Source of the DNA: Mobula birostris
Lineage: Eukaryota
NCBI RefSeq assembly: GCF_030028105.1
Contig: NC_092371.1
Coordinates: forward strand, 97,305,064 to 97,369,063
Direction: 5' to 3'
Length of the DNA: 64,000 nucleotides
The position numbers were made by a program, and so were the translations under genes. Below, piece by piece: positions 1-64,000 of the stretch. Under the pieces are notes generated by a model that ran no database searches, was not told the DNA's origin, and was given only the letters and a program-made list of their open reading frames with translations. Position 1 is the stretch's first letter; each line of letters starts with the position of its first letter.

Positions 1-720
1 GTCTTTGACTTCAACCACGAATGTGGTATCCTCCCTTTATTGTTCTTCTTTGGGATGAACAGATCTTGAGTCTTCCGAATTATTCCCAGAACTGCATCCA
101 TTACTGCTTGCCCATTATCTCTACGAGTATCCATTTCCAATCAACGTCGGTCAGCTCTTTTCTTATGCCTCTGTAGGTACATTTACTACATTGAAAAAAC
201 GATACATCCGAATTTCGCTTCTCCCACTCAAACTGCGTGGCCGTCCATTATACAACGACCACTGCCTCCTAAAGGTTACTTTAGGTAAAACTTTCTAAAG
301 AAATCCGCTTCAGTACACAGTAGCCAATGCAGAATTGCCTTTTCCCTATTGGTACCTTGCAGGCATTCTACAAATTAATTCCCTTGGGATCTAGCATCAA
401 AATGATTTCCCCAATCTACTTGAATATCACATTCCCCATGATTATTGTGAAACTACACTTTTACATGCCTGTTTATTATATCCAGTTATCAATGTCCCCC
501 CCATCTTTGCCACTGTTTGGAGGCCTTTAATTAACTCGGATTACGGTGGTTTTGCCCTTGTGTTTTCTAAACTCTACTAGCAAGGATTCTACATTTTCTG
601 ATCCACTGTCACTTCCTCTAAGGATCTGATTTCCTATTTTCTCAACAAAGCAGCCCATCTCGTCTATCCAAATATGATTTTTTTGAGCCAAGACTCGGTG
701 ATGCCACATTCATAATACCA
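1..720 (-). mobile_element. Old CR1-type LINE fragment (ORF2 endonuclease region)
   Basis: Resembles the decayed CR1 segment at about 26840-27230 and the EN region of the 59-63 kb CR1; no intact ORF. Confidence 0.55.
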
Positions 721-1124
721 ATTTCCAACTAGGCCAGGAGACCATCCACTGTATTCAGTTTACTGTGTACATTCAAATATAACACCCTCAGTTCTATATC
801 CAAGAACTTTCTTTTCAATTTTGTCCCCATATTGCTTGAAGTTAAATTCTAAACGTTTTATCGTATTCATTGTTCTGGAAACTTCATTAACATCCCCTCA
901 CTCTCCTTCCCTTTCAATTTATCCATGCTTCTCCAAGCTGTTGAACTCATCCCACAACATTTAGGTTAAAAGTCTATCCACGGCCCTGATGTGATTCACC
1001 ATGACCTTCGTCTCAGTATGTTTTATGTGGAACCCGTCCAATCAAATCAGTCCTTTCCTTCCCTGGTACTGTTGCTAATGTACCACGAACTCAGACACAT
1101 TTCTCCCACACTAATCATTGAACC

Positions 1125-2265
1125 ATTGATAAGGTACACCATGCAAGGCTAATTGCGAAACTAAGGAGGCATGGGATCCAAGGGGATATTGCTTTGTGGA
1201 TCCAGAACTGGCTTGCCCACAGAAGGCAAAGAGTGGTTGTAGACGGGCCATATTCTGCACGGAGGTCGGTCACCAGTGGAGTGTCTCAGGGATCTGTTCT
1301 GGGACCCTTACTCTTCGTGATTTTTATAAATGCCCTGGATGAGGAAGATGAGGGATAGTTTAGTAAGTTTGCTGATGGCACAAAGGTTGGAGGTGTTGTG
1401 GATAGTGTGGAGGGCTGTCAGAATTTACAGCGGGATGTTGATTGGATGCAAAACAGGGCTGAGAAGTGGCAGATGGAGTTCAACCCAGATAAGTGTGAAG
1501 TGGTTCATTTTGGTAGGTCAAATATGATGGCAGAATATAGTATTAATGGTAAGAATCTTGGCAGTGTGGAGGATCGAAGGATCTTGGGGGATCGAGGCCA
1601 TAGGACGCGCAAAGAAGCTGCGCAGGTTGACTCTGTGGTTAAGAAGGCGTATGGTGTATTGGTCTTCAGCAATCGTGGTATTGAATGTAGGAGTTGAGAC
1701 ATAATGTTGCAGCTATATAGGACCCTGGTCAGACCTCACTCCGAGTACTGTGCTCAGTTCTGGTTGCCTCACTACAGGAAGGATGTGGATGCCATAGAAA
1801 GAGTGCAGAGGAGATTTACAAGGATGTTTCCTGGATTAGGGAGCACACATTATATGAATAGGTTGAGTGAACTCGTCGTTCTTTTCTCCTTGGAGCGACG
1901 GAGGATGAGAGGTGACCTGATAGATGTGTTAAAGATGATGAGAGGCATTGATCGTATGGATAGTCAGAGGCTATTTCCCAGGGTTGAAATGGTTGCCACA
2001 AGAGGACACAATTTTAAGGTGCTGGGGAGTAGGTACAGAGGGGATGTCAGGGGTACTCAGAGAGTGGTGAGTGCGTGGAATAGGCTGCCGACAACGACGG
2101 TGGAGGCGGATACGATAGGGTCTTTTAAGAGACTTTTAGATAGGTACATGGAGCTTGGTAAAATAGAGGGCTATCGGTAAGCCTAGTAATTTCTAAGGTT
2201 GGGACATGTTCGGCACAATTCTGTGGCCCGAAGGGCCTGTATTGTGCTGTAGGTTTTCGATATTT
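1125..2265 (+). mobile_element. 5'-truncated CR1 LINE (RT C-terminal half and 3' tail)
   Basis: CR1 RT-type peptides KWQMEFNPDKCEVVHFG and LYRTLVRPHSEYCAQFW; 3' tail ggcccgaagggcctgtattgtgctgt. Confidence 0.85.
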
Positions 2266-3532
2266 CTATATCACAACTCACCTCCTCATTAAGCCTCACT
2301 TTCCCACACCGTCCCTCATAAACCTGGATTCTCCTAATGCTAAAAAGAAACTCTCCGGAATATCTCCTGCTACTGGCCACAATCCCCCTTGGCAAAGTTT
2401 CCCTCTACCCGCTGGTTGAATATAATTTCCAGTCCTGAATAACAGACTTGTTATGTCCAGAATGTCATCCCCTGGTTCGAGACATTCAATCAAGAGACAT
2501 CTCACATTCCTCGCATCTACACCGTGAGGCCTCCTAAGAATGTTGTATCATCTCTCATTATTTGGAGCTGCAGGAAGCGAAGACTCAGTGTATTCATTCT
2601 TCAGTTACTGCCGAATTTATCAGCCTGCGCTATTACGCATCCGAACGTAAATCTCGATTGAAGCAAGAAAAGACTAAAAAATGCGAGGGTGTTTGCGAAC
2701 CCTTAGCATTAATGTGTAAATGTTATAAACACTGCAATGAAAATTTTAAAACTTTCATAAGGGAACGTGGCTTCGGGAGAAAAAAAACGTGCAGCCAAAT
2801 TCAACTGAAAATAAAACATTGTCTTTTCAGCCCTTTGCAAGTTGCAAATATTGTCGTACTTCAGAAAAGAAGGCATTAAAGTTTCGAACTAAAAGAAATT
2901 AGTAACTAGACGTAATATAATGGAATAATTGCATATGATTATGGTCTCAGTGGCAACATTCCCATCGCTGGATATCAGGACTTGGCATCAGAAGTCTGAA
3001 AAGTCGTAATCATGTTAAAGTAACTTTCTCGTGGCTCCCAAGAGTTTCCGCGGGTTAAATTACGAAAACCTCTATAGAAAGTATATTCCTACGAACATGT
3101 AACCCCACCATGTTAAGATCAATCGGAGTAATTGCTACATAATGTTTCAAAAAGGTGGAAAAAACTGCACGAACTCAAATTCCCGGGCAGCTCCTATTCA
3201 GAGAGGAAGAATGTTAGCCTTTTCTCCCCGTCCTTGACTACTGCTGCGATTTTCCATAATTTGTATTTGTATTCTGGTTCCAAAGATGTATCATATTTGC
3301 CTTTCGCGAATGGCCAGTGGAAGAGGAAAGCCATTAATAAATAAAATGGAAGTCGCGGATTTCAACGAAAGCACTGTTAATCAGAACCACATTTTAAAAA
3401 GACACAAGTCGCCGGGTCGATGTTTTATCCAACACAAATTGTCACCGACTTGAATTTGAAATGAAAAACAGGACCTCCAGGTTAGTAATCTTTGGATCGC
3501 TGCCTGTGCCACGCGCCACTGAGGGTAAGAAC

Positions 3533-3678
3533 AGGGTAAACAGCCGACGTTTCGGCCAAGACTCTTCATTAGGACTCATGATGAGGTCCCGATGAAGGAT
3601 CTCGGCCCCAAACCGCGACTGTTTACTCTTTTCTATAGATGCTGCCTGGCCTACTGAGTTCCTCCAGCATTTTGTGTG
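3533..3678. mobile_element. Penelope-type pseudo-LTR fragment with two inverted, degenerate minimal hammerhead motifs
   Basis: Minus 3542-3576 reads AGTC CTAATGA AGAGTCTTGGCC GAAAC GTC GGCT; plus about 3586-3620 reads GGTC CCGATGA AGGATCTCGGCCC CAAAC CGC GACT, followed by the shared arm gatgctgcctggcc..ctgagttcctccagcattttgtgtg. Confidence 0.7.
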
Positions 3679-3846
3679 AGACCTGACGTGTGTTATCCAC
3701 TGTGGGGAACTTATTTTTAAGTAGAGCAACGCGGGCAGATCTGATCCACGAAATCCGCTGTGAAAAATTCCTGACAAAACTGCAATGAAAGGAACGGTAA
3801 ACGCGTCGCTGAAACGATTAATTTAGATTGCCAATAAATTACTTAC

Positions 3847-4176
3847 TAATCACATTGAGCTTCGTTCCTTTACCAAAGGTGCGTGCAGCATAACAATAGT
3901 AATCAGCAGCGTCTTCGGATTTTACGTTCGCGATAGTTAAAAACATACCGCGTTCCGATATTTTTACAGAACCTTGAAATCGATCTGAAATTCCCGAGGG
4001 TCTGCCGTTTTTCTCAGACCAGATCAGCCGTGGAATACTGCCGGGCTTCTTCCAATACCAGCTGGTGAACCAATTATCGATGCTGTCTCCAGACATGATG
4101 CAGTTGATCTTGACGGTTTCCCCCGGTGCGGCCGAGACAGATTTCACCTGCATCAACGTAGCAACAGCATCTGTAC
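3847..4176 (-). CDS. IGL: Ig light chain lambda-like (type II) germline-joined V-J exon
   Basis: Acceptor tttacaccag| before 4176 and donor A|gtaagt after 3847; open frame TDAVATLMQVKSVSAAPGETVKINCIMSGDSIDNWFTSWYWKKPGSIPRLIWSEKNGRPSGISDRFQGSVKISERGMFLTIANVKSEDAADYYCYAARTFGKGTKLNVI. Both Cys, the Trp and FGxG are intact, with no RSS between V and J. The WYWxKP..WSE pattern matches shark lambda/type II chains as I recall them. Confidence 0.93.
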
Positions 4177-4310
4177 CTGGTGTAAATAAAGTCCTTTTAT
4201 TTAATCGAACTCGGTGCAACTGGGAAAACCAATTGCTATTCGTATTCACAGAACACATGTACGATTGGGAAACAACGTAGAACACCAATGTTACACAGTA
4301 CTGTACTTAC

Positions 4311-4359
4311 TATGAAGACAAAGGACCAGTGCAGCGAGAACTCCAATCCACGATCTCAT
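4311..4359 (-). CDS. IGL: Ig light chain leader exon
   Basis: ATG at 4359, MRSWIGVLAALVLCLH+A, phase-1 donor A|gtaagt; the 134-nt intron joins in frame to the V-J exon. Confidence 0.9.
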
Positions 4360-4455
4360 TCTGGAGATTTTGGCTGAAGAGCTGACTCAGAATGTTTCCG
4401 AATAGGAAGCTACTGCGTCTCGTTCTGAAAAGCATTTAAAACAGTCCGAACTTTG

Positions 4456-4501
4456 TTATATATGGTTTCGGTCATTAATTATGCAAATACATGCTGACGT
4501 A
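4456..4501 (-). promoter_or_regulatory. Ig light-chain promoter: octamer plus TATA
   Basis: ATTTGCAT in the transcribed orientation (4481-4488; light-chain orientation), TATATAA at 4456-4462 about 97 nt upstream of the ATG, and a TGACGT CRE-like core near 4495-4500. Confidence 0.85.
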
Positions 4502-4949
4502 GCGCTGGCTTCTCATTTTGTGACAACACATGCAAGTCTGCACAGTAGGCACGCTTTTATATTGGAAAACAAAGAGGTGAAAAGACTGAAATAGAGCATA
4601 GGCTTGGTGGAACTGGGGGAAACTCGAGCACCAAAGCGATCAGGTAGTTGCTAAGAAATACAATTCCAAACTTTAAAAAAACTTTGAAAGGTTGGAAAGT
4701 GAATAACATGATCGACGATTCTCAGACTTGGACAAGGAATAAAACGGACAGAAGTTTCAATTCCTTTGGATTCCATGACACAAAACAAAGAATATATGAA
4801 AGACAACAAGGGAGAGGATATAAGAGGGTGGGTGAAGCGTGTTCTCCCAACCCTCAAACCACCTCCAATATCAATTCGACCGTGTAGCTCAACTTCAGTT
4901 AGTTGCCTCAGGGAGTGATGACGGGCCAAAGTGAAGGAACAAGCATTTT

Positions 4950-5560
4950 AACGCCTGTAGCGACAACCCATCTAAACCCACCCCGCTCTTTCCCAATCGA
5001 TCGCTTATCCACAAATGATGTCCAACTCATTTCTGAATGTCTGGTTGAGTCTGTTTCTGAAACCTCTCCTCGTGTTCCAGATTATCACGGGTCGCTGCTC
5101 TGCAGTAAAAACATTTCGAGAAAACTTGCTACCATCTACGTTCTCGTTGTGATTTCACTCTTTAATTATATTTTGTTCACGGGTCCTTGTCCTATCATCT
5201 GATGGGACCGGGTTCCAACGTATTCTTCCTATTTACAGTATAACCGTCGCGATCTTGTGCACTTAGATCAAAAAAATGTTCTGCTCTAGGGAACACTCAA
5301 GTTTCGCAAGTTGACGTTGCCAAGGATGAACAAGGATGAGATAGAGTGGGAAGGAATTGAACTTACAGCCTGATTTTGCACGAAGAAGGCATAACTCTTA
5401 ACAGTCGCCATGCTATATCACCTTGGTGCTGATCCAGATATATCAATATTGAAGATGATCCAAACTGTACTACTTTGTGATGAAATGGCAAATAATGTCA
5501 GTTGTACTGAAATTTATGTTCATTCTGCTTCCAAGATATATGAATCCCCCCTCCAAATTT
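4950..5560 (-). mobile_element. Very old CR1 remnants
   Basis: Degenerate similarity to the reverse complement of CR1 3' and RT regions seen elsewhere in the window. Confidence 0.4.
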
Positions 5561-5679
5561 ATAGATTCATAGAATAGTCAAACGAAGAAGCAGAACTACA
5601 CTGACGAACCTTGGGTGATCGGGATTTCTGTGCGAGCTCGGGGACAGGAAGAAATGCTGAAGCTCAGCTGTCAGTACAC

Positions 5680-5787
5680 CCTACAGTCCACTCCGTTGCC
5701 GTTCAACGCAGCGGCGTAATTACAAAGCATCAACACATCCTACAGTCCACTCCGCTGCCGTTCAACGCAACGGCGTAATTACAAAGC
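5680..5787. repeat. Two direct copies of a 49-bp unit (period 59)
   Basis: cctacagtccactccgYtgccgttcaacgcaRcggcgtaattacaaagc at 5680-5728 and 5739-5787, two mismatches. Confidence 0.9.
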
Positions 5788-6274
5788 GTCCCATTTATTT
5801 TCCACCAGTTTAATATTAAAAGGAAAACCGAGGCATGGGTTTGCGTATTCAGCTTGTTTTATTTTAAAATTATTTTCCCACTTTAATGTTTTCTTTTATT
5901 ATTACTATTATTTGTCTGTTTAGATTCAAATTGAATCGCTTGCTTCAAATATCTCAATTGACTGTTGCAGAGAGTTGAAAATAACATTGGCAACTGGAAA
6001 TCCGGCATAGCCCTCCGGAAACGGGGCCTCTGGTCTGATCTCTATTCGGATTCTTCTTTGCCCTGCTAGTTAGCTGTCGGCGTTGGTGGTGGGATCACTA
6101 ATCAGAGCATTCCAATCGGAGAAAAATAATCGCGACTGGCCGGGCTACGGGACGTCCAGGTGGCTCATGAATGATTCCTAAATTCTCTAGTTCTATGAAT
6201 ACTGCAAAAACCACGAGCGCAAAAATGACTAAATGCCTAAGCCACGGAGCATGTTTATTATTATTACTTAAAGT

Positions 6275-7910
6275 GTATTTTCCTTCAGCATTTACCAAGG
6301 AAAACAATATGGAGGGCAAGGAAATTAGTGCTGAGTGCATAAATGCGTTAGGGCGTTCCGAGTTCAAGGGGGAGGAAGTGTTGGGCATCCTAAAGTGTAT
6401 TAACGTGGGTAAATCCCCAGTGTCTGGTGGGATTTACCCCAGATTATTGAAAGAGGCAAAATCCGTGATTGAGGGGGCATTGACCAGTACCGTCCTGTCC
6501 TCTCTAGACAGAGGCGAGGTCCCGGGGGACTGGGGTGTAGCTAAAGTTGTACATCTATTTACGAAGGGAACAAGGGAAAATCCTGGGGAACTATAGACCA
6601 GTGATTCTCACGTCAGCTGTAGGGAAATTGGTGGAGAAAATCATTAGGAATAGGGAATGTGAGCACTTGGAAACTCACGACCCTCTTAGGGAGAGCTAAC
6701 GTGGCTCTGTGTGGAGCAGGTCCTGTATTATCAACTTGGGGGTGTTTTTGACAAGGTGACGAGAGAGATTGATGAGGTTAGGGCAGTAGATGTTGGTTGC
6801 ATAGATTTTAGTAAGGCGTTTGACAAAGTCTGTCCTGGGAGACTAATATTTAAGATGCATGGGGTCCGTGATGAATTGGCTGTTTGGATTCAGAACTGAC
6901 TTGCACAACGGATAGTGGTTGAAGGGATATAATCAAGATGGACGGCTGTAATTACTGGTGCTTCGCGGGGATTTGTCGTGGGACCTCTGCCGTTTGTGAT
7001 GTACATGAATGACATAGATGCAGATGTAGGTGGCCATGTTAGTAAGTTTGCGGATGATATTAAGATTGGTGGAGTTGTGGATGGTGTAGAAGACTGGCAA
7101 AGATACACTGTACTATAGATCATTTGCCAATATGGGTAGAGAAATGGCAGGTGGGATTTAACCCAAATAAATGTGCGGTGTTACACTTCGGTTGTGGAAA
7201 CGCTAGGAAACTGTACACTATTAAGGGCAAGATGCTTAGCAGTGGGATCCAAATTCATAGCTCTTTGAAAGTGGTTACATAGGTCGATAGGGTGGTTGAA
7301 AGGCTTATGGAATGTTTGTTTCTAATAGCCGAGGTATTGAGTTCAAAAGTCAAGGGGTTATGTTGCAATTTTATAAAACTCTGGTTAGGTCACATCTTGA
7401 GTACGCATTGCATACCGTTCTGGTTGTCACACTGTAGGAAGAATGTTGAGGCTTTGGCGAGGGTGCTGAAGAAGTTTAGAGGGCAAGGGCATCATGTAAG
7501 GATGAATAAATTGCTTTGTTTCCTCTGGAATAGCGGTGGCTGAAGGGAGATATGCTAGAGATTTATTAGTTTATGAGAGGGATAGACAGTATAGACAGTC
7601 CGTATCTGTCTCCCAGGATTAAATTGTCCAATACCAGAAAGCATGCATTGAAGTTGAGGGGGTATAAGTTCAATTGGGTTGTGAGGGGTATTTTTCTTTA
7701 CTCAGAGAGTTGTGGATGTATGGAATGCTCTGCCTGATATGGTGGAAGATGCAAATGCATTAGAGGGTTTGAAGAGCCGTTTGGATAGGCACAGGGATGC
7801 TATGAAGATGGAGGGATATGGACATTGCGTTAGTAGAATGGATCAGTATTTGGGTGTTTATGATTTACTTTTTAGCTGGTTCGGCACAGCATTATGCTGT
7901 AGTGTTCTAT
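6275..7910 (+). mobile_element. Degenerate CR1 LINE ORF2 fragment
   Basis: Peptides GKSPVSGGIYPRLLKEA, VPGDWGVAKVVHLFTKG and DFSKAFDKV; CR1 3' tail near 7870-7910. Confidence 0.8.
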
Positions 7911-8679
7911 GTCCATATCTATATCTATCCATTACACTATTTATCTCGTCTTTTCGCACACCAGTCTCAAAGTAACAGAACATGAATGAATGTCTACACT
8001 GTCGTATTTGGAGGCATTTGCAATCCTCTCTGCGCAGAAAAAGAAATGTTCCCAAATGTTTCCCGGAATCGCAGTAAAAAGACGTCCGACTCGGGGTACT
8101 GGGGCGGGTAACTGACGCGAATGGGTCTTTAGAAAATCAACTGAGCATCCAGTTAAACGGTGGGTTGACGTTGCTTTATTACAATGGCCACCCGAGGTTT
8201 TAATTTACAGAACGGAAGGATAGAACAGCTTTTGCAACTCAGAAGTATTGAACTGCTGACTTCGCATCAAGAACAAAAGGATAAAATATGACGATATTTT
8301 TACAATCAAGATTAGGGACCAGTTCAGTATTGCTAAAAGTGGGAAGAATGGAAGACTAATTAATTAAAATGACAAATTAACTAAATAATTCACATAGATA
8401 CAGTTACCAAATTACGGAACCAGAAGAAAAGTGGTATTTTGCGCATGCTGACGGGTGGGATTTGCCACAGGTTATGGAAGGAGGAAAGATACCAGATTGC
8501 TAGGGCCTTGACCAGTACCTTCCTGTCCTCTCTAACCACAGGCAAATCCCAGAGCCCGATTCTGCGGCATCCGGATTGTGCCAATCAGAACTGACCAGAA
8601 GACCGGTGGAATATGATGAAACTTGTTTCGCCTAGAAACGTTCGGGTGCAAAGACGTCCTATCCACATGTGACAGTTTA

Positions 8680-8830
8680 TCGGTCTGTCATGCATCATCA
8701 CGTGATTGGTGGATTCCGCGGGCTTGTCCATCCATCAATTAACGTTTGAACTACTAACTCTGCGCGCGCGGACGTGTTCAGAGTTTCCGGGTGACCGCGA
8801 GTCAAGAAGAGGACCTATTCGGCTACACTG
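8680..8830. promoter_or_regulatory. CpG-rich promoter-like segment
   Basis: Clustered CACGTG next to ATTGG (CCAAT box), tgcgcgcgcg and ttccgg (ETS-like); no downstream gene confirmed. Confidence 0.3.
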
Positions 8831-9108
8831 TGCACGAATAACGTCTCCGAGTTTTGCCTTAATTGTAGCAGTTAGCAACTAAAATTATCCCTAGATTTCA
8901 GGAAACGGGTAACTTGGTGACTATCCGGCGATGGAGGGAATACTCAACAAGTCACTTAGCATCTATAGCTGTCAGGGGAATATAGAGCCGAACATTTCAA
9001 CTGAATGGCTTTTCGTAAGTATACTTTGTTTGCATTTTTTCGTGTTCTGCTTAAAGATTTCAGTTGCTTCCATCGACTCTTAAGGAGAAACAAAATGACA
9101 GGAAGATG

Positions 9109-9114
9109 GAGAGA

Positions 9115-9154
<40 letters not shown>
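9109..9154. repeat. (GA)n microsatellite
   Basis: GA run with one CA interruption. Confidence 0.95.
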
Positions 9155-9158
<4 letters not shown>

Positions 9159-9239
9159 TCAGATGTCGGGCATTAATAACTTTCGGTTCGTTTATTGTTT
9201 CAATTTTTAAATATGAGTCACTCTCCGTCACTTAGAGAA

Positions 9240-12200
9240 GACAGCCCTGGTGCCACATACGCCAGCCTATCCGGTGATATCCTAATTCTGTGCGACCTCC
9301 CCATCCCTTCATGTAACTCTTCAGGTTCAGACACTACTGGGGATACTTCTGGTCTACCTGGCGAGGCAACTCGGCTGTCCACAGGTAGCCACACCTTCCC
9401 CTCACCCCCCCCCCCCCACATTTCACCTGACTGACTGAGCGGAAGAAGGGCTGGAAGTCTCTTCCTCAGACAATGGGGAGATAGCCAAAGGTAACATATA
9501 CCACACATCCAGGTTCTCATCCTCCGAATCAGTATTCCTCTCAGGGGTGGGGGCCGGTCTAACCTCTCCTGCTGTGGGCCCTGCAGTTGTTCCGCGTTTC
9601 TGCAGCATCTTCTTACCAGGTATAAGTTCCAAGTCGGGCTCTGGGTCTACCTGCACCTCTTGTCCCAGGGGCAGCAGGTGGTTCCGATGGAGAATATTGA
9701 CAGGCCCATTCCCATCCTCTGATTTCACCGGGAAAACTAGTATTGGCATTTGACTCTCCACCATTCAGGACTTAGGCGCCCAGCAGTCCGCCAACTTACG
9801 TTCCCAGGTAGTCCCAAATTCCTTATGAAGTCCCGGTTTCCTGGCAGGAGCTGGGAGAACCTCACCTTTTGATCATACCTCCTCTTATTTCCTTGATTCT
9901 GCTTGGCCGTCGCGACCCCAGCTAATTCATAAGCCCTTTTTAGCTCTTTTCTCATGTCAGACAGATACTTCAGTTAAATCTTCAGTGGGAAGTAGTTAAA
10001 TCTTCAGTGGGAAGTAGCCCTCGTCAGTCCAAAAACAAAGGTTAATGAGCAACTTCGCCTTGCGCAAAAACATGAGCGAGTACCCGGTAGCTTCATTTCA
10101 GGCACAGTTGGAGCTGTGGACCAGGAGTCCAATATGTTGACTCCACCTGCTCTTCTTGCTGATCTCCAAGGTTCCGAGCACATCTAGCAAGGTCGATTAA
10201 ACCTCTCGGGCTAGGGATCACCCTTCCGATGATAGGGCGTGGTCCTCGACTTCTCGATTCCAAGCATGCCCAGTAACACTTGGATGAGTCTGCTCTCGAA
10301 ATCCCGTCCCTGATCACTATATATCTGCCTGGGAAGGTCATAATAAATGAAATACTTCACCCATTACACTTTGCCACCGTAGACGCCCTCTGGTCTTTGG
10401 TAGGAAAAGCCTGAGCATGTCTAATGTAGTGGTCCATGAAGACTAAGAGCTTCGCCGTGTTGCTGGCATCGGGCTCAATTAGCAGGAAATCCATACACAC
10501 CAGGTCCAGGGGCTCCACACTCTGCAAGTGGGACAAGGGAGCTGCCAGCGTAGGCAGCTTTCCGTTTTATGCATCGAACACACGACTTGCAGTATTCTTC
10601 AACTTCCATCTTCATTCGGGGCCAGTAAAACCGGTCTCTGAGCAACCCAAAGGTCTTTTCGACCCCCAAATGTCCAGAATCATCATGAAGTGACGCGAAC
10701 GGAACCCTCCAATACTTCGCCGGCAGAACCAACTGGCAAGGCCGAGGTTGGCCCGGTGGTGACGAGACCCAGTCCGGGATCTGGTTCCGCAACTCCAGCC
10801 GAGGCCATTCTCTCAGTAATGGGGGCACCATCGCATGGTTTGTCTTCTCTGCCTGAGCAATGTCTCTCTTTTCGACCGCTGACCAAATGGTACCGATGCG
10901 TGTCTCGTCTCGCTGAGCAGCTGCCAGTTCCCCAGAGCTCAATTCCGGCAGTTGATGTGTCTTCGGAGCAGCCAGGTTACAGTAAGCTTGGAGAATCGCT
11001 TTATGTGAAGCTCCCAATTGATCCACCGCTAAATCTTGCCTCTCCTTTCCTTCTGCCTTCACGGTGATGTCAAACTGACATATGACCTTCACTCCCGAGG
11101 CAGGAATGTTCTCCCATTCCTCGTCCCTGACCAGTCCCTCATGCACCCGTCTGGACAAAGCATCAACATCAATATTGCTGCTTCCTGGCCGGTACCTCAG
11201 GCTGAAATCATAGGCAGACAACGCTGCCAACTACAGATGGCCTGTGGCATCCATTTTCGCCGAGGTCAGGAGGTAAGTTAGGGGGCTGTTGTCCGTCCTC
11301 AGCTCAAACTTAGTCCCGTAGCAGTTGTCACTCAGCTTATCCACCACAGCCCATTTCAATGCCGGATATTCCAATGTGCATGGGATAGTTTTTCTCGGAG
11401 GGCAACAGACTCCGGCTGACAAATGCAACGGGACTCCGATCCTGATACAGGACGCCAGCTAAGCCCTCTCGGCTGGTATCCGTGTGCAGTACATACGGCA
11501 ATCAGGGGTCTGCAAAAGCTAGAACCAGCGCCTGGGTCAACTGCTCTTTCAGCGACTGAAAGGCCTTCTCACATTTTGCATCCCACCTCGGTCCAAAGAG
11601 CTTGAACGGGCTAAGATACTATCAACACTCCTGTCATCCTCCCCCCCCCCCCCCAACCTTTCTTCCCCAAGGGAGGGTAATCGCACAGAAGCTGATTCAA
11701 CGGGTGACTTTCGCGTAGCCATTAACGAACCTCTTGATAGTAACCAAAGAACCCGAGGAACGAGTGCACAGCGCTCACAGTCTGGGGTCTTGGCCAAGTC
11801 ATCACTGCCTCTAGCTTAGCCGGATTTGTAACTACTCCGTCTATGAGACTATGTGCCCAACATAGCTAACAGACGTTTGGCAGAACTGGCACTTGTCCAG
11901 GGAAGGTTTTATCCCTTCAGATTTCAAGCGGCCCAGCACCTTCAGCAGCCTCGCTTCATGTTCTTCCAAGGTGGATCCAAACACTATAAGGTCATCTAGA
12001 CACACCAATACCTCAAGCAAGTTCATATCCCCTACCGTCTTCTCCATGACCCGCTGGAAGGTTGCAGCGGATCCCAATATGCCCCGGGGAATTCTTTCGA
12101 ACTGGGAAAATCCCAGGGGACATATAAATACCGTCTTCACTTCGTTGGTCTCACTCATGGGGATCGGGTAATATCCACTCCTCAAGTCTAGCACACTAAA

Positions 12201-12860
12201 CCACTTCGCAACACTCAGGCAGGCCAGCGCGGTCTTCAATCCTCGCGACCATATACCGGTCAGGGTCCTATAGTCCACACACGTCCGTACCTTCTTATTC
12301 TTCTTTCCGGCCACTACTATTGCGGACGCATAGGGGTTTCGGCACTCGGTGATGATCCCAGCTTCTTTTAAATTACGCAAATGCTGCCGAACATCTGCAA
12401 GGGCCGGCCTCCACGACGACTCTCTAAACGGGGTGTATTCGGTCACCCTAATAGTGTGACGAGTGCTCTTTAAACAACCCACATAAAACTCGTCAGTGCA
12501 AAAGACATCTTCTAGCTTGAACATCTTCTCTACCAACCTTCTGTTCCAACCCGCCGGAACCGAGGAGTCCTCGACGTTGAGTGACTCTCAGCGGTCAACT
12601 TTCCCCTTTTTTCAATAGTTTCCCCCCGGCTTGTCTCACAATGTCACTGGACATTACCGTCGCCGGGAACAGATGCGCCAGCGGCATCCCCCGCTTGAAG
12701 GTGACCTCCTTCTTCATAGCGTTCCTGACAATCACTGCCACCCTGATCGCCTGTACCATTGAATTATACTCCGGGTTACCGATGCTACTGTTGTGGTGAA
12801 TTTCACCAGAAGCCTACAGACTGTCAACACCGAAACTCCAACTGCCAAGCTTGCCAAGAG
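9240..12860 (-). mobile_element. Degenerate Ty3/Gypsy pol (RT-RNaseH-integrase)
   Basis: RT motifs WFSVLDLRSGYYPI and LVCLDDLIVFG; RNaseH ALKWAVVDKL..FELRTDNSPLTY; integrase Zn finger HDDSGHLG..CKSC. Many frameshifts, including a 22-bp tandem duplication at 9972-10015. LTRs not identified. Confidence 0.88.
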
Positions 12861-12861
12861 T

Positions 12862-13343
12862 TAGAAACATAGTAAACCTACAGCACAATACAGTCCCTTC
12901 AGCCAACAAAGCTATGCCTAACATGTCCCTACCTTAGAACTACCTAGGCTTTACCCTTAGCCCTCTATTTTTCTAAGCTTCATGTAGTCATCCAGGAGTC
13001 TCTCAAAAGACCCTATCGTTTCCACCTCCACCAGCGCCGCTGGCAGCCCATTCCACGCACTCACCACTCTCTGCGTAAAAAACCTACCCCTGACATCTCC
13101 TCCGTACCTACTTCCAAATACCTTAAAACTATGCCCTCTCGTGCTAGCCATTTCAGCCCTGGAGAAAAAGCCTCTGACTATCCACACGATCAATGCCTCT
13201 CATTATCTTGTACACCTCTGTCAGGTCAGCTCTCATCCTCCGTCGCTCCAAGGAGAAAAAGGCCGAGTTCACTCAACCTATTCTCATAAGGAATGCTCCC
13301 CAATCCAGGCAACATCCTTGTAAATCTCCTCTGCACCCTTTCT
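12862..13343 (-). mobile_element. CR1 3' fragment
   Basis: RGHSFKVFGSRYGGDVRGRFFTQRVVSAWN and CR1 tail; same subfamily as 1125-2265. Confidence 0.85.
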
Positions 13344-13664
13344 GTTTTTTGTAGTTTATTTTTTATTAAAGTTCATCATCAAACAAACATTTCCATAAAT
13401 GTATTTCAGATATTGTACATATATATCATATAATCATATTTGCCACAAATCTCCACAAAATAGTTATCTGAGGTATACACCTATAGCAAAAAGAGCAAAT
13501 ACAGAACAAGCAAAAGGAGTAAGCTATGTACAAGTAGGGAGTGATCTTTTATTTTTACAACATATTCATTGATTTCTGAGAATAAAATCAGGCCTATGAG
13601 GTGTTAAGTAGTTGAACCATTTTTCTTGGTATGAATCAAATTGTTCCAACTTATGATTAACAGA

Positions 13665-14215
13665 TACTTTATACTTTATACTTTATTGTCGGCAAACAAT
13701 TAGTACTAGAACGTACAATCTTCACTGCGATATTTGAATCTGCGCTTCACACTCCCTGGATTACAAATATTAAATATTAAAAATAGTCAAAATTATTAAA
13801 TATTAAAATTTAAATTATAAATAATAAATAGAGAATAGAAAAATGGGAAGTAAGGTAATGCAAAAAAACCGAGAGGTAGATCCGGATATTTAGAAGGTAC
13901 GGCCCAGATCCGGGTCAGGATCCGTTCAGCAGGCTTATCACAGTTGGAAAGTAGCTGTTCCCAAATCTGGCCGTACGAGTCTTCAAGCGCCTAAACGTTC
14001 TCCCGGAGGGAAGAGGGACGAAAAGTGTGTTGGCTGGGTGGGTCGTGTCCTTAGTTATCCTGGCAGCACTTTTCCTAAAGCGTGCGGTGTAAAGTGAGTC
14101 CACGGACGGAAGATTGGTTTCTGTGATGTGCTGTGCCGTGATCACCATCTTCTGCAGCTTATTTCGGTCTTGGACAGGACAATTTCCATACCAGGTTGTG
14201 ATGCACCCTAGAAGA
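13665..14215 (-). mobile_element. Rex1/Babar-like LINE 3' fragment inserted in L1
   Basis: GCITTWYGNC..DTTHPANTLFVPLPSGRTFR..NSYFPTVISLLN; (tataaag)n-type tail near 13665-13690. Confidence 0.75.
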
Positions 14216-17200
14216 ATGATGTTATCTTCTTCATTTTGTAAATGTCCATTATAATTTCCATCCATGCGTTTAAAGCTGGGCTCCCCTGTGATAACCATTT
14301 CCTGGTAAGAGTCTTTTTACCAGCTACCAGCAGTATATTCATTAAATATTTATCTCTTTTCAACCATTCTTGAGGTACATACCCAAAATATATGGTCTTA
14401 CTTTCTAAGAGTATGTCACATTTAAAAATGTCTAGTAGGGCATTATGTATCTCACTCCAACAGTCTTTGATAACGGGGCAATCCCAGAAAATATGATAAT
14501 GGTTTGCATTTTGACTTCCACAATTTCTCCAGCAAACACGGAGGTTACTATCATAATGGGATTTCTGAGAGTGTGTAATAAAATACCTTATCAAGTTTTT
14601 CCATCCAAACTTCCTTCATTTCTGTGAACTGGTACACTTCCATTGATACCTCCATATTAATGTCCATTCTTCCTCAGATATAATTATCCCTCCTTCCTTC
14701 TCCCATTTTGTTTCAATGTATGAAGTCGAATGTGTTTTAAGATTTGACAAAATCTCATACAGGCTTGAAATCATTCTACTACCGTTATCTGAATTATATG
14801 CTTTTCTACATAGCTCTATCAAACATGTACTTGCCTTGGTTACATTTTAATCCTCCTATTAACATACTGTCGCATCTGTAGATACCGATAAAAGTCTTGT
14901 TTTTCTAATAAGTGTTTCTCTTTGAGCGTTTCAAAACTGAACAGTGTTCCTTCTTTCATTATATTGCAAAGAACAGTTATTCCTTTAGCTGCCCAGTCCT
15001 TAAATTTGGCATCCCGTTTATTCGGCGTAAAATCCAAGTCATATGCACACCATTTAAGAATTGCAGTATCTCCCTCTAGTTTATATTCTTTTATAATAGT
15101 TTTCCATATTTTAGGAGACCATTTCACCCATGGATTATCAGTAGAATTTATGTACCTTTGTAAGTTGTTACCAGCCAAAATTGCCTATATGGGGATGGGA
15201 AGTATCCTCTCCTCAACGTTTTTCCATTGAGCGTCATATGATGGGTTGCACCAACATATCACAGCTGTCAATTGTGCTGCAAAATAATAATCTCTAAGAG
15301 AAGGTAGGACCCATTCCCCCCCCCGCCTTTCCTTGGCTAATTGCAAGTTTTGAGACGAACTCTAGGCCTTTTAACTTGCCATATATATCTTGATAGCGAT
15401 CTTGTTCCATTCATTGAATTGATTCTGATTAATCTCTAATGGTAGGGTCAGAAAGAAATATAATAGTCTGGGCAATAGATTTATTTTAATAGATTCAACC
15501 CTTGAACTGAGACTAAAAAAAGGAATTAGGTTTCATCTTGTCATATCTTCCTTAATTTTTTATATATAGGCTGATAATTTCATTCTGATAATTTTGCCAA
15601 ATCTTTTGGCATAGTGATGTTCAAACATTTGAAAGACTCTGTTTGCTATGCCCAGAGATATCTACTTCCAATTTCTCTTGGTGGGCTATAGTTATATGAA
15701 AGTAATTGGGTTTTATCTGTGTTGATCTTGTATCCTGATAATTGACCATATTGCTCAAAGGATTGCATCAACTTAGGTAAAGAGTATGTTGGTTGCCCTA
15801 CATAGATCAAAATGTCATCCACATAACAGGCCAATTTATGCTCTGTCCCTTTAATAGCAATTCCCCTGATATCTTCATTTTGTCTGATGTAGTGAGCTAA
15901 TGGTTCCAGATATAATGCGAAGAGTAGTGGTGAGCATGCACAACCCTGTCTCATGCCCCTTTCTAGGGTAAAACCACTTGATTAATAACCATTGATTTTA
16001 ATTCCAGCTCTCGGGTTGTCATGTTGTGCCTGTATAGTGTTAATAATTGTGTCATGGAAACCAAATCCATGTAGAATTCTGTGAAGAAAATTCCAATTAA
16101 CCCAATCAAATGCCTTTTCAGTGTCCACGCTTATCATTATTGCATCGATTTTTTCCCTATATGATCCATAATGTGAAGTGTCCTTCGTATATTGTCTTGT
16201 GTTTGGCATTGTTGTATAAAACCTGCCTGATCCTTATATATCAGTGTGGGTAGAAACTCTACTAATCGTTTGGCCATTATGGAGTTAAATAACCTATAAT
16301 CTACATTAAGAAAGTATATTGGTCTAAATGACTCACATTCCATTTTATCCTTGCCTTCTTTCGGTATAGCTGAGATTATCACTTCCTTCCAGCTGTGTGG
16401 CATTTATGCCTTTTTTCAGTGTGGGGAGTAAGACAGGAATTAACTCATTTTTAAATTCTTTGTACCACTCTGCCATATAACCATCTGAACCTGGTGACTT
16501 GCTTAATTTAGGCCTACTAATTGCAGCTTTTAGATCAACTTCAGTTATGTCCGCAGTCATCATTCTATTTTGTTCTTCGCTTAAAGTGGGTAACTCTAGA
16601 GGATTTGGGGAAGTGTCAATTTGGGTCATGCTTCCTCCTGTAACTCTGGAATATAGAGTTTGGTAAAACACTTCAAAAGCTTCTTCAATTTCACTTAGCT
16701 TATTTTTTTTAATCATTTTAGTTCTCGGATCCCTAACTCTATGAATTCTATTTTTTGCGATCATTTTCTTCAGTTTCCATGCCAGTATTTTCATAGACTT
16801 GGATCTACTTTCATAATATCTCTGTTTCAGAAACTTTAAACTTTTCCTGATTTCTTGCATAGCAAAACTATTAATTTCATTCCTTTTTTTTAAAATTTCC
16901 TCTAATGTATCCTGTGCCCAATTCAATTTGTGTTTTTTCTAGTTCTTTCAGCTTGCTTTGTAATTCCTCAAACGCTTTATTCCTTATTTTTTCTTATATG
17001 AAGATATCCCTATAATTTTCCCTCTTAAGACAGCCTTCAGAGTATCCCATAGAACATTATCATTGTAATTGTAAATTTAAGTCACCTCCACATATCAGGA
17101 GACCTTCTGTTTCTGTTACCATAATATTAGTAATTTTCTGAACAATCTAATATCACTTCCTCTGGGTGCATATATATTCAATAGAGTAACTGAATTTCCA

Positions 17201-17514
17201 TCTATTTTCCCCCTTACCAGAAATAATCTGCCATCCTTATCTCCCATTTCGAATACCTTTTCAAAATTTAGCATGCTTGAGATAAGAATAACAACTCCTC
17301 TCCTATGTCCTGATTTATATGAGGAGAAGAACAAATTAGTGAAGCCCATTCTATTTCATTTCCCATGCTCGTTATCAATTAAGTGAGTTTCCTGTAAATA
17401 TATTACATGGGCTTCCTTTTTTACATTTTTGATAGAATTTTACTGTGTTTGATTGCATTTAACAGCCCACTGACATTAAAAGAAATGAATTTTACTTTGT
17501 CCTTTGCCGTTTGT

Positions 17515-17750
17515 ATTTAGACCATAAGAACATAAGACAAAGGAGCAGGAGTAGGCTATTCGGCCCATCGAGTCTGCTCCGCCATTTTAGCATGAGCTGA
17601 TCCATTTTCCTATTTTGTCCCACTCCCCCGCCTTCTCACCATAACCTTTGATGCCCTGGCTACTCAGATACTTATCAATCTCTGCCTTAAATACACCCAA
17701 TGACTTGGCCTCCACTGCTGCCCATGGCAACAAATTCCACAGATTCCATT
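17515..17750 (-). mobile_element. CR1 3' tail fragment inserted in L1
   Basis: Closely resembles the 3' end of the CR1 copy at 54222-54962. Confidence 0.8.
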
Positions 17751-18289
17751 TATCTGTCAATATATCATTGAAATTAGCAGAATAAGACTTAATCGATCTA
17801 CTCCCTGAACAAATTAGAAACAAGAAATGCGAATAATAAAAAAAGGCAACGAAGGTCTGATTCCAAGGCTGAGGTCTCTAGTAGATGACCCTGGGTTGAG
17901 CTAGAGGGAACGTCTATCCGTGGGGAATAGCCCCTCCTCCCTGTGAGTTGGGGAACTCCATTATAGAACCCATAAATGTAAGTGAACAAGTCTATGTCCA
18001 TTACACAGAAAAGATGTCCCTGTGTATTGCTACCATATATATATTCTCATTCAGGTGGGGAAAAAGGAGTGAATGAATGAATAAAAAATGAGTAATATAA
18101 AATCCCCATTATAATAAATATTTCTTGAAATAGGTACAGCACTGTGCTTTTTTTTTTGCTTCCATTTATCGTATCAACACTTTTAAAGTTAGCCAAACCT
18201 TATGGCTCTTCTGGAGGGGGTGAGGGCTGTCTTCGGAAAACTCACAGTCTCTTCCTTATATTCTCTCGCCCTCCTCCCGTCCCCTGCTT

Positions 18290-18705
18290 TCTCAGTTCTC
18301 TTACAATTTCCCAAACAGGTTGGGATGACTGCTCAGCCAGGCTTTCTCTGCACCCTTTCTATGGTTTCCACGCCCTTCCAGTAGTGAGGCAACCAAAATT
18401 GAGCACAGTACACCAAGTGGGGTCTGACCAAGGTCCTATATAGCTGCAATATTACCTCTCGGCTCTTAAACTCAATCCCAAGTTTGATGAAGGGCAATGC
18501 ACCGTATGCATTCTTAACTACAAAGTCAACTAGCGTAGCACCTTAGAGTGTCCTATGACTTTTAGATAGCTACATGGAGCTTAGTAAAATAGAGGGTTAT
18601 AGCTAAGTCTAGTAATTTCTAAGGTAGGGACATGTTTGGCATAACTCTGTGGGCCAAAGGGCCTGTATTGTGCTGTAGGTTTCTATGTTCCTATGTTTCT
18701 ATAAG
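18290..18705. mobile_element. Two abutting CR1 fragments in opposite orientations
   Basis: Minus RT piece about 18290-18555, then plus 3' tail about 18555-18705. Confidence 0.6.
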
Positions 18706-18714
18706 GAATAGGAG

Positions 18715-19130
18715 TGTATTATTAGCAAAACATTGGGAGAGGAATGTTCTCACTGTTTTCCTGCATGGAAAGTATGGCAATCTCTTTCACAGACAGTAAT
18801 TTGCAGGAGATCTGGGTACACCTGAAGTTACCGAAGAAATATTTTCGGAATTGATTCAAGGATCTGAACGATTTGGAAATTCCGGACTGGGTAACTAACC
18901 AACTTCTTTACAAGGAAGAACAACAGGAAGAGAGCTTGCAAGAAGAAATGATCGATATTCTGAATCACGAAAAAGCAAATATGTGGCAAAACAACATATT
19001 ACATAATAAGTAACAATGCAGCAATTATTAAACAGCAAAAGGATTTGTGAGAGCAGACTCCTCTCGCTCAATATACTGCACTGAACAATCGACCTGATGA
19101 TGTTCAAAAAATTCAGCTTCAGAAAAGCCA
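18715..19130 (+). mobile_element. hAT (Buster/Charlie-like) transposase 3' remnant
   Basis: First 70 bp or so homologous to 38797-38865; continues with LEIPDWV and LQEEMIDI-like peptides. Confidence 0.55.
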
Positions 19131-19134
19131 TGAG

Positions 19135-19990
19135 TCATAGATTCATATAGCACGAAATACAGCCCTTCGGCCCATCTGGTCTGTACCGACAAGATTCCTA
19201 TCTAAGATCGTCCTAATTGTCTGTATTTGTCTCAAATAGCTCTGAGCCTTTCCTATCCATGTACCGCCCAAGTTTCTTCCAAATGTTGTTAATGTATCTG
19301 CCCCAAACACTTCTCTGGGTGATTGTCCATATACTAACGACCATCTGCGTGAAAAGCTTCCCCTCTGGCTCCTATTAATTCTCTCGGCTCTATAGCGTCT
19401 TGTTCTTTCTTCCCCACTGGAAGGAAATGACAATTCGGATTCACATTATCAAAGCCACTCCTGGTGTAACTTACCTCTATAAACCACACTCCCCATTGTC
19501 GTACGCTACAATTTATAAACTTGTAGCCTGCACATCCTATCTCCATAAAGCAGCACCACGGCTATGCCTTCGTATCAAAAACAAATGTTCGTTTGTTAGT
19601 ATTTCCAAAGAGTCGCATGCTTTAAATCCCATGAATTGGAATTACTTTGTGCTCGTCTTCTTTTTAAGTAAAGCAGCAATTTCATCCGAATTGGAGACAA
19701 TTGTGAGAATTTCATGTCGCAAGATAAGACAACAAGACTATAAGATATAGGATCGAATCAAGCCATTCGGCCCATCGTGTCTGATCGACCATTTCATAAT
19801 AGCTGATTTATTATCCCTCTCAACCTCATTCTCCTGCGTCTTCCCTTTAACCCTTGAGACCCTTACCAATAATAAACTATTTCCGATTTAAACATGCCTA
19901 AAGCCTAGTCCTCCACAGCCAACTGAGCGAATGAATTCCACGGGCTCTTTACACTCTGGCTAAAAAAATTCCTCCGTATTCCTGTTCTAA
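19135..19990 (-). mobile_element. Two CR1 3' end fragments (about 19135-19400 and 19735-19990)
   Basis: Tails cagcccttcggcccatc and ccattcggcccatcg, plus the RT C-terminal remnant. Confidence 0.6.
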
Positions 19991-20199
19991 ATCTGGAACA
20001 AAATCCGCGAATCCAGGAAATACTCAGCAAGTCACATAGCATCTGTAGCTGTCAGGGGAAAATAGAGCCTAACATTTCAACTGAATGGCTTTTAGTAAGT
20101 TATTTCTTTGCTTGCATTTCTTGGTGTTCTGTTTAAATATTTCTATTACTTCCACAGGCTCCTTCTTAAGGAGAAACGAAACGAGAGGAAGATGCAGTG

Positions 20200-20810
20200 C
20201 ACTAGCAATGGGCAGCCGTCGATCCCAGGGGGTCTTGGGTTTGCGCCTCTGCTGGACTGTGTCCTCTCCAGGGCGCAAGCCTGGGCGGGAAGATTTGAAA
20301 CACCGGCTGTGGCTCATGCAGCGGGATCACCCTCTCCGCGTTACTGACGTATCCAAGGGAAGGGCAAGCGCCGATACAGCTTGGCACCAGTGTCGGCGCA
20401 GAGGCTGCCAAAGTGAAGTTGTAAACAACATCAAACTGCCTTAGGGACCCCGGTTCCGAATTTCTTCCTCGGGGTTTACTCCCTAAGCCTCTCCCATGAG
20501 TGGGTATGGCCGCAAGGCAGTGGAGGTTTAAAATCAGAGTTTTCCTTCTCCTGTGCGGGCTGCCGTCCAAGGCTGACGAGCCCCACCTGCCTGAAGCGAC
20601 TGGTTTTGAGGCGCCAGTGGCCCGCCTTTGCCTCTTCTCTTGTCTTTAGAAACAGCTCCGCCAGGCCAGGTAGCTAAGCCACACATCAGGGCCAAGAGTC
20701 GGACTTGGTTGTCAGAGGCTGTTAGAGACGCACGCCATTTGGAGCACATTATAGGTAGTGGGCGCTTATCCCCACTATCACTCCCGGCGATGACAACTTC
20801 AGGAACCAAG
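20200..20810 (-). mobile_element. Probable non-LTR (RTE-like) 5' region remnant
   Basis: Minus-strand motif ggggctcgtcagcc..aggagaaggaaaactctgattt..aaacctcc recalled from RTE-type 5' UTRs; not verified. Confidence 0.3.
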
Positions 20811-21981
20811 TGCACTAATACAGTATTAAACTACGATGTCACTATGGACTGAGACTGAAAACTTTTATAAGGTAATTGTCAATGACAAAAATATCAAGAT
20901 TATGTGTAATTTTATTGCAACGTAAAATACTGTTGAGTGTATTTATGTACTTATCCACGTATAGCTTGAAAGTATATTTTCTTTTGTTGAATCGGATTTA
21001 TTATGACGATGGTATGTTGAAGATCAATTAAAAATAGTACCTAGAATCCGTTTGCTAAAATTTAACAAATGTTTTTGCATGCTGTCTGAATTGTGGCTGT
21101 TTACCGCAGATCATCAATCAATCACTCTAGGTTAACTCCAGAGAGGTGGCTTCTGTGAGTTCCCCGGTCCTCAGAATGGCAGCAACTGGGGTCAATGAAC
21201 CATAAATCAGGAACCGAAAGAAGAAGCATTCCCAGATGTCAGTAATTTCGCAGTTCGGTATAATTTAATGAGCTTTCATTAACAGTTTTATCCAGTCCCA
21301 TTCAATGTCCACTCTATCCTTCTAAACACATACACAGGAGAGACGCAGACATTCGCACGCGCAAATAGAGGGAACAATACACGCACACATAGCCACACAC
21401 AAATAAACGCACAGGTTACTTCATTTTTGAATGTGTCCGTTTTTCTAAGGAGACGTGGAATTTTTTCATCTAGTAATCCCCTTTCTCCAGAATGCCTGAA
21501 TAATCTCACTACTGAGTTCATAAAATTTGAAAAATCCCGATTATTACAGAGCCATCTACCAGAAAAGGGGAACAATTGTTGGGATAATCCAAAAGGGAAG
21601 TTTATTACTCCGGGTCATTTATCAAGTTACGTCGAACCTTACCGGAATTCGCAATCTTCTCGTGAAAACACACACTTCTGATTCGACAGATTCTTCTGAA
21701 AAAAGAGATATAAATTAGAATATAAAGATTAATAGATTCGAGGTACATCTCTTATCAAAGGTATAAATTATACATCCCTGAGTTTTGTCTGTCTCGAAGG
21801 AAAACAATTAAAAAAAATAAAGACCAACACCGAATGCGGAGAGAAAGAGAGAAAAAAAACACAAATCATGCCAACAATAAAGCGAGCAACCAAACTGAGT
21901 GCTTAGATCCAAATCCCCGGAGCAGCCCGTGGAAATAAGACATGGTGATAAGAATTACAGAGTAGTGAAAAGGATCCTTAA

Positions 21982-22298
21982 TTAAGTATAGCCAGATGTC
22001 GTGATCGTTGCCTGAAGCGGGGTTGACTGAGTCTCGTGTTTCACCACACGGCAGCATTCCCTGCTACGGTCCCAGTCTAAGGCTGACAGAGTCAGGTTAC
22101 TCCTCGCACTGAACGTGTTGTCCGGCTCCTGCTGTACCTGGCTAGTCTCAACGCCATTCCTTCTCTTACTGCCGTTCACCGTCCATTCGATGTCCACAGT
22201 TTCCGGAGGAAACCTGGTCACCAAACGCACCAGGCGGTATTCTTTTTCGCGATTTCTTCCTGTAAAGGCCGGAACACGGTTATCGCCGGGGGTCGAGC
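21982..22298 (-). pseudogene. IGLC: Ig light chain lambda-like constant exon pseudogene
   Basis: RPPAITVFRPLQEEIAKKNTA/frameshift/LVRLVTRFPPETVDIEWTVNGSKRRNGVETSQVQQEPDNTFSARSNLTLSALDWDRSRECCRVVKHETQSTPLQATITTSGYT*. Aligns to shark C-lambda as I recall it (LVCLV, EWTVDG, NTFSVSSYLTLS, YSCVVKHET). Acceptor reads tg instead of ag. Confidence 0.85.
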
Positions 22299-22409
22299 AA
22301 CAGAAAATGAAAAAAAAAGTATAGGTACGGATGAATTCATTTTTAGTGGCTTTGATGTTAGAAGGTGACAATAGTAGCAGTCGGCACTTCGTGACTCCTG
22401 CTCCTTCGT

Positions 22410-24460
22410 TCATAAGATCATATAATCATGTGACATTGATGCAAAGGCCATTCGGACCGGCTTCGCTATTCCATCATGGCTGAGTTATTATCCCACTAAA
22501 CCCCATTCTTTGCCTTCGCCCCGTAACCTTTGTGGCCCTGTGACCTTCGACTGATCAAGAGCTTATCAACTTCCGCTTTAAATTTATCAAATGATTTGGA
22601 CTCCGCAGCCGTCTCCACACAGATTTATCACGTTCTGGAGAAAGATATTCCTCCTCCCGTCTGTTCTAAAGGGACGTCCTTGTATTCCGAGACTGTGGCC
22701 TCTGGTCCAAGGTTCTCCCACTATTGAAACCATTCTCTTTACGTCTACACTCCATCTAGGTCTTTCAATATTCGGCAGCTTCCAATGAGATAGTCCTTAC
22801 CAACACTCATTCATTTCAACTACAACAAGCAGAGGCCCAATCTATCGAACGCTCCTCATACGTTAACCCTTTCGTTTCTGGGATCGTTCTCTTGAACCTC
22901 CTCTGGACCCTCTCCAATGTCAGCACGTCCTTTCTTAAATACTGCTCACTATAACTCACAGGCGGACTGATCAATAGCTTATAGAGCGCTGTCCTTACGC
23001 TCTTATTGCTATATTACAGTCCTCTCGAAATAAATGCTATTATTGCATTGCCGTCTTACTACTGACTCAACCGGCAGGTCACCTTTCGGGAATCCTGCAC
23101 TAGGACTCCCGAATCCCTTTGCGTCTCTGAATTCTGAATTTCCCCGTTTAGAATGTAGTCTACGCCTTTATTTCCTTTAACAAACTACATAACTTTAGAC
23201 TTTCATAGGCTATGTTCCAGCTGCCCTTTCTTTACACATTTTCCTCATCTTTATCTGTCCTTGTGGTTCCACAAACTCCCTACTTACTCAACACTGCCTG
23301 CTACTCCAGCTATCTTCGTATCACCCGCAAATTTGGCAAGAAAGCTACCAATTCGGTTCTCCAGATCAGTTATGTATAATGTGAAAATTGCTGGAGCATA
23401 CATGGACCCCTGCCGATTATCACTAGTCTCAGGCAGCCAATCAGAAAAGCCAAAGCATTATTCCTATTTGCGTTCTGCCAGTCATCCAACCTTCTGTGCA
23501 TGCTTTTGTCCTTTCTGTGATACCGTGAGCTCTTATCTTGTTTAGCAGCCTCATGTGCGAAAATTGTCAAAGAGCTTCTGAAACTCCAGGTGAACAACAT
23601 CCACAGTAACACACACAAAATTCTGGAGGAACTCAGCAGGCCATGCAGCATCTATGGAAATGAGTATTTTCGACGTTTCGGGCCAAAACCCTTCGGCAGG
23701 ACACCATCCATTGCCTCTCCTGCCGTTGCTTCCTCAAATAATTCTAAAAAGTTTATCAGGCGAGATTTTCCCTGAAGGGAACAATGTTGGCCGGCCTATT
23801 TTGTCGTGGACTTCAAAAGACCCAGACACCCCATTTTGAATAATAGACACTAACATCTAGCAAACCACTGAATTCTTTGCAACTGGCCTATAATTCCTTG
23901 TATTTTACTTTACTCCCTGATGATAGAGTGGGGCGACGCTTGAAAATTTCCAGCCCTCCAGAAACATTCTAGAATCTAGAGATTCTTCACTGATCACTAG
24001 TCATGTCACTAAAATCTCTTCCTCTACTTATTTTATAATCCTGGGGTGTTGTCCATCTGGTCCAGTTGACTCGTGTGCCTTCAAACCATTCAGATTCCCA
24101 AGAACCCTCCCAATCGTAATAACGACTACATGCACTTCTGCTCGCTGTCTGTCGAAATTCTGGCATGCTGGTAGTGTATTCGGCAGTGAAGACTAAAATA
24201 TAATACTTATTCAGTTCATCCGCCGTTTCTTTGCTCCTCGTTACTATTCCTGTCGTGCAATTTTCCAGCGATCCAATGTCGACTCTTGCTTCTTTATAAT
24301 TCCTTATATATCTTTAAATAAACTTTTGCTATCCGCTTTTGTTTTATTGGCCAGGCTATCGTGATATTTCATCGTTTCTATTCCTGTTTATTTGGTTCTT
24401 TTCTCTTGTTTTTAATGGCTTCCCAAATCTCGAGCTTCACATTGTTGCTGTTTTTTGTAA
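22410..24460 (-). mobile_element. Old fragmented CR1 LINE
   Basis: Reverse-strand CR1 tail near 22445 and RT remnants through about 24460, interrupted by a Penelope-type repeat. Confidence 0.6.
23608..23703 (-). mobile_element. Penelope-type pseudo-LTR with degenerate hammerhead
   Basis: Minus: GTC CTGCCGA AGGGTTTTGGCCC GAAAC GTC GAAA (core A6 mutated), with the shared arm acacacaaaattctggaggaactcagcagg. Confidence 0.65.
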
Positions 24461-24479
24461 AATTGGTTACGTTTCCTTC

Positions 24480-26760
24480 ATATAGAACATAGAACATAGA
24501 ATAGTACAGTACAGTACAGGCCCTTCGGCCCACATTGTTGTGCTGACTCTCAAACCATGCCTCCCATATAACCCCCCCACCTTATATTCCTCCATATACC
24601 TGTCTAGTAGTCTCTTAAATTTCACTAGTGTATCTGCCTCCACCACTGACTCAGGCAGTGCATTCCACGCACCAACCACTCTCTGAGTAAAAAACCTTCC
24701 TCTAATATTCCCCTTGAACTTTCCACCCCTTACCTTAAAGCCACGTCCTCTTGTATTGAGCAGTGGTGCCCTGGGGAAGAGGCGCTGGCTATCCACTCTA
24801 CCTATTCCTCTTAAAATCTTGTGTACCTCTATTATGTCTCCTCTCATCCTCCTTCTCTCCAAAGAGTAAAGCCCTAGCTCCCTTAATTTCAGATCATAAT
24901 CCATACTCTCTAAACGAGGCAGCATCCTGGTAAATCTCCTCTGTACCCTTTTCAATGCTTCCACATCCTTCCTATAGTGAGGCGACCAGAACTGGACAAA
25001 GTACTCCAAGTGTGGCCTAACCAGAGTTTTATGGAGCTGCATCATTACCTCGTGGCTCTTAAACTCTATCCCTCGACTTATGAAAGCTAACACCCCGTAA
25101 CCTTTCTTAACTACCCTATCTACCTGTGAGGCAACTTTCAGGGATCTGTGGACATGTACCCCCAGATCCTTCTGCTCCTCCACACTACCAAGTAGACTGT
25201 CATTTACTTTGTACTCTACCTTGGAGTTTGTCCTTCCAAAGTGTATCACCTCACACTTCTCCGGGTTGAACTCCATCTGCCACTTCTCAGCCCACTTCTG
25301 CAACCCATCAGTGTCTCCCTGCAATCTTCGACAATCCTCTACATTACCTACAACATTACCAACCTTTGCGTCATCTGCAAACTTGCCAACCCACCCCTCT
25401 ACCCCCACATCCAGGTCGTAAAGGTACAGTTCCCAGAACCGATCCTTGTGGGACACCACTAGTCACAACCCTCCAATCCGAATGTACTCCCTCCACCACG
25501 GCCCTCTGCCTTCTGCAGGCAAGCCAATTCTGAATCCACCTGGCCAAACTTCGCTGGATCCCATGTCTTCTGACTTTCTGAATAAGCCTACCGTGCAGAA
25601 CCTTGTGAAATGACTTACTAAAATCCATATAGATCACATCCACTGCACTACCCTCATCTATATGCCTGGTCACCTCCTCAAAGAACTCTATCAGGCTTGT
25701 TAGGCACGATCTGCCCTTCACAAAGCCATACTGACTGTCCCTGATCAGACCATGATTCTCTAAATGCCCAGAGATCCTATCTCTAAGAATCTTTTCCAAC
25801 AGCTTTCCCACCACAGACGTAAGGCTCACTTGTCTATAATTACCCGGACTACCCCTACTACCTTTGTTTGAGCAAGGGGACAACTTTTGCCTCCCTCCAA
25901 TCTTCCGGTACCATTCCTGTAGAAAACGAGGATATAAAGATCCTAGCCAGAGGCTCAGCAATCTCTTCTCTTGCCTCATAGAGCAGCCTGGGAATATTCC
26001 ATCAGGCCCCGGGGACTTAACCGTCCTAATATATTTTAATAACTCCAACACCTCCTCTCCCTTAATATCAACATGCTCCAGAACATCAACCTTACTCATG
26101 TTGTCCTCACCGTCACCAAGTTCCCTCTCATTGGTGAATACCGAAGAAAAGTATTCATTGAGGACCTCACTCACTTCCACAGCCTCCAGGCCCATCTTCC
26201 CACCTTTATCTCTAATCGGTCCTACCTTCACTCCTGTCATCCTTTTGTTCTTCACGTAATTGAAGAATGCCTTGGGGCTTTCCTTTACCCTACTCGCCAA
26301 GGCCTTCTCATGCCCTCTTCTTGCTCTTCTCAGCCCCTTCTTAAGCTCCTTTCTTGCTACCCTCTATTCCTCAATAGGCACATCTGATCCTTGCTTCCGA
26401 AACCTCATGTATGCTGCCTTCTTCCACCTGACTAGATTTACCACCTCACTTGTCACCCATGGTTCCTTCACCCGACCATTCTTTATCTTCCTGACCGGGA
26501 CAAATTTATCCATAAAATCCTGCAAGAGATCTCTAAACATCGACCACATGTCCATAGTACAATTCCCTGCAAAAACATCATCCCAATTCACACCCCCAAG
26601 GTCTAGCCTTATAGCCTCATAATTTGCCCTTCCCCAATTAAAAAATTTCCTGTCCGCTGTGATTCTATCCTTTTCCATGATAATGCTAAAGGCCAGGGAG
26701 CGGTGGTCACTGCCCCCAGATGCGCACCCACTGAGAGATCTGTGACGTGAACCGGTCACC
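24480..26760 (-). mobile_element. Relatively young 5'-truncated CR1 LINE
   Basis: Long ORF2 pieces (330 aa and 309 aa: [26 protein letters not shown]); (catagaa)n tail at about 24480; closely similar to 58943-62969. Confidence 0.92.
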
Positions 26761-27341
26761 TTTTCATCTTTTCTCTTCTTACGGCTGTTTTGGTTGCCTT
26801 CTGGTAGTTTATAAAAACCTTCCTTCCTCTATGTCTTAGTAATTTTTGTTGCGTTGATCCGAATTTTGCCTCTCCCGAATGGTGAAGTCTATTTCCAACG
26901 ATCACTGCCTCCTAAATGTTAATATAGGTAAAGCTCCCGAAACAAATATGCTTCATTACACAGTAGCCAATCCAGAATTGCGTTTTGCTACTGGTATCTC
27001 GTACGCATTCTAAAAATTCCTTCCCTTGGGATCTGGCCCCAAATTAATTTTCGCGATCTACCTGAATATTCAAATTTCCCATGACTATCGCAACATTGCT
27101 CATTTTACATGCCTTTGCTACCTCCGGTTCTAATTTGAACCTTGCATTCCGGCTACTGTTCGGAGGTCTGCATGTAACTTCCATCAGGGTAGTTATGTCC
27201 TCGCAGTGTCTTAACTCTACTCAGAAGAATACCGGTACCAGATTGGTACCAGTCCGCAGCATGTGCTACCGGGCCGCGAGGAAACATATGAGTCAGCTGC
27301 ACTTTTCCTAATTCCCTTTCACGCACTGTTGAACTTGAACA

Positions 27342-27977
27342 TAGGGTTGCCAACTGTCCCGTATTTGCCGGGACATCCCGTATATTGGGCTAAGTTGGTT
27401 TGTCCCATACGGTATTGCTCTTGTCCCGTATTTCCCCCGCTAAGGTACAACATTCCTATGAAACCTTTCGTGCCGAAATGGCATAAAGCGAGGAAGCAAT
27501 TACCATTAATTTAAATGGGAAAAATTTTGTGCGCTCCCAGACCCAAAAAATAACCTACCAAATCATACCAAATAACACATACAACCTAAAATAACTCTAA
27601 CATATAATAAAAGCAGGAATGATATGATAAATACACAACCTATACAAAGTAGAAATAATGTATGTGCAGTGTAGTCGGTAAGATTAAGGCAAACCCGATT
27701 TGAGGGGGGGAAATCGGCACGTACGCGCATGCACGCGTCACATATGCGCACGACACGCATGCGCACGCATGTGTCCGCTCAAGGCTTCATGGTCATGGTA
27801 GTCTTACTCGGGGTAAACACAAGTGTCTTGTCAACACACACAAAGAATGCTGGTGAATGCAGCAGGCCAGGCAACATCTACAGGAAGAGGTACAGTCGAC
27901 GTTTCGGGCCGGGACCCTTCGTCAGGATTTGACTGCACTTTTGTCCCTTATTTGGAGTGAGAAAGCTGGCAACCCTG
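27342..27977. mobile_element. Non-autonomous DNA transposon (hAT-like TIRs)
   Basis: Ends TAGGGTTGCCAAC and GCTGGCAACCCTG are near-inverted repeats; TSD not evident; contains a Penelope-type insertion. Confidence 0.6.
27894..27929 (-). ncRNA. Minimal type I hammerhead ribozyme motif with intact core
   Basis: Minus: AATC CTGACGA AGGGTCCCGGCCC GAAAC GTC GACT; CUGACGA, stem II, GAAAC and GUC are all canonical; stem I has one mismatch. Confidence 0.65.
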
Positions 27978-28119
27978 ACTGTAAAAGACATGTTGAGGTG
28001 AGTTTAACCCTACTTGCCACCCCCCCGCAACCCGGTCGGCCGGTCCGCAAGAATATTGTCAATATTAAACCGGTCCGCGGTGCAAAAGAGGTTCGGGACC
28101 TCTGCCGTAGACAATCGCT

Positions 28120-31100
28120 CCATGTCTTCCTCCTTTTCTGCAGCCGTGACGCTATCTCTGATCAACAATGCTATGCCCCCACCTCTTTTTCCTCCCTCCC
28201 TGTCCTTTCTGAAACAGCTAAAGCCTGGCACTCGAAGTAGCCATTCCAGCCCCTGTAGCATCGAAGTCTCTGTAATAGCCACAGCATATAGCTCCAAGTA
28301 CTGATTCACGCTCTAAGCTCATCCGCTTTGTTCACAATACTCCTTGCATTAAAATAGACACATCTCAAACCGTCCGTCTGAGTGCGTCCCTTCTCTGTCA
28401 CCTGCCTATCCTCCCTTTCGCACTGTCTCCAAGGTTTCCCTATTTGTGAGCCAATCGCCTCCTCCTCCGTCCCTTCAATTTGGTTCCCACCCACCAGAAA
28501 TCCTCGGTTAAACTGTCCCCAATAGCCTTAGCACACCTCCCGCCAGGATATTGGTCCCACTGAGATTCAAGTGCAACTCGTCCTTTTTGTACAGGTCACT
28601 CCTGCCCCCAAAGAGGTCCCAATGATCCAGAAATCTGAATCCCTGCCCCGTGCTCTAATCCCTCAGCCACTCATTTATCCTCCATCTCACACTATTCCTA
28701 TACTCACTGTCATATGGCATAGGCAGTAATCCCAAGATGACTACCTTTGTAGTCCTACTTCTCAGCTTCCCTCTTAACTCCCTGTAGTCTTCTTTCAGGA
28801 TCTCTTCCCTTTTCCTGCCTATGTCGTTGGTACCACAACCTGGGGCTTTTCTCCTTCCCATCAGAAATAGTGGATGTAGTAGATGCGATCAGAAACATCC
28901 TGGACCCTGGCACCTGGGAGGCAAACTACCATCTGTGATTTTTTCTGTGACCACAGAATCACCTGTCTAACCACCTAACTATGGAGTCCCCTATCACTGC
29001 TGCCATCCTCTTCCTTTCCCGACATTTCTGAGCCACAGGGCCAGGCTCTTGCAAAGTCTGTGTTCTCTCAACAAATATGTTCCTCATAGTCCCTAATATC
29101 GCCCCATTTACATGGGCATACCTTTCTTATTTCTCACTTCAATAGACAATAGACAATAGATGCAGGAGTAGGTCATTCGGCCCTTCGAGCCAGCACCACC
29201 AATTACTGTGATCATGGCTGATCATCCACAATCAGCACCCCGTTCCTGTCTTCTCCCCATATCCCTTGAATCCACTATCTTTAAGAGCTCTATCTAACTC
29301 TTTCTTGAAAGCATCCAGAGAATTGGCCTCCACTGCCCTGTGAGGCACAGCATTCTGTAGCTCCACAACTCTCTGTGCGAAAATGTTTTTCCTCAACTCG
29401 GTTCTAAATGGCCTACCCCTTATTCTTAAACTGTGGCCTCTGGTTCTGGACTCCCCCAAAATTGGGAACATGTTTCCTGCCTCTAGCGTGTCCAATCCCT
29501 TAATAATCTTATATATTTCAATCAGATCCCCTCTCATCCTTCTAAATTCCAGTGTATACAAGCCCAGTCACTCCAATCTTTCAACATATGACAGCTCTGC
29601 CATCCCGGGAATTAACCTCGTGAACCTACGCTGCACTCCCTGAATGACAAGAATGTCCTTCCTCAAATTTGGAGACCAAAACCCCACACAATTCTCCAGG
29701 TGTGGTCTCACCAGGGCCCTGTACAACTGCAGAAGGATCTCTTTGCTCCTATACTCAATTCCCCTTGTTATGAAGGCCAGCATGCCATTAGCTTTCTTCA
29801 CTGCCTGCTGTACCTGCATGCTAACTTTCAGTGACTGATGAACAAGGACACCTAGATCTCGTTGTACTTTCCTTTTTCCTAACTTGACACCATTCAGATA
29901 GTAATCTGCCTTCCTGTTCTTGCCAGCAAAGTGGATAACCTCACATTTATCCACATTAAGCTGATGTGCCATGCCCACTCACCCAACCTGTCCAAGTCAC
30001 CCTGCATTCTCATAACATCCTCCTCACATTTCACACTGCCAGCCAGCTTTGTGTCATCTGCAAGTTTGCTAATGTTACTTTTAATCCCTTCATCGAAATC
30101 ATTAACGTATATTGGAAATAGCTGCGGTGCCAGCACCGAGACTTGCAGTACCCCACTAGTCACCGCCTGCCATTCTGAAAGGGACCCGTTAATCCCTACT
30201 CTTTGTTTCCTGTCTGCCAACCAATTTTCTATCCATGTCAGTACCCTACCCCCAATACTATGTGCTCTAATTTTGCCCACTAATCTCCTATGTGGAACCT
30301 TATCAAAGGCTTTCTGAAAGTCCAGGTACACTACGTCAACTGGCTCTCCATTGTCCATTTTCATAGTTACATCTTCAAAAAATTTCAGAAGATTGATCAA
30401 GCATGATTTCCCCTTCGTCAATCCATGCTGACTTGGACCGATCCTGTTACTGCTATCCAAATGTGCCATGATTTCATCTTTTATAATTGACTCCAGCATA
30501 TTCCCCACCACTGATGTCAGGCTAACTGGTCCATAATTCCCTGCTTTCTCTCTCCCTCCTTTCTTAAACAGTGGGATTACATTAGCTACCCTCCAATCCC
30601 CAGGAACTGATCCTGAATCTATATAACATTGGAAAATGATTACCAATGCTTCCACCCATAACGACCAACTAGACGAGCTGTGCCTGAGCACCGCCGAGAC
30701 ATTTTCCCTGACTGGTAACACCACACCTTATCCTTTACTCCCTCCCACTCTGTCACGTCTAAAACAATGGAGCCTGGAAATATTGAGCAGCCAGTCCTGC
30801 CCCTCCTGCAACCATATCTCACTAATGGCTACAAAATCATAACTTCAGTTGTTGATCCATGCCCTGAACTCGTGCGCCATTCCTACGATACTTCTTACAC
30901 TGAAATATTCACAGCTCAGGACTCTAGTCGCAACATGCTCAACCTTGTCCTTCCTGACTTTGGCTGAGGTCTTACCAACATCTGTCTCCTCAAAATCTCC
31001 CTTAACTGTCGTGGAACACTGGTTCCCATCGCACTGCAACTCTAGTTTAAATGTCACTGTGCAGCACTAGCAAACCTTCCCTCCAGGATATTAGTCCCCT

Positions 31101-31460
31101 TCCCCTTCAGATTTAAACATTCTCTTCTGTACAGGTCACACGTTCCCTGGAAGACGGCCTAGTGATCCATGAATCCGAATCCCTCCATCCAACAACAGCT
31201 CCTTAGCCACGTGTTAAACTGCAGAATCCTTCTATTTCTGGCCTGACTGACACGTGGCATGGGTGGGAATCCTGCGATCACAACACGGATCCTACCATTT
31301 AATTTAGCACGTAACTCCCTGGCCTCCCTTTCCAGAACCTCATCTCTCTTTCTACCTGTGAAATTGTAACCTACGTTGTCCACGACCTCTGGCTGTATGT
31401 CCCCTCACTTAAGAATGCTGAGCACTCGATTGAAGATGCCATGGACCCTGGCCAAAGGCT
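28120..31460 (-). mobile_element. Stacked CR1 fragments (ORF1 esterase/EN at 28120-28950; RT at 29145-30620; ORF1/EN remnants to 31460)
   Basis: [52 protein letters not shown]; tail caatagacaatag near 29145. Confidence 0.8.
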
Positions 31461-31699
31461 GACTGCGAATATAAAAAGAGCAGATTGGGATAAATCTGTT
31501 TTTTTTTTGTCAGCACTTCATGTGTGAGTGTTGGTCTCAGATCCCTACTGAAGGTGGGAGAGAGAGAGTGGCAAAGGAGCACATTCGGGTAAGGCTGGCC
31601 TTTTACGGCTGTGCAAGCTCAATAAGTGTCAGCGTCAGAAACCGAAGTTCAGATGCAAATAAAAGGAAGGTAGGGTCAAGCAGAGCAGCAATTGCTGGA

Positions 31700-32750
31700 G
31701 TGTCCCAGTGACAAGAATGCAAAAGCTTTGGCTTAACAGGCTGCAGCATGAACAGGCAGAGACATAGTTAAGAAGAGATAAGCTTTTTTCTTAGTACAAA
31801 GGAGTCCGACTCTGAGGATACCGACCATTTCCCTGATGACTACATCTGCGGAAAGTACACTAAACTTCAGCGGTTGGTTGACCGGGTCGAGGAGTTGAAT
31901 GTACTCAGTATCATTTAGGGTGCTAAATGTATTATAGATGAGATGAAGAGATGAAGAGATGGTCAGATGCAGATACAGGATTCCAATGGTAGGTGTGTGA
32001 CCACCAGCACAGGTAAGGGGATTAGCAAGTCATTGCAGGGTTCCCCTGTGGCCAGTCCCCTCAGCAACAAGTATACCTCTTTGGATACTGCTGGGGAGAT
32101 GACCCATCAGGGCACGGCAGCAGCAGCCAGGCTGGTGGCACTATGGCTGGTTCTGAAGCTCGACAGCGAAGGGTAAAGTCAAGCAGTGCGGTGGTTTTAG
32201 GGGACTCGATGGTTAGGGTGGCAGAAAGGAGATTTCATGGCCGAAATGAGACACCAGGGTGGCGGGTTGCCCTTCGTGTGCCAGGGTCCAGCATGTATCA
32301 GATCGGCTGCAAGATATTCTCAAGAGGTTGGGTGAACAGCCAGATGTCGTGGTGCATATTGGCCCCAATGACAATGACAGAAAGGGGACAGAAGTCCTAC
32401 GCAATGAGTATTGACAGTTAGGAAAAAAGCTGAAGAGAAGGATCTCCAAGGCAGTAATCTCTGGTGCTAAGGGCTAGGGCAAATAGGAATGGGGTGATAT
32501 CATGGATGAATGAGTGGCTGAGGAGATGGTGCAGGGGATAATGGTTTCAAGTTCTTAGATCATTGGAACCTTTTCTGGGGAAACGGTGACCTGTACAGGA
32601 GGGACAGGTTGCCCCTGAAATGGACAGAAACCAATATCCTGTCGGGAACGTTTGCTATTGCTATGCAGGAGAGTTTAAACTAGTTTTACAGGGGTCTGGG
32701 AACAGAAACATCGGGTCAGTAAGGAAAGGATCGGACTAGAAGGTAAATGT
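31700..32750 (+). mobile_element. CR1 ORF1 (SGNH esterase-type) remnant
   Basis: AVVLGDSMVR and VHIGPND motifs with frameshifts. Confidence 0.65.
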
Positions 32751-32994
32751 CAGGTAAAGTATTGAAAGGCAAAAATGAAATAACAACTATGGTGCGTCGG
32801 ATCTTTTGGTGTGTGTGTATTTTAGGTAAAACTCAAAGATAGGAAGTGTGCAATCATACTGATGGGATTGTACTACAGGGGCCACCCCCTCCAAAAAAGA
32901 TAGATACATCGCAAAGGAAATTACAGTGTCAGAGTAACATTGCATATGCACAGATATGCAATTATTAAAAGAAAAGTAAGAAAGAATAAGAAAT

Positions 32995-34500
32995 ACTGTT
33001 ATTTCAAAAAGAGTAGCATGAGTGGGATATCGCTTCCCTGGCTATAGGTTGACCCATTTTAGAGACTTATGGCCGAAGGTAAGAATGACCTCACATAGTG
33101 CTCTTTGGAGCAGCAGAGTTGTCTTAGTTTGTTACCAAAAGTGGTCCTCTGCTCACCCAAGGTGGCATGCAGAGGATGAGAAACATTGTCCAGAATTGCC
33201 AGGATTTTCCGTTCAGTCCTTTGTTCTACCACAGCCTCCAGTGTGTCTAGTTTAACTCCTATAACAGAGCCAGCCTTTCTAATCAGTCTATTGAGCCTGT
33301 TGGCATTACCTATGTTGATTCCATTCTCCCAACCCACCACCACATAGACGATTGTACTGGTGACAGCAGACTGCTAGAACATGTGAAGGAGAGGCCTGCA
33401 TACCCCAAAGGACCTCAGGCTCCCCAGGAAGTTGAGGCCACTCTGGCCCTTCTTGTACACTGCCTCTGTGTTGGTGCTCCACTCAAGCCTGACAGATAGC
33501 TTCACCCCCAGATATTTGTAGATCCTCACCACATGCACATTCTCACCATTAATCGTACAGGGAATAGTGCAGGATTAGTCTTCCTAAGGTCCATTAAAAT
33601 CTCCTTTGTCTCCCTGAATTTGAGCTGCAGATGGTTCAGCCTGCACCATTTGAAAAACTTATTCACCAGAGCCCTGTATCCATCCTCCCGTCCTCCCTTT
33701 ATACACCCAACTATTTCTGAGTCATCAGAGAATTTCTGCAGATGACATGACTCAGTGTTGTATATAAACTCTGAAGTATTCAGGGTAAACAGGAAGGGAG
33801 CTAACACAATCCCCTGTGGGGCCTCAGGGCTGCTTATAGCCATGTCTGACACATAGCTCTGAAGCCGCATATACTGTGGTCTGCCAGTCAGGTAGTCCAT
33901 TATCCAGGGTGCAATGAAACTGCATAGAACAGAGCTCTCTCCCCCAGCAATGAGGGCTATATGGTGAAGGCATTAGGGAATTTAAAAAATAAACATGATC
34001 CTCACTGTGCAGCCCTCCTTATCCAAATGGGAGTAGGCTCTGCTTAGCAGGTATATGACAGTATCATCGACCCCAATGTGCACCTGGAATGCAAACTGCG
34101 GGGGATCAAGGGCTGATCTGACTAGGGGTCGGAGGTGAGCCAGGACCAGCCTGTCTAGGGTCTTCATGATGTGTGAGGTCAGGACCACTGAATAGTAGTC
34201 ATTCAAGACATTCAGTTGGTCCTTCTTGGGTACTGGGATCAGATATGGTTTTTTCCATACAGTCGGGACCATTTCCAGGCTGAGATTGACAATGCACTGG
34301 AGAACTCCCAACATCTCCTCAGCACCCTCCTCCAGGACCTTCGGGTCGCAATGCTTTGCCGTGTCTGAGTTTCCCCAGAGGCCTTCTGACCTGTGCAGTA
34401 GTGAAGTGGAGTCTATGCTGACTGGGAAATTGGTGGAAGTTGGAGGCTGGGGGATTTGAAGATCGGATGACAGCAGTTGATATGCGGAAGTGTGGACTGT
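32995..34500 (-). mobile_element. Rex1/Babar-like LINE RT fragment
   Basis: LNDYYSVVLTSHIMKTLDRL, DPPQFAFQ, PQGIVLAPFLF, QKFSDDS. Confidence 0.8.
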
Positions 34501-34859
34501 AGGTGCAACTCAAGGAGGGGAAGTAAACGGTGGTAACCTGTGTTGTTCGTCCAGATATTGAACTGGAGGGAGAGGAGGAAGGCTGGAGGTGTTAGTTCTG
34601 AGGAAGCATTGGGTACTTTAGCACATAGACTGGTATGCTGTGTGAATGAGAGTGCAATTCTCAAACATACTGAAGAACTGGTTTAACTCACTGGCCTATT
34701 CACACCTGTATTCCGAGGCTGTAGCAACCGGGGCATGGAGGACAGATGTGTAATCAGATTATGGGAATGTGTAAATATGAAAGGGTTGTTGCAAGGGGGT
34801 ATTACAACTTCCCAAGTATAAAGTAGGACCCTGTTAGTGTAAGGGGTTTATTTGGGGTA

Positions 34860-35830
34860 CAAATTTTTAAGTGTATCGAGGAAGGTTTATTGAACCAATG
34901 TGTGGATGGTTCAAAGAGAGGAGGGCCGTATTGAGCCTGGAGTTGGCTGACGATCCTGGCCAGGTGACTGACTTTTCAGTGGGAGAGCAGTTAGGGAACA
35001 GTGACCACAAATCCTTACCTTTCAGGGTAACTATAAATAGGGATAAATATGGTCCTTGTGGAAGAGTATAGGGGTAGGATAATGGAACATTGGATGTCCA
35101 GAAGGTTGAGGATTTTATTCAAGAAGAAAAGGGGAAAGTATGTAAGGCTTCAAAAGTTAAAATCAAACGAAGCATATGAGTAGATTAAGGAAGCCAGAAA
35201 TGAACTAAAGAAGGAAAATAAAAAAGCCAGGAGGGGCCATCAGAAGTTCTTGGCTAGCGGGATTAAGGTGAATCCCAGGGCATTCTATACATACATCAAG
35301 AGCAAGAGGATAAATAGGTGTGATCACAAACAAATAAAGACCAAACATTTGCTTGGATGCTGAGAATGTGAATGAGGTACTCAATGAGTATTTTGCTTCA
35401 GTATTTACCAAGCAAAATGACTGGCGAATAGCCAGTGCTGTACCCGATTTCAGAAGGGAACATGGGAAAATCTTGGGAACGATACACTGGTGAGCCTTAA
35501 GTAAGGTGTAGGGAAATGGCTGGAGAACATTCTTAGGGATAGGATATATGAGCATTTGGAAACCCATGGCCTAATTAGGGATGGTCAGCCTGGCCTTTTG
35601 TGGAGCACGTCATGTATTATCGACTAGAGTGAGTTTTATGACAAGGTAACAAGAAAGATTATTGAGGTTAGGGCAGTGGATGTAGGCACATGGATGTAAC
35701 GAAGCTACAGGGATATGGACATTGTGTTGCTAGGAGGGATCAGTGATTGGGTGTTTTTGATTTGGTGTTTAGTTGGATCGGCACAACTTTGTGGATCGAA
35801 TGGCCCGTTCCTGTGCAGTAGTGTTCTGTG
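34860..35830 (+). mobile_element. Degenerate CR1 fragment
   Basis: EN/linker remnants and a 3' tail of the same style as 7820-7910. Confidence 0.65.
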
Positions 35831-36059
35831 TCTATGTCTGTCCATTTCTCTGGATGTCCTTCAGCACACCAGACTCATGGTAATATAGGAAAATGAATGA
35901 CTACACTGCCATATTCAGCAGCATTTGCAAACCTCTCCACGCAGAAAAAGATACTTTCCCTAATGTATCCTAGAATTGCAATTAAAAAAGACATCCAACC
36001 CAAGATGCTGGGCAGAGTGACAGATGTGAATGCGTCTTCAGAATGAGGTTTTGGAGTAC

Positions 36060-37335
36060 CTGGTGACACAGGACAAGATAGGACAAAGTTAGCATGGTTT
36101 CCTTAAGGGAAAATCTTGTCTGACAAATCTGTTGGAATTCCTTGAGAGATTACAAGTAGGAGATATAAAGGGGGTATAGTTGAAGTTGTATATTTGGATT
36201 TTCAGAAGGCCTTTGACAGGTGCCACACATGAGGCTGCTTACCAAGTTAGGAGCCCATGGTATTACAGGCAGGTTACTGGCATGGTTAGAGCAATGGAGG
36301 CAGTGAGTGAGAATAAATGGATCCTTTACTGGTTGGCTGCCAGTTCGGCAGTGGTTGGTATTCTGACCGCTACTTTTTTATGCTGCATTTCAGTGATTTA
36401 GATGATGGAATAGATGGCTTTGGTGCTATGTTTGCAGATGATACGAAGATTGGTGGAGGGGTATTTAGTGCTGAGGAAACAGGTAGGGTCCAGAAAACCT
36501 TAGGCAGATTAGGAGAATGGGCAAGGAAGTGGCAAATAGAATGCAATGTTGGAAAATGCATGGTCATGAACTTTGGTAGTAGAAGTAAATGTGCAGACTA
36601 TTTCCTAAAAGGGGAGAAAATTGAAAAATTTCAGATGGAACTGTACTTGGGAATCCTTGTGCAGAACACCCTAAGGTTTAACTTGCAGGTTGAGTCAATG
36701 GTAATGAAGCCAAATGCAGCATTAACATTCATTTCAAGCTGTCTGGAATACAAGAGCAGGGATGTGATGTTGAGCCTTTATAAGGCACTGGTGAGGCCTC
36801 TCCTTGAGTACGGTGAACAGTTTTGGACCCCTCATCTAATAAGAGATGTACTGGCATTGGAGAAGTCTCAGAGCAGATTCACAAGGATGATTCCGGGAAA
36901 GAAAGGGTTATCATAGGAGGGAGGGTTGATACCACTGGGTCTGTACTTGCTGGAATTTAGAAGGATGAGCGGGGATTTCATTGAAACCTCTCGATTGTTG
37001 AAAGGCTTAGACAGAGTAAATGTAGAAAGGATGTGTCCCATGCTGGGGAAGTCCAGTGCAAGAGGGCACAGCATCAGGATACAGTGTCGTACATTTACAA
37101 CAGAGAAGCCGAAACACTTCTTGAGCCAGAAGATGATAAATTTGTGGAATTTATTACCACAGGCAGCTGTTGGGTGTAATAAGGAAGAGCTACATAGGTT
37201 CTTGATTGGACACAGCATCAAAGGTTACGGGTGAAGGCCGTGGCGTGGGGTTGAGGAGGGAAAAAAAGTATCGGCCATGACTGAATGGCGGAGCAGATGG
37301 CCTAATTCTGCTCCTATGTATTATGGTCTTGTGGT
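36060..37335 (+). mobile_element. CR1 RT 3' half
   Basis: FADDTKIGG, LYKALVRPLLEY, tail gatggcctaattctgctcctatg. Confidence 0.85.
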
Positions 37336-37559
37336 CTTAAACTTGACTGTGCAATGGCATGACTACAAACAGCAGGATGTAAAAACAGACAAATCTCGAG
37401 GTGCCCAATATCAATATCCAACTATAATTGATACGTTGATTATATTACTGTATATTACTGTCGTGACGTGCTGCTGTCATCAACATCCGATAGGCATTAC
37501 CAGTGTGCATTATTTTTTTTATTTTAATTTAGCCCAGTTAATGATGGATTGATACATAC

Positions 37560-38865
37560 CATGTGATCTCCATGAGTCTGAAGGTGCTGAAGCCTAGAAG
37601 TCTAATCCTGCTAAGAAACAGAAACTATAGACAGTGCATCAATACAGTGTTACATACCAGGAGCATGGTTTTATTCCATTCCCGTCAGTTCAGCAACTCC
37701 CCATGTTGTCTTATTTGTAAAGCTGTACTGTCTGATGCATCCATGAAACCATCAATATTGCAGGAACACTTCTGCAAAAGAAACCTTGAAAAGGCTACTT
37801 ATGGAAATACACAATTCCAGAAGATGAGAGGACTTGAAAAGCGTTGAACCCTCAAGTTGTTTGTCAGGAAAGCTAAAAATGACCTTGATAGTGGTCTCAT
37901 TGTTTCTTATATCATTTCCAGAATGATAGCAAAGAGTTACAAATCTCATGCAACTGGTGAAAGATTAATAATAGCAGCTGTTCCAGAAGCATTCACCACC
38001 GTTCCAAAATGGTTGCCAGTATTTTAAAGTCAATTACACTGAGTAATAACTCTCTAGTTAGATGTGTTGACAAAATGAGTGAAGAAATTGAGTATCAGCT
38101 ATGCACAGCGCTGCAAAATGCAGAATTTGGGATAAAACTGTGTGAGACAATGAGGCATGCTTATGGCCTCTGTACAGTTTATCAAGTATGGAAAAAGTTT
38201 ATGAAGAGTTTCACTTTTGTTAAAAGTTAAAAGCAAATATCAATGGAAAATAATCTATGATGAACTCAAAAATGAATTCTGATTAGGAGCATAATTTCCT
38301 GTGCTACAGATGGAGCACCACAGGTCAGCATGCTGGTTCAGTGGTTTTTATGAAAAAAAGAAATTCCAAGTCTGTTTGCAATCCAATGTGTAATTCATCA
38401 TCAACATCTCACAGCTAAAAACCTCAGCCAGTGACTTAGTATTATCTGTTCTCAACAAATTTAATGCTCAGCCATTAAATAGCAGAATATTTTGCCAGGT
38501 ATGCCAAGATAACAATGAAGAATTTGAACACTTGCTTCTTCACGCTGACCTGCATTGGCTGTCAAAAGGCTGCTGCTCAAACAATTTCTTTGATCTTTTT
38601 GACACTGCAGTTGAATTTTTGCTCAAAGTCGACAAGAGAATAGGAAACAAGTTTGAACTTTTACATGGAGATGTGGCATACCTGGTTGATCTATATGACA
38701 AAATGGATGTTCTAAATTTGAAAATGGAGGGTGAGAATTTCAAATTAATCGAGGCAAAATGTGCAATATCCATTTTTATGGCAAATTGAAAATATATAAG
38801 CAAAACATTGGGAGAAGAATGTTCTCACAGTTTCCCTGCATGGGAAGTATGAAACTCTCTTTCAT
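37560..38865 (+). mobile_element. hAT Buster/Charlie-like transposase relic
   Basis: PCCLICKAVLSDASMKPSILQEHF (BED-like), SNNSLVRCVDKMSEEIE, and LLHADLHWLSKG (compare LHTEVRWLSKG). Confidence 0.75.
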
Positions 38866-39049
38866 GCTTTTCGCATGGTAGCATATGGTAGACATGGTTT
38901 TACTCTGTGGGGGTGCTGTAAAGTATATAGTGTATAAGAGGGGCTTTGGCAAGTATGAAGATACTTTAGGGGGACATTGGCAAGTATGAAAGAACCTCAG
39001 AGGGGTGCTGGGCTACAAAATGTTGGAAAAGGCTGAATTAACCAATTCA

Positions 39050-39850
39050 GGTGCTCTAGAAATCTCAGAGTCCAACACTGTCCGACTCTCCGCACAGGCC
39101 CGAAGAATTTATTACACTGAAGAGTGTTGGTCATCAGAGGGATCTTGATGTCCAAGTTAATTGTTGCCTGAAAGTGGCTATACAGTTTGGTTGGATGGTT
39201 AGGAAGGCATTTGGCATGATTGCCTTCATTATTAGAGGCAGTTAGTTCAAAAGTCAGGAAGTTATTTTGCAGCTTTATTAAACTCTCGTTAGACTGCATC
39301 TAGAGTATTGCAAACAGTTCTGTTGCCCCATTAAAGGAAGAAAGTCGCGGCTTGGAGAAGGTGCAGAAGAGGTTTATCAAGGAGCTGCCTAGATTGAAGG
39401 ACACGTAATATAACGAGAGGCTGCACAAAATCGTGTTGATTTCTCTGGAGTGGTGGAAGCTAAGGGAAGATCTGATCAAAGGTTGAGATTATAAGGGGTA
39501 TAGGTAGAGTAGACAGGCACTTTCTTACTCCAGGGTTGAAAAGTCTAACACCAGACAGCATGCATTTGAGGTGAGAGAGGGTAAGATCAAGGGAGAAATG
39601 AGGAACAAAAAATTTACACTGAGAGTGGTGGGTTTCTGAAATGCACTGCCTGCGGCGATGGTCCAGGCAAATACATTTGGGACTTTTAAGAGCCTTTTAG
39701 ATAGGAACACAAATGTGAAGAGAATGGAAAGCTGTGGACATTGCCTCGGCAGAAGGGGCTTGTTTATTTGGCCATTTGATATAATTGGTTTGGCACAACA
39801 TTTTGGTCTGAAGACCTTGTTCCCATTCTGTACTGTTCTATGTTCTATGT
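39050..39850 (+). mobile_element. CR1 3' fragment
   Basis: RT C-terminal remnant and tail ctgtactgttctatgttctatg. Confidence 0.7.
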
Positions 39851-40194
39851 TTGGAGTGAACAAGGAGGTGAAGGAAGTTAGAATTAGTTAAAAATGTTGA
39901 AAATGGTGGCTACACTGGATGTCAACCTTCAAAGCTCCACAGGCAGTACAGAGAGTTATTAAGTGGTAAAATCTTATTAGTAAACAATATGATTAGACAA
40001 GCCACACTAGCTTTAATTCTCCAATATGAAGTTTAAAAATAAATGTGCAAGGGGTTAGATATCTAATCTAATTTTGATGAGAACACAATATCACATGAAA
40101 ACTCTTTAGAATTTCCTGCTTAAAGGTGTGGTGGAGGTGCAGTTACTGAGCACATTCAAGCTGGTGATTAGCTGTTATTTTTATATATCAGGGA

Positions 40195-40975
40195 TATAGT
40201 CATAGTCATAGTCATACCTTATTGATCCTGGGGGAAATTGGTTTTCGTTACAGTTGCACCATAAATAATAAATAGTAATAGGACCATAATAGTTAAATAG
40301 TATTATGTAAATTATGCCAGTAAATTATGAAATAAGTCCAGGACCAGCCTATTGGCTCAGGGTGTCTGACCCTCCAAGGGAGGAGTTGTAAAGTTTGATG
40401 GCAACAGGCAGGAATGACTTCCTATGACACTCGGTGGAATGAGTCTCTGGCTGAATGTACTCCTGTGCCCACCCAGTAAATTATGTAGTGGATGGGAGAC
40501 ATTGATCAAGATGGCATGCAACTTAGACAGCATCCTCTTTTCAGACACCACTGGGAGAGAATCCAGTTCCATCCCCACAACATCACTGGCCTTACGGATG
40601 AGTTTGTTGATTCTGTTGGCGTCTGTTACCCTCAGCCTGCTGCCCTAGCACAACACAGCAAACATGATAGCACTGGCCACCACAGACTCGTAGAACATCC
40701 TCAGCATCATCCGGCAAATGTTAAAGGACCTCAGTCTCCTCAGCAAATAGAGACAGCTCTGACCCTTCTTGTAGACAGCCTCAGTGTTCTTTGACCAGTC
40801 CAGTTTATTGTCAATTCGTATTCCCAGGTATTTGTAATCCTCCACCATGTCCACACTGACCCCCTGGATGGAAACAGGGTTTACGGGTACCTCAGCTCTC
40901 CTCAGGTCTACCACCGGCTCCTCAGTCTTTTTCACATTAAGCTGCAAATAATTCTGCTCACACCATGTGACATAT
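40195..40975 (-). mobile_element. Rex1-like LINE 3' fragment
   Basis: LQLNVKKTEEPVVDLRR, YKYLGIRIDNKLDWS; (atagtc)n tail at about 40195-40215. Confidence 0.8.
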
Positions 40976-41127
40976 TAAGTGAATCAAGGGAAATGTGGTC
41001 CCTGCAGCAAATTGCAATGTGGTAAAGTATCAGCCATCAACTTATTGAATAACAGTGAGAAAATGGGGAGCTGAATGAGTGCTATTATTTCTCCTGTTCT
41101 TATTTTCTCAGCTGACCACACGACATA

Positions 41128-41533
41128 TGAGGGGTGGTTGATAAGTTTGTGGTCTAAAGTAGAAGGAGTCAATTTTTAGATAACCTAGCACATTTATTTT
41201 TCACCATAGTCCCCTCCTACATGTACACACTTAGTCCAGTGGTCGCGGAGCATACGGATCCCTTCTTTGTAGAAGTGGTCCATAGCAGGGGCGATTGATA
41301 AGTTAGTGGCCCTAAGGTAGAAGGAAATGAGTTCTACAGTTCTCGTTACATGCACATGCAGATCAACTCTTTGAGTGAAAATGCAGAAAGTTTGAAGTTA
41401 GTAACTCATCTCCTTCTACTTTAGTCCACGAACTTATGGGATCCGTATGGACTAAGTATAGGAAAAATAATTGTGCCAGGTTTTCCAAAATTGACTTTCT
41501 ACCTTAGGCAATGAACTTATCAATCACCCCTCA
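41128..41533. mobile_element. Mariner-type MITE with TA TSD
   Basis: TIRs tgaggggtggttgataagtt and aacttatcaatcacccctca, flanked by TA on both sides; a third TIR-like copy at about 41287-41330. Confidence 0.8.
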
Positions 41534-41807
41534 TATATTAAAAGAAAACAATATGTTTTGTTCAAGCGTTAAAATTTAATTCCAAAATGCAAAAAAAAAA
41601 ATACCTGTACACTTTCCGTTATTCTCTAGATGTACCTAATCTGATGCAGCCTCTCCGGGCCACACTTTGTTCTAAAAATGTACCAGTTTCTTCTAGGAAT
41701 AAGCAGTAATGATTGAAAATGAAGGTAATTTCAGGTTGGCACCCTATGCCCAATGTGATGTCGCAGGGATCAGTGCTGGCTCAGGGATTGATATTGTGCA
41801 TTTAGAG

Positions 41808-41886
41808 CAGGGCTTCCCAACCTGGGGTCCACAAATCCCTTGGTTAATGTTCGGGGCCCGTGATATAAAAAAGGCTGAGGACCGAG
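41808..41886. mobile_element. Tiny hAT-like MITE
   Basis: Starts CAGGGCTTCCCAACC; right end degenerate. Confidence 0.45.
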
Positions 41887-42407
41887 TCAGTCAACACAAA
41901 AGTAACTGTGAAACTAATTTGAGAGGATGCAAACAAGGTGTGGAAGGAGATTGATGTATTAAGTTGGTAGGCAAAAATGAGGCAATTGGAGTATAATGTG
42001 GACAAATATGAGTTGTTCTTTACCTGATGGAAAGATAGAATATCGAAATATTAACATTATTTAAATACACGAAAGTCTTAGGCTAAGAAAGGGATTTAGG
42101 TGTCTTGTTTAAGTGCAGCCATAATAGTGAAGGCTACTTAAAGTTGATTTAGGTTGGCCAAGGTCTGAAGTGCCGGGGTGAGACGATCCAATGTAAATGA
42201 AGAAGGCATTTGTTAGAATGAATAGATTTAGACCCACAATATTTGAAAAAATATCACGGAAAGTTTAAAAAGAGTGTAGGGGAAAGTGTCAGATGGATTT
42301 AAACGGACAGCTGGAATGAGAGGTGGGAATCAGTGAGTCAAAAAGAGCACAAAGACGGGGACCACAGTGAGTCCGGCGGAGGTGAACAACTAGATGCTGA
42401 TCTATAG

Positions 42408-42723
42408 GCGTTTCATACAGTTGGTGTCGAACATCGGAGTTTTACAGTATTTTTCAGTGTAGGGTTCTGCACAAGAAGCAACCCAGTTCTTGTACTAATG
42501 CTGGGAATTTGAAACTCTGGTCTCTTCTTCTACATATTTTATATGTACGTGTCCAAAGGGAGCCTTCCCATTGGGTGGAAATTACCAAGCTGCAAAACAT
42601 ATTCAGAAGCAAGTTAACATTAAATAATATCCAACAAGGAGACAGTGGCACATATTACCATGAATTGATGACTCTTCATCTGCCACCCGCTCATGGGTAA
42701 CGGAAGCTGATTGATGGTGACAG
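42408..42723 (+). pseudogene. Decayed IgSF V-type exon with J-like GxG end
   Basis: SKLTLNNIQQGDSGTYY(H), then after a +1 shift GNGS*LMVT followed by the phase-1 donor G|gtaaga; 5' boundary uncertain (ag at 42406-42407 or 42456-42457). Confidence 0.5.
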
Positions 42724-43348
42724 GTAAGATTTATGATTAAGTTCATACATGTGGAAATATACAGTTTTGGGGATTTTAGTGAAATTCGGCTTGCATTCAT
42801 GATTACATGTTTATCAGCATTGTAAAAAGTCAGTCGAAATTCGGACTTAGTTTATGATGCCAATAATAAAAAAAGTTTTATGATGCCACTGATCAACAAG
42901 ACCTCATTGGGATTTGGGGAGGAGGACTTTTGAGAAGGGATGTCAGCTGGATTGCTCGCCTTGATCATTACTGTAATGGTTGTTCAGGTGTGCCAGTTTG
43001 TAGGGAGGTGAAGGCAGGAGCTGGCTATGCCAAACAGCAAGGATCATAGAGAGTGTGAGGTACAGTGTCCTTCTGCAACATTAAAGCATGGGCAGCATTT
43101 CAAAATGAATTGCCATCCAGCAAAACTAAAGAGGCTCCTGAGGAGACAGAAGGGAACTGGACAAAATATACATGTGTTCCCCTTAAAACTGGTTTTAGAG
43201 AATCTAGGTAGAGAATCTAAAGATATTTGGCTTCATCTGCACTGTATGTAAGCATTTGAATTGGTGTGTGTGGTAGATCTAGGTTAAATTAGCCTCACTA
43301 ATTTGACCTAAATATTGATAACTAATCAGAAAAATTAGCAGGCAATGT

Positions 43349-43681
43349 CACTGTTTCCTCTAAGCTGCTTGGGGCGCGGCTGCACAATAACTAAAATGTT
43401 CCCACCCATGTAGCCTTTGTTCCTGTACAGCTGTTTTAAAGGCAGTCCAGAAAAAGTATATGAAATGTAAAAGATATTTTTGTTGTACTCTATTTCATTA
43501 TACCCTCCAATTAATGAATAAAATCAAATGCATGTGGTGTTTCTAGTTTTGTTCTAAATATCACAGTGTATATATTACAAAAAAAAACATTAGAAGTGCT
43601 CGGCACTTTTCAGACCGTGTAAAAATTTCCTGCTCAGAGCAATCGTTGGTGCATGCATCTGTAAAAAAAGAGGGATCATAG
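43349..43681. mobile_element. Degenerate MITE
   Basis: Ends cactgtttcctctaa and agagggatcatag are imperfect inverted repeats. Confidence 0.45.
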
Positions 43682-44128
43682 GTTAATTTCTACGGAAATA
43701 TATTATCAAGGTGCTATATATCACTATATTTTACATTGAAATTCATTTTCTTAGAGACAATTACAGGAAAATAGTGAAACACAGCAGAATTTGTGAGAAA
43801 AAAAAACTATAGGTAAAAACTGAGAAATACACGCGCACACACACAGGACAGGAAACTGGTGCGTGTGGCCACACCTCACATTTCTCGTCATTCGAATCAT
43901 TCACACACTACTTACAGGGAAGCGGGTACGGGTCGAATGACTTCCTCTTTACAGCAATGGATCAGGAAAGTATATACCGTAACCCCCGATTCCCACTGCT
44001 GGCGAACCGATATCCTTTGCATGGAGCCCTGAATGGAATGCGAGGAATCTGGCAGAGGACAAAAGGAATCATTTTCTGCAGAGGACTGGAAAATGGTCCT
44101 TCCCCCTCAACAGTCTCCCTTCTTCAAA

Positions 44129-44355
44129 GTTGCTGGTGAACGCAGCAGGCCAGGCAGCATCTCTAGGAAGTGGTACAGTTGACGTTTCGGGTCGAGACCA
44201 TTCGTCAGGACTAACTGAAGGAAGAGTTAGTCCTGACGAAGGGTCTCGGCCCGAAACCTCGACTGTACCTCTTCCTAGAGATGCTACCTGGCCTGCTGCG
44301 TTCACCAGCAACATTGATGTGTGTTGCTTGAATTTCCAGCATCTGCAGAATTCCT
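44129..44355. mobile_element. Penelope-type palindromic repeat with two inverted hammerhead motifs
   Basis: Arms 44129-44216 and 44225-44312 are near-perfect inverted repeats around an 8-nt loop gaaggaag; each arm carries CTGACGA..GAAAC. Confidence 0.8.
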
Positions 44356-45439
44356 CGTGTTTACGTCTACCTTCTTTGCTGTTTCGTACAGAACTTCGTC
44401 CACATTGCATTGATGGTGGGGATAGGAACCCCAGCTTAAAACAACACTGAAAACATTTCTTTACGGGATATGCGGGACCCCCCACTCGCCGTTTGTTTAT
44501 CTAAGTTCTGTCAATGGCTACGCGCAGCCTTTTCTACATTCTCTAAACCTTGCAATAATTGAATCGCTGTGCTGAGAAGATGGCCAACAGCTGGTACTAT
44601 AAAAGGCAGCACAACTCCTTTAATCAGAAAACTGCATCCGTAGCCACGTGTCCTGCCATTCCAGAAGTTAATTCAATATTTCCTGGTGAGCTACCGCTAT
44701 CGCAGTGTATTTCTATAATAAGAGCCCACGGGGATGAAATGTCTGTAGTTTACTCCCAGTTGCTGCTTAAAGAGGAACGCCACGCTGATGTTCCGACGCC
44801 CTCCTTCCAGCAACTGCAACTCACGATCACTGCTTTCCGACAAGTGATTCAGCACCGAAGCAAAATAAATGCTGGGAATCTGCAATGAAATCAGAAATCG
44901 TGGAAGTCGCGTAGCGCGTTAGCTAGATTGTGTTACAAACGGAGCTTGGTTGTTGTTTCCCTTGCCGTGCATCGTCATATCATTTTGCATTTTTTTAATT
45001 AGTTCGCTCTCAGCAAATCTCTGCGAACCATTTACTGTTCTCACCTCCTTTTGCTTGTAACACCTTTTATCTGAATTTTGGTTCTGGTGAAAGGTGATGA
45101 GCCTCGGTGTCTGTTTTGTTGCTCACTCTGAAACTACTGTTTGATTAAAGGAATATGCCCAATTTTTCAGATTTTACTGCAAACGCCGTAACATGACTGA
45201 ACAGGCATGGAGAATTTCCAGTCCACTGTGTGATTACGCCATTGAACGATCAATTGTTTCTGACACGAATGGCGCTCAGTCTTGAACCAAACATCTGTGA
45301 AACCTGAGAGGCGGAGACTAATCAATGCGGAAAGAGTTCGCTATTGACTACCGGCTGTCCCGTTTCAGGAAGGCATTCGTATTTTGTAGTTTCACGCTAA
45401 CTTGGAATCCGCGTCAAATAGCACAACGTTAATCCCCAT

Positions 45440-45577
45440 CAATATCAGGGCGACCCACCACCCAGGACATGCTCTCCTCTCGCTGCTGCTACCCAGAAGA
45501 AGATACAGGAGCCTCAGACTCATACCACCAGGTTCAGGGACAGTTACTACCCCTCAGCCATCAGACTCTTGAACCAA
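45440..45577 (+). mobile_element. Rex1-like 3' remnant
   Basis: DPPP..GHALLSLL..RRYRSLRL..RFRDSYYPSAIRLLN-like peptide. Confidence 0.6.
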
Positions 45578-48500
45578 ATGCTGAAATCTAAGTTTAAAAG
45601 AAAGCAGAAAATGGTCTGCGGTGGGGGGTGGGTGGCAATAAGTCTGACTATGCCTTCCGCAAGAGAAACGGTCAATGATTCGGTCCTGCGACCCTTCCTC
45701 AGAACTGTGAGGGAGTCCTTCTGTTCGCTAGTCCGAATTTTGCTCTGATTCCGCCGACCAAGTTTATAAACGGGGAATCGACATGGCAGCGTCCCACTAT
45801 CATGCTCTCCGCAATCACCAGACACGTATAAATCTACACTTACAAACTTATAATCAACATTAGCTTTATTTCCTGAAACCAATAGTACGATACAGAAATG
45901 TCCCGGCACTTCCTGGTTCAGATGAAGCCAGCCTGCAGTGGCCCCTCCTTCGCTTTGAAACTGTTGCAGTGCTCACCCCTGTTGATATTTTAGACCTATT
46001 CAAGTCTCCGCCACCCCTTTCTGACTCCTTCCTTTCCCGATACTGATACTCGACCTACACTTTCACATCAACACGGTGGTCACACACTGGCGCTCCGGGA
46101 AATGGTAATATTCGAGAGCAATCATTAAAGTTCAGATGCAGTCTCGATATTCGCGTGCAGACAGCGCTAACCGGATATTACAGACATTACATAGAGAACA
46201 ATACCTGTGACCTAACGCCTCCAATTAGCTTCTCGCTACACAGTCATAGCAAGACTTGTATGATACGCTGACAAAGCTAATTATTTATTTTCTTTATAGG
46301 CGGCACCAAGGCGCAGCAAGTAGGGACACTTCCTCCAAACCCCCGAGAAATGGGTTCAATCGCGACCGCTGAATCTGACTCTGGGGAGTTTGCGAGACGT
46401 TCCTGTGGGAACCTCTTGTTCCCGCACACAAAAGACGAGCGGCTTGTGATCTTTATATCCACTATAATTTTCCCCAAGGTAAAGGGCGGGGGGGGGGGGA
46501 GGTGGAAAGATAATAGGAATGCGAGGACAATAAAAATGGGATTGTGATAGGATTAGTGAAAATAGGTAGCTGCTGAGACAGAAACACTTCCTGCTAAACT
46601 ACTTATCTCTTTCCCTTCCACAATACTCTTTCCGCGTTCTACGTCTGTTCTGCAGGGAATAAAGCATTTTTCTGCTTATAAAACCTTTCAGCTGCTGGGT
46701 TATCGTCGGCGTTATTTTGATACAACTCAAAATTACTCTTCCACTCATTTCTTCCTTAAATATCCACCAGTTTAATTCTGTCTGAGATCATCGGTGTCTG
46801 TCCTAGATCTGCAGCATCTACTGAAAAGGCAGCGAATTGAATCTATTTGAAATTAATCCTAGCAGAGATTTATTTTCTGCCTGTTTAGTTTCACTCTTAA
46901 CGAAATACTACAATTAGACAAATACCGCGTTTTCTTTTGCGAACTATTTTAATCTTCTGGGTAAAAGTAACTCCGTGGTACACTGACAGCAGTATGTTAA
47001 TTCTTCCCTTATTCCGGGAATTATTCGGCTATGCATGCAAGAGGAACGTTTAAGAAAATCATGGGAAATTTACTTTTCCTCCTTTTTATATTTCAGGATG
47101 AGGCATTTGTGTTCCGTTTCCTATTGTATGTTTTAGGAACCCTGGATTGTCTTCTCTCACCTTTCCCGCTCATTAACAGCATCCTCTCATCTCACTAAAC
47201 TTCCTATTTACGGTCACCAGAACCATTGCCCAGAGTGACATCTTCCGTATTCAGATCTACCAATCCTTCCCCAAAATCCGATATGCCAACTCTACTGACC
47301 CGTCCCCAAATCTTCCCTTCCATTGCCAGCTGTTGTCATCCTTCCCTTGAATCCCCAGCCATCTTCCAACTTTCCAACCTGCCCCCCAAACATTCCCTAC
47401 TCAGGGAATGAATGTCCGCTGTCACCCTTATGTGCCTCAACCACCCGACAATTCCTTGTCCAGCCCCCAATCTTCCCACCTCCTCCTATTTAGCAGTTTT
47501 TCCCACTTTATTCCCAATTAGCGTCTTGATACATCGTATACTGGAGGTTTGTATTTCAAGTATGCTTTCCCTGTTTTAGCTCGGCATCGGTGATTTTATC
47601 GGATAAATAAAACTGGATGTTAGAAATGACACCGAACATATAACCGGAGATTTAAGTTCCCAAAGGTACAAATAGGAATTTATGTTTGCTGCTACCGCTG
47701 GACGGTCAGAGAGTCGGCGACTAGCCAGCGATCCCACCGCCGCGACTGTCTTCCGATCGGCTGGTGGCAGAGCTGCTCGTCCAATGTAAGCATCAGGTTA
47801 GCAATTAAATCTGATCGCTGGTAAGGGAAAGCCTGGAAAAGATAGAGTGCAATTTAAGGTTTAGGCGAAATGCTAAACGGGCAGAGAATGTAGTTTAAAA
47901 TGATGGGAGATTAATGCAGAGAATGTATCTCAAAATTTTCTTTGCAGCCTATCGGCAGAATAGTTGTTATCTCATTTACGAAAACCGATGCTATCTTTAC
48001 AAAGGTGTGAATATAACAAGTCTAGCAAAGCTGGTGAAATTTCAACAGCTCTGCTACAATACGTCTACTTATTGTAGTTCTCACGTAAGGTGTTGCTTTG
48101 TTGTTTCAACATCAAACGGATATTAGTCATAGCAAGACACAATAAAGACATAAAGGTCACAATAGCCCGGCTATATATAAACACTATCCTCTGACGGCGC
48201 ATGTTCTCGCCGCGGAGTGCAATATGTTCTGTCTACCTGCGAGCATGCTTTTAAAGTGGCTAAGATGTGTGAAATTTGCAAACGTAAATGAAGGTCATCA
48301 TAGCGTTGCATCGGCCAATTAGTTAACCACAGCTTTGCCTTAAATCTGTTTAATTCTGCTGTTAAACATTTGCTACTTCGAGCTCTTTGACAAAACAGTG
48401 GCAGCCGAATCATTAGTTTAGTTGAGTGTTTGGTGATTTTCCCATCTTTCATTATGTATATTATTAAGCACATCTGTAATTCTGGAGAGCAATTCCTAAC

Positions 48501-49059
48501 GCATTTTCTGCCACATCCAAACTCCTAAACCGCCATGAATACCGCTGTAAACCTCGCCTGCGTGTTTAGGCACTGCCATTAAGCAATAGCGCTGAAAGCT
48601 GATTTGGGTTGTTGAGGTGGTTGGGGTAAAGAGCACCTATGCTTTCTCACACTTTTCCCGCAAAATAAACTATCGGCTGCGAGAAGGAGTTATATCATTG
48701 CACAGCTTATAATTTGGCTTCATTTTACGCCTGGTTATATTTAACGCCGTTATCTTCTCTGACATATTGAAGTAGTGTTTCAATGTGCCATATCATCCGA
48801 CCCATACACCGGCAATTTATTGCTCCCTGAAAGAAAGTTGGCATATTGGCAACTTCTTTCCAATCACTGAGCCACTGATTTCCAGCGAGAGTCTTGAGAA
48901 GGGACAGAGGTGTCTTGCGCCCTTGGGCCCCGGGGGATTGGGACTAATTCATTGTTAGTATTTGCAAGATCCCTGCGATTTTTCAAAGAAACGCAAAATC
49001 TATATTCTTTCTTAAACCTAGCTAACAGCACTTTCATGTACACTATATTCACCTGCTTA

Positions 49060-52000
49060 TTGAGATGACGGAGGAAAAAAAAACACTATTGGGAAACGTT
49101 GAAGAACATACTTCTATTTTTAGTTACAGTGGAGAAAGACGTGAAGGTTTCACAAATTGAAATAGTTAGTGGGGAAGTCTTGTGGAAAGCTCGCATCACA
49201 GTAGAAGAGGTGTTGGACGTCTTAAAATGAGTGCAGGTAAATAAACCTCCGGGCTCCTGATCAGGTATCTGTATATCCAAGAATATTGTGGAAGCTAGAG
49301 CAGAAATTGTGAGAGCCGTGGCTGAGGTATTTTCATCGTCGTTAGTGTCGGCTGAAGAACTGGATGTCATGGTCCGGTCCGTGAAATCCGCATTCTGGTT
49401 CACGGTCCGGCCCAGGTTCCTTATTCCAGATTTTCCGGTTTCCCCCAGTTTCTGTTGAGGCAGCTGATTCTCGCTTGTGCTGGCTTCATAAGTAGCTTCA
49501 GGATTCAGCCTCTGGCTGCTGGATTGTTCCTCTCCATACCCCCTGTCTGAATTCCTTCTCTGCCCCTTCTTCCTGAAGTCTTGCCATGCCCCTGCAACCT
49601 GTGTCTGAAGCCTTGCCTCGTCTGAAGCCTGGCTTCGCCTTGCCTCATCTGAAGCCTTGCCTCGCCTTGCCTCGCCTGTAACCCTCAGCTGCACTGCTGT
49701 CTACTTCAATCGCCGCAGCAAGATAAGGAACTGTCTATCGTTGTTTTGAACTGCCTCTGTGTCCACGCCTTCGCTAGGTAGGTCCAGCCATCTGCCGCTG
49801 CCTTGTGTTGCGAACCGTCTCGTCGTATTCTGCATTCTATGTAATGAGTCCCGGCCCTAAGTCCTGTACCCAAGAAGGGGTCCCGCTCTGTGTTCTGTGT
49901 ATGAGTTCTGGCCCTACGTCCTGTTTCCAAGGAGGGGTTCCGTCTCTGTGTTCCATGTTCCTGTCTCTCCCTCGTTTTTGTCTTTTCCATGTGTCTCGTC
50001 CAGCCCAGAAGTACCTTGCCCAGCCGGTTGCTGGGGTTCCATCGGCCTGTGTTGGGGTTCCCTTGTCCAGTCCAGGAGTCTCACGTCCAGTCCTGTTGAG
50101 TCTTCTTATCCTGTAGCCACGTCTTGCCCTCGCCTATTTCTGGAGTCCGAGCCCGAGTCAAGTCTCAGGTTTGGGTCCTTGTCCAGTCTATGGCTCGGAG
50201 TCCAACTCCAGGCTCCTAGTTCCAAGTTCCATGTCCTGGTTCCGCTATCCTAGTCAAGTCCTAGCTCAGGCCCTGTATCCTTGTCGTGTCCAGGGTCTGT
50301 GTCATGTCCAGCGTCCTTTCTTCCCCACTTCCCTTGCTTCCTTGACATGCCTAGTCCTGTTCCTAGTGCTACAGTGTCTGTGTCTTGCAGTTGGGTCCGT
50401 TCCCAGCTGCCCCCTTATGACAGAACAATCCAGCCAGACTTGGACCTAGCGCACAGACACTGTCGTTTAACTCTCACTATCCTGGGTCCTCTCCTGTTGA
50501 ATGTCCCCCATCCCCCACCCGCCTGTGTCGTCCATAGTCTGGGGAAGCCTTTTGGGTCGCCAGAAGGCTCCTATAGAGCGGGGGGTGTTATCATGGTCCG
50601 GTCCATGAAATCTGCATTCCGGTTCATGGTCCGGTCCAGGCTCCTTATTCCAGGTTTTCCGGTTTTCCTCAGTTTCTGTTGAGGCAACTGATTCTCGCTT
50701 GTGCTGGCTTCATAAATAGCTTCAGGATTCAGTCTCTGGTTGCTGGATTGTTTCTGTCCATACCCCCTGTCTGAATCCCTTCTCTGCCTCTTACTCCTGA
50801 AGTATTGCTATGCCCCTGCAACCTGTGTATGAAGCCTTGCTTCATCTGAAGACTTCCCTTGCCTTGCCTCGTCTAAAGCCTTGCCTCGCCTTGCCGCGTC
50901 TGAAGCCTTGCCTCGCCTCTAACCCTCGCCTGCATCGCTGTCTAGTTCAATCACCGGAGCAAGATAAGGAACTGTCTATCGTCGTTTTGAACTGTCTCTG
51001 TGTCCACACCTTCACTAGTTAGGTCCAGCCGTTTGCCAGTACCTAGTGTTGGGAACCGTCTGTGTCCACGCCTTCACTAGGTAGGGCCGGCCGTCTGCCG
51101 CTGCCTTGTGTTGGGAACTGTCTCGTATTTTGCATTCCGCATATTGAGTCCCGGCCCTACGTCCTGTTTCCAAGAAGGGATCCTGGCTCTGTGTTCCACG
51201 TTGCTGTCTCTCCCTCGACCAAGGCTCTGCGTTCTTGTCTCTCCCTCGACCTAGTCAAGGCTTCCGGGTCTTGTCCAGTCCTAGCCATGATCCAAGAACC
51301 TTGGCCTGTCCAAGCCATGGCTTTGTTTTCTTGTCTTGTCCATGTGTTTTCCCCAGCCCAGGAGTACCTTGCCCAGCCCGGTGCTGGGGTTCCCTCGTCC
51401 TGTACTGAGATTCCCTAGTCCTGTCCAGGAGTCTCACGTCCAGTCCTGTTGCCTCTCCTCGTCCTGTAGCCATGCCTTGTTCTCGCCTAGTTCTGGAGTC
51501 TGAGCCCGAGTCAAGTCCCAGGTTCAGGGTCCTTGCCCAGTCTCTGGCTCGGAGTCCATACCCAAGCGTCGAAGAACCGAAGCTGCGTCATGTCTTTGCC
51601 TAGATCCCGGGTCCGAGACCAAGTCAAGACCCAGGTTTCGGGTCCTTGTCCAGTCTCTGGTTCGTAGTCCAAGTCCAGGCTCCTAGTCCCAAGTTCTGTG
51701 TCCTGGTTCCGCTCTCCTAGTCAAGTCATAGACCAGGTTCTGTATACTTACCTCCTCCAGGGTCTGTGTCATGTCTGGCGTCCTTTCTTCCCCACTTCCC
51801 TTGCTTCCTTGTCACGCCTAGTCCTGTTCCTAATGCTTCTGTGTCTGTGTTTTGCATTTGGGTCCGCTACCAGCCGCCCCCTTATGACACTGGAAGACTG
51901 GAGGGTGGCTAATTTTGTGCCTTTATTTAACAAAGGCTGTGGAGAAAAAACTGTAGATTACGCCAATTCCATAGCGCAGTAAACCTGCATCAGTGGTAGT

Positions 52001-52164
52001 GAAGTTACTGGAGGAAATTCTAATGGATAAGTTATATGTACGTGCTTTTGGAAAGGCAGCATTGCTTTGTTCGTGGGAGATCATATTTCACGAATTGAAT
52101 TGAGATTTTTGAAGAGGTAACCAAGAATGTCGGTGAGTGCAGAAGGGTAGATATTGTCTATGTC
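49060..52164 (+). mobile_element. CR1 fragment interrupted by the LTR element at 49365-51889
   Basis: CR1 sequence reads continuously across the insertion: ..gctgaagaactgga | agactggagggtggctaat.. (EDWRVAN). Confidence 0.75.
49365..51889 (+). mobile_element. Non-autonomous Gypsy (Tf1/sushi-like) LTR element: two LTRs with an internal region of about 165 bp
   Basis: 5' LTR TGTCA..TGACA at 49365-50422; primer site 50423-50434; purine tract agagcgggggg at about 50575-50585; 3' LTR from about 50589 to 51889 ending TGACA; exact TSD CTGGA at 49360-49364 and 51890-51894. Confidence 0.9.
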
Positions 52165-52780
52165 TGTCATGAGCCCTGCGGGTCTGTGCAGTTGTATTCA
52201 TTAATTGTTGCCTTGTCTGGAGTCACGAAGCCATTGGACTTTCTGTTTAAACTTGTCAAGTTTATTTTGACTGGCATGGGTTTTCCACATACTCTGATTA
52301 TTTAAGGCAGGCTCCCAATTAGCGCTTACTGTGGCCGCTTGTGTGTTGAGAATGATTCGTCTTGTGGTGTCCCTTAGTAAAACCACTGATATTGTGATTG
52401 AATTAGCATGAATAAACTCTTGTTTCTGTCTCTACATGGGAGTGTCCACACCTGGGTTCAGTCATGTGACTGTGCACATTGTGACAGTCGGACCCCGCCA
52501 TAAATGGACCCAGAGGAGGTTCGACAGCACTTCAGACATCTGCCAGCAGAAGGCGAGGATGCCTTCTATTCTCTGTGTTCATCCCAAGGCTATCTTCCGA
52601 GCTTCTCGAGTACATGTTGGAAGTCCACGCTCCCAGCATCTCTCGTTTACGTTCAAGGTCATCAAGGTTTCCCAGGCCTCCCATGGCCCTCCAGGTTTCC
52701 AAGGACTATTAGAAGTTCCAGAGTTCAGTTTCATGCCCAGAAAAGATTCGCAAAGATGTTACAGGGACTTCATGCTTGAG
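52165..52780 (+). mobile_element. Gypsy LTR (52165-52486) plus gag start
   Basis: TGTCA..TGACA, then gtcggaccccgcca and ATGGACCCAGAG (MDPEEVRQH..). Confidence 0.65.
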
Positions 52781-52789
52781 TTAGAAGGA

Positions 52790-53180
52790 GAAACTGGAGA
52801 AGCAACGGGTGTTTTCTGTGGAGCAGGAGGCAGTCGGATTATTTACAGAGGTATATACTGTATAATCATAGCGGTTTAGATAAAGTGAAGGGTCACAGTC
52901 ATTTCCTCGGGGTAGAAGAGTCTAAAGCTGATGTTGTAGTCTCAGATCAGAGGAAAAAGAGCAGCAAGCTATAGTAGGTGGTGAGTTTATGGAACGGGCT
53001 GCTAAAGGAAGCCCCAGAGGCGGGCGCATAAAGAGCTTTTAAATACATTTAGACAGCTACACAGCTGGGAAATGTTTGGCAGGAGATGGGTCAAACGCAA
53101 GCAAATAGGATTAGCTCAGAAAGGTACGAGTTGTGCCAAACGGTCTGTTTCTGCGCTGTATAATTCTTTGACTCCATGAC
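52790..53180 (+). mobile_element. CR1 3' remnant
   Basis: Degenerate RT C-terminus and tail ctgtttctgcgctgtataattct. Confidence 0.5.
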
Positions 53181-54221
53181 TCCAATACCACAATGCAGAC
53201 CGATTACTACTCTCGACAGGGAAAAGACAACTTGCGATTGAAAATCCCGTCGACATAAATTAAAATGCCAATACCTGCTTAACTATTTTAAGCATACTTA
53301 ATACCCCGCTGGAGAATGCACAAATTTTAAATGTAATCAATGATCCTAGATCATTCCTAAACTGTTGCCTGATATCGTTACAACTGACTGACATAACCCG
53401 GCCTGGCACATTCTAACGACTGCTAAAGAGCCATGTACCGCTCAACATATCTAAATGAGCAAGTGATCGCCTTATCTCATGTAAATTACTAAACCACTTG
53501 GAACATTTTCGAATTGAAGAACATCATCAAAAATTCAAAGTATATTTATTAGCTAAGTATGTACACAGAATACAGTCTGAGATTCGTGCTTCCGCAGGTG
53601 CCACGAAACAAAGAAACACCGTGGAACCCGTTCAGATTGTACGCAAACAACCAACGTGTGGAGGGGGAAAAAACAAATTGAGCAAACGGCAAAAAGCGTG
53701 CGAACAACACATAGAATATCAGAATCGGAATCAGAATCAAGCATGACACCAGGAGTCCAGGAGCATTCAGCTGAGCCCAGTTCAACACCGCCCTGCTAGC
53801 CGACTGCAAGCCGCAGATCCCGTGTCCACCCCAGTCCGCAGCTACGCGCCCCGATCTCACTCAAAAACTGCTAACCCAAGATTTACGAGAATTCAAAAGC
53901 ACATGCAAAATTACTCTCAAAGTCTGCTAAAACGAGTCCACAGCAACGAGACTCGCAGTTCAATCCTCGCACCGTGGAGCACAAGACTCTTGCACCTTCT
54001 CCCGACAGCAGCTAGTGAAGGGGAGATAAAGACCGGTCAAACGCAAGCAGACTGTGCCGAGCACCCGTCCGCCGTCCGCTCTCGACTTGGTAACTATAAC
54101 CTTACTCGATCGCTAACGCATGTGTTTTATCAGCAGTTAAGTACAAAATAGTCGCCTCCGGGATCGGTGCGAGACATTAAACATTAACACTAAGGGTAAC
54201 ATGGCATTTTGAAATCCATAA

Positions 54222-54962
54222 GACCATAAGACAAAGGAGCAGAGGTCGGCCATTCGGCCCATCGAGTCTGCTCCGCCATTTTATCATGACCTGATCCATT
54301 CTCCCATTTAGTCCCACTCTCCCGCCTTCTCACCATAACCTTTGATGCCCTGGCTACTCAGATACCTATCAATCTCTGCCTTAAATACACCCAATGACTT
54401 GGCCTCCACGGCTGCCCGTGGCCACAAATTCCATAGATTCACCACACTCTGGCTAAAAAAATGTCTTCGCATCTCTGTTCTGAATGGGCGCCCTTCAATC
54501 CTTAAGTCATGCCCTCTTGTACTAGACTCCCCCATCATGGGAAAGAACTTTGCCACATCAACTCTGTCCATGCCTTTCAACTTTCGAAATGCTTCTATGA
54601 GGTCTCCCCTCATTCTTCTAAACTCGAAGGAATACAGTTCAAGAGCGGACAAACGTTCCTCATATGTTAACCCTCTCATTCCCGGAATCATTCTAGTGAA
54701 TCTTCTCTGTACCCTCTCCAAATTCAGCACATCCTTTCTTAAATAAGGAGCCCAAAATTGCCCACAGTACTCCAAGTGAGGTCTTACCAGTGCCTTATAG
54801 AGCCTCAACATCATATCCCTTCCACTATACGCTATTCCTCTAGAAATAAATGCCAACATTGCATTCGCCTTCTTCACCACCGACTCAACCTGAAGGTTAA
54901 CCTTAAGGGTATCCTGTACGAGGACTCCTAAGTCCCGTTGCATCTCAGAACTTTGAATTCTC
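54222..54962 (-). mobile_element. 5'-truncated CR1 LINE
   Basis: Open RT C-terminus LYKALVRPHLEYCGQFWAP..; (accataag)n tail. Confidence 0.9.
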
Positions 54963-55120
54963 TCCCCAAGTCGTACCTGTCTCAATGGAATCCTCCTCCT
55001 GGGCATTCTGTCCTTGGAAACTACCCCTTCCCTTTCCCCCTTTCTTGAATATGCTGTAGTTTCCAAACGTTTTGCCATCTTATCCTTTGTTTCAACGCAC
55101 ATAAATCAGGATTTCACCAG

Positions 55121-55268
55121 GGAAGACATTGTATCTAAGTCAGCTTCTTGTTTAGTGACAGGGATAATCTACCTGTCACAACTCTTGTCCTTCTGGAAGA
55201 GATTGTATCCAAGTCAACTTCTTGTTTAGTGACAGGGATATTCTACCTATCACAACTCTTGTCCTTCT
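55121..55268. repeat. 74-bp tandem duplication with internal hairpin
   Basis: Units 55121-55194 and 55195-55268; GTGACAGG/CCTGTCAC stem in unit 1. Confidence 0.9.
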
Positions 55269-55689
55269 TGACCTGCCTGTAACTTTCGAAAGCAATGAAA
55301 CCGCTTAATATAGAATTAATATTGATTATCCCCTCTAAAATCTGCCCGTGTAAATGCAAAGGAGACAGCCTAGCCCGGGCTCGCTTACCCGCGCACACAG
55401 ATGCCTATCAGTTTGCATGCGTGGGTGAAGGAAGTTTTGTTGATGATGTACCCGACGATAATTCGATTCCGGATTTCCATTGAGTACCTTCTGCAGCAAT
55501 ATTTTAGGGATAAGATTATTGTCCTTTAACGGTAAGAACAATCTTCCCTTTTGTTAACTGGAATGCACTAGAACCTTTGAACCCAACACTCCCTTCCACT
55601 GGAACATCGATTCACTTTTACGTTGCATTCGAAGTTCATGATGTGGTCTCCTGTATATTAGAAGAACCAAAATTAAATTGGGTGTCTGC

Positions 55690-55907
55690 ATTATAGAACA
55701 TCTCCATTCAGTCCTCAGTGGTTACTTTGCACTTTCAATTTCTTATCCCGTTAATTGCCAATCCAACACCCACTCAAACTTCACTGCTTTGGCATATTAT
55801 ACTATTTCAATGAGGACCTAGCTGAACTTGAGGAGCAACATCTCAGCTTGCAGCTGAGCACGATGCAGCAGCCAAGGCTCAACAATGAACTCCACAATTT
55901 CAGATAA
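55690..55907 (+). mobile_element. Penelope-like GIY-YIG endonuclease C-terminal remnant
   Basis: EHLHSV, LEEQHLSLQLSTMQ and LNNELHNFR* resemble the PLE C-terminus as I recall it (LEEQHLIFRLGTLQP.GLNIEF). Confidence 0.6.
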
Positions 55908-56129
55908 CAAGAATGACGCCATCGACTGATACTATTTTTTTCTATTTCCATAAATATTTCCCAACCTGGTGCATCTCATATTTCACAGTTTTTATGTGAT
56001 TTTCACTCTCTGTGTGCTATCATTATCCTTCTCTATTTACACCTCCATCAGACAGATCAGCTTTAATTAACAGTTCTACTACTGTATACATTGTGTCCTT
56101 GTGTCTCAGTGCCTCGTAAGAGTGGTTCA

Positions 56130-57720
56130 ACATTTATGTGATGACAGCATCAACCGGAGTGTAGCTCCAGAGCCACGAAAATCCTGCACCCTTAAGGTGC
56201 ACTAGTCTTCTAGGCCACGTCCTTGGCAGATCTAAAAGCGGCCAGACGTGAGGCCCTGAGAGCGGGTCCCATTCCCGCAAAGAACCAATGACAGTGTGTA
56301 ACTCCAGGTCTTCGAAGAACCCTGAAAAGGGAAAAAAAATATTAAAGATAGAAATGGAGCTGTTTCCGAAGATACAAACAAAAGAGTCGCCGGTAGGCGT
56401 CATCAGCCTAAGCTCTGCCCTCAGCTCAGATTCACGTGAATTGCTGCTGGTGCTTGGCCTCCTCTGGTTATCCCGACATAACCCACGGATTGATTGGTCC
56501 CTTAAAGCACTCCACGAGTGGGGACTGACTTGACTCTGTACCTGTATGGGTCGAGTTCAAGCTCCAGCCCGCGGATCCTCTCTTGTGTCAAACACTGATG
56601 TGGATCTATCCGGCCTTCAGGCTGAATACGCTGACCTTGTTGAGTTCTTCAATGAAAAGAAGGCCACCTTCCTGCCTCCACACCGGTCATGTGACTGAAC
56701 CTTTGAAATCTTACTCGGTACTAGTCCTCCGAGGAGCTGGCTCTTTTCTCTTTCTCTCTCTCCCAGAAACGGTGTCCATGGAGGAGTACATCAAGGAGGC
56801 ATTGATCTTGGGGTTTATCTGTCAGTCAAGCTCGCCAGCAGGATTGGGCTAATTTTTTTGTGAGCAGGAAAGATGGCAGACTCCGTCCCTGCATTGATAT
56901 GCCCCCCAAACATATCACTATGAAGAACTCCTACCCTCTTCCCCTGCTTGCCTCTGCGTTCAGACATCTCCGGGAGGAGTCAATTTTTCCAAGATAGGCA
57001 TGCGCAATGCTTGTTACCTTGTTCGTATCAGAGAAAGAGTTGAGTGGAAGGCAGATATCAGCACCTCCACTGACAGCTGTGACTACCTTGTGATGCCCTT
57101 TGGACTGGCCAGCGCCGCCGTTGCTTTTCGGGCCCATGTACGATGTGCTCAGGGATATGTTGAATCGGTGCGTTTTGGTAAATTTGGACGACATTCTGAT
57201 CTTTTCCCGCTCCCACCGGTAACACGTCCAGCATGTCCGGAGCGTTCTCAAACTGCTCCTCGAGAATAACCTGTACGCCAAGCCAGAGAAGTGTGAGTTC
57301 TATAAAGACCAGGTGCCATTTTTGGGGTATATACTTACCACGTCTAGTGTTCAAAGGGATGAAGTTCAGGTGGTCACGGAGTGATCCAGACCATCTACAG
57401 TCAAACAACTGTGACGCTTTATGGGGTTTGTGAGCTTTTATCATGGCTTCATGCAAAATTTTAGCTCTATCGCAGCACCGATAATTGCACTCACCTGGAA
57501 GACCTCTGCAGGACTTCATTGGACAAACGAAGTAGACTGAGCATTCTCGGAGCTAAAGCGACGCTTTACCACTGCCCCAATGCTGCAACGCCTAGATCAT
57601 TCATTGTCAAGTTAGATGCATCCGATGTCGGCATCACAGCTGTCTCTCTCAGCGATCTTCTGCGGATAGTCGGCTGCACCCTCGTGCCATTGTTTCCCGT
57701 TTCTTAATTTTGGCTAAGAG
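56130..57720 (+). mobile_element. Sushi/Tf2-like Gypsy gag-pol relic (protease, RT, RNaseH start)
   Basis: Frameshifted RNACYLVRIRE, YLVMPFGLA, NLYAKPEKCEFYKDQVPFLGYI and FIVKLDASDVG. Confidence 0.8.
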
Positions 57721-57899
57721 CAACTACGGCCAGGGACACTTAGACCCAGAGAAAGTCCTGAGACCCGGGGCAAGCGTTGAGTGCGGAAATGGCCTTGAAT
57801 TTAGACGTAAGGGAAGCTCGGAACGTAGACTCGAGGCATTCGAAACATAAACTCGAAACTTGGACTTGAGAATAGATGGCATTCTCACCCAAAGCCGAA

Positions 57900-58459
57900 C
57901 GATGGCAAAAGGCTACTGTTCAAATTCCCGCGGGTCCATTAATTGGCGGGATCCTTCTGTCATGATGTGCGCTGGCATTGCGGAGGAAAGACAGACTCTG
58001 ATGTTGGCGCAGTGAGAAAAGTTTATTTGTAACAATTCCAACAGAACATCGGTGCCTCGGCCGAACGACACCACGAGGCGTAACATTCTCAAAACTAAGA
58101 CCCCATGGTTAGCGCTAATCGGGTATCCACTTAATACCAGCAATGCGGAAACCTGGAACCTATCAAAATGAAATGAACAAGATGAAACAGAAAGCACCAG
58201 GAGACCGCATTACAAAGAGCGGGTCACTCGAGGAAAACCAAGGAATGGTAAACGATTAATGACCCACTTTAAACAACAATTAACAAATGCACGTTCCCTT
58301 AAAACCTTGGAGACCTCAATGCTCTCCAGGTACCTATGTTGCAATGAGCGAATGAAGTGAACCCAGGTGAAGGACACAGGCACGGAGATTGAGTTAGGAT
58401 GCTTACGCAGACGTGAACGTTGGACAGCAAGTAAGAGGGATCTTGACATGAAGCCTTAA
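57900..58459 (-). mobile_element. Gypsy LTR plus gag start, minus strand
   Basis: Minus: TGTTA.. LTR ..TGACA, then gaaggatcccgcca and ATGGACCCG; LTR start uncertain. Confidence 0.5.
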
Positions 58460-58739
58460 CACAGAGAGAAAGAGATTCATAGGTAAATCTTTAAACTGGA
58501 GCAAAACTTAGAATGCACGGTCCTAAGCGGCCGTGAAACATTAGTTACCACACAGGAAAAACCAACGATCTGGGGACTAGTGGTTGTAACGCCGGGGTTC
58601 TTATGGTGCAGTCTGGATGGAAACTAGGTGTGTCGTCATCAAAGAGAATTAGAAGCAAATGGGAAATTAACGGTCAGAACCGTGGCACAATCAAAGCAAA
58701 TTAGGAGAAAGATATGGAGTAACGATCTAGACCGTCAGT

Positions 58740-58942
58740 GCATTCCCTCGCCCCCCCCACCCCCGCAACTGGAGCCTCCAGGCGAACCACCGGTCTTGTC
58801 CGCATTCTCCCGATGGAAATCGCGGAGCAGGGGAGGGTCCAGGATGAAGGAGCGGGGAATCCAGGAGCGTTCCTCCATGTCGTATCCCTTCCAATCGACC
58901 AGGTACTGGAGACCCCTGCCTCGGAGGCGCACATCCAGTATT
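58740..58942 (-). mobile_element. Chromovirus integrase chromodomain end and polypurine tract
   Basis: [36 protein letters not shown] followed by a G-rich tract. Confidence 0.8.
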
Positions 58943-61900
58943 CATAGAATATAGAACATAGAATAGAACAACACAGTACAGGCCCTTCGGCCCACAGTGT
59001 TGTGCCGACCCTCAAACCTTGCCTCCCATATAAGCTCCCACCTTAAATTCCTCCATATACCTGTGTAGTAGTCTCTTAAACTTCACTAGTGTATTTGCCT
59101 CCACCACTGACTCAGGCAGTGCATTCCACGCACCAACACTCTCTGAGTAAAAAACCTTCCTCTAATATCCCCCTTGAACTTCCCACCCCTTACCTTAAAA
59201 CCATGTCCTCTTGTATTAAGCAGTGGTGCCCTGGGGAAGAGGCGCTGGCTATCCACTCTATCTATTCCTCTTATTATCTTGTACACCTCTATCATGTCTC
59301 CTCTCATCCTCCTTCTCTCCAAGATTAAGCTCCCTTAATCTCTGATCATAATGCATACTCTCTAAACCAGGCAGCATCCTGGTAAATCTCCTCTGTACCC
59401 TTTCCAATGCTTCCACATCCTTCCTATAGTGAGGTGACCAGAACTGGACACAGTACTCCAAGTGTGGCCTAACCAGAGTTTTATAGAGCTGCATCATTAC
59501 ATCGCGACTCTTAAACTCTATCCCTCGAGTTATGAAAGCTAACATCCCATAAGCATTCTTAACTACCCTATCCAGCTGTGAGGCAACTTTCAGGGATCTG
59601 TGGACATGTACCCCGAGATCCCGCTGTTCCTCCACACTACCAAGTATCCTGTCATTTACTTTGTACTCTGCCTTGGAGTTTGTCCTTCCACAGTATATTA
59701 CCTCACACTTCTCCGGCTTGAATTCTATCTGCCACTTCTCAGCCCTCTTCTGCATCCTATCAATGTCTCTCTGTAATCTTTGACAATCCTCTACACTATC
59801 TACAACAGCACCAACCTTTGTGTCGTCTGCAAACTTGCCAACCCACCCTTCTACCCCTCACATCCAGGTCGGTAATAAAAATCACGAAAAGTAGAGGTCC
59901 CAGAACAGATCCTTGTGGGACACCACTAGTCACAATCCTCCAATCTGAATGTACTCCCTCCACCACCACCCTCTGCCTTCTGCAGGCAAGCCAATTCTGA
60001 ATCCACCTGGCCAAAATTTCCTGGATCCCATGCCTTGTAATTTTCTGAATAAGCCTACTGTGTGGAACCTTGTCAAATGCCTTACTAAAATCCATATAGA
60101 TCACATCCACTACACTACCCTCATCCATATGCCTGGTCACCTCCTCAAAGAACTCTATCAGGCTTGTTAGACACGATCTGCCCTTCACAAAGCCATGCTA
60201 ACTGTCCCTGAACAGACCATAATTCTCTAAATGCTTATAGATCCTACCTCTAAGAAACTTTTCCAACAGTTTTCCCACCGCAGACGTAAGGCTCACTGGT
60301 CTATAATTACCCGGACTATCCCTACTATCTATTTTGAACAAGGGGACAACATTCGCCTCCCTCCCATCCTCCGGTACCATTCCCGTGGACATCGAGGGCA
60401 TTAAAATCCTGCCAGAGGCTCAGCAATCTCTTCTCTCGCCTCGTGGAGCAGTCCGGGGAATATTCCATCAGGCCCCGGGGACTTATCTGTCCTAATGTAT
60501 TTTAACAACTCCAACACCTCCTCTCCCTCAATATCAACATGCTCCAGAACATCAACCTCACTCATATTGTCCTCACCATCATCAAGTTCCCTCTCATTGG
60601 TGAATACCGAACAGAAGTATTCATTGAGGACCTCACTCACTTCCACAGCCTCCAGGCACATCTTCCCGCCTTTATCTCTAATCGGTCGTTCCTTCACTCC
60701 TGTCATCCTTTTTTTCTTCACATAATTGAAGAATGCCTTGGAGTTTTCCTTTACCCTATTCGCCAAGAGCTTCTCATGTCCCCTTCTTGCTCTTCTCAGC
60801 CCCTTCTTAAGCCCCTTTCTTGCTTCCCTATATTCCTCAATGGACCCATCTGATCCTTGCTTCCTAAACCTCATGTATGCCGCCTTCTTCCACCTGACTA
60901 GATTTTCCACCTCACTTGTCACCCATGGTTCCTTCACCCTATCATTCTTTATCTTCCTCACCGGGCCAAATTTATCCCTAACATCCCGCAAGAGATCTGT
61001 AAACATCGACCACATGTCCATAGTACATTTCTCTGCAAAAACATCATCCCATTTCACACCCGCAAGTTCTAGCCTTCTAGCCTCATAATTTGCCTTTCCT
61101 CAATTGAAAATTTTCCTGTCGTCTCTGATTCTATCCTTTTCCATGATAATGCTAAAGGCCAGGAAGCGGTGGTCACTGTCCCCCAGATGCTCACCCATTG
61201 AGAGATCTGTGACCTGACCCGGTTCATTACCTAGTACTAGATCTAGTATGGCATTCCCCCTGGTCAGCCTGTCCAAATACTGTGACAAGAATCCGTCCTG
61301 GACACACTTAACAAATTCTGCCCCATCTAAACCCTTGGAACTAATCAGGTGCCAATCAATATTAGGGAAGTTAAAGTCACCCATGATAACAAATCTGTCA
61401 TTTTTGCACCTTTCCAAAATCTGCCTCCCAATCTGCTCCTCTATCTCTGCTGCTACCAAGGGGCCTATAGAATACCCCCCAATAGAGTAACTGCTCCCTT
61501 CCTGTTCCTGACTTCCACCCATATTGACTCAAAAGAGGATCCTGCTACATTACCCACCCTTTCTGCAGCTATAATAGTATCCCTGACCAGTAATGCCTCC
61601 CCTCCTCCCCTTTTTCCGCCCTCTCTATCCCTTTTAAAGCAGTGAAATCCAGGAATATTGAGAATCCATTTCTGCCCTGGTGTCAGCCTAGTCTCTGTAA
61701 TGGCCACTACGTCATAATTCCATGTATGTATCCAAGCTGTCAGTTCATCACCTTTGTTCCTGATGCTTCTTGCATTGAGGTACACACATTTCAGCCCTTC
61801 TACCTTCCTGTCTTTACGCCGTTTATTCTGCTTCTCTTTCCTCAAAGCCTCTCTATATGTTAGATCTGGCTTTACTCCACGCACTTCTTTCACTGCTCTA

Positions 61901-62969
61901 TCGCTCATGGTCCCATCCCCCTCGCAAATTAGTTTAAACCCTCCCGAACCATGCTAGCAAACCTACCTGCAAGGATATTGCTCCCCCTCGAGTTCAGGTT
62001 CAACGCATCCAACATGTACAGGTCCTACCTTCCCCAGAAGAGATCCCAATGATCCAAAAATCTAAAACCCTGCCCCCTGCACCAACTCCTCAGCCACGCA
62101 TTCAACTGTCATCTTCCCCAATTCTTACCATCACTGACACGTAGCTCTGGCAGCAATCCTGAGAACGCCACCCTTGAGGTCCTGTTCTTCAGCCTTCTGC
62201 CTAGTTCCCGAAACTCACACTTCAGGACCTCATCCCTCTTCCTGCCTATGTCGTTGGTCCCAACATGTATCACGACTTCTGGTTGCTTTCCCTCTCGTAC
62301 CAGGATGTCGTGCACCCGGTCAGAGACATTCCGGACCCTGGCACCCGGGAGGCAAAAAAGCATGCGGATGTCCTTCTCACGTCCACAAAATCTCCTGTCT
62401 GCTCCCCTGACTATAGAGTCTCCAATGACGACAGCTTTCCTCTTCTCCGTCCCACCCTTCTGCACCACAGGGTCAGGCTCAGTGCCGGAAGCCCTGCCAC
62501 CGTGGCTCACACCTGGTCGGTCGTCCCTGCGGACAGTATCCAGGACAGTAAACTTATTATTCAGGGGAATGGCTACAGGGGTGCTCTGCACTACCTGTCT
62601 GCTTACCTTCGCTTTCCCCCCTCTGACTGTCACCCAACGACCTGCTTCCGACAGCCTAGGTGTGACTACCTCCCTGTAGCTCTCATCTATGACTGCCTCA
62701 TTCTCCCTTATGAGTCGAAGGTCATCCAGCTGCTGCTCCAGATTCCGTACACGGTCTTCCAGATCGCCCAGCCGTATGCACTTCTGGCAGATGTGACTCT
62801 GCGGGAGAGGGGAGTTCCCCCAAGACTGCCACATCTCACGTGAGAGGCACATCACCGTCTCAGGAGACATTGTAAAAACTAACTGCGAGCAAGCTTGTCC
62901 TCCGCCTCTTCTCGTCGAGGTCTCTCGAGTCAAAGCCTCAAAGCTCCACTCCTTCACTGGCCCACTCAC
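58943..62969 (-). mobile_element. Near full-length CR1 LINE (5' UTR, ORF1 Zn-finger/esterase, ORF2 EN-RT, tail), inactivated
   Basis: ORF1 ATG at 62870 (MSPETVMC..HICQKC..GDSIVRG..HVGTND); EN YLNARSIRNKGDEL and GDFNFP; [15 protein letters not shown] and [10 protein letters not shown]; (catagaa)n tail; multiple stops and frameshifts. Confidence 0.93.
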
Positions 62970-64000
62970 GCACGGATGGTGTACGCTGGATGGTCGTCAA
63001 TGAACCGGGCGGGAGGTGGGATTCGGCGGGAGGGCACAAAGATATAGGTTTCAATTGGGCGACGTGAAACGCGTGATGAATGTGCGTGGATCCGGGCTGT
63101 TTGAGTCTGACCACCGAGGGGCTGATGACACTCTCAACAATCTCGAATGGTCCCAGGTAGCGAGGTGCGAGTTTCTTGGGTTCATTCTTGATGGGGATGT
63201 ATCTTGCCGAGAGCCAAACCTTCTGCTCAGGCCGATAATTTGGTGCAGGAATTCGGCGGCGATCGGCAATCCTCCGGTTGCTGTCGGCTGATCGGAGCAG
63301 GGCCGCGCGTGCATCCTTCCAGATCTTGTGGCACCGGCGAAGATGGGCCTGAACAGAAGGCACAGCAATGCCATCTTCACGAGCAGGAAACAGAGGGTGT
63401 TGATAACCGAGGGAGCATTCGAAGGGAGACATTCCGGTGGCGGTGCTGACCAGGGAGATGAGGGCGTACTCGACCCAAACGAGATGGGTGCTCCAGGATG
63501 CCGGGCTGTTGGCGGTTATGCAGCGCAATGCTGCTTCCAAATCCTGGTTTGTTCGTTCTGTTTGACCATTACTCTGCGGATGGAAGCCGGAAGACAGGTT
63601 TATTGAGACTCCAAGGGCTTAACAAAAGGATCTCCTGACTTGAGAGATGAATTGGGGGCCCCGGTCAGAAATAATGTCAGAGGGATTTCCATGAAGGGGA
63701 AGACGTGATGAACAAAGGGGTCGGCTGTCTCACGGGATGTAAGGAGTTTGGGAAGGCCTACGAAGTGCACAGCTTTGGCGAAGCGACCCACCACGGTGAG
63801 TACGGCAGTGTTCCTATGTGAAGGGGGTAGTCCAGTACCGAAATCCAGCGCAATATGAGACCAAGGGCGGCTAGGGACAGGTAGGCGACGAAGCAACCCA
63901 GCAGGTGGTCGGTGGGAGGCTTTTCCGCGGGTACAAACAGAACAGGCAGAGACGAAGGAACGGGTGTCAGCATCCATGGAGGGCCACCAGAAATGTCTCT
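62970..64000 (-). mobile_element. Chromovirus (sushi-like) integrase
   Basis: [18 protein letters not shown] and [17 protein letters not shown]; continuous with 58740-58942 once the CR1 is removed. Confidence 0.85.

What the first reader, a model, noticed from the sequence alone, without database searches (positions are those of the whole stretch)
49365..51889. Non-autonomous two-LTR element with an apparent self-priming site and a perfect TSD
Seen: instead of a TGG-type tRNA primer site, the 12 nt after the 5' LTR (GAACAATCCAGC, 50423-50434) are the exact reverse complement of LTR bases 49518-49529; pairing extends to 16 nt with a 3-nt bulge. That target lies about 25-30 nt after a TATA-like CATAAGTA (CATAAATA in the 3' LTR), where a transcript would start. 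The internal region is only about 165 bp yet keeps primer site and purine tract, and the CTGGA TSD shows the unit integrated in this form. Known: Tf1/sushi elements self-prime this way. Inference: a TRIM/LARD-like parasite with LTRs over 1 kb, mobilised in trans.
Basis: partly seen in the sequence, partly recalled or inferred. Interest (0 to 1): 0.7.

Follow-up and report, generated by a model that had tools for sequence, protein, structure and literature searches.

The report
Protein-less self-priming LTR retrotransposon copy
This is an old copy of an abundant ray jumping element that has two 1-kb repeats, no genes, and a start signal for DNA copying that matches its own RNA rather than a tRNA; that priming trick is already known from Tf1/sushi elements, so this is a tidy new example and not a new mechanism.

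Summary
There are two direct LTRs, 49365-50422 and 50586-51889, with TG..CA ends and about 87% identity. A perfect 5-bp duplication (CTGGA) flanks them. The internal part is 163 bp, has no ORF and ends in a purine tract.

- **Insertion site:** it is exact. Removing the element restores a LINE reverse-transcriptase motif.
- **Primer site:** the 12 nt after the 5' LTR are the exact reverse complement of LTR bases 49518-49529. Those bases start 30 nt after a TATA-like box. Chance gives this in about 2 of 10,000 trials.
- **No tRNA-type site** follows the LTR.
- **Copy number:** contigs of public runs from three related organisms show the LTR at very high depth. The short internal part sits at roughly 70-380 times the flank depth. 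At least one diverged contig spans LTR end, internal part and next LTR start. Hundreds of contigs end at the LTR edge in unrelated flanks. So the short form is a family, not a one-off deletion.

Best reading: a non-autonomous derivative of a Tf1/sushi-type chromovirus that self-primes and is moved by a partner's proteins.

Not shown here: the transcript start, covariation between primer site and target, and the partner.

The scan had already noted this family on other DNA of the same genome. It is a new member of a known kind, of modest interest.

The parts
49360..49364 (+). Left copy of the 5-bp target-site duplication, CTGGA
   Evidence: The flanks joined with one copy restore a LINE RT reading frame.
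49365..50422 (+). 5' LTR, 1058 bp, TGTCAT...ATGACA
   Evidence: Repeat and alignment results. Contig depth is 10^3-10^5 against 6-11 in the flanks.
49487..49494 (+). TATA-like box CATAAGTA. The family majority and the 3' LTR read CATAAATA.
   Evidence: At place 49492, G>A holds 94-99% of the depth in three runs.
49518..49529 (+). Proposed self-primer: the 12 nt GCTGGATTGTTC, inferred to be the first bases of the transcript
   Evidence: Exact reverse complement of 50423-50434. It starts 30 nt after the first A of the TATA-like box. T/G at -1/+1 is read from the sequence. The start site was not mapped.
50423..50434 (+). Primer binding site GAACAATCCAGC, directly after the 5' LTR and not of the TGG/tRNA type
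   Evidence: The 12-bp duplex is -18.8 kcal/mol, and the best partner anywhere in the LTR is this site. The MFE and centroid folds of 49518-50470 both pair it with nt 1-12.
50423..50585 (+). Internal domain, 163 bp, no ORF of its own and no Pfam match
   Evidence: Depth is 556/982/3436 in three runs against flanks of 6-18. A diverged contig spans 50329-50612.
50553..50584 (+). Possible remnant of the 3' end of a chromovirus pol gene (reads ..GSPEGSYRAGG..)
   Evidence: Local DNA similarity to the pol tail of the chromovirus at 58760-58789 (minus strand). Score 24, reached by 34 of 2000 shuffles and 21 of 2000 window pieces. This is weak.
50576..50585 (+). Polypurine tract GAGCGGGGGG, abutting the 3' LTR
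   Evidence: It fixes the element's orientation as the + strand.
50586..51889 (+). 3' LTR, 1304 bp. It holds CATAAATA at 50711-50718 and a target copy GCTGGATTGTTT at 50742-50753. It also has extra 62-bp, about 110-bp and 113-bp segments.
51890..51894 (+). Right copy of the target-site duplication, CTGGA
49000..49359 (+). Left flank: a decayed CR1-like LINE reverse-transcriptase gene, the insertion target. It continues at 51895-52300.
   Evidence: The joined flanks translate to ..SSLVSAEELEDWRVANFVPLFNKGCGE... This aligns colinearly and without a gap across the junction with the LINE copy at 6171-6596.

Best explanation
This is an old, dead copy of a multi-copy LTR retrotransposon family of rays that encodes no protein.

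It keeps only the cis signals needed for retrotransposition: two LTRs with integrase-recognition ends, a promoter, a primer binding site and a polypurine tract.

The inferred mechanism runs as follows.
1. RNA polymerase II starts about 30 nt after the LTR's TATA-like box, near 49518.
2. The first 12 bases of the RNA fold back, or pair with a second RNA, on the 12 complementary bases that directly follow the 5' LTR.
3. A partner element's RNase H cuts after base 12.
4. The freed 3' end primes minus-strand DNA synthesis, as in Tf1 and the vertebrate sushi group.
5. Gag, protease, RT/RNase H and integrase come in trans from an autonomous Tf1/sushi-type chromovirus.

Shown here: the element's anatomy, the exact insertion, the complementarity beyond chance, and the multi-copy status of the short form. 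Inferred: the transcript start, the cleavage, the priming and the trans-mobilisation.
For: - **Anatomy and duplication:**
- **Exact insertion:** removing the element restores a conserved LINE RT motif.
- **Complementarity:** 12 of 12, with p about 2e-4 by LTR shuffles and 0 of 7,000 control positions. It is the strongest partner of the primer site anywhere in the LTR. It closes the predicted MFE and centroid folds.
- **Position:** the target lies 30 nt after the TATA-like box in both LTRs. The alignment block that holds the box and target is among the best-kept of the LTR alignment (93%).
- **No tRNA-type site:** no TGG-type site follows the LTR. The element has no tRNA, 5S or ribozyme module.
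- **Family status:** LTR bins reach 10^3-10^5 depth against 6-11 in the flanks. The internal bin is 556/982/3436 in three organisms. Twelve, 11 and 9 distinct contigs carry a single variant at 50451. A 317-nt contig spans 50329-50612 with 36 differences and 12 gaps. Loose ends before 49365 number 310/328/181, with about 0.33 agreement, meaning many different flanks.
- **Literature:** Tf1's first 11 bases pair with its primer site and RNase H cuts between bases 11 and 12 (PMC7175516). Self-primers are described for the Tf1/sushi group in yeast and vertebrates (PMC6317226, refs 59-61; PMC4600332). Sushi-clade LTRs have an early TATA-like stretch and a late poly(A) signal, which implies a long R (PMC3601003). 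That fits a start at LTR base 154 of 1058.
- **Possible partner type nearby:** a sushi-like chromovirus lies in the same window. Its pol tail resembles the element's last 32 internal bases (weak).
Against: - No RNA reads were available, so the transcript start is unmapped.
- I could not fetch any other copy. Conservation and covariation of primer site and target therefore rest on one copy plus unchecked notes of this scan.
- Neither LTR has AATAAA or ATTAAA, so R and U5 cannot be delimited.
- Primer and primer site would be about 905 nt apart, which to my recollection is much further than in Tf1.
- The whole R-U5 fold is no more stable than shuffles (z -0.21).
- No autonomous partner with this LTR was found. 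The link to chromoviruses rests on a 32-nt similarity with p about 0.01.
Confidence: 0.65

Rival explanations
1. One-off internal deletion. A full-length coding element inserted here and later lost its gag-pol at this locus only, so the short form never moved.
For: The duplication is compatible with this. The last 32 internal bases look like a pol tail, so the family did arise by deletion at some point.
Against:: the internal 163 bp sit at about 70-380 times flank depth in three organisms. Many distinct contigs carry variants within it. A diverged contig spans LTR end, internal part and next LTR start.
Confidence: 0.04
2. Chance complementarity. The real primer is a tRNA, a tRNA fragment or another cellular RNA that binds elsewhere in the first 30-40 internal bases, for example at TGGACCTAGCGC, 18 nt after the LTR.
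For: A TGG-initiated stretch exists at 50441-50452. I had no ray tRNA set to compare, and the window holds no tRNA gene.
Against: A 12 of 12 match at the fixed position directly after the LTR has p about 2e-4. It also lies at the spacing from a TATA-like box expected for a transcript start. A primer site 18 nt from the LTR end would be unusually distant. The TGG stretch matches none of the vertebrate tRNA 3' ends I recall (from memory, not tested).
Confidence: 0.1
3. The complementarity is real and selected, but it serves RNA circularisation, dimerisation or packaging and not priming. Priming would then use another route.
For: The pairing closes a roughly 900-nt loop. Long-range 5'-3' pairings do serve packaging or dimerisation in retroelements (general knowledge).
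Against: The paired stretch occupies exactly the primer-binding position abutting U5, where minus-strand synthesis must start for correct LTR regeneration. No other candidate primer site is present. The same layout is experimentally tied to priming in Tf1 (PMC7175516).
Confidence: 0.1
4. The family spread by DNA-level duplication (segmental or tandem) and not by retrotransposition in trans.
For: Other notes of this scan report tandem LTR-internal-LTR arrays of similar mini-elements (unchecked).
Against: This copy has its own 5-bp duplication and a precise insertion into a LINE. Hundreds of contigs break into unrelated sequence exactly at the LTR edges.
Confidence: 0.05

Closest known systems
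Tf1 / Tf2 of Schizosaccharomyces pombe, and Tj1 of S. japonicus: self-priming Ty3/gypsy chromoviruses
   Same: No tRNA-type primer site. The bases directly after the 5' LTR complement a short stretch (11 nt in Tf1, 12 nt here) placed where the transcript begins (PMC7175516, PMC4600332). The duplication is 5 bp.
   Different: Those elements are autonomous (gag, PR, RT, IN), and their priming is shown by experiment. Their LTRs are a few hundred bp (from memory). Here there is no coding sequence, the LTRs are 1.06-1.3 kb, primer and primer site lie about 905 nt apart, and nothing has been tested at the bench.
Vertebrate Tf1/sushi-group chromoviruses (sushi-ichi and relatives; Butler et al. 2001, as cited in PMC6317226)
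   Same: Vertebrate host. Self-priming is predicted from primer-site to LTR complementarity. The LTR layout has an early TATA-like stretch and a long R (PMC3601003). A sushi-like chromovirus with a chromodomain and a Tf2-type integrase SH3 domain lies in the same window.
   Different: Those encode gag-pol. Sushi LTRs have a clear AATAAA near the 3' end, while this copy has none. Membership by RT/IN phylogeny cannot be tested for an element without genes.
TRIMs (terminal-repeat retrotransposons in miniature), including the Helenus, Ajax and Cassandra types
   Same: Two LTRs enclose a tiny internal domain that holds only a primer site and a purine tract. No ORF, a 5-bp duplication, multi-copy, presumed trans-mobilisation (PMC10886601).
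   Different: TRIMs are under 1000 bp overall with short LTRs and have tRNA-type primer sites. The TRIMp3 types carry tRNA- or 5S-like pol III promoters. This element is 2.5 kb with LTRs over 1 kb, has a self-complementary primer site and has no small-RNA module.
LARDs (large retrotransposon derivatives)
   Same: Non-coding, long LTRs, mobilised in trans (general knowledge).
   Different: LARDs have multi-kb conserved non-coding internal domains. Here the internal part is 163 bp.

Membership tests
LTR retrotransposon (structural class) | Two direct long terminal repeats with TG..CA ends and short inverted termini | tested here: met
   LTRs at 49365-50422 and 50586-51889, with TGTCAT..ATGACA ends and 87.5% identity in aligned blocks.
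LTR retrotransposon (structural class) | Target-site duplication of 4-6 bp and a precise insertion | tested here: met
   CTGGA on both sides. The empty site restores a LINE RT motif, colinear with a paralogous copy.
LTR retrotransposon (structural class) | Primer site after the 5' LTR and a purine tract before the 3' LTR | tested here: met
   GAACAATCCAGC at 50423-50434 and GAGCGGGGGG at 50576-50585.
Tf1/sushi-type self-priming elements | Primer site complementary to the element's own LTR and not to a tRNA 3' end | tested here: met
   12 of 12 exact, p about 2e-4. No TGG follows the LTR directly.
Tf1/sushi-type self-priming elements | The complementary stretch is the very 5' end of the transcript | not testable with these tools
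   Only contigs were available and no RNA holder was found. The only indirect support is the 30-nt spacing from the TATA-like box in both LTRs.
Tf1/sushi-type self-priming elements | RNase H cleavage after the paired stretch creates the primer | not testable with these tools
   This is a biochemical step, known for Tf1 (PMC7175516).
Tf1/sushi-type self-priming elements | RT/IN phylogeny within the Tf1/sushi chromovirus clade, with a chromodomain | tested here: inconclusive
   The element has no coding sequence. The only link is a 32-nt pol-tail-like remnant with p about 0.01.
Tf1/sushi-type self-priming elements | Primer site and target conserved or covarying across copies | not tested
   No second copy could be fetched. 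Earlier scan notes claim it, but I did not check them.
TRIM | Total length under about 1 kb, with short LTRs | tested here: not met
   2,525 bp in total, with LTRs of 1058 and 1304 bp. The criterion is from PMC10886601.
TRIM | Tiny non-coding internal domain with only a primer site and purine tract; multi-copy | tested here: met
   163 bp with no Pfam match. The internal bin is at about 70-380 times flank depth.
TRIMp3 (Cassandra / Helenus / Ajax) and retrozymes | A tRNA-like, 5S-like or hammerhead module inside the LTR | tested here: not met
   ARAGORN found no tRNA. Rfam at E up to 1 gave only one noise match.
LARD | Multi-kb non-coding internal domain | tested here: not met
   The internal domain is 163 bp.

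The most novel reading that the evidence does not exclude
Rays carry an abundant family of gene-less LTR elements that put all cis functions into a giant LTR (about 150 nt of U3 and about 900 nt of R-U5) plus about 160 internal bases. These elements prime reverse transcription with their own 5' end across a loop of about 900 nt. That would make them the first non-autonomous self-priming LTR family described, and a natural minimal substrate for defining what a vertebrate sushi-type machinery needs in cis.
Probability: 0.45. Interest if true: 0.45.

Novelty: new member of a known kind. Interest (0 to 1): 0.3.

Why it matters
Self-priming of reverse transcription has been shown by experiment only in fission-yeast elements. 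In vertebrates it is inferred from sequence.

A high-copy family without proteins that still keeps the signal tells us two things. The signal is a needed cis element, and a sushi-type machinery was active in rays and served parasites of its own.

The many copies would also allow a strong natural covariation test of the primer-to-primer-site pairing.

For genome annotation, it flags a repeat class (LTRs over 1 kb with an internal part of about 160 bp) that standard TRIM, LARD and tRNA-primer-site detectors would miss or label as solo LTR pairs.

It does not change how the mechanism is understood.

Tried and rejected
1. **Other copies in the window:** blastn of the element against all 64 kb found only itself.
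2. **Other copies through spurious ORFs:** the 133-aa ORF across the LTR-internal-LTR junction and the 92-aa ORF across LTR end plus primer site both gave no hit in the protein collection. That collection evidently holds no ORF calls from these repeats.
3. **Metagenome scan:** the 17-mer spanning LTR end and primer site gave 60 loci. None has any further similarity to the element, so all are chance matches.
4. **RNA evidence:** no run on record as RNA holds the stretch. The one 'RNA?' run laid is probably DNA, and contigs cannot show starts anyway.
5. **Poly(A) signal:** no AATAAA or ATTAAA in either LTR.
6. **Structured RNA modules or a pol III promoter:** none.
7. **Whole-leader fold stability:** not different from shuffles. 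Only the 12-bp closing helix is notable.
8. **Opposite orientation:** rejected. The minus strand would have neither a purine tract nor any primer-like site next to its LTRs (read).
9. **Orthologous insertion in organism B:** a contig of run X5 covers 49000-49393 with 5 differences. It reaches only 29 nt into the LTR, below the tool's 31-nt rule for bridging, so I do not count it.
10. **Original Tf1 papers:** PMC1369541, PMC109269 and PMC6388632 are not held.

No consensus of the family was built.

Full report
**1. What is there**

Window 49365-51889 is a two-LTR unit on the + strand.
- The 5' LTR runs 49365-50422 (1058 bp).
- The 3' LTR runs 50586-51889 (1304 bp). It starts TGTTATCATGG, where the 5' LTR has TGTCATGG.
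- Both end in ..CCCCCTTATGACA, giving TG..CA ends with a 6-bp inverted terminus.
- CTGGA flanks the unit on both sides.
- The LTRs are 84% identical over all aligned columns and 87.5% (K2P 0.14) where the alignment is sound. The 3' LTR carries three extra segments, partly internal duplications.

This is an old insertion.

The 163 bp between the LTRs hold no ORF of their own. ORFs that cross them have no Pfam match. The stretch ends in GAGCGGGGGG directly before the 3' LTR. That purine tract fixes the orientation: the opposite strand would offer neither a purine tract nor a primer-like site.

**2. The insertion is exact**

The flanks are a decayed CR1-like LINE. Joining them with a single CTGGA gives a continuous frame reading ..SSLVSAEELEDWRVANFVPLFNKGCGE... 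This aligns without a gap across the junction with another LINE copy of the window (6171-6596..SSLDRGEVPGDWGVAKVVHLFTKGTRE..). The boundaries and the 5-bp duplication are therefore real.

**3. The primer site**

The 12 bases after the 5' LTR (GAACAATCCAGC, 50423-50434) are the exact reverse complement of 49518-49529.
- A prefix match of 12 or more arose in 4 of 20,000 shuffles of the LTR, and in none of 7,000 control positions of the window.
- Among all LTR positions, this site gives the most stable duplex with the primer site. The 12-bp helix is -18.8 kcal/mol.
- When 49518-50470 is folded as RNA, both the minimum-energy and the centroid structures pair bases 1-12 with the primer site. The fold as a whole is no better than shuffles (z -0.21).
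- No TGG-type site follows the LTR. The first TGG lies 18 nt in.

The target starts exactly 30 nt after the first A of a TATA-like box: ATAAGTA in the 5' LTR and ATAAATA in the 3' LTR. A pyrimidine/purine step sits at -1/+1.

The 3' LTR copy of the target has one C>T. This still pairs as G:U. It is best read as a post-insertion change, because the primer site matches the 5' LTR version.

The alignment block that holds the box and target is among the best-kept of the LTR alignment (93%).

**4. A family, or a deletion at this locus?**

The window has no second copy. I laid Logan contigs of four public runs on 49000-52300 at 80% likeness. The runs came from three organisms, one of them the likely source species. 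Depth from contigs is not a copy number, but the contrasts are large.

| Region | Depth |
|---|---|
| Flanks | 6-18 |
| LTR bins | about 1,200 to 250,000 |
| Internal bin 50443-50553 | 556 / 982 / 3,436 (three DNA runs) |

- One variant alone, an inserted A after 50451, is carried by 12, 11 and 9 distinct contigs.
- A 317-nt contig of run X1 covers 50329-50612, that is LTR end, whole internal part and next LTR start. It has 36 differences and 12 gaps, so it is a different copy with the same short form.
- Contigs of the other two organisms cover most of the same span.
- 310, 328 and 181 contigs break off before 49365 into sequence with only about 0.33 agreement. Similar sets break off after the LTR end. 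These are many different insertion sites.
- At 49492 the family majority reads A (94-99% of depth). The family's box is therefore CATAAATA, as in the 3' LTR.

The perfect duplication by itself would not have shown that.

**5. What I could not test**

All runs are kept as contigs, and none is on record as RNA, so the transcript start is not mapped.

I could not obtain the sequence of any other copy.
- Two ORF-based searches found nothing.
- A metagenome scan with a 17-mer gave only chance matches.

Covariation of primer site and target is therefore untested here.

Notes of this scan on other windows of the same genome describe the same kind of mini-element. One follow-up states that the 12-nt complementarity holds in the family majority. 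I treat these as leads, not as support.

Neither LTR has AATAAA or ATTAAA, so R and U5 cannot be delimited.

**6. Origin**

The same window holds a sushi-like chromovirus on the minus strand.
- Its integrase has a Tf2-type SH3 domain at 62938-63977.
- A LINE insertion at about 59258-62969 splits it.
- It resumes with a chromodomain at 58738-58932 (Pfam Chromo, E 1.8e-7).
- It ends in a Gly-rich pol tail that runs into the purine tract and a 3' LTR.

The last 32 internal bases of the mini-element resemble that pol tail. The peptide reads GSPEGSYRAGG against [12 protein letters not shown]. The DNA local score is 24, reached by 1-2% of shuffles or random window pieces.

This is weak. It fits a mini-element that arose from a chromovirus by loss of everything between the leader and the last bases of pol. 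The two LTR families are unrelated at the DNA level, so this neighbour is not the partner.

**7. Comparison with what is known**

[quoted passage not shown] RNase H cuts between bases 11 and 12 to make the primer (PMC7175516).
- Self-primers are described or predicted for the Tf1/sushi group in fungi and vertebrates, and for some plant lineages (PMC6317226 citing Butler et al. 2001, Lin and Levin 1997, Atwood-Moore et al. 2006; PMC4600332).
- Sushi-clade LTRs were reported to have an early AT-rich, TATA-like stretch and a poly(A) signal close to the 3' end, meaning a long R (PMC3601003). A start at base 154 of a 1058-bp LTR fits that layout. The missing AATAAA does not.
- TRIMs are defined as under 1 kb and tRNA-primed. 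In animals they are reported from few groups (PMC10886601, PMC6934838). This element fails the size criterion, and it also fails the LARD criterion.
- It carries no pol III or ribozyme module.
- A full-text search found no paper describing a non-autonomous self-priming LTR element. Two papers hold all four search terms, and neither describes one.

**8. Verdict**

The reading as a non-autonomous LTR element with a Tf1/sushi-type self-priming signature is the best-supported one, at about 0.65 for the full mechanism. The anatomy and the family status are much more certain than that.

It is a new member of known kinds: self-priming chromovirus derivatives and internally deleted LTR elements. The same family had already been noted by this scan on other DNA of this genome. 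Interest is modest.

Noticed in passing
window 57957-58932 and 62938-63977, minus strand: A sushi-like chromovirus is split by a LINE insertion (about 59258-62969). Its parts are an integrase with a Tf2-type SH3 domain, a chromodomain (Pfam Chromo, 1.8e-7), a Gly-rich pol tail running into a G-rich purine tract, and then a 3' LTR of about 780 bp. That LTR has a CATAAGA box near base 135 and AATAAA about 65 nt from its end. Its 5' LTR and primer site lie beyond the window end, so self-priming could not be checked.
   Followed up: partly
window 56288-57900, + strand: A second Gypsy-type pol fragment (protease/RT motifs in several broken frames) abuts the chromovirus 3' LTR on the other strand. 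This is probably a nested insertion.
   Followed up: no
window 9200-12540, minus strand: A decayed Gypsy pol fragment (RVT_1 at 11844-12536, Integrase_H2C2 at 10478-11230) with no detectable LTR pair.
   Followed up: partly
window 49603-49678, 50834-50918, 49835-49958, 50997-51123: The LTRs contain short tandem repeats: a 27-nt unit (GCCTTGCCTCGTCTGAAGCC..) in 2.6-3.1 copies, and 57- to 62-nt units in 2 copies. Copy number differs between the two LTRs, and these lie downstream of the proposed start site.
   Followed up: no
window 54308-55102, 59258-61908, 6171-6596 and others: Many CR1-like LINE fragments with the shark/ray-typical RT C-terminus are present. The window is mostly nested retroelements.
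   Followed up: no
window 62112-62969, minus strand: A LINE ORF1-like protein gives weak GDSL-lipase/OSK-type matches (E about 5e-4, below the Pfam cut-offs). This may be an esterase-type ORF1.
   Followed up: no
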